This document shows positions 1-20,000 of a stretch of 20,000 nt of DNA, one piece after another; position 1 is the first letter of the stretch; each line of letters opens with the position of its first letter. The notes under the pieces were generated by a model, which was given only the letters and a program-made list of their open reading frames with translations, was not told the DNA's origin and searched no databases. The DNA comes from Pseudovirgaria hyperparasitica (taxonomy: Eukaryota): NCBI GenBank assembly GCA_010093815.1, contig ML996581.1. One strand, written 5' to 3'. The position numbers and the translations under genes were made by a program.

Positions 1-2
1 CG

Positions 3-1481
3 GCCTTAGGCACCGACATACCCTAGCATATACCAGATATACCCCTACTAGTACGATAGAAAAGGCTATATAGCGACATTACTAAGGGTAACTATATACC
101 TATCTAAAACGTAGAATATACCTAAAGGCGCACGCCGCTATAGATAGATAGAATAAAGGGGACCCCGAGAGGGGAAACCCTTCTAGATTATATTAACTAC
201 TAGGTAGCACGTATAGAGAAGGAAGCCGGAGAGGGCTAGAAGACCCTCCTATATATATTCTAGGACCTTATCCGGAATCTAAAGGGAATTATAGAGGAGA
301 AGAAGAAGATATAACTAGAAGGACCGAAGGGTAGGCTCGACCGAATAGAGGCCAGCCTATATAGAATCTAGGAGGAACTTACTTAAGGTAAGCGCCCTAG
401 TATATAGGTATAAATAGTAGTAACACCGGAGGCTATACCACGGGCCCCCCGGACCGGTAACGCGGCGTGTAGTATACGCGTCGCAATCTAGGATAAGGAC
501 ACCCTAGTATAGGTCTAGTAAGCATCCCTAAAGGACATAGTAAGTAAGATTAATAAATAAAAGGGAATATAGTTAAATATTATCGCTACTAAACTCACGC
601 TAGGAGGAGTAGTACTTACCACGATAACGAATATCGCGTAGTAGACCATCTTACGTAATCCAAACGCGATTAGTAGTATCTTTCTAGGCGCCTCTATTAG
701 GGCGGCTATATACCCGATATAGATATACTCTATACCTGTAAGCGGATAGGTTATCGGAGAAGAGGATATTACGCGGATAGAATAGTTAAATAAGTAAAAA
801 TACCCAGGGATTAAGATTATAAGAGTATGGTAGAAGAATATATAAGGGATTAAAACCAGATCGAAGGTATACTCTACTATAATAGTAGAGCTTAAGGACC
901 CCGCCCTCGCGTATTAAATTACGTAAGAGAGATTCCTAGCGGAAGGGGAGCTTCTTATAGCGGAACCATAGGATAGAGTATAGGCGATAATATAGTGCTT
1001 TAACTATTAGGGATACGGGTATACGGTATAGCGGTACTCCTAAAAGACTAGATATAGATAGTATTAATAAGAATATAGTACCTAGAAGTACCCCTACGGG
1101 ACACGAGGAGAGGGCTAGAGAGATAGAGATATAGCGAAGTACTCTAACTACGACGGCAAGTACCCGTTATAGTCGGCTACGTGCGCGAAACGTAAATAGG
1201 TTACTAAATATATCTACTTAATCCGGATAAAGGGAGTAAGGTAGCTATAAACGATGCGATCTACTACTATTCCTCTCTTTACTATAATACTACTACTATA
1301 GACTATCTCCTTATAAGGAAGCGGTTAGGAATAGTAAACTATCCCGAGAAAGCTAATAATAGGACGGCCCTAAGGAATTACTAAGGCCGCCGCCGTACGA
1401 GGATAGTCGCGTCTTAGAGGAATAAATATATAGGCCTATATATTCCCTAGCACCTAATAAGAGACCAAGATATACTCCTAA
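3..1481 (+). pseudogene. LINE ORF1 (gag-like nucleic-acid-binding protein), RIP-mutated, N-terminus outside the window
   Basis: One frame gives CFNCQGYGHTAQRC (996-1037, CX2CX4HX4C), CX2CX3HX4C (1053-1091) and CSNCDGKHPSWSATC (1140-1184, CX2CX3HX6C) after RIP reversal, plus a TWAQIAA-like motif near 400-420. The end coordinate is approximate. Confidence 0.88.
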
Positions 1482-4400
1482 TTATATAGGCAAACGTATA
1501 GTATAAATGTAAGAACTAGGCGACACTCCTTAAGGAGACCGGAGCTATAATACTCGCTATATAGGAGCTATATAAACACTACTAGACAAATAAACCAATA
1601 ACACACCTAGGATATTATATAATACACCCCCTAGGACCGGAGAGGAGAGTCCTCTTCTATGTCTATAAGTCTATCCTACTCTTATTATAGTTATATACTA
1701 AACGGGATAACCTCCGGATAATACTATACCTCTAGATAAATATCGGACCCCTCTATATATATAATATATATAATTAGAACCGATTACTTTAGGCGGATAA
1801 CATGCTTAAGGATACCACCGAGCTAGAATAACACATCCTCCTAGGAGACTTTAACCTCTATTATAGCTAGTAGAGTGGACTAACCGTTACCCGCGAAGAG
1901 CTTCGAGCTAGAGAACTACGTACCTAATACCACGGCTTTCTATACCTTCTTATACTAGTAGGATAGATTACCTAGCGAAAACATAAATAAGATAAGAGCG
2001 GATCCACACTCGACCTTACCCTAGCCACTAGATACATTTATAATAGGACTTAATACTACCGCCTAAGCCTTATATAGATAGACTCCGACCACGAATATAT
2101 AGAGACCGTAATAGACGTATCCACCCCTTAAGACTAATAAGGGCGATAGCTATAGAAGGATACTAACTAGGAAAAGTACCTAAAGGACCTAGAATCGACG
2201 ATCCTAGACCTGTCTATAGTCGACGTATCTAATGGCCCGGCCATTAACCAGGCCGTGAATATACTCCTATAGGCGTACTAGGGAGTAAGAGATAAACACG
2301 TGCCGTACTGAATATATAGACCCCTAGACCCGAAAAGTATATCTTAAGTATAAGAGTATAGGCGAGAAGTCTAGAGATTATATATACGCGTATACTATAA
2401 CTATATACCTAAAGCGTAGAATAAATAGAGAGAGACGAGAAGATAACGAGATAAGGTCCTCTATAACGAGCGATATAAATAGTAGCGTATAGTCACGGAT
2501 AGATATACACGTAATACCACTAGACTATGGTATATAGTAAAATGGGCTAAAAGCACCGCCTCCCCGACACCTATACTACTTATACCCCCCCTTATATATT
2601 AAGAAAAGACGTACTCTACGAGCCTTAAGAAAATAGAGATTCTATAAGAGGTTATGTTCCCTCTCCTAGAACCCGTAGACCTATTAGATATTAATAGTAC
2701 GGAATACCCGGAAGCCGTAAGTATCCCTAGGGAAATCACGGACGATAATATACTCGGCGCTATTAAGATACTCCCGAACGATAAAGCGCCTAGGCTAGAT
2801 AGAATTCCGAATCGATGCCTTAAGAGGACTATATAGGCGACCTTACTAATTATAGGCTATATATTCCGAGCGTGCGCCCGTATAGGATACTACCCATAGA
2901 GCTTCCGAACTATATATATAGTTATACTCCTAAAACTAGGGAAGAGTCTAAACACGCCGAAGGGATAGAGGCCGATCGCCCTTCTCTTCTACCTTAGTAA
3001 GATACTAGAAGCTATGATTACTAAGAAGATAAGTATAGTAGTATAGGTACACGGCCTTCTCCTAGTAAACCAGAAGGTGAAGGTAGAAAGCTCCCTAATT
3101 ACGGCCATTTAATACATCCTCGAGATTATCTAGACTATATAGAAATAAGGACGAGTCGTTACGCTACTCTCCCTAGACATAGTAGGGGCGTTTAATAAGA
3201 TAAACTATATAAGACTTATCTATAACCTCCGGATAAGGCGAATACCTAAGTAGATTATATGATTTATATAGTCCTTTCTCGCGTAAAGGACTACTTAAAT
3301 ATATATCCCCAGATACCGAAGCAAATATAAGGAGACAGTATACAGCATCCCATAAGGGAGCACCATCTCCCCAATCCTCTTCCTCTTCTTTATAGTAGAC
3401 CTCCTTTAGAGAATAGAATATATAGAGATAGTCGGATACACGGACGATATATACCTCCTCACGGTCGATAGTAGTACTAGTAGAACATATACACGACTCG
3501 AACAAGACCACGAGAAATACGTCTAGTAGGTAAAGCGCCACGGAGTAAAATTCGCACCTAAAAAATACTAGCTTATATACTTTATTAACCGCTATGGAGG
3601 ATGGGCTACTAGAGAGGGGGTACGTCGCCTCTAAATCGACGCCTTTATAGAACCACTAGCATAGAGTATACGAGCACTCGGCGTCATAATCAATAATAAG
3701 CTAAAATAGAGACCATAGGTGGTACACGCCGTCTCTAGAGCCCTCTAGATAGAAACCGCTATACGCCGGATTACAGTATCCACGTAGAGAATAGCCTAGA
3801 ATAAGGCGAGATAGCTATACGTCTCCCTAGCACGCCTAGCCTTTATATACGGACACGAGTACTAGTATACGGCCCTTATATAAGCTCAGCGGGTAAAGCT
3901 TAAGTCTATATAAAACCGTATACTCCGCCTTATCTCCGGCGTATATAAAGCTACTAATATAACGCTCCTCCGACGCGAGATAAACGTAATAAGTATATAG
4001 GACTTCTACTAGATATAGAGACTTATATACTTTACTAAATAATAAGTATAAGAACGTGGAGGAGATAGGGTATATATCTTCGCTGTACTACGTACACGTA
4101 TCCACGCGCATTACTAGGCCCTCTCTACTATAGAATAAACTTAAGTGTAATATAAATACTATATAGAGGCGGACTCGAGCTAGACCATATAGAAGGTTTA
4201 AAATAACCCGGATACCGTCCCGAGCTAATAGAGCCCTAAGGAGCTTAGCCGCGTTATATGGTCGTGGATCTAGGATAAATAGAGGGAGGTACTTAAAGCC
4301 TAGTAGGCCTCCTAATAGAATAGATATCTAGAATAGATCTAAGGGCCTTAGAAGGAACTAAGTAAATAGATATATAAAGGGCTAACGAAGGCCTAAGTAT

Positions 4401-4699
4401 CTATACTCCTCTAAGCCCGAATAGGCGCTATAGATCTTCTATATTACCTCTACTAGAGAGGCGTCCTAGATATATCTCCCTAGTATAAGGACTACGGCCG
4501 GAGAGGTATAATACGCCACTACCTCGCGACGTGCTCTAGCCTCTATACTCTAAGATAAGCCCTTATCCGTATAATAAGGACCTCCGACATCACGCGATAG
4601 CTTAATAAGTACTCTAAGGATGTCGCCTAATGGATGCTCGCATACCTTCCTCTCCCCTAGTTCTAGTAGACCCGTATATATATACTAGAAGAAGCCTGA
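1472..4699 (+). pseudogene. LINE ORF2 (APE endonuclease - reverse transcriptase - CCHC finger), RIP-mutated
   Basis: Motifs after RIP reversal: IIQANV, LAIQEP, LLGDFNLHH (~1840), STLDLTLA, DSDH (~2081), KAPGPDGIPN (~2783; the ORF track shows KAPRLDRIPN), WRPIALLSCLGK, LDMAGAFD, GIPQGSTISPILF, GY(A)DD at 3434, KFAPEK and C-terminal HYLATC at 4517. Start, 2654, 3434 and 4517 all lie in the same frame. Confidence 0.95.
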
Positions 4700-4741
4700 T
4701 ATATACTAGAAGAACCCCGGTATACGTCGGAAGAACCCCGG
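4679..4741 (+). repeat. 3 x 21-nt tandem repeat at the end of LINE ORF2
   Basis: tatatactagaagaagcctga / tatatactagaagaaccccgg / tatacgtcggaagaaccccgg. Confidence 0.9.
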
Positions 4742-4750
4742 GAGAACCGC

Positions 4751-4785
4751 GATTATTAGTTAAGGGTAGCCCTTAACTAATAATC
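4751..4785. repeat. Perfect 16-bp inverted repeat with a 3-nt spacer
   Basis: gattattagttaaggg-tag-cccttaactaataatc. Confidence 0.95.
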
Positions 4786-5005
4786 TCCGTACCTACACGT
4801 GCTGCCTAAGGGCAAACCATTATAATATAGACTGTAGGCCCATAGGTAGCCCCTAGGGCTATATATATATAAAGAACGAGAGGATAGACAGAGCGTAGTC
4901 ATGGATATGAGTAAGTTTTTTCTATTCGTAGGTTTCTTCTTATATAGTAGCTTAGACTAGAGGAGGCATGCGCCTATAGAGTGGTACTCTACCTAGTTTA
5001 CTAAT

Positions 5006-5026
5006 ATTATTATTATTATTATTATT
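5006..5026 (+). repeat. (ATT)7 3' tail of LINE copy 1
   Basis: Simple trinucleotide tail just after the conserved 3'-terminal block; the same tail type ends copy 2. Confidence 0.9.
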
Positions 5027-8000
5027 ATACTTATTATTATATAGGCGAACGTATAATATAAACGAGAAAACTAAGTAACGCTTCTAGAAGAGATAGAAGC
5101 CGTAATAATAGCTATCTAGGAACTATATAAACACTACCAAACCAACAAGCCAATAATACACCTAGGATACTATACTATCCACCCCATAGGCCCGGATAGG
5201 AGAGTTATATTTTATATATATAAGTCGATCCCGCTCTTAGAATGGTCTTATACCGAACGTAATAACCTCCGGATGATACTATATCTCTAGATAAGTATAG
5301 GGCCTCTCTATATCTATAATATCTATAATTAATAGTAATCGCTTATGCTAGATAATATACTCGAGGGCACCACGACGCCGGGATAATATATTCTTCTAGG
5401 CGACTTTAATCTCTACCATAGGTGGTAGGGAGACCCAGCCATCGCGAGAGAAGAACTTAGAGTAAGAGAACTATATACACGGTGCTATAACTTTCTATAC
5501 CTCCTTACACCCGTGGGGTAGATTACCTAGAGGAAATATAAATAGGACGAGAACGGGTCTACGCTCGACCTTACCCTTGCCACCGAGTATATTAGCTATA
5601 GAGTATAGTACTACCGCCCGAGCCGGATATAGATAGACTCCGACCACGAATGCATGGAAACTATAATAGACGTCTCCACTCTTAACTAATAACGTAGGAA
5701 ATGGCTATAGAAGGATACTAATTAGGATAAATACCTAGAGGACCTAGAATCGGTAATTCTAGACCCCTCTATAGTCGACGTATCCAACGGCCCAGCCATA
5801 GATAAGGCCGTGCAAGTCCTCCTTTAAGTATACTAAGCTATAAGAGATAAACACGTACTATACTAAACGTATAGACCCCTAGAAGTAAGGGGTATACCTT
5901 AAATATAAGAGTATAGAAGAGACGCCCGTAGACTATATACACGTGTATACTATATCCGGACGACTAAGGCGTGGAAAGAGTAGAAGGAAGTAGTGCGATA
6001 TTATAATAGGGCCCTCCGTAATAAACGACGAAAATAATAGCGTATAATTACCGATAAATATATATAGTAAGCCGTAGGGCTATAGCGTATAGTAAAGTAG
6101 GCTAAGGGTATAGACGCGCCGATACCGCCGCTACTAATACCTCCCCTAATATACTAAGAAAGAATATACTCTATAAGCCTAGAGAAGACGGAGATCTTAT
6201 ATAAAGTTATATTCCCCCTCCCGGAGCTAGTAGATCTATTAGATATTAATAACACTAAATACCTAGATATAATTAATATCCCCTAAGAGGTTACCGAGGA
6301 GGATATACTTAATACCGTTAAAGTACTCCCGAATAATAAGGTACCCGGACCGGATAGGATACTAAATAGATGCCTTAAACGCACTATACTAGCTACCCTA
6401 CCGCTTATTAGTTATATATTTCAAGCATGTATTAAGAACGGATACCACCCCTAAAGCTTCCGGGCTATCTATACTATTATACTCCCGAAACTAGGGAAGA
6501 ACCCTAGCTCCCCGAAAGGATAGAGGCTAATCGCCCTCCTCTTCTATCTTAGAAAGATACTAGAGGCTACGATCGCGAAGAAGATAAGCGCCGTAGCATA
6601 GAAATATAACCTCCTCCTAGTAAACTAGAAGGCGAAGGCTAGAAGCTCCCTAATTACCGCTATCTAATATATCCTCGAAGTCGTCTAGACCGTATAGAAG
6701 TAGGGACGTATAGTAACGCTACTCTCCCTTGACATGGCCGGCATATTCGATAAAGTAAACCATATAAGACTTATCTATAACTTGCGGAAGAGGCGTATAC
6801 CCGCGTGGATTACGCGGTTTATATAGTCCTTCCTCGCCGAAAGAGTTACCTAGATATATATCCCTAGATATTAAAGTAAGTATAAGAAGACAGCTTACGG
6901 CATCCTATAAGGAAGTACTATCTCCCCGATCCTCTTCCTCTTCTTTACTATAGACCTCCTCTAGAGAATATAATATATAGAGGTAGTAGAATACGTAGAC
7001 GATATATACCTTCTAGCTATCGATAATAATACTAGCTAAATATATAGACGACTCGAATAAGACCACGGGAGATATATCTAATGGGTAAAGCGCCACGGAG
7101 TAAAGTTCGCCCCCGAAAAGTACTAACTCATGTACTTTATTAACCGCCGTAGAAAATGGGCTACTAGGGAAGGCGAGCAACGCTCTAGAATAGACGCCTT
7201 CGACGAACCGCCGATATAAAGTATACACGCACTTAGCGTCATGATCGATAATAAGCTTAAATAGGGACCATAGGTAGCATACGCCGTTTCTAGGGCCCTC
7301 TAGGTAGAAGCCGCTATACGACGGATTATAGCCTCTATATAGGGAACCGCCCGGGATAAGGCACGCTAGCTATATATATCTATGGTACGACCCGCCTTCA
7401 CGTACGGACACGAGTACTAGTATATAGCCCTTATATAGACTAGGCGAATAAAGCTCGAATCTATATAGAACCGTATACTCCGTCTTATATTAGGCGTATA
7501 TAAAGCTACTAATACGGTACTACTACGACGCGAGATAGACGTTATAAGTATATATAACTTCTACTAGATATAGAGGGTAGTATACTTTACTAAATAATAA
7601 GTATAGGAACGTATAGGAAATATAGAATATACCTTCGCTACGCTACGCGCGCGAGTTAGCGTATACTACTAAGTACTCTTATATATAGGCCGGACTCGAC
7701 TATAGTATAAGTACCCGATAGAAACAGACTTAAACTAAGTAGTATAAGAGATTAAGGATAATCTAGATGCCCTTCTAGACTAATAGAGCCTTCGAGAGCT
7801 TAGACGAAGTATATAGTTATAGATCTAAGATAAGTAGAAAGAGACACTCTAGGCCTAGTGGGCCTTCTAGTAGAATAGATACCTAGAGTAGATCCGAGGA
7901 CCATAGAAGGAGCTAAGTAAATAGATATATAAAGGGCTTATAAAGGCCTAGGCATCTATACTCCTCTAAGCCTAAACGGGCGCTATAGAACTTCTATACT

Positions 8001-8302
8001 ACCTCTATAAGAGAGGCGTCCCTAACGTGTCTCTATAGTATAAGGCGTACGGCCGGAGAGGTATAATACGCCACTATCTCGTAATATACCCCGATCTTTA
8101 CACGTAAAGGTAGAAGCTTATCTATATAATAAGAACCTCTAATATCGTACGATAGCTTAATAAGTACCCTAAGGAAGTCGCCCGGTAGATAATTATATAC
8201 CTACTACTCCTCTAATTCTAGTAGACCCGGAAATATATACTAGAAGGAACCCGGCATATATTAGAGGAAACCCGGTATATACTAGAAGAACCCCTTAACT
8301 AA
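5027..8302 (+). pseudogene. LINE ORF2 (APE-RT-CCHC), copy 2, RIP-mutated
   Basis: LLGDFNLHH (~5395), DSDHEC (~5636), KAPGPDGIPN (~6338), LDMAGAFDKV (~6728), GIPQGS (~6899), GYADD at 6989 and CCHC at ~8028-8090. The end is approximate. Confidence 0.93.
8234..8294 (+). repeat. About 3 x 21-nt tandem repeat at the end of copy 2 ORF2
   Basis: tatatactagaaggaacccgg / catatattagaggaaacccgg / tatatactagaagaacccc. Confidence 0.88.
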
Positions 8303-8526
8303 TAACCTCCGTATCTACACGTGCTACCTAAGGGTAAAATAATAGTAATATAGGCTATAGGCTAATAGGTGTACTCTATGGCTATATACTTAAGAAGAAA
8401 TAAAGGTTTAACGAGATGTAATTATCGATATAAGGAAGTTTTCCCCTCTTGGGTTTCTTCTTATATAGTAGCTTAGACTAGAGGAGGCATAGGCCTATAG
8501 AGTACTACTCTACCTAGTTATATAAT

Positions 8527-8541
8527 ATTATTATTATTATT
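8527..8541 (+). repeat. (ATT)5 3' tail of LINE copy 2
   Basis: Trinucleotide tail after the conserved 3'-terminal block. Confidence 0.88.
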
Positions 8542-9268
8542 ATACTTAAATATAGATTACTTATATCTACTTTTAACTATATTAATACCTTTATTACTAA
8601 TAAGTTTATAAAGAGTTTTAGCTTACTTAAGAAGTATTATATATAGATTATTTCTAGTAGCTATTAGAACGGACGTTAAAAATTATACCTAGCTAGCTAC
8701 TATAGTTCTCTAGTTAACTATATTTATCTTACTTAATAAGGTTATATTATATAGCTATTAGTAGATATTAGTAAGATAGATATTAGTCTAGGTTAACTAG
8801 TTAATAATTCTTTTAACTATATTAATATTATATACGTAGATTTCTAATATAGTTACTTTCTTATTATCCAGCTAATCTTTCTATAGAATTATAATTAGAT
8901 TAAATCTTTATATACTAGTTTTAAAATTAATTATACGACTTAATTTAGATATAAAAAGTAATAGATTACTAATATTTAGTACTAAGCTACCCGAGTTCGT
9001 TCGCTATCTACTTAACTAACTATATAGTAAGCTAAAGTCTAAATTATTAGTAGTAGTTAGTAATATAAGTAATATAGTATATATATAACCTAATTATTAT
9101 AATTAGACTAAAATTAGATCGCCTACTAGACTCTTTATAGTTAGTTATATAGTACTTATAATCTTTAATAGTTACTTAGCTAAGATACTACTATTATTAT
9201 CTTTATATCTATATACTAGGTTAATATCTAAGGGTACTATCTAATTATAACGGTCGGTTTTATTTACT
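8542..9268. other. Extremely RIP-degraded unclassified sequence (left part of the Gypsy target)
   Basis: Very AT-rich and TpA-saturated with no recognisable motif. The TSD shows it was contiguous with 17076 onward before the Gypsy insertion. Confidence 0.6.
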
Positions 9269-9273
9269 ATAAG
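9269..9273. repeat. 5-bp target-site duplication ATAAG (left copy)
   Basis: ataag immediately precedes the LTR at 9274 and recurs at 17071-17075. Confidence 0.9.
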
Positions 9274-9475
9274 TATAATGGATGTAACTAAGGTATTACT
9301 ACAATAGTAATTAGAATATATTATAATTTAACTTAGAGAGAGTAGGGGTAGCTTATATAGGTTATAGCTTAAGTATAGTCTTAAGCAAGGTTACGTAATA
9401 CCTCTATACTAGTCTCTATCTATCCCGGCTCTATTATATAATACTAGAGATAAGGTAAAGCCGAAGTCTATAATA
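9274..9475 (-). repeat. 3' LTR (202 bp)
   Basis: Direct repeat of 16869-17070 with no indels; termini TAT...ATA are RIP products of TGT...ACA. Confidence 0.95.
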
Positions 9476-9477
9476 TA

Positions 9478-9489
9478 CCCTTATTCTCT
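9478..9489 (-). other. Polypurine tract (plus-strand primer)
   Basis: Minus strand reads AGAGAATAAGGG 2 nt before the 3' LTR. Confidence 0.7.
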
Positions 9490-9613
9490 AGGGTTATCTT
9501 AGGGACTAGCTTAGTATTTTATATAATAATAACCGGGCTTAGTTAGATCTCGGGTTTACGGTCTTTATATCGTACTATATAATAGTAGTAGGGCTATATA
9601 TTACGTCTAGTAA

Positions 9614-9842
9614 GGTAGCCGTATCTCGTAGTCGTGTCTCGGTCGTATAATAGAGGAGGGTTCCTCTATAATGGCGTCGTTAGTTATATAATCGCATAGT
9701 AGTAGTATCTTATAGTCGTGTTCTAGCGGTTACGTGGTAGAGGAGGGTTCCTTACCTTATAGCGTCGTTAGTTATATAATCGCACGGTAGTAGTATCTTA
9801 TAGTTATATTCTAGTAGTTATGTGGCGGAGGTAGGGTATCCT
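9614..9842. repeat. About 2.5 copies of an 87/88-bp tandem repeat in the element's 3' region
   Basis: Units beginning gaggagggttcc at 9653 and 9740, a degenerate start at 9828 and a partial unit at 9614-9652; shared core gcgtcgttagttatataatcgca. Confidence 0.88.
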
Positions 9843-11040
9843 ATATATAAACCGTGTATCTTATTTATTATTACCCGTTTTTAGAACCGGTTCTTCTCTA
9901 GACTAGGGGTTAGATAGTAGTAGTAGAGTAGCTTACGCACGGCCCGCGTTTATTATTATTATTATCTATTTTAGAACCGGCTCTACCCCGGCCTATACGA
10001 CTTTCTCTAACGTAAGTATATAGGTCCTATATCTAGCGACTTTCTTCTTCTTTAACTACTATTACATCTACTATCTTAATACCGCATATTAGCTATTATA
10101 ATATTAGTAAACTCGTATACTACCTCGTAGCTTCTATACTATTATTATAAGTACGCTAGGCCTAAATAGGCCTATTATAGAAGCCGGCACCGTCTCGGCG
10201 GTAGCTATAGATACTAGGGGTTAAGACCCTAACGATTAACGCGCGCCTAGGCGCTAGAAACTACCTAACCGTACCGTGAGTAGGTCCTATCCCTACGCCG
10301 TTCCTTATACTAACTAGATAGACTATTCCTTCTACCACCTCCTAATAGACTAAGCCTATTTACTATATAGAGCTATATATTATAGAGGGTAACTTATTAG
10401 AAGATAAGTATACTAAGTCCGTATACTTTATATATTATATATATATAAAGGCCTTAGAGAAGACTAGGGTGCTTAAGTACGTGCCGTCTCTATACTATAG
10501 TAGCGCCTACTAATCTAGAGCGTAGCTATAAGCCTAGCCGTAGTACTAACTATATAAAGTATTATATATTAAAGGGGATCTACTTATAGAATACTAAGAA
10601 GCTTACTATATACCTAGCCCTATATAAGGCGTAGAGCCGCCTTAAGAAGTTTATATATAAGTCGGTTAATAATAACTTTAGTTATATAATAGACCGTAGT
10701 AGTTACGGCCTAGACCCGACTAAGCCTTCGTCCGGTAAGTAGCCACGTATAAACTCTAAGTTCTACTATCTATATAAGGACTATAAGTCTAACTTAGAGA
10801 TTACGTATATTACCTACCGTAATACTAGTATTATTAGTTAGGTCTCTATAACGCCCTATCGCGGTACTATTATAGTAATTAAGATACTATATTATAGTAG
10901 TAGTAACCGTAGGTAGCTTAGTAGCGTAACTTACTAGATAAATTAGTATATATTATATAACGAGGCCTAAACAGGCGAGTTACGTACTAATATTAGCGCC
11001 CTATAGATATATATTTAGTTAGTCTAATTACTACTATCTT

Positions 11041-11728
11041 AATACGTAATATAGGGTTTAATATAGTAGATCGCTTCTAGCCTAGCACGCCTAGCCGAGT
11101 CGCCGCCTTACTAACTTCTTATCTAGACCGTTATAGAGAAGGAGGATCCTTATTTAAGTAGTGGTCGCCCGCGTTACCCTTAGCTAAGCGGCCCTAAGGA
11201 GTCGCCTACCTATAGCCCGCGCTATTACTATACTACCCCCCGCTAGCTCCCTATTACTACCCCTCTATAGAAGGTCTCGCCGTCGCCGCGCTATCCCTAT
11301 ATCTCGCCCCGCTACCGTAACCCGTTCTAGCGCCACTCTCGCTCGCTAGAGCGCCGTAGCCGGTCCCCCGACCGCTATAACCAGTCCCCTTACTACTATA
11401 ACTAGTCCCTCTACTACTATAATCGTTTCTATAAGTATTACTACTAATTCTATAACCGCTAGTATCGTACTATTAAGGGTTATCGCCCGTTACGTTATTA
11501 CTAGTTACCGTCTTATAGCTACTATAGCCGCCCTAACGAGGTATATAACTCCCCCTTACTACTAAGCTAGATTAATAGTTACTACTACCGCTAGGAGCCG
11601 GCCTAGGGGAGGACTAGATAACTAACCTTATAGTTAGGATTTATAGTTAAGGACCGTACCGGCCCTAGCGCCGTATAGATCTAGGGTAGAGCTAGAAGAA
11701 TAATCTTTTTATATCTTAAGGAGGATAT
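11041..11728 (-). pseudogene. Putative accessory gene inside the Gypsy element: Gly/Tyr/Gln-rich low-complexity protein; 3' extent uncertain (may continue toward ~9600)
   Basis: TATAAAA at 11780-11774, an A/C-rich leader, AT(G>A) at 11728, a candidate 46-nt intron at 11659-11614 (GTACGG...CTAAC...TAG), then a frame reading GGYGIGGNTYGNDYGGGGTGYGGRGTGYGGRGTGYGAPASESGAGTGYGGGAGYGDS after RIP reversal. Confidence 0.55.
11356..11421 (-). repeat. 3 x 21-nt repeat encoding a YGGRGTG-like unit
   Basis: Plus strand gtagccggtcccccgaccgct / ataaccagtccccttactact / ataactagtccctctactact. Confidence 0.8.
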
Positions 11729-11835
11729 CGGTTTATTATTAGGTTACTTAGGTACTAGTATTTAGTGTTTAGTTTTTATAGAATCTCTACTCTTATATTA
11801 GGTTATTAGGGCCGCTATAGACCCGTAATAGTAGA

Positions 11836-14800
11836 TTAATATCTTTATTTAGGGATACGCTAAAGTCGTAGGCCGTTATATAATCGCGCGCTACTATACT
11901 AGGCCTTAAACCTATCTAGTACCTCGGTATCCTCTACGTCCTTAAGTAGTACCTATATTAGCTATAGCTAGCCCTTCTATTTTATAAGTACTTACCTCTT
12001 ATTTCGCCTATATACGTTTTTCGCCTAAAGGATGTCCTCGACCTTATATTTAGTAATATCCTTATTAGCTTTATTAAGTTTAAGTACCGGGCCTAGGCGG
12101 GTATCTAGCCGCTTCTAGCTAGGTAGAGGGTCCTCTACGGCGCGCTTAACTAGGCTAATATAGACTATCTTATAAAGGTCCCTAGAGAGGTTAAGGGTTA
12201 CTATTAGGGGGGTAGATTAGATAAGAACCCTATACTTAGTCTATAGCTAGTCGAGTTTTTAGCTTAGATAATTAGTCTTTACGTTTCGGAGTAAGAACTA
12301 TACTATATTACTAATCTTAAAGCGTTTAGCTAGGCGGCGTAACTAGTTAGCTAAGTCCTAGGAACGTTACTTAGCCTAGGTAATAGCTATCTATACTAGG
12401 GTAGTACTATTATAGAGGTACTTAAGGAAGTTTATAGCCTAGTCTTTCGCCGAGGTCATAGAGGTATTAGAAAGTAGCTATCGCGGTAATAGTTTAATAT
12501 AGTATCTATTTAGAAGTAGGTTTAGTACTATACTAGTTACTAATAAGATACGGTTATTTAGGGTAAGCTAGTATACTAGGAGGTACTCTAGCTAATTAGT
12601 TTACTTAAAGGTTACTATAATATAAAGTACCGCCTAGACCTTCTAGTTTACTCGCTCTATACTACCGTTAGTCTATAGATAATAGACTATAGAGAGGTTC
12701 TAGTACACGTCCGTTATAGAGTAAAGGGTTATCTAGAACTACTCTAGCTAGTCCGAGCCCCGGTTAGTAATAATAGACTATAGAAACCCCTAGAAACGCT
12801 ACTATATATCGCGGAATCGCGCTATATAGTCCTTAGCCGCTATAGAGATTATCGCCTCTAGCTAGATAAATTTTAAGAGCTAATCTATAATAATAAGTAG
12901 GTACTAGGGCTATAATAGGTCCGATTAGAGGAGGTTAGTTATAAAGTCTATAAAAATCTAGGACTAGAAATAGTCTAGTATCGGAAGCGGCTAGAGGAGC
13001 CTAGGGGCCCTATACTAATTTATATAAGCTCTATAGTAGTTATAGTTCTATATGAATTACCGGATATCGGCGTATATACGCTTCTAGTAGTATTCCCGCT
13101 AGATAGCTACGTACATCTTATTCTTACTAGGGTAGCCTATAAGGGGGGAAGCGTGGGACCTCTAGATAATAGTTATTATAAGTGGTTCCTATTCGGGCAC
13201 CTAGATAACTCTCTACTACGTAAGTATCCCGTATACTAATATAGCGTAGTCTATAATCTATTTAGTTATAAGCGCCTCCGGTAGAAAGAGGCGTACCCCG
13301 CCTATTATAGCCGTATAGTAGACCTAATATACTAGGATAGACTAAGCAGCTTAGTCCTAAAGCTCCTAGAGATAGGGATTAGTAAAGATACTTTATCCCT
13401 AGGAGAGGCGATTCTCCCTAGAGTAGATACTTATAGATACTATTCGGATAGCTCGTAGAGCTATAAGCTACCCCTATAGAAGGGACTTCTTAGACGAGTT
13501 CTAGTTACGGCGGCTAAGGGCGTCTAGGCGAGCCGCCTAGGATCCTAGCTAGTATACTAGGTTATAGTTAAAGAGTATAAGCTAGTTAGACTATCGCTAC
13601 TACCATAGGATAAGAAGGTAAGACTTAGTAAAGTACTTAAGGTTCTTATAGTCTATATAGATTATAAAAGGGTAGTAAATACTCCGAAGCTTAGGTTTCT
13701 ATATCTAGAGATACTAAACTATAGTAAGGAGCTCCTTATTATAGATTATATAGTTCTACTAGACGGCCGTAAGGGCCGCGGAGTAGTAGACTATTAGGTG
13801 CTAAATACCCTAAACCCTCTAGGATAGGTACCTACCTATTACGTGGCTAGAGTAATCCGCCTTAACTATTATATTACGCGTCTTATTCTAGAATTAGAGA
13901 GTAGATTCTATAATAAAAGTATTCTTAAGCTTAGTAAATACGCGGTTCTTAGTTAGGCCCTAGTAGAAGGCTACTCTAGCCCTAGTAAGGGTATAGAGTA
14001 GAGCCGCTATAGTAGAGAAGTCGGGAAGAAAGTTATAGTAGAAGTTTATAAATCTAATAAATTACTAGACGCCCTAGACCGTGGTTAGGGGCTTCTAGTC
14101 CCGGATTATAGTAATTTTCTCTAGGTTAGGGCGGATTAATTTACTAGCGGTAATAATATACCCTAGATACTAGACTTCCTTAGTAGCGAAGCGGCACTTA
14201 GTAAGGTTATAGTAAAGGTCCGCTTTAGTAAGGAGAGATAGAATAGTCTTTATAGTGGCCTAGTAGTCCTCTAGTATACCTAGGGTATAGATAAGGATAT
14301 CGTTAAGATACGCCGTATAGGTTACCCCTAGGACCCCGCTTAGTACCCTATTAATATAGCGCTAGAAGAAGGCCGGGGTACTAGAGAGACTAAACGGAAG
14401 TATAGTCTATTTAAAGAGGCTGAACCGGGTATAAAAAGCTATCTTATATTTATCCCTAGCGGCTACCCGTAGCTTATAGAATACCGCCCGAATATTAACC
14501 TTACTAAACTATAACGCGTTACTAATAGTATATAGGGTTTCGTATATTAGAGGAAGCGGGTATTAATTCTACTCTATAATACCGTTAAGGGCTCTATAGT
14601 TAATATATAGCCGCTATTTCCCTCCCGGCTTAGAGATAAGTAATACTAGCGCCCTAGCCGTAGAGAAGCTAGCCCGTATCTAACCCTTATCTATAAGATC
14701 CGTAAGCTAGCGGCGTAGCTCTACTAGCTACTTCTAAGATATAGTATAGAGAGGTCTCTAAGGGAGGTTTACTAGGGTCCCTACCGGGGTAGACTTAATA

Positions 14801-15600
14801 CGGATATAGTAGTCCGCGCTCCTCTAGTAGGGGGATAGCGCTAACGCCTTCACCTTATTAAAGAGATTACGGTAGATATATAGCTTTAATAGGAGCGGGC
14901 GCCTATTCTCCGTAAGCTTAGACGTGTTCTAGTTAGATATCGGAGGTAGTAGGGGGAGTATAAGCTATAGAAGGCGGGTAACATCGCGGATACTAGTAGC
15001 GACTACCCGTCTACGGTAATAAGCTATCTCTAGAGCCTCTATAATACGACCCTTCTTAGTAAGTATCTAAATACGCGTTAGGCGTATATAGGTATTTATA
15101 TCCGGGGCTATAAGGCCGTGGGCGCGGTAGAGCGTAATCCTATCTACCCGTATATTAATAACGGCGCCGGCCTAGTAGAGCTATAGGCTCCTAAGAATAA
15201 GATTCTAGTCTAGTCTAGACACTACGTAGGTAGAGAGGCGCTATCTCTATCTAGTAATATCGTACTATATAGTAACGACTTCCGTAATCTCCGGTCCTAA
15301 TACTCTATTAGTAGTAAGAGCTACTTAATAACGTAGAACTAAGATATACGACTTAGCTACGTCCTCTATAAGGGATAGGCTAACTACCACGAAATACTTA
15401 TACCCTATATCTACTAAAGCGTCTATATACTTTCTATTCTAGAGGAATAGTAATATAACGGGTAGCGGCCCATCTATAATCTAAGTAGATATACTATCCT
15501 CCGGGTCGGAGCCGTAATCTTAGTTACCCGTGGCTTTATTCCCTACTAAATATTATAATATCCCCTAACCTAGACTCTAGTAAGGAACTATACTTCCCCC
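11836..15600 (-). pseudogene. pol: Gypsy pol polyprotein (protease, RT, RNase H, integrase, chromodomain), RIP-mutated
   Basis: After RIP reversal: ALVDTGC (15420-15400), NLILGSPWL, WRLCIDYRALN (~14610), PFGL, YL(D)D at 14310-14299, RNase H ADCSG / IYDKELLAIV / DHKNL / PDALSR (13870-13510), integrase H-H-C-C (13160-13035), IDFITDLP, TDRG, AYHPQTDGSTERVN, and chromodomain YEVEDIL...VLIKWKGW..PTWVPLEDV (12050-11900). PR, YLDD and chromodomain share one frame. Ends are approximate. Confidence 0.95.
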
Positions 15601-16829
15601 ACCTCGGAGTCGGAATTAGTATTATTCTAGGCCGGGGCTATAACCTTAAGCGCCCGTATATTAACGGTATTTAGATAGCCCTATTATTAGTAGCTAGCCT
15701 AGCCGCACTAGGTATATACGCCCGCTATACGGTACTTCTAGAATAAATCCTTCGGAATCTATAAAGGAGGCTCTTTCTTCTTAACTCTATTCTTACTCTT
15801 TACTACTAGTAAGGTAGCTTACTTCTTACCCTTTATCTTAATAGCCTTAATAGTAACCGCTAATATCGTCGTATTACTATCTATATCCTTACCCGGCTTA
15901 TTTTAGGGCGCTATATTTTACCTAGTATAGAGCCGGAATAACTCTATATCTATACTAATATCTCTAAGGCGGCCTATAGCGGTCTCGTATTAGTCCGGGA
16001 GGCCCTAGTTTAGGGCTACTATCTAGGTCTCCTAGTTAAGGCCGTCCTAGAGCTATATAAGCTTCTAGTTATCGGCCTAGTATATCCCCCTAGCCTTCTA
16101 GAGGGCGGTATAGAACTAGACGAAGTAATCTATAAATGGCTCCTTAGCCTTTTATACGATTATATTTAACTATTAAAGGGCCCGCTCTTTAGTATATATA
16201 TCTCTAAACTAGAACTTAAGGTAGTCTAGAAACGTGTATAGGTCCTAGTTACTATTTAGCCCTCTAGTAGAATATACCGCGCTAACCCCCTTCTATATCT
16301 TAGGCGCTAGATTAGCCTAGATAAGAGCTATCTAGTCTCTATAGGTACCGATAAACTCGGTATCCCGGGTAATCTTATACTATATTATAACGGACTATAT
16401 ACGGAAGAGAGCCTTAGACCTATTATATAGATTACTAAGAGGGAGAGGCTTCCGTTTTATAGGCCGGTTAAGTATAATATATAGGGCTAATAGTAGTAAA
16501 GTAGGGGCGTGTATAGATAGGGCCGGGTTAGGCCCGTATAGGCGCTAAGGTATAGCTAAGGAGAGGTCGGGCTAGGGTAGAGATAAATCCCTATAGGTTA
16601 ACGTAGTAGAAGTACGGCTATATACTTCGACCGTAACTAGGCGGGCGTTAATATACTATAGCGCCGTATAGACGCTCTACTTAATATTAGATATATAAGA
16701 CTCGCTTACCGCTTAGGCGGCTATAATAGACTTATATACGGCCTATATTTTATCTCGGAAGCTAAGGAAGGAGTTAGAGAATTACTATATTAGATTAGAG
16801 TCTTATAGGTTAAGACTATCTTATACTAT
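15588..16829 (-). pseudogene. gag: Gypsy gag, RIP-mutated
   Basis: Zn knuckle CTQCGQAGHxxxGC (CX2CX4HX4C) at 15716-15675 and C-terminus SDSEAGEA*. pol lies in the -1 frame relative to gag. The start is inferred. Confidence 0.85.
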
Positions 16830-16856
16830 AAGGCTACGTATAGAAAGAGGTTAATA

Positions 16857-16867
16857 AAGTTAAATTA
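16857..16867 (-). other. Primer-binding site, self-priming type
   Basis: Minus-strand TAATTTAACTT 1 nt after the 5' LTR is perfectly complementary to LTR positions 16929-16919 (AAGTTAAATTA). Confidence 0.7.
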
Positions 16868-16868
16868 A

Positions 16869-17070
16869 TATAATAGATATAACTAAGGTATTACTATAAT
16901 AGTAATTAGGATATATTATAATTTAACTTAGAGAGAGTAGGGGTAGCTTATATAGATTATAGCTTAAGTATAGTCTTAAGTAAGGTCACGTAATACCCCT
17001 ATACTAGTCTCTATCCGTCCCGGCTCCGTTATATAATGCTAGAGACAAGGTAAAGCCGAAGTCTATAACA
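16869..17070 (-). repeat. 5' LTR (202 bp)
   Basis: Direct repeat of 9274-9475; ends ...taACA at 17070 followed by the TSD. Confidence 0.95.
16948..16954 (-). promoter_or_regulatory. Candidate LTR TATA box
   Basis: Minus-strand TATATAA about 20-25 nt upstream of the transcript start predicted by the self-primer (16929); TA-rich motifs are common after RIP. Confidence 0.45.
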
Positions 17071-17075
17071 ATAAG
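17071..17075. repeat. 5-bp target-site duplication ATAAG (right copy)
   Basis: Matches 9269-9273. Confidence 0.9.
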
Positions 17076-18185
17076 TAGCTTATCTTTAATTATCTAGGGC
17101 TTAGAATAAGTCTTCTCTAAAATCTACTAATAATATAGTAGTAATATTACTACTCTACTAAGTATAAATTAATTAAATATAATTATAACTTTATTATTTA
17201 AGATACTAGAAGCTCTATATAGTAGATATCCTTTCTAAAACTATTCTTCTTTTAAGAAGATAGCTAGCTAGTAGATACTAACCTTACTCTTCTTTATAAT
17301 CTATTATTCTATTATTATAATAATTAGTAACTTTATTTAGTTAGATAGTTAGATATTTATAGATAGCTAAGTTATATAGTTCTCTATAATATTAATAGAA
17401 TAATCTATATAAAATAGCTATAAATTATATTTTAAAAGGTACTATTATTTAGTTATAGAGAAATTACCTATTACTAGTCTATTACTAGAGACCTATATAG
17501 ATAGAACTAATAATAAAGGGTATTCTATTACTATATATTCTAGAAGAATTAGTAGAAAAGCTTTTAATAAGCTAGAAAACTTCTTAGAATCTACCTAGTC
17601 TACTATTACGTTATATAGATCTATATAGAATAGTTAGTTAGCTAGTTTAATATTTACTTATATCTAAATCTTTTCTATAGACTAATAGTAGTACTTTTTA
17701 TCTATCTTTAGATATAGATATAGAAGAATACTAGTTAGTTTAGATTAAGTATAACTATTATAAGTTTACTAAATTAATATACTAGATCTTATAAGAATAA
17801 AGCTAGTTATATATAGTAATTAGCTAATATTATAGAATATTTATAGATTAGTAACTATAAATAGTAGGCCGTATAGTTAGCTTAACTATAGTACTTATTT
17901 TTAGTTAATAGATCTAGATCTAGTACTAATCTTTAAGTAAATAATATAAGGAAGTACTTAATAGTTATATATCTATAAAATACTTAGTAAATATATATAT
18001 TATAATATAGCTTATTATAATAGATATTAACGGCTCTCTATCTATAATAGCTAGGGGTAGATAGATATTATAACTTTAAGTAGTTATTAACCTAGTTAGA
18101 CTTCTACTAGACTATTTCTATAAGCTTATCTAAGGTTATATTCTTTAACTAAGTCTAATAGAAGTATACTTTACTATATCTACTA
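17076..18185. other. Extremely RIP-degraded unclassified sequence (right part of the Gypsy target)
   Basis: Very AT-rich with essentially no CpA or TpG and no recognisable motif. Confidence 0.6.
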
Positions 18186-18391
18186 ACCGAATTCTAGGCC
18201 ATTGCTATATACTATTATCTAGTATTTAATAGTTAGTTTATAATTACGTCTAATTTAAATATAGCGTTGATTATAGATAGTTATTACTATCTACTTATTT
18301 ATAATAGTAAGTAGGTGTATGTCTTCTCTATAGTTAAAGCGGTCGAGTTCCTTTGGAAATGGTTCTAACTACTCGATAGATATTACTAGGT

Positions 18392-18754
18392 GTACTACTA
18401 TAATATAAGATAAATATAATAAATATATAGAACTTCTACTAGATATAGAGAGTAATATATTTTACTAAATAATAAGTATAGAAATATATAGAATATATAG
18501 AATATATCTTTACTATATTATATATATAAGTTAATATCTATTATTATATACTACTATATATAGACTAGACTTAACTATAGTATAAGTATCTAATAATAAT
18601 AGACTTAAATTAAGTTCTATAAGAGATCGAGAATAATCTAGATATCTCTCTAGACTAGTAGAACCCTTAGAAGCTTATATAGACTATATAGTTATAGATC
18701 TAGAATAAATAGAGGAAAACTCTCTAAGTCTATTAGATATTCTAATAGAATAGA
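18392..18754 (+). mobile_element. Third fragment of the same LINE family (post-RT part of ORF2), more heavily mutated
   Basis: Aligns to 7517-7879 with the same offset (10875) at both ends, e.g. acttctactagatatagag and tttactaaataataagtatag. Confidence 0.9.
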
Positions 18755-19175
18755 TGTAAGAATAGGGTTATTAGATAGTAGTGTAGTTAGATAGAATAAT
18801 AGGGTGTATTCTATCATAGAACGAATTACTACCGAACCCTTTTAGTAGGAATCTAAGAGTATATATATAAAGGGACGCCGATCTATCTAGCACGTGACTA
18901 TTTACCGCCCTTCCCGCCACCTTCTAACCCTATTAGCTAAGGTACGTGCGGATTAGGTTATACCTAAGACTAAGTCCTAATAATTATCCCTTCCCTCTAG
19001 GAAGCTACCCTTAGCGACCTAGATTATTATCTATCTCTATATCCCTATCCTAAGTCTCGTAAGACCTTAGTCGTTCTCTATACTTCGTCTTAGATATTCG
19101 CTAATATTCGCCGATCTAAGATTTATATAAGCGTTTTTCTAATAAACTAGAGTTCGTCCATTCTAAATTCTTATA
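18755..19175. mobile_element. Putative LTR (~421 bp) of a second, different LTR element inserted into the LINE fragment
   Basis: LINE homology stops abruptly at TGTAAGAAT; the matching terminal inverted repeat ATTCTTA(T<C)A is at 19167-19175; TATA-like (19123-19130) and AATAAA (19141) motifs. No partner LTR or TSD in the window. Confidence 0.5.
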
Positions 19176-19438
19176 TAGGTAAGATTATCTAATTAGGCCT
19201 AGCGTATCACGTAATATAATTAGATAAGTCTAGGTGCTACCTATATTAAAATCTTTTCTTAGAAATATTCCTTTCTTTAAAAAACTTCCCAACTCTTTAT
19301 AGAGTTTTTTAGATTATTAGGTATATTACCTAATCCTTATAGATATAGATTTATATAGATTTACTATAATTTAGTATGATTTATATAATTTACTAATTTT
19401 CATGCCGTATTTAGCTAGTAATAGTAATAATTCGTAAT

Positions 19439-20000
19439 ATGGTTTTCTAAAATCTTAACACTCTAAAGTAATTAGTATAGAAATAGGCGTCTTTAAATAA
19501 TCCCTATCTCGTATACGTTACTAATATATTAAAAGCTATTAATCTACCCCGACCTAGGCCGGGCTCTAATAATCTAGCTATATATTATTATAGTTATCGC
19601 TTTCCGTCGTATATTACTTACGGTAGTACTAAATCTATAATATATAGTACTTATATAACTAAGAAGCGTTATTACTTATAGGTAATTAAATAAGTTTAAA
19701 GAACTTTATATAGATTTACTTATATTAGTATAGATTACTACTAGGCCTCTAGTAACCCCTACTAATAAGGAGCGTAGTACTACTAATCGTAACGCCTTAG
19801 AGAAGGCTTTCTACGAGCTATATACCTAAGGTAAGGGTTACGCCTAGGAGTATAATTCTAATAAGATCCGTAAGGATTTATTAGAATCTACTATAGCTAT
19901 TATTACCGTGATTACTAGATAATATTATTTTTTTTAAATTATTATAGATTCTTACTAATATATATTAATCTCTATAATAGTGCTAAAATCTCTACTACTT
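19439..20000 (+). pseudogene. Putative RIP-damaged gene with a Zn2Cys6-like Cys cluster and one intron; 3' end not resolved
   Basis: Intact ATG at 19439; TAT/TAC codons at 19586, 19595, 19619, 19643, 19652 and 19673 give C-x2-C-x7-C-x7-C-x2-C-x6-C if derived from TGT/TGC; GTAATT...TAG 52-nt intron at 19682-19733; exon 2 reads ...RNALEKAFYEL...IRKDLLES. Confidence 0.5.

Follow-up and report, generated by a model that had tools for sequence, protein, structure and literature searches.

Fungal chromoviruses have the canonical order LTR-gag-PR-RT-RH-INT-chromodomain-PPT-LTR and a 5-bp TSD. The brtn gene of the Botrytis element Boty was reportedly the subject of a 2011 study (Virology 417:248). 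It is placed after pol and ahead of the 3' LTR, in antisense orientation, and no function is assigned to it (PMC8365987, PMC7264820, PMC4227169, PMC5987419). The aORF-3R genes of plants are described as antisense ORFs located in the interval between pol and the 3' LTR in Grande1, RIRE2, Retand and PvRetro13, and conserved within families (PMC7264820). Antisense genes in this position are already known, and the one analysed here, in a 20,000-nt window (the whole stretch of DNA that was analysed) from contig ML996581.1 of Pseudovirgaria hyperparasitica, is a new, dead example. Like Boty, the window element is an ascomycete Ty3/gypsy element with a chromodomain, a putative one in the window copy, and has an extra antisense gene in the interval from the end of pol to the 3' LTR; it differs in that the window copy is RIP-dead, and the likeness to brtn is one of position and orientation. 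In a profile protein search, which was limited by shared words, no match was named BRTN. With the plant aORF-3R genes the window gene shares position and orientation; the aORF-3R hosts are plant elements, from another kingdom, and some belong to non-chromovirus lineages. The analysis gives the exon-intron structure of one such gene, which is shared in conserved form by at least four divergent chromoviruses of fungi.

The first-pass annotation had described a minus-strand, RIP-degraded Ty3/gypsy chromovirus with LTRs and a TSD, and the repeats, the CTTAT copies and the PPT were all located:

16869..17070, minus strand: 5' LTR, 202 nt, begins TG and finishes TA (RIP'd CA)
9274..9475, minus strand: 3' LTR, 202 nt
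17071..17075, no strand: TSD CTTAT (minus-strand reading), upstream, on the 5' LTR side
9269..9273, no strand: TSD CTTAT, downstream, on the 3' LTR side
9478..9489, minus strand: PPT (purine tract) AGAGAATAAGGG
9651..9847, no strand: tandem repeat (unit 88 nt, 2.2 copies) in the stretch that separates the antisense gene from the 3' LTR

Two LTRs lie within the TSD and the PPT lies ahead of the 3' LTR, as in a chromovirus. Set beside Tf1, MAGGY and similar elements, the window element likewise has the canonical order (with a putative chromodomain) and a 5-bp TSD, and differs by a 2.3-kb pol-to-PPT segment with an antisense gene.

The best relative of the window pol was P0005 (E 7e-219). Pfam placed RVT_1, RT_RNaseH(_2) and Integrase_H2C2 consecutively within one frame, the order of a chromovirus pol:

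11857..15567, minus strand: pol frame, protease to chromodomain, frameshift-free, with TAA and TAG the only stops
14152..14637, minus strand: reverse transcriptase (Pfam RVT_1, E 8.8e-16)
13696..13947, minus strand: RNase H (Pfam RT_RNaseH_2, E 9.3e-11)
13045..13182, minus strand: integrase zinc-binding domain (Integrase_H2C2, E 6e-4, under the Pfam cut-off)
11908..12048, minus strand: chromodomain-like pol end, by alignment to the Pfam Chromo part of the relatives

Pfam Chromo had no match in the RIP'd window copy; the same stretch aligned to the pol C-terminus of the relatives, and Chromo was above cut-off at the pol end of L002, L003 and L004. Because the relatives' pol aligns with the window pol C-terminus as far as 11857, and these relatives have their Chromo domain there, about 2.3 kb separates the window pol from the PPT (9478-9489), which confirms the distance first noted.

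The related-locus search yielded 10 loci, comprising five element families (L001; L002; L003 with L005 and L006; L004; L007-L009) and a pol fragment (L010). In L001-L004, which are un-RIP'd and on metagenome contigs, gag and pol are intact; the relatives' pol proteins are 50-64% identical to P0005. The distance from the pol stop to the 3' terminal repeat was 1.6-2.6 kb in L002-L004. One and the same antisense gene was present at the equivalent site and in the same orientation in all four of these full-length distinct relatives. Their post-pol regions contained 102 ORFs of at least 50 aa (48 sense, 54 antisense), and all five cross-element ORF matches at E<1e-3 were antisense-to-antisense (best 4.5e-19). 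Short spliceosomal introns were identified in the antisense gene of three of the four (45, 51 and 52 nt in L004, with predicted junctions 6759/6713, 6495/6443 and 6119/6066; 51 nt in L002; 65 and 51 nt in L003), with donors GTGAGT, GTAAGT, GTAGGT, GTACGT and GTAAGA, branch sites CTAAC or CTGAC and YAG acceptors. Their excision brought back frame and homology: the spliced 'GKYP|VFHQEFYRL' of L004 matches the intron-free 'GTYPVFSDEFCRL' of L003, and one intron position, including its phase, is common to these two elements. The spliced ORFs of the three elements were 312, 366 and 614 aa, and the product of the relatives' gene combines a six-Cys module with an acidic EGDSxDE motif, with helices and with a disordered tail rich in Arg and Ser. 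The spacing C-X2-C-X11-C-X7-C-X2-C-X6-C was kept in 4/4 (L001-L004). All that the fifth family (L007-L009) had was an antisense ORF rich in R/S, whose similarity to the other families was not significant.

These comparisons bear on whether the post-pol DNA might instead be non-coding, as an extended 3' region (with regulatory repeats, an antisense lncRNA or a small-RNA source) in which the ORF similarity is a relic without protein function. Such a region would accommodate the 88-nt tandem repeat at 9651-9847 and an in-frame stop of the L001 antisense ORF. It would also accommodate the near absence of the gene from annotated protein collections: the profile protein search returned nothing beyond the queries' own proteins and one hypothetical protein of Drechmeria coniospora (E 4e-5) that has no Cys module. 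The nearest ESM Atlas clusters were Ascomycota hypothetical proteins at 0.86-0.88, under the counting level. In the one usable close pair, L003 and L006, 24/24 differences were C>T or G>A, RIP-like, so that the substitution analysis of this pair measures RIP and not selection, which also leaves room for a non-coding region. Against it, ORFs of 312-614 codons are open once spliced in 3/4 relatives despite the 50-64% identity of their pol to P0005. The six-Cys spacing, too, shows no variation, and the introns are of canonical type, one of them at a conserved position. We consider a non-coding region improbable.

The favoured reading is a gene: the 2.3 kb after pol in the window probably holds a RIP-killed accessory gene, antisense to gag-pol and convergent with pol, on the plus strand at about 10.3-11.6 kb. 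Its parts are:

10276..10317, plus strand: candidate 42-nt intron GTGAGT..TACTAAC.TAG, with the sole plus-strand GTGAGT
10385..10405, plus strand: EGNLLED, possibly a RIP'd EGDSxDE (weak; spotted by eye)
10482..11620, plus strand: core of the dead antisense gene, a single frame of 379 codons, 28 of them stops, 3' limit approximate
10482..10583, plus strand: six-Cys module C-X2-C-X11-C-X7-C-X2-C-X6-C, codons TGC, TAT, TAT, TAT, TAT, TAC (at 10482, 10491, 10527, 10551, 10560, 10581)
10662..10805, plus strand: stretch aligned to L004, SYI..R..DP.KP..GK.P / FY.LY..Y.S.L (BLASTP E 1e-7)
11160..11600, plus strand: Tyr/Arg/Pro/Ser-rich tail (Y 23, R 15, P 15, S 14 %)

By alignment, the window copy is shown to be a homologue of the relatives' antisense gene, wrecked by RIP (five Cys codons to Tyr, 28 stops). 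The six-Cys spacing, with Cys or Tyr allowed, had a single match in six frames of the 20 kb (Markov null, 0.03 per 20 kb); five of the six Cys codons are now TAY (Tyr), the change expected from RIP. In the BLASTP alignment of the window plus frame to L004 (E 1e-7), a 17-residue gap fell exactly at the in-frame intron of L004. Comparison of the spliced L004 protein with all six window frames gave a match of E 1.3e-6, the runner-up having 0.094. A four-relative profile in hhalign gave the same register (E 0.0078, probability 5%), and HMMs run against whole six-frame sequences were weak and in the correct place (plain -0.8 bits, RIP-simulated 11.0 bits). The similarity to the other three relatives, taken singly, is not significant: in BLASTP the window plus frame had no match in L003, and the L001-L003 proteins gave nothing under E 0.09 against the six frames. 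Likewise, tblastn with the relatives' unspliced ORFs gave no match in the post-pol segment; the window match required spliced or intron-spanning L004 sequence.

The Cys module, helix motif and R/S/P-rich tail occupy a single frame across 1.1 kb of the plus strand. The window tail corresponds to the Arg/Ser/Pro-rich tails of the relatives, and many of its Tyr codons may have stood for His or Cys before RIP. EGNLLED is out of the core's frame, which calls for an intron or a 1-nt indel in between. As with the aORF-3R genes, the window gene lies between pol (end ~11857) and the LTR (9475), on the strand opposite to gag-pol, and is conserved across related families. An intron pattern as strict as that of the 42-nt candidate, at 10735-10797 on the plus strand, was rejected, as it falls inside the conserved coding stretch FY.LY..Y.S.L; such patterns therefore occur here by chance.

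On the opposite strand, the first-pass annotation had singled out a Gly-rich frame:

11075..11667 (11075 approximate), minus strand: G/Y/S-rich frame, 17 stops in 222 codons, same frame as pol

It had been read as a third, separately transcribed gene after pol. There is a third gene in this place, with introns in the intact relatives; no support was obtained for the strand and frame then proposed, nor for the start, promoter, intron or type of protein, the conserved gene being on the opposite strand. In that earlier reading a sense-strand gene starts from a TATA box at 11780 and a RIP'd ATG at 11728, is interrupted by a 46-nt intron (11659-11614) and encodes a Gly/Tyr/Ser-rich, RGG- or prion-like product. 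The strings themselves exist at those positions (TATAAAA at 11780-11774, ATA-TCC-TCC at 11728, GTACGG..CTAAC..TAG at 11659-11614), the region is found in other copies too and the frame has just those 17 stops. Both sets of signals are at chance level: TATAAAA occurs 7 times per strand of the window, and loose GT..CTRAY..YAG segments start at 41 sites (both strands, 40 kb), 7 of them within the sense strand of the post-pol segment. Nor do few stops distinguish the frame. Over 10482-11620, the six frames had 28, 26, 55, 63, 41 and 28 stops (379 codons each), two further frames being equally poor in stops. Over the whole post-pol segment, all six frames together, 482/483 stops were TAA or TAG and one was TGA, so that having RIP-type stops only is true of every frame.

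Homology also fails the sense-strand gene. A phmmer search of 1.84 billion representatives for the G/Y/S protein gave 2 matches, both unrelated repetitive proteins, and Pfam gave none in six frames of the segment. Among the un-RIP'd relatives there were 0 sense-to-sense ORF matches against the five antisense pairs. Neither relatives nor conservation were thus found, by phmmer or by the cross-relative ORF comparison, for an RGG- or prion-like Gly-rich protein, and the opposite strand of the region is homologous to the conserved spliced gene. A sense intron would, from established knowledge, be lost from genomic RNA, which counts further against this gene; we regard it as extremely improbable. 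The paradox that a sense-strand intron had outlived retrotransposition disappears, because the introns of the conserved gene are on the antisense strand. The peptide 'MSSSRYEK...' proposed for its start was a guessed de-RIP reading; the actual DNA gives ISSLRYKKIILLALP*IYTALGP.

As the Gly-rich frame shares the frame of pol, it could be entered without any intron, and it might then be a C-terminal extension of Pol (by readthrough or through a stop farther downstream), forming a disordered integrase tail. The identity of frame, a pol without frameshift over 3.7 kb, and in-frame post-stop ORFs in L001 (165 aa, 5123) and L004 (250 aa, 4933) speak for such an extension. However, the pol stop lies 7-17 residues past Chromo in L002, L003 and L004, and P0005 and P0006 finish 33 and 14 residues beyond the aligned end. 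The next ORFs of L002 and L003 are in different frames, 3/5 in frame against 1/3 expected is not significant, and the sense ORFs show no sequence conservation. An open mirror frame is, moreover, an expected by-product of a GC-rich antisense frame coding for Arg/Ser. An extended Pol is accordingly rated very improbable. The G/Y/S sense frame is what the Arg/Ser-rich tail of the antisense gene gives when read in reverse complement. Two cautions follow from this case: open-looking low-complexity frames, TATA strings and intron-like strings come about by chance in RIP'd DNA, and a frame that mirrors a real gene can be mistaken for one.

The Zn2Cys6 domain family is not known outside fungi, and its canonical spacing (Zn_clus, PF00172) is C-X2-C-X6-C-X5-12-C-X2-C-X6-8-C. 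Six cysteines are conserved in the antisense gene of L001-L004, and the window has one Cys and five Tyr codons at the same spacing. The first loop departs from the canonical spacing, having 11 residues in 4/4 relatives against 6; the remaining spacings fit. Pfam Zn_clus had no match at E<=1 among 12 ORF pieces. Models of the Cys module were built on 6-7 sequences (pLDDT 61-65). In Foldseek, 4/5 weak PDB matches of the domain model were Zn2Cys6 DNA-binding domains (PUT3 twice, Leu3, GAL4; E 2.6-9.3); with the full-length model there was none at E<=0.001. In a Foldseek-independent search of 48,161 chains, 5/16 matches at Z>=2 were Zn2Cys6 DNA-binding domains (Leu3, GAL4, Pho7, PPR1 and 1cld; Z 2.2-3.0). 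A second model superposed on PPR1 with an rmsd of 1.5 Å over 33 residues and on Leu3 with 1.9 Å over 34 residues. A PDB sequence search gave one chloride-channel match, at chance level.

The models of the Cys module weakly resemble Gal4-type Zn2Cys6 DNA-binding domains, the commonest kind among the weak fold matches. As in the domains of Gal4, Ppr1, Put3, Leu3 and Pho7, the relatives' six Cys are arranged in two halves, each containing C-X2-C, followed by a helix, and the fold predicted for the module can be laid over the cluster of Gal4-type domains with rmsd 1.5-2.3 Å over 33-41 residues, with scores that are not significant. Unlike Gal4-type proteins, the gene is retrotransposon-borne, and has an Arg/Ser tail in place of the regulatory middle-homology region. 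The six-Cys module, possibly a Zn2Cys6-type DNA-binding domain, offers a testable idea on the role of antisense genes.

The window copy has no function of its own. For active relatives, we tentatively propose that a promoter of its own near the 3' LTR would transcribe the antisense gene, and that the transcript would be spliced. The gene would encode a nuclear protein that binds zinc and has a Gal4-like module of the Zn2Cys6 DNA-binding type, followed by a helix; this protein may regulate transcription of the element, or one step of its replication or targeting. Antisense-facing introns stay unspliced in the sense genomic RNA of an element, and are therefore carried into new insertions; the case shows concretely how a retroelement can retain introns. 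A bolder version, which we hold to be doubtful, is that of an ascomycete chromovirus clade whose spliced antisense gene, with a Gal4-like zinc cluster and an SR-like tail and unrelated in sequence to brtn, would encode the element's own transcription factor. This factor would bind LTRs or host promoters and tie element activity to fungal gene regulation, and the antisense orientation would be an intron-keeping device.

The first-pass annotation had named the lack of the segment from other copies, as in a nested insertion, as an outcome that would speak against its reading; contigs of other copies, from the organism's own DNA runs, cover 30/30 internal-region bins, and the conclusion that the post-pol DNA is no one-off insertion is supported.

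Two runs with the same species label from a different study (X3, X4) gave 0 contigs and 1 contig, respectively, at 80% likeness, which is no proof of absence; the sole X4 contig shares just a 96-nt piece, 9509-9604. Contig depth, which is not copy number, was about 875-1740 in 10956-11449, below the roughly 3500-10900 of pol, and was higher in 9968-10955. Position 10562 reads C in 11 contigs of X1 and in 15 of X2, both DNA runs of the organism.

The first-pass annotation described about 2.3 kb of extra DNA (the cargo) between the chromodomain end of pol and the polypurine tract of a minus-strand chromovirus. The element is bounded as follows.

16869-17070 and 9274-9475, minus strand: LTRs, each flanked by CTTAT
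9478-9489, minus strand: polypurine tract, before the LTR at 9274-9475

RVT_1 (E 8.8e-16), RNase H and an integrase zinc finger were found in a single minus-strand frame without frameshift. At its end the window pol can be aligned, as far as 11857, with the C-terminal part of the relatives' pol; the corresponding part in L002, L003 and L004 (intact relatives on metagenome contigs) is Pfam Chromo, with the pol stop 7-17 residues further on. The described anatomy was therefore right, and the cargo lies within the element.

RIP has heavily mutated the window throughout (TpA/ApT 1.5-2.35; (CpA+TpG)/(ApC+GpT) 0.03-0.36). The cargo contains 475 TA, 12 TG and 12 CA dinucleotides. With a single exception, every stop codon in its six frames is TAA or TAG, so that 'only RIP-type stops' holds for every frame.

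Metagenome contigs were scanned with P0005, one of the two closest pol relatives, yielding 10 loci (L001-L010) with a GC content of 0.47-0.62. Gag and pol are intact in L001-L004. Contigs of element length carry exact terminal repeats of 108 nt in L002 (1-108/6466-6573), 127 nt in L003 (1-127/6946-7072) and 71 nt in L004 (1-71/7507-7577), which look like R regions of full-length transcripts, or partial LTRs. The distance from pol stop to 3' repeat is 1.6-2.6 kb in these three, so a long stretch after pol is typical of the clade.

The ORFs of at least 50 aa that lie after pol in L001-L004 (48 sense, 54 antisense) were all compared between elements. At E<1e-3 all five cross-element matches were antisense to antisense, and none of these post-pol ORFs gave a sense-to-sense match. 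Each element has one antisense gene, convergent with pol and ending 100-200 nt from the pol stop (L002-L004). The predicted introns all have canonical signals.

L004 6758-6714, 6494-6444 and 6118-6067, antisense: introns of 45, 51 and 52 nt
L002 5576-5526, antisense: intron of 51 nt
L003 5978-5914 and 5354-5304, antisense: introns of 65 and 51 nt

Intron removal in silico restores the frame and homology of the gene; L004 after splicing, GKYPVFHQEFYRL, matches the uninterrupted GTYPVFSDEFCRL of L003. The intron before the third cysteine is common to L003 and L004, in the same codon phase. The element-length contigs of L002, L003 and L004 retain the antisense introns. The products are 312, 366 and 614 aa long, and the L001 gene has one in-frame stop. 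The common motif order is G.F..EGDS.DE, C-X2-C-X11-C-X7-C-X2-C-X6-C, 'FA.HPAVRRAFR', a helical 'EF.RL...YE.AL' and an Arg/Ser/Pro-rich tail. Pfam contains no family for this protein. Searching 5.8 billion proteins with a profile recovered, apart from the queries' own proteins, a single hypothetical protein of Drechmeria coniospora, in which the EGDS and FAARPQLR motifs are present and the Cys module is absent. The cargo gene is antisense, is predicted to be spliced in the relatives, and encodes a protein with a Cys module and an Arg/Ser tail.

In a fifth family (L007-L009), where a flanking UbiA gene truncates the element, the antisense strand offered no more than an R/S-rich ORF that is not significantly similar to the other families' genes. 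The UbiA prenyltransferase gene (E 5.8e-54; L009:7956-9626, L007:15753-17420) directly follows the truncated 3' part, so these contigs are genomic DNA with the element cut inside the antisense gene. In one relative, pol carries an inserted pogo/Tc5-like DNA transposon gene (Pfam DDE_1 E 3e-39, HTH_Tnp_Tc5, HTH_psq) in opposite orientation, at L007:10749-12332 and also in L008, L009 and L010. Between the 95% identical copies L003:5137-5633 and L006:3598-4094, 24/24 differences are C>T or G>A, three Gln-to-stop changes included, a RIP-like pattern in a relative from the environment.

RIP converts Cys codons (TGY) to Tyr codons (TAY). Across the six frames of the 20-kb window, the six-position Cys-or-Tyr spacing gave a single match, the chance level in random Markov sequences being 0.03 matches per 20 kb. 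The copy in the window comprises the following.

10482-10583, plus strand: six-Cys module, codons TGC, TAT, TAT, TAT, TAT, TAC
11160-11600, plus strand: Tyr/Arg/Pro/Ser tail (Y 23, R 15, P 15, S 14%), same frame as the module
10385-10405, plus strand: EGNLLED, a possible RIP'd EGDS motif, in another frame than the core
10276-10317, plus strand: GTGAGT..TACTAAC.TAG, which may be an intron

For comparison, the L004 tail contains R 23, S 19 and P 16%. Downstream of the module, the same frame contains 'YLALYKA' (cf. HPAVRRA), SYIIDRSSYGLDPTKPSSGK.P and KFYYLYKDYKSNLEI. BLASTP of this frame against the corresponding L004 stretch gave E 1e-7, with a 17-residue gap that coincides exactly with the translated in-frame intron of L004. 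The spliced L004 protein matched the six window frames best at 10617-10802 (E 1.3e-6; next best 0.094), fully RIP-simulated L004 matched 10527-10802 (E 9e-6), and a RIP-simulated profile located 10524-10835. The same register was obtained by hhalign with a four-relative profile (E 0.0078, probability only 5%). BLASTP against L003 alone gave no match, and a script search of the window with L001-L003 was not significant. The proposed link of the window gene to the family comes mainly from L004, with the Cys spacing, position and orientation. The window copy is dead.

A 63-nt GTAAGT..TCTAAC..TAG segment at 10735-10797 (plus strand) was rejected as an intron because it lies inside conserved coding sequence. 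Being as strict as the segment at 10276-10317, it deprives such patterns of value as evidence in the window; strings that resemble splice signals arise often in DNA mutated by RIP.

The strings named for a sense-strand Gly-rich gene (TATA, RIP'd ATG, intron-like segment and a G/Y/S frame from 11667 to about 11075) are all present, with little weight as gene evidence. TATAAAA occurs 7 times per strand, loose intron-like segments have 41 start sites on the window's two strands (7 in the cargo sense strand), and stop counts are as low in two other frames of the same stretch (28, 26 and 28 of 379). Because the G/Y/S frame shares the phase of pol, it could be entered without the proposed intron. 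Among 1.84 billion representatives, phmmer with the post-chromodomain stretch plus the G-rich frame matched 2, both of them unrelated repeat proteins, and Pfam gave no match for the cargo in six frames. P0005 and P0006, the two closest relatives by pol, run on only 33 and 14 residues past the aligned chromodomain region, so a conserved Pol extension was not seen in them either. The tail at 11160-11600 is the reverse complement of the G/Y/S frame, which is therefore its mirror image. ORFs of 165 and 250 codons follow the pol stop in pol's frame at L001:5123-5617 and L004:4933-5682, a placement resembling that of the window's G-rich frame. These ORFs probably mirror the antisense Arg/Ser tail as open frames; readthrough of the pol stop into them is conceivable.

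Contigs from two DNA runs of the organism were matched to the element's internal region at 80% likeness, giving 1686 and 2452 contigs and covering 30/30 bins. Differences from the window were mostly T>C and A>G; the other copies thus keep the un-RIP'd base. The cargo is a family-wide feature, not a one-off insertion. The first-pass observation was thus partly confirmed, and its suggested third gene holds good only as a family-wide extra gene; it is an antisense Cys-module/Arg-Ser-tail gene rather than a sense Gly-rich one (5 vs 0 ORF matches). Two contigs of other copies skip 110 and 129 nt within the repeat-rich tail. A high-depth 1053-nt contig from another study's run with the same species label shares only window 9509-9604 (96 nt, 18 differences), and its flanks are unrelated.

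Any intron that reads in the sense of the element RNA is removed by splicing before the RNA is reverse-transcribed, a principle exploited in intron-marked retrotransposition reporters. The splicing machinery does not see the introns of an antisense gene in the sense genomic RNA, and these introns are inherited. The retained sense-strand intron remarked on in the first-pass annotation thus ceases to be an oddity, as gene and introns are antisense in the relatives. Antisense accessory genes of this kind are already known, and the window's gene is a further member. PMC8365987, PMC4227169 and PMC5987419 refer to brtn of Boty, an antisense gene of a chromovirus-type element described in 2011, which the window's gene resembles in position and antisense orientation. 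Antisense ORFs of unknown function between pol and 3' LTR are listed for Grande1, RIRE2, Retand, PvRetro13 and Boty in the review PMC7264820, and some fungal elements are drawn with an 'additional ORF with unknown function' in PMC2864245. In the literature searched, with few subscription journals among it, no paper connected a gene of this sort with a Zn2Cys6-like module.

AlphaFold2 models were made from 6-7 sequences for full-length L001 (pLDDT 65, Cys region 82-88) and the L002 domain (pLDDT 61). Fold searches with them gave no significant match; the weak matches were mostly Gal4-type Zn2Cys6 DNA-binding domains. For the L002 domain, 4/5 Foldseek rows were PUT3 (twice), Leu3 and GAL4, and for the full-length L001 model a second look with Foldseek gave PPR1 (rmsd 1.5 Å over 33 residues) and Leu3 (1.9 Å over 34). 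A Foldseek-independent search placed only 16/48,161 chains at Z 2 or above, five being Leu3, GAL4, PPR1, Pho7 and 1cld, the last two of which we take to be Zn2Cys6 domains. Pfam Zn_clus did not match the antisense ORFs, and the first loop of the module has 11 residues whereas the canonical one has 6; the protein was therefore not filed as a Zn2Cys6 member. The N-terminal half is most likely, with somewhat better than an even chance, a zinc-dependent DNA-binding module of Zn2Cys6-like type with a helix after it. An element-encoded regulator is the leading candidate for the protein's function, put forward tentatively.

The flanks of the chromovirus are AT-rich (GC 0.20-0.30 at 8501-9500 and 17001-18500). 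A second RIP'd repeat occupies window 1-8550 as a tandem duplication of period 3555 (1471-1770 vs 5026-5325 and 2885-3184 vs 6440-6739, 78% identity), with a third, partial copy at 18392-18755.
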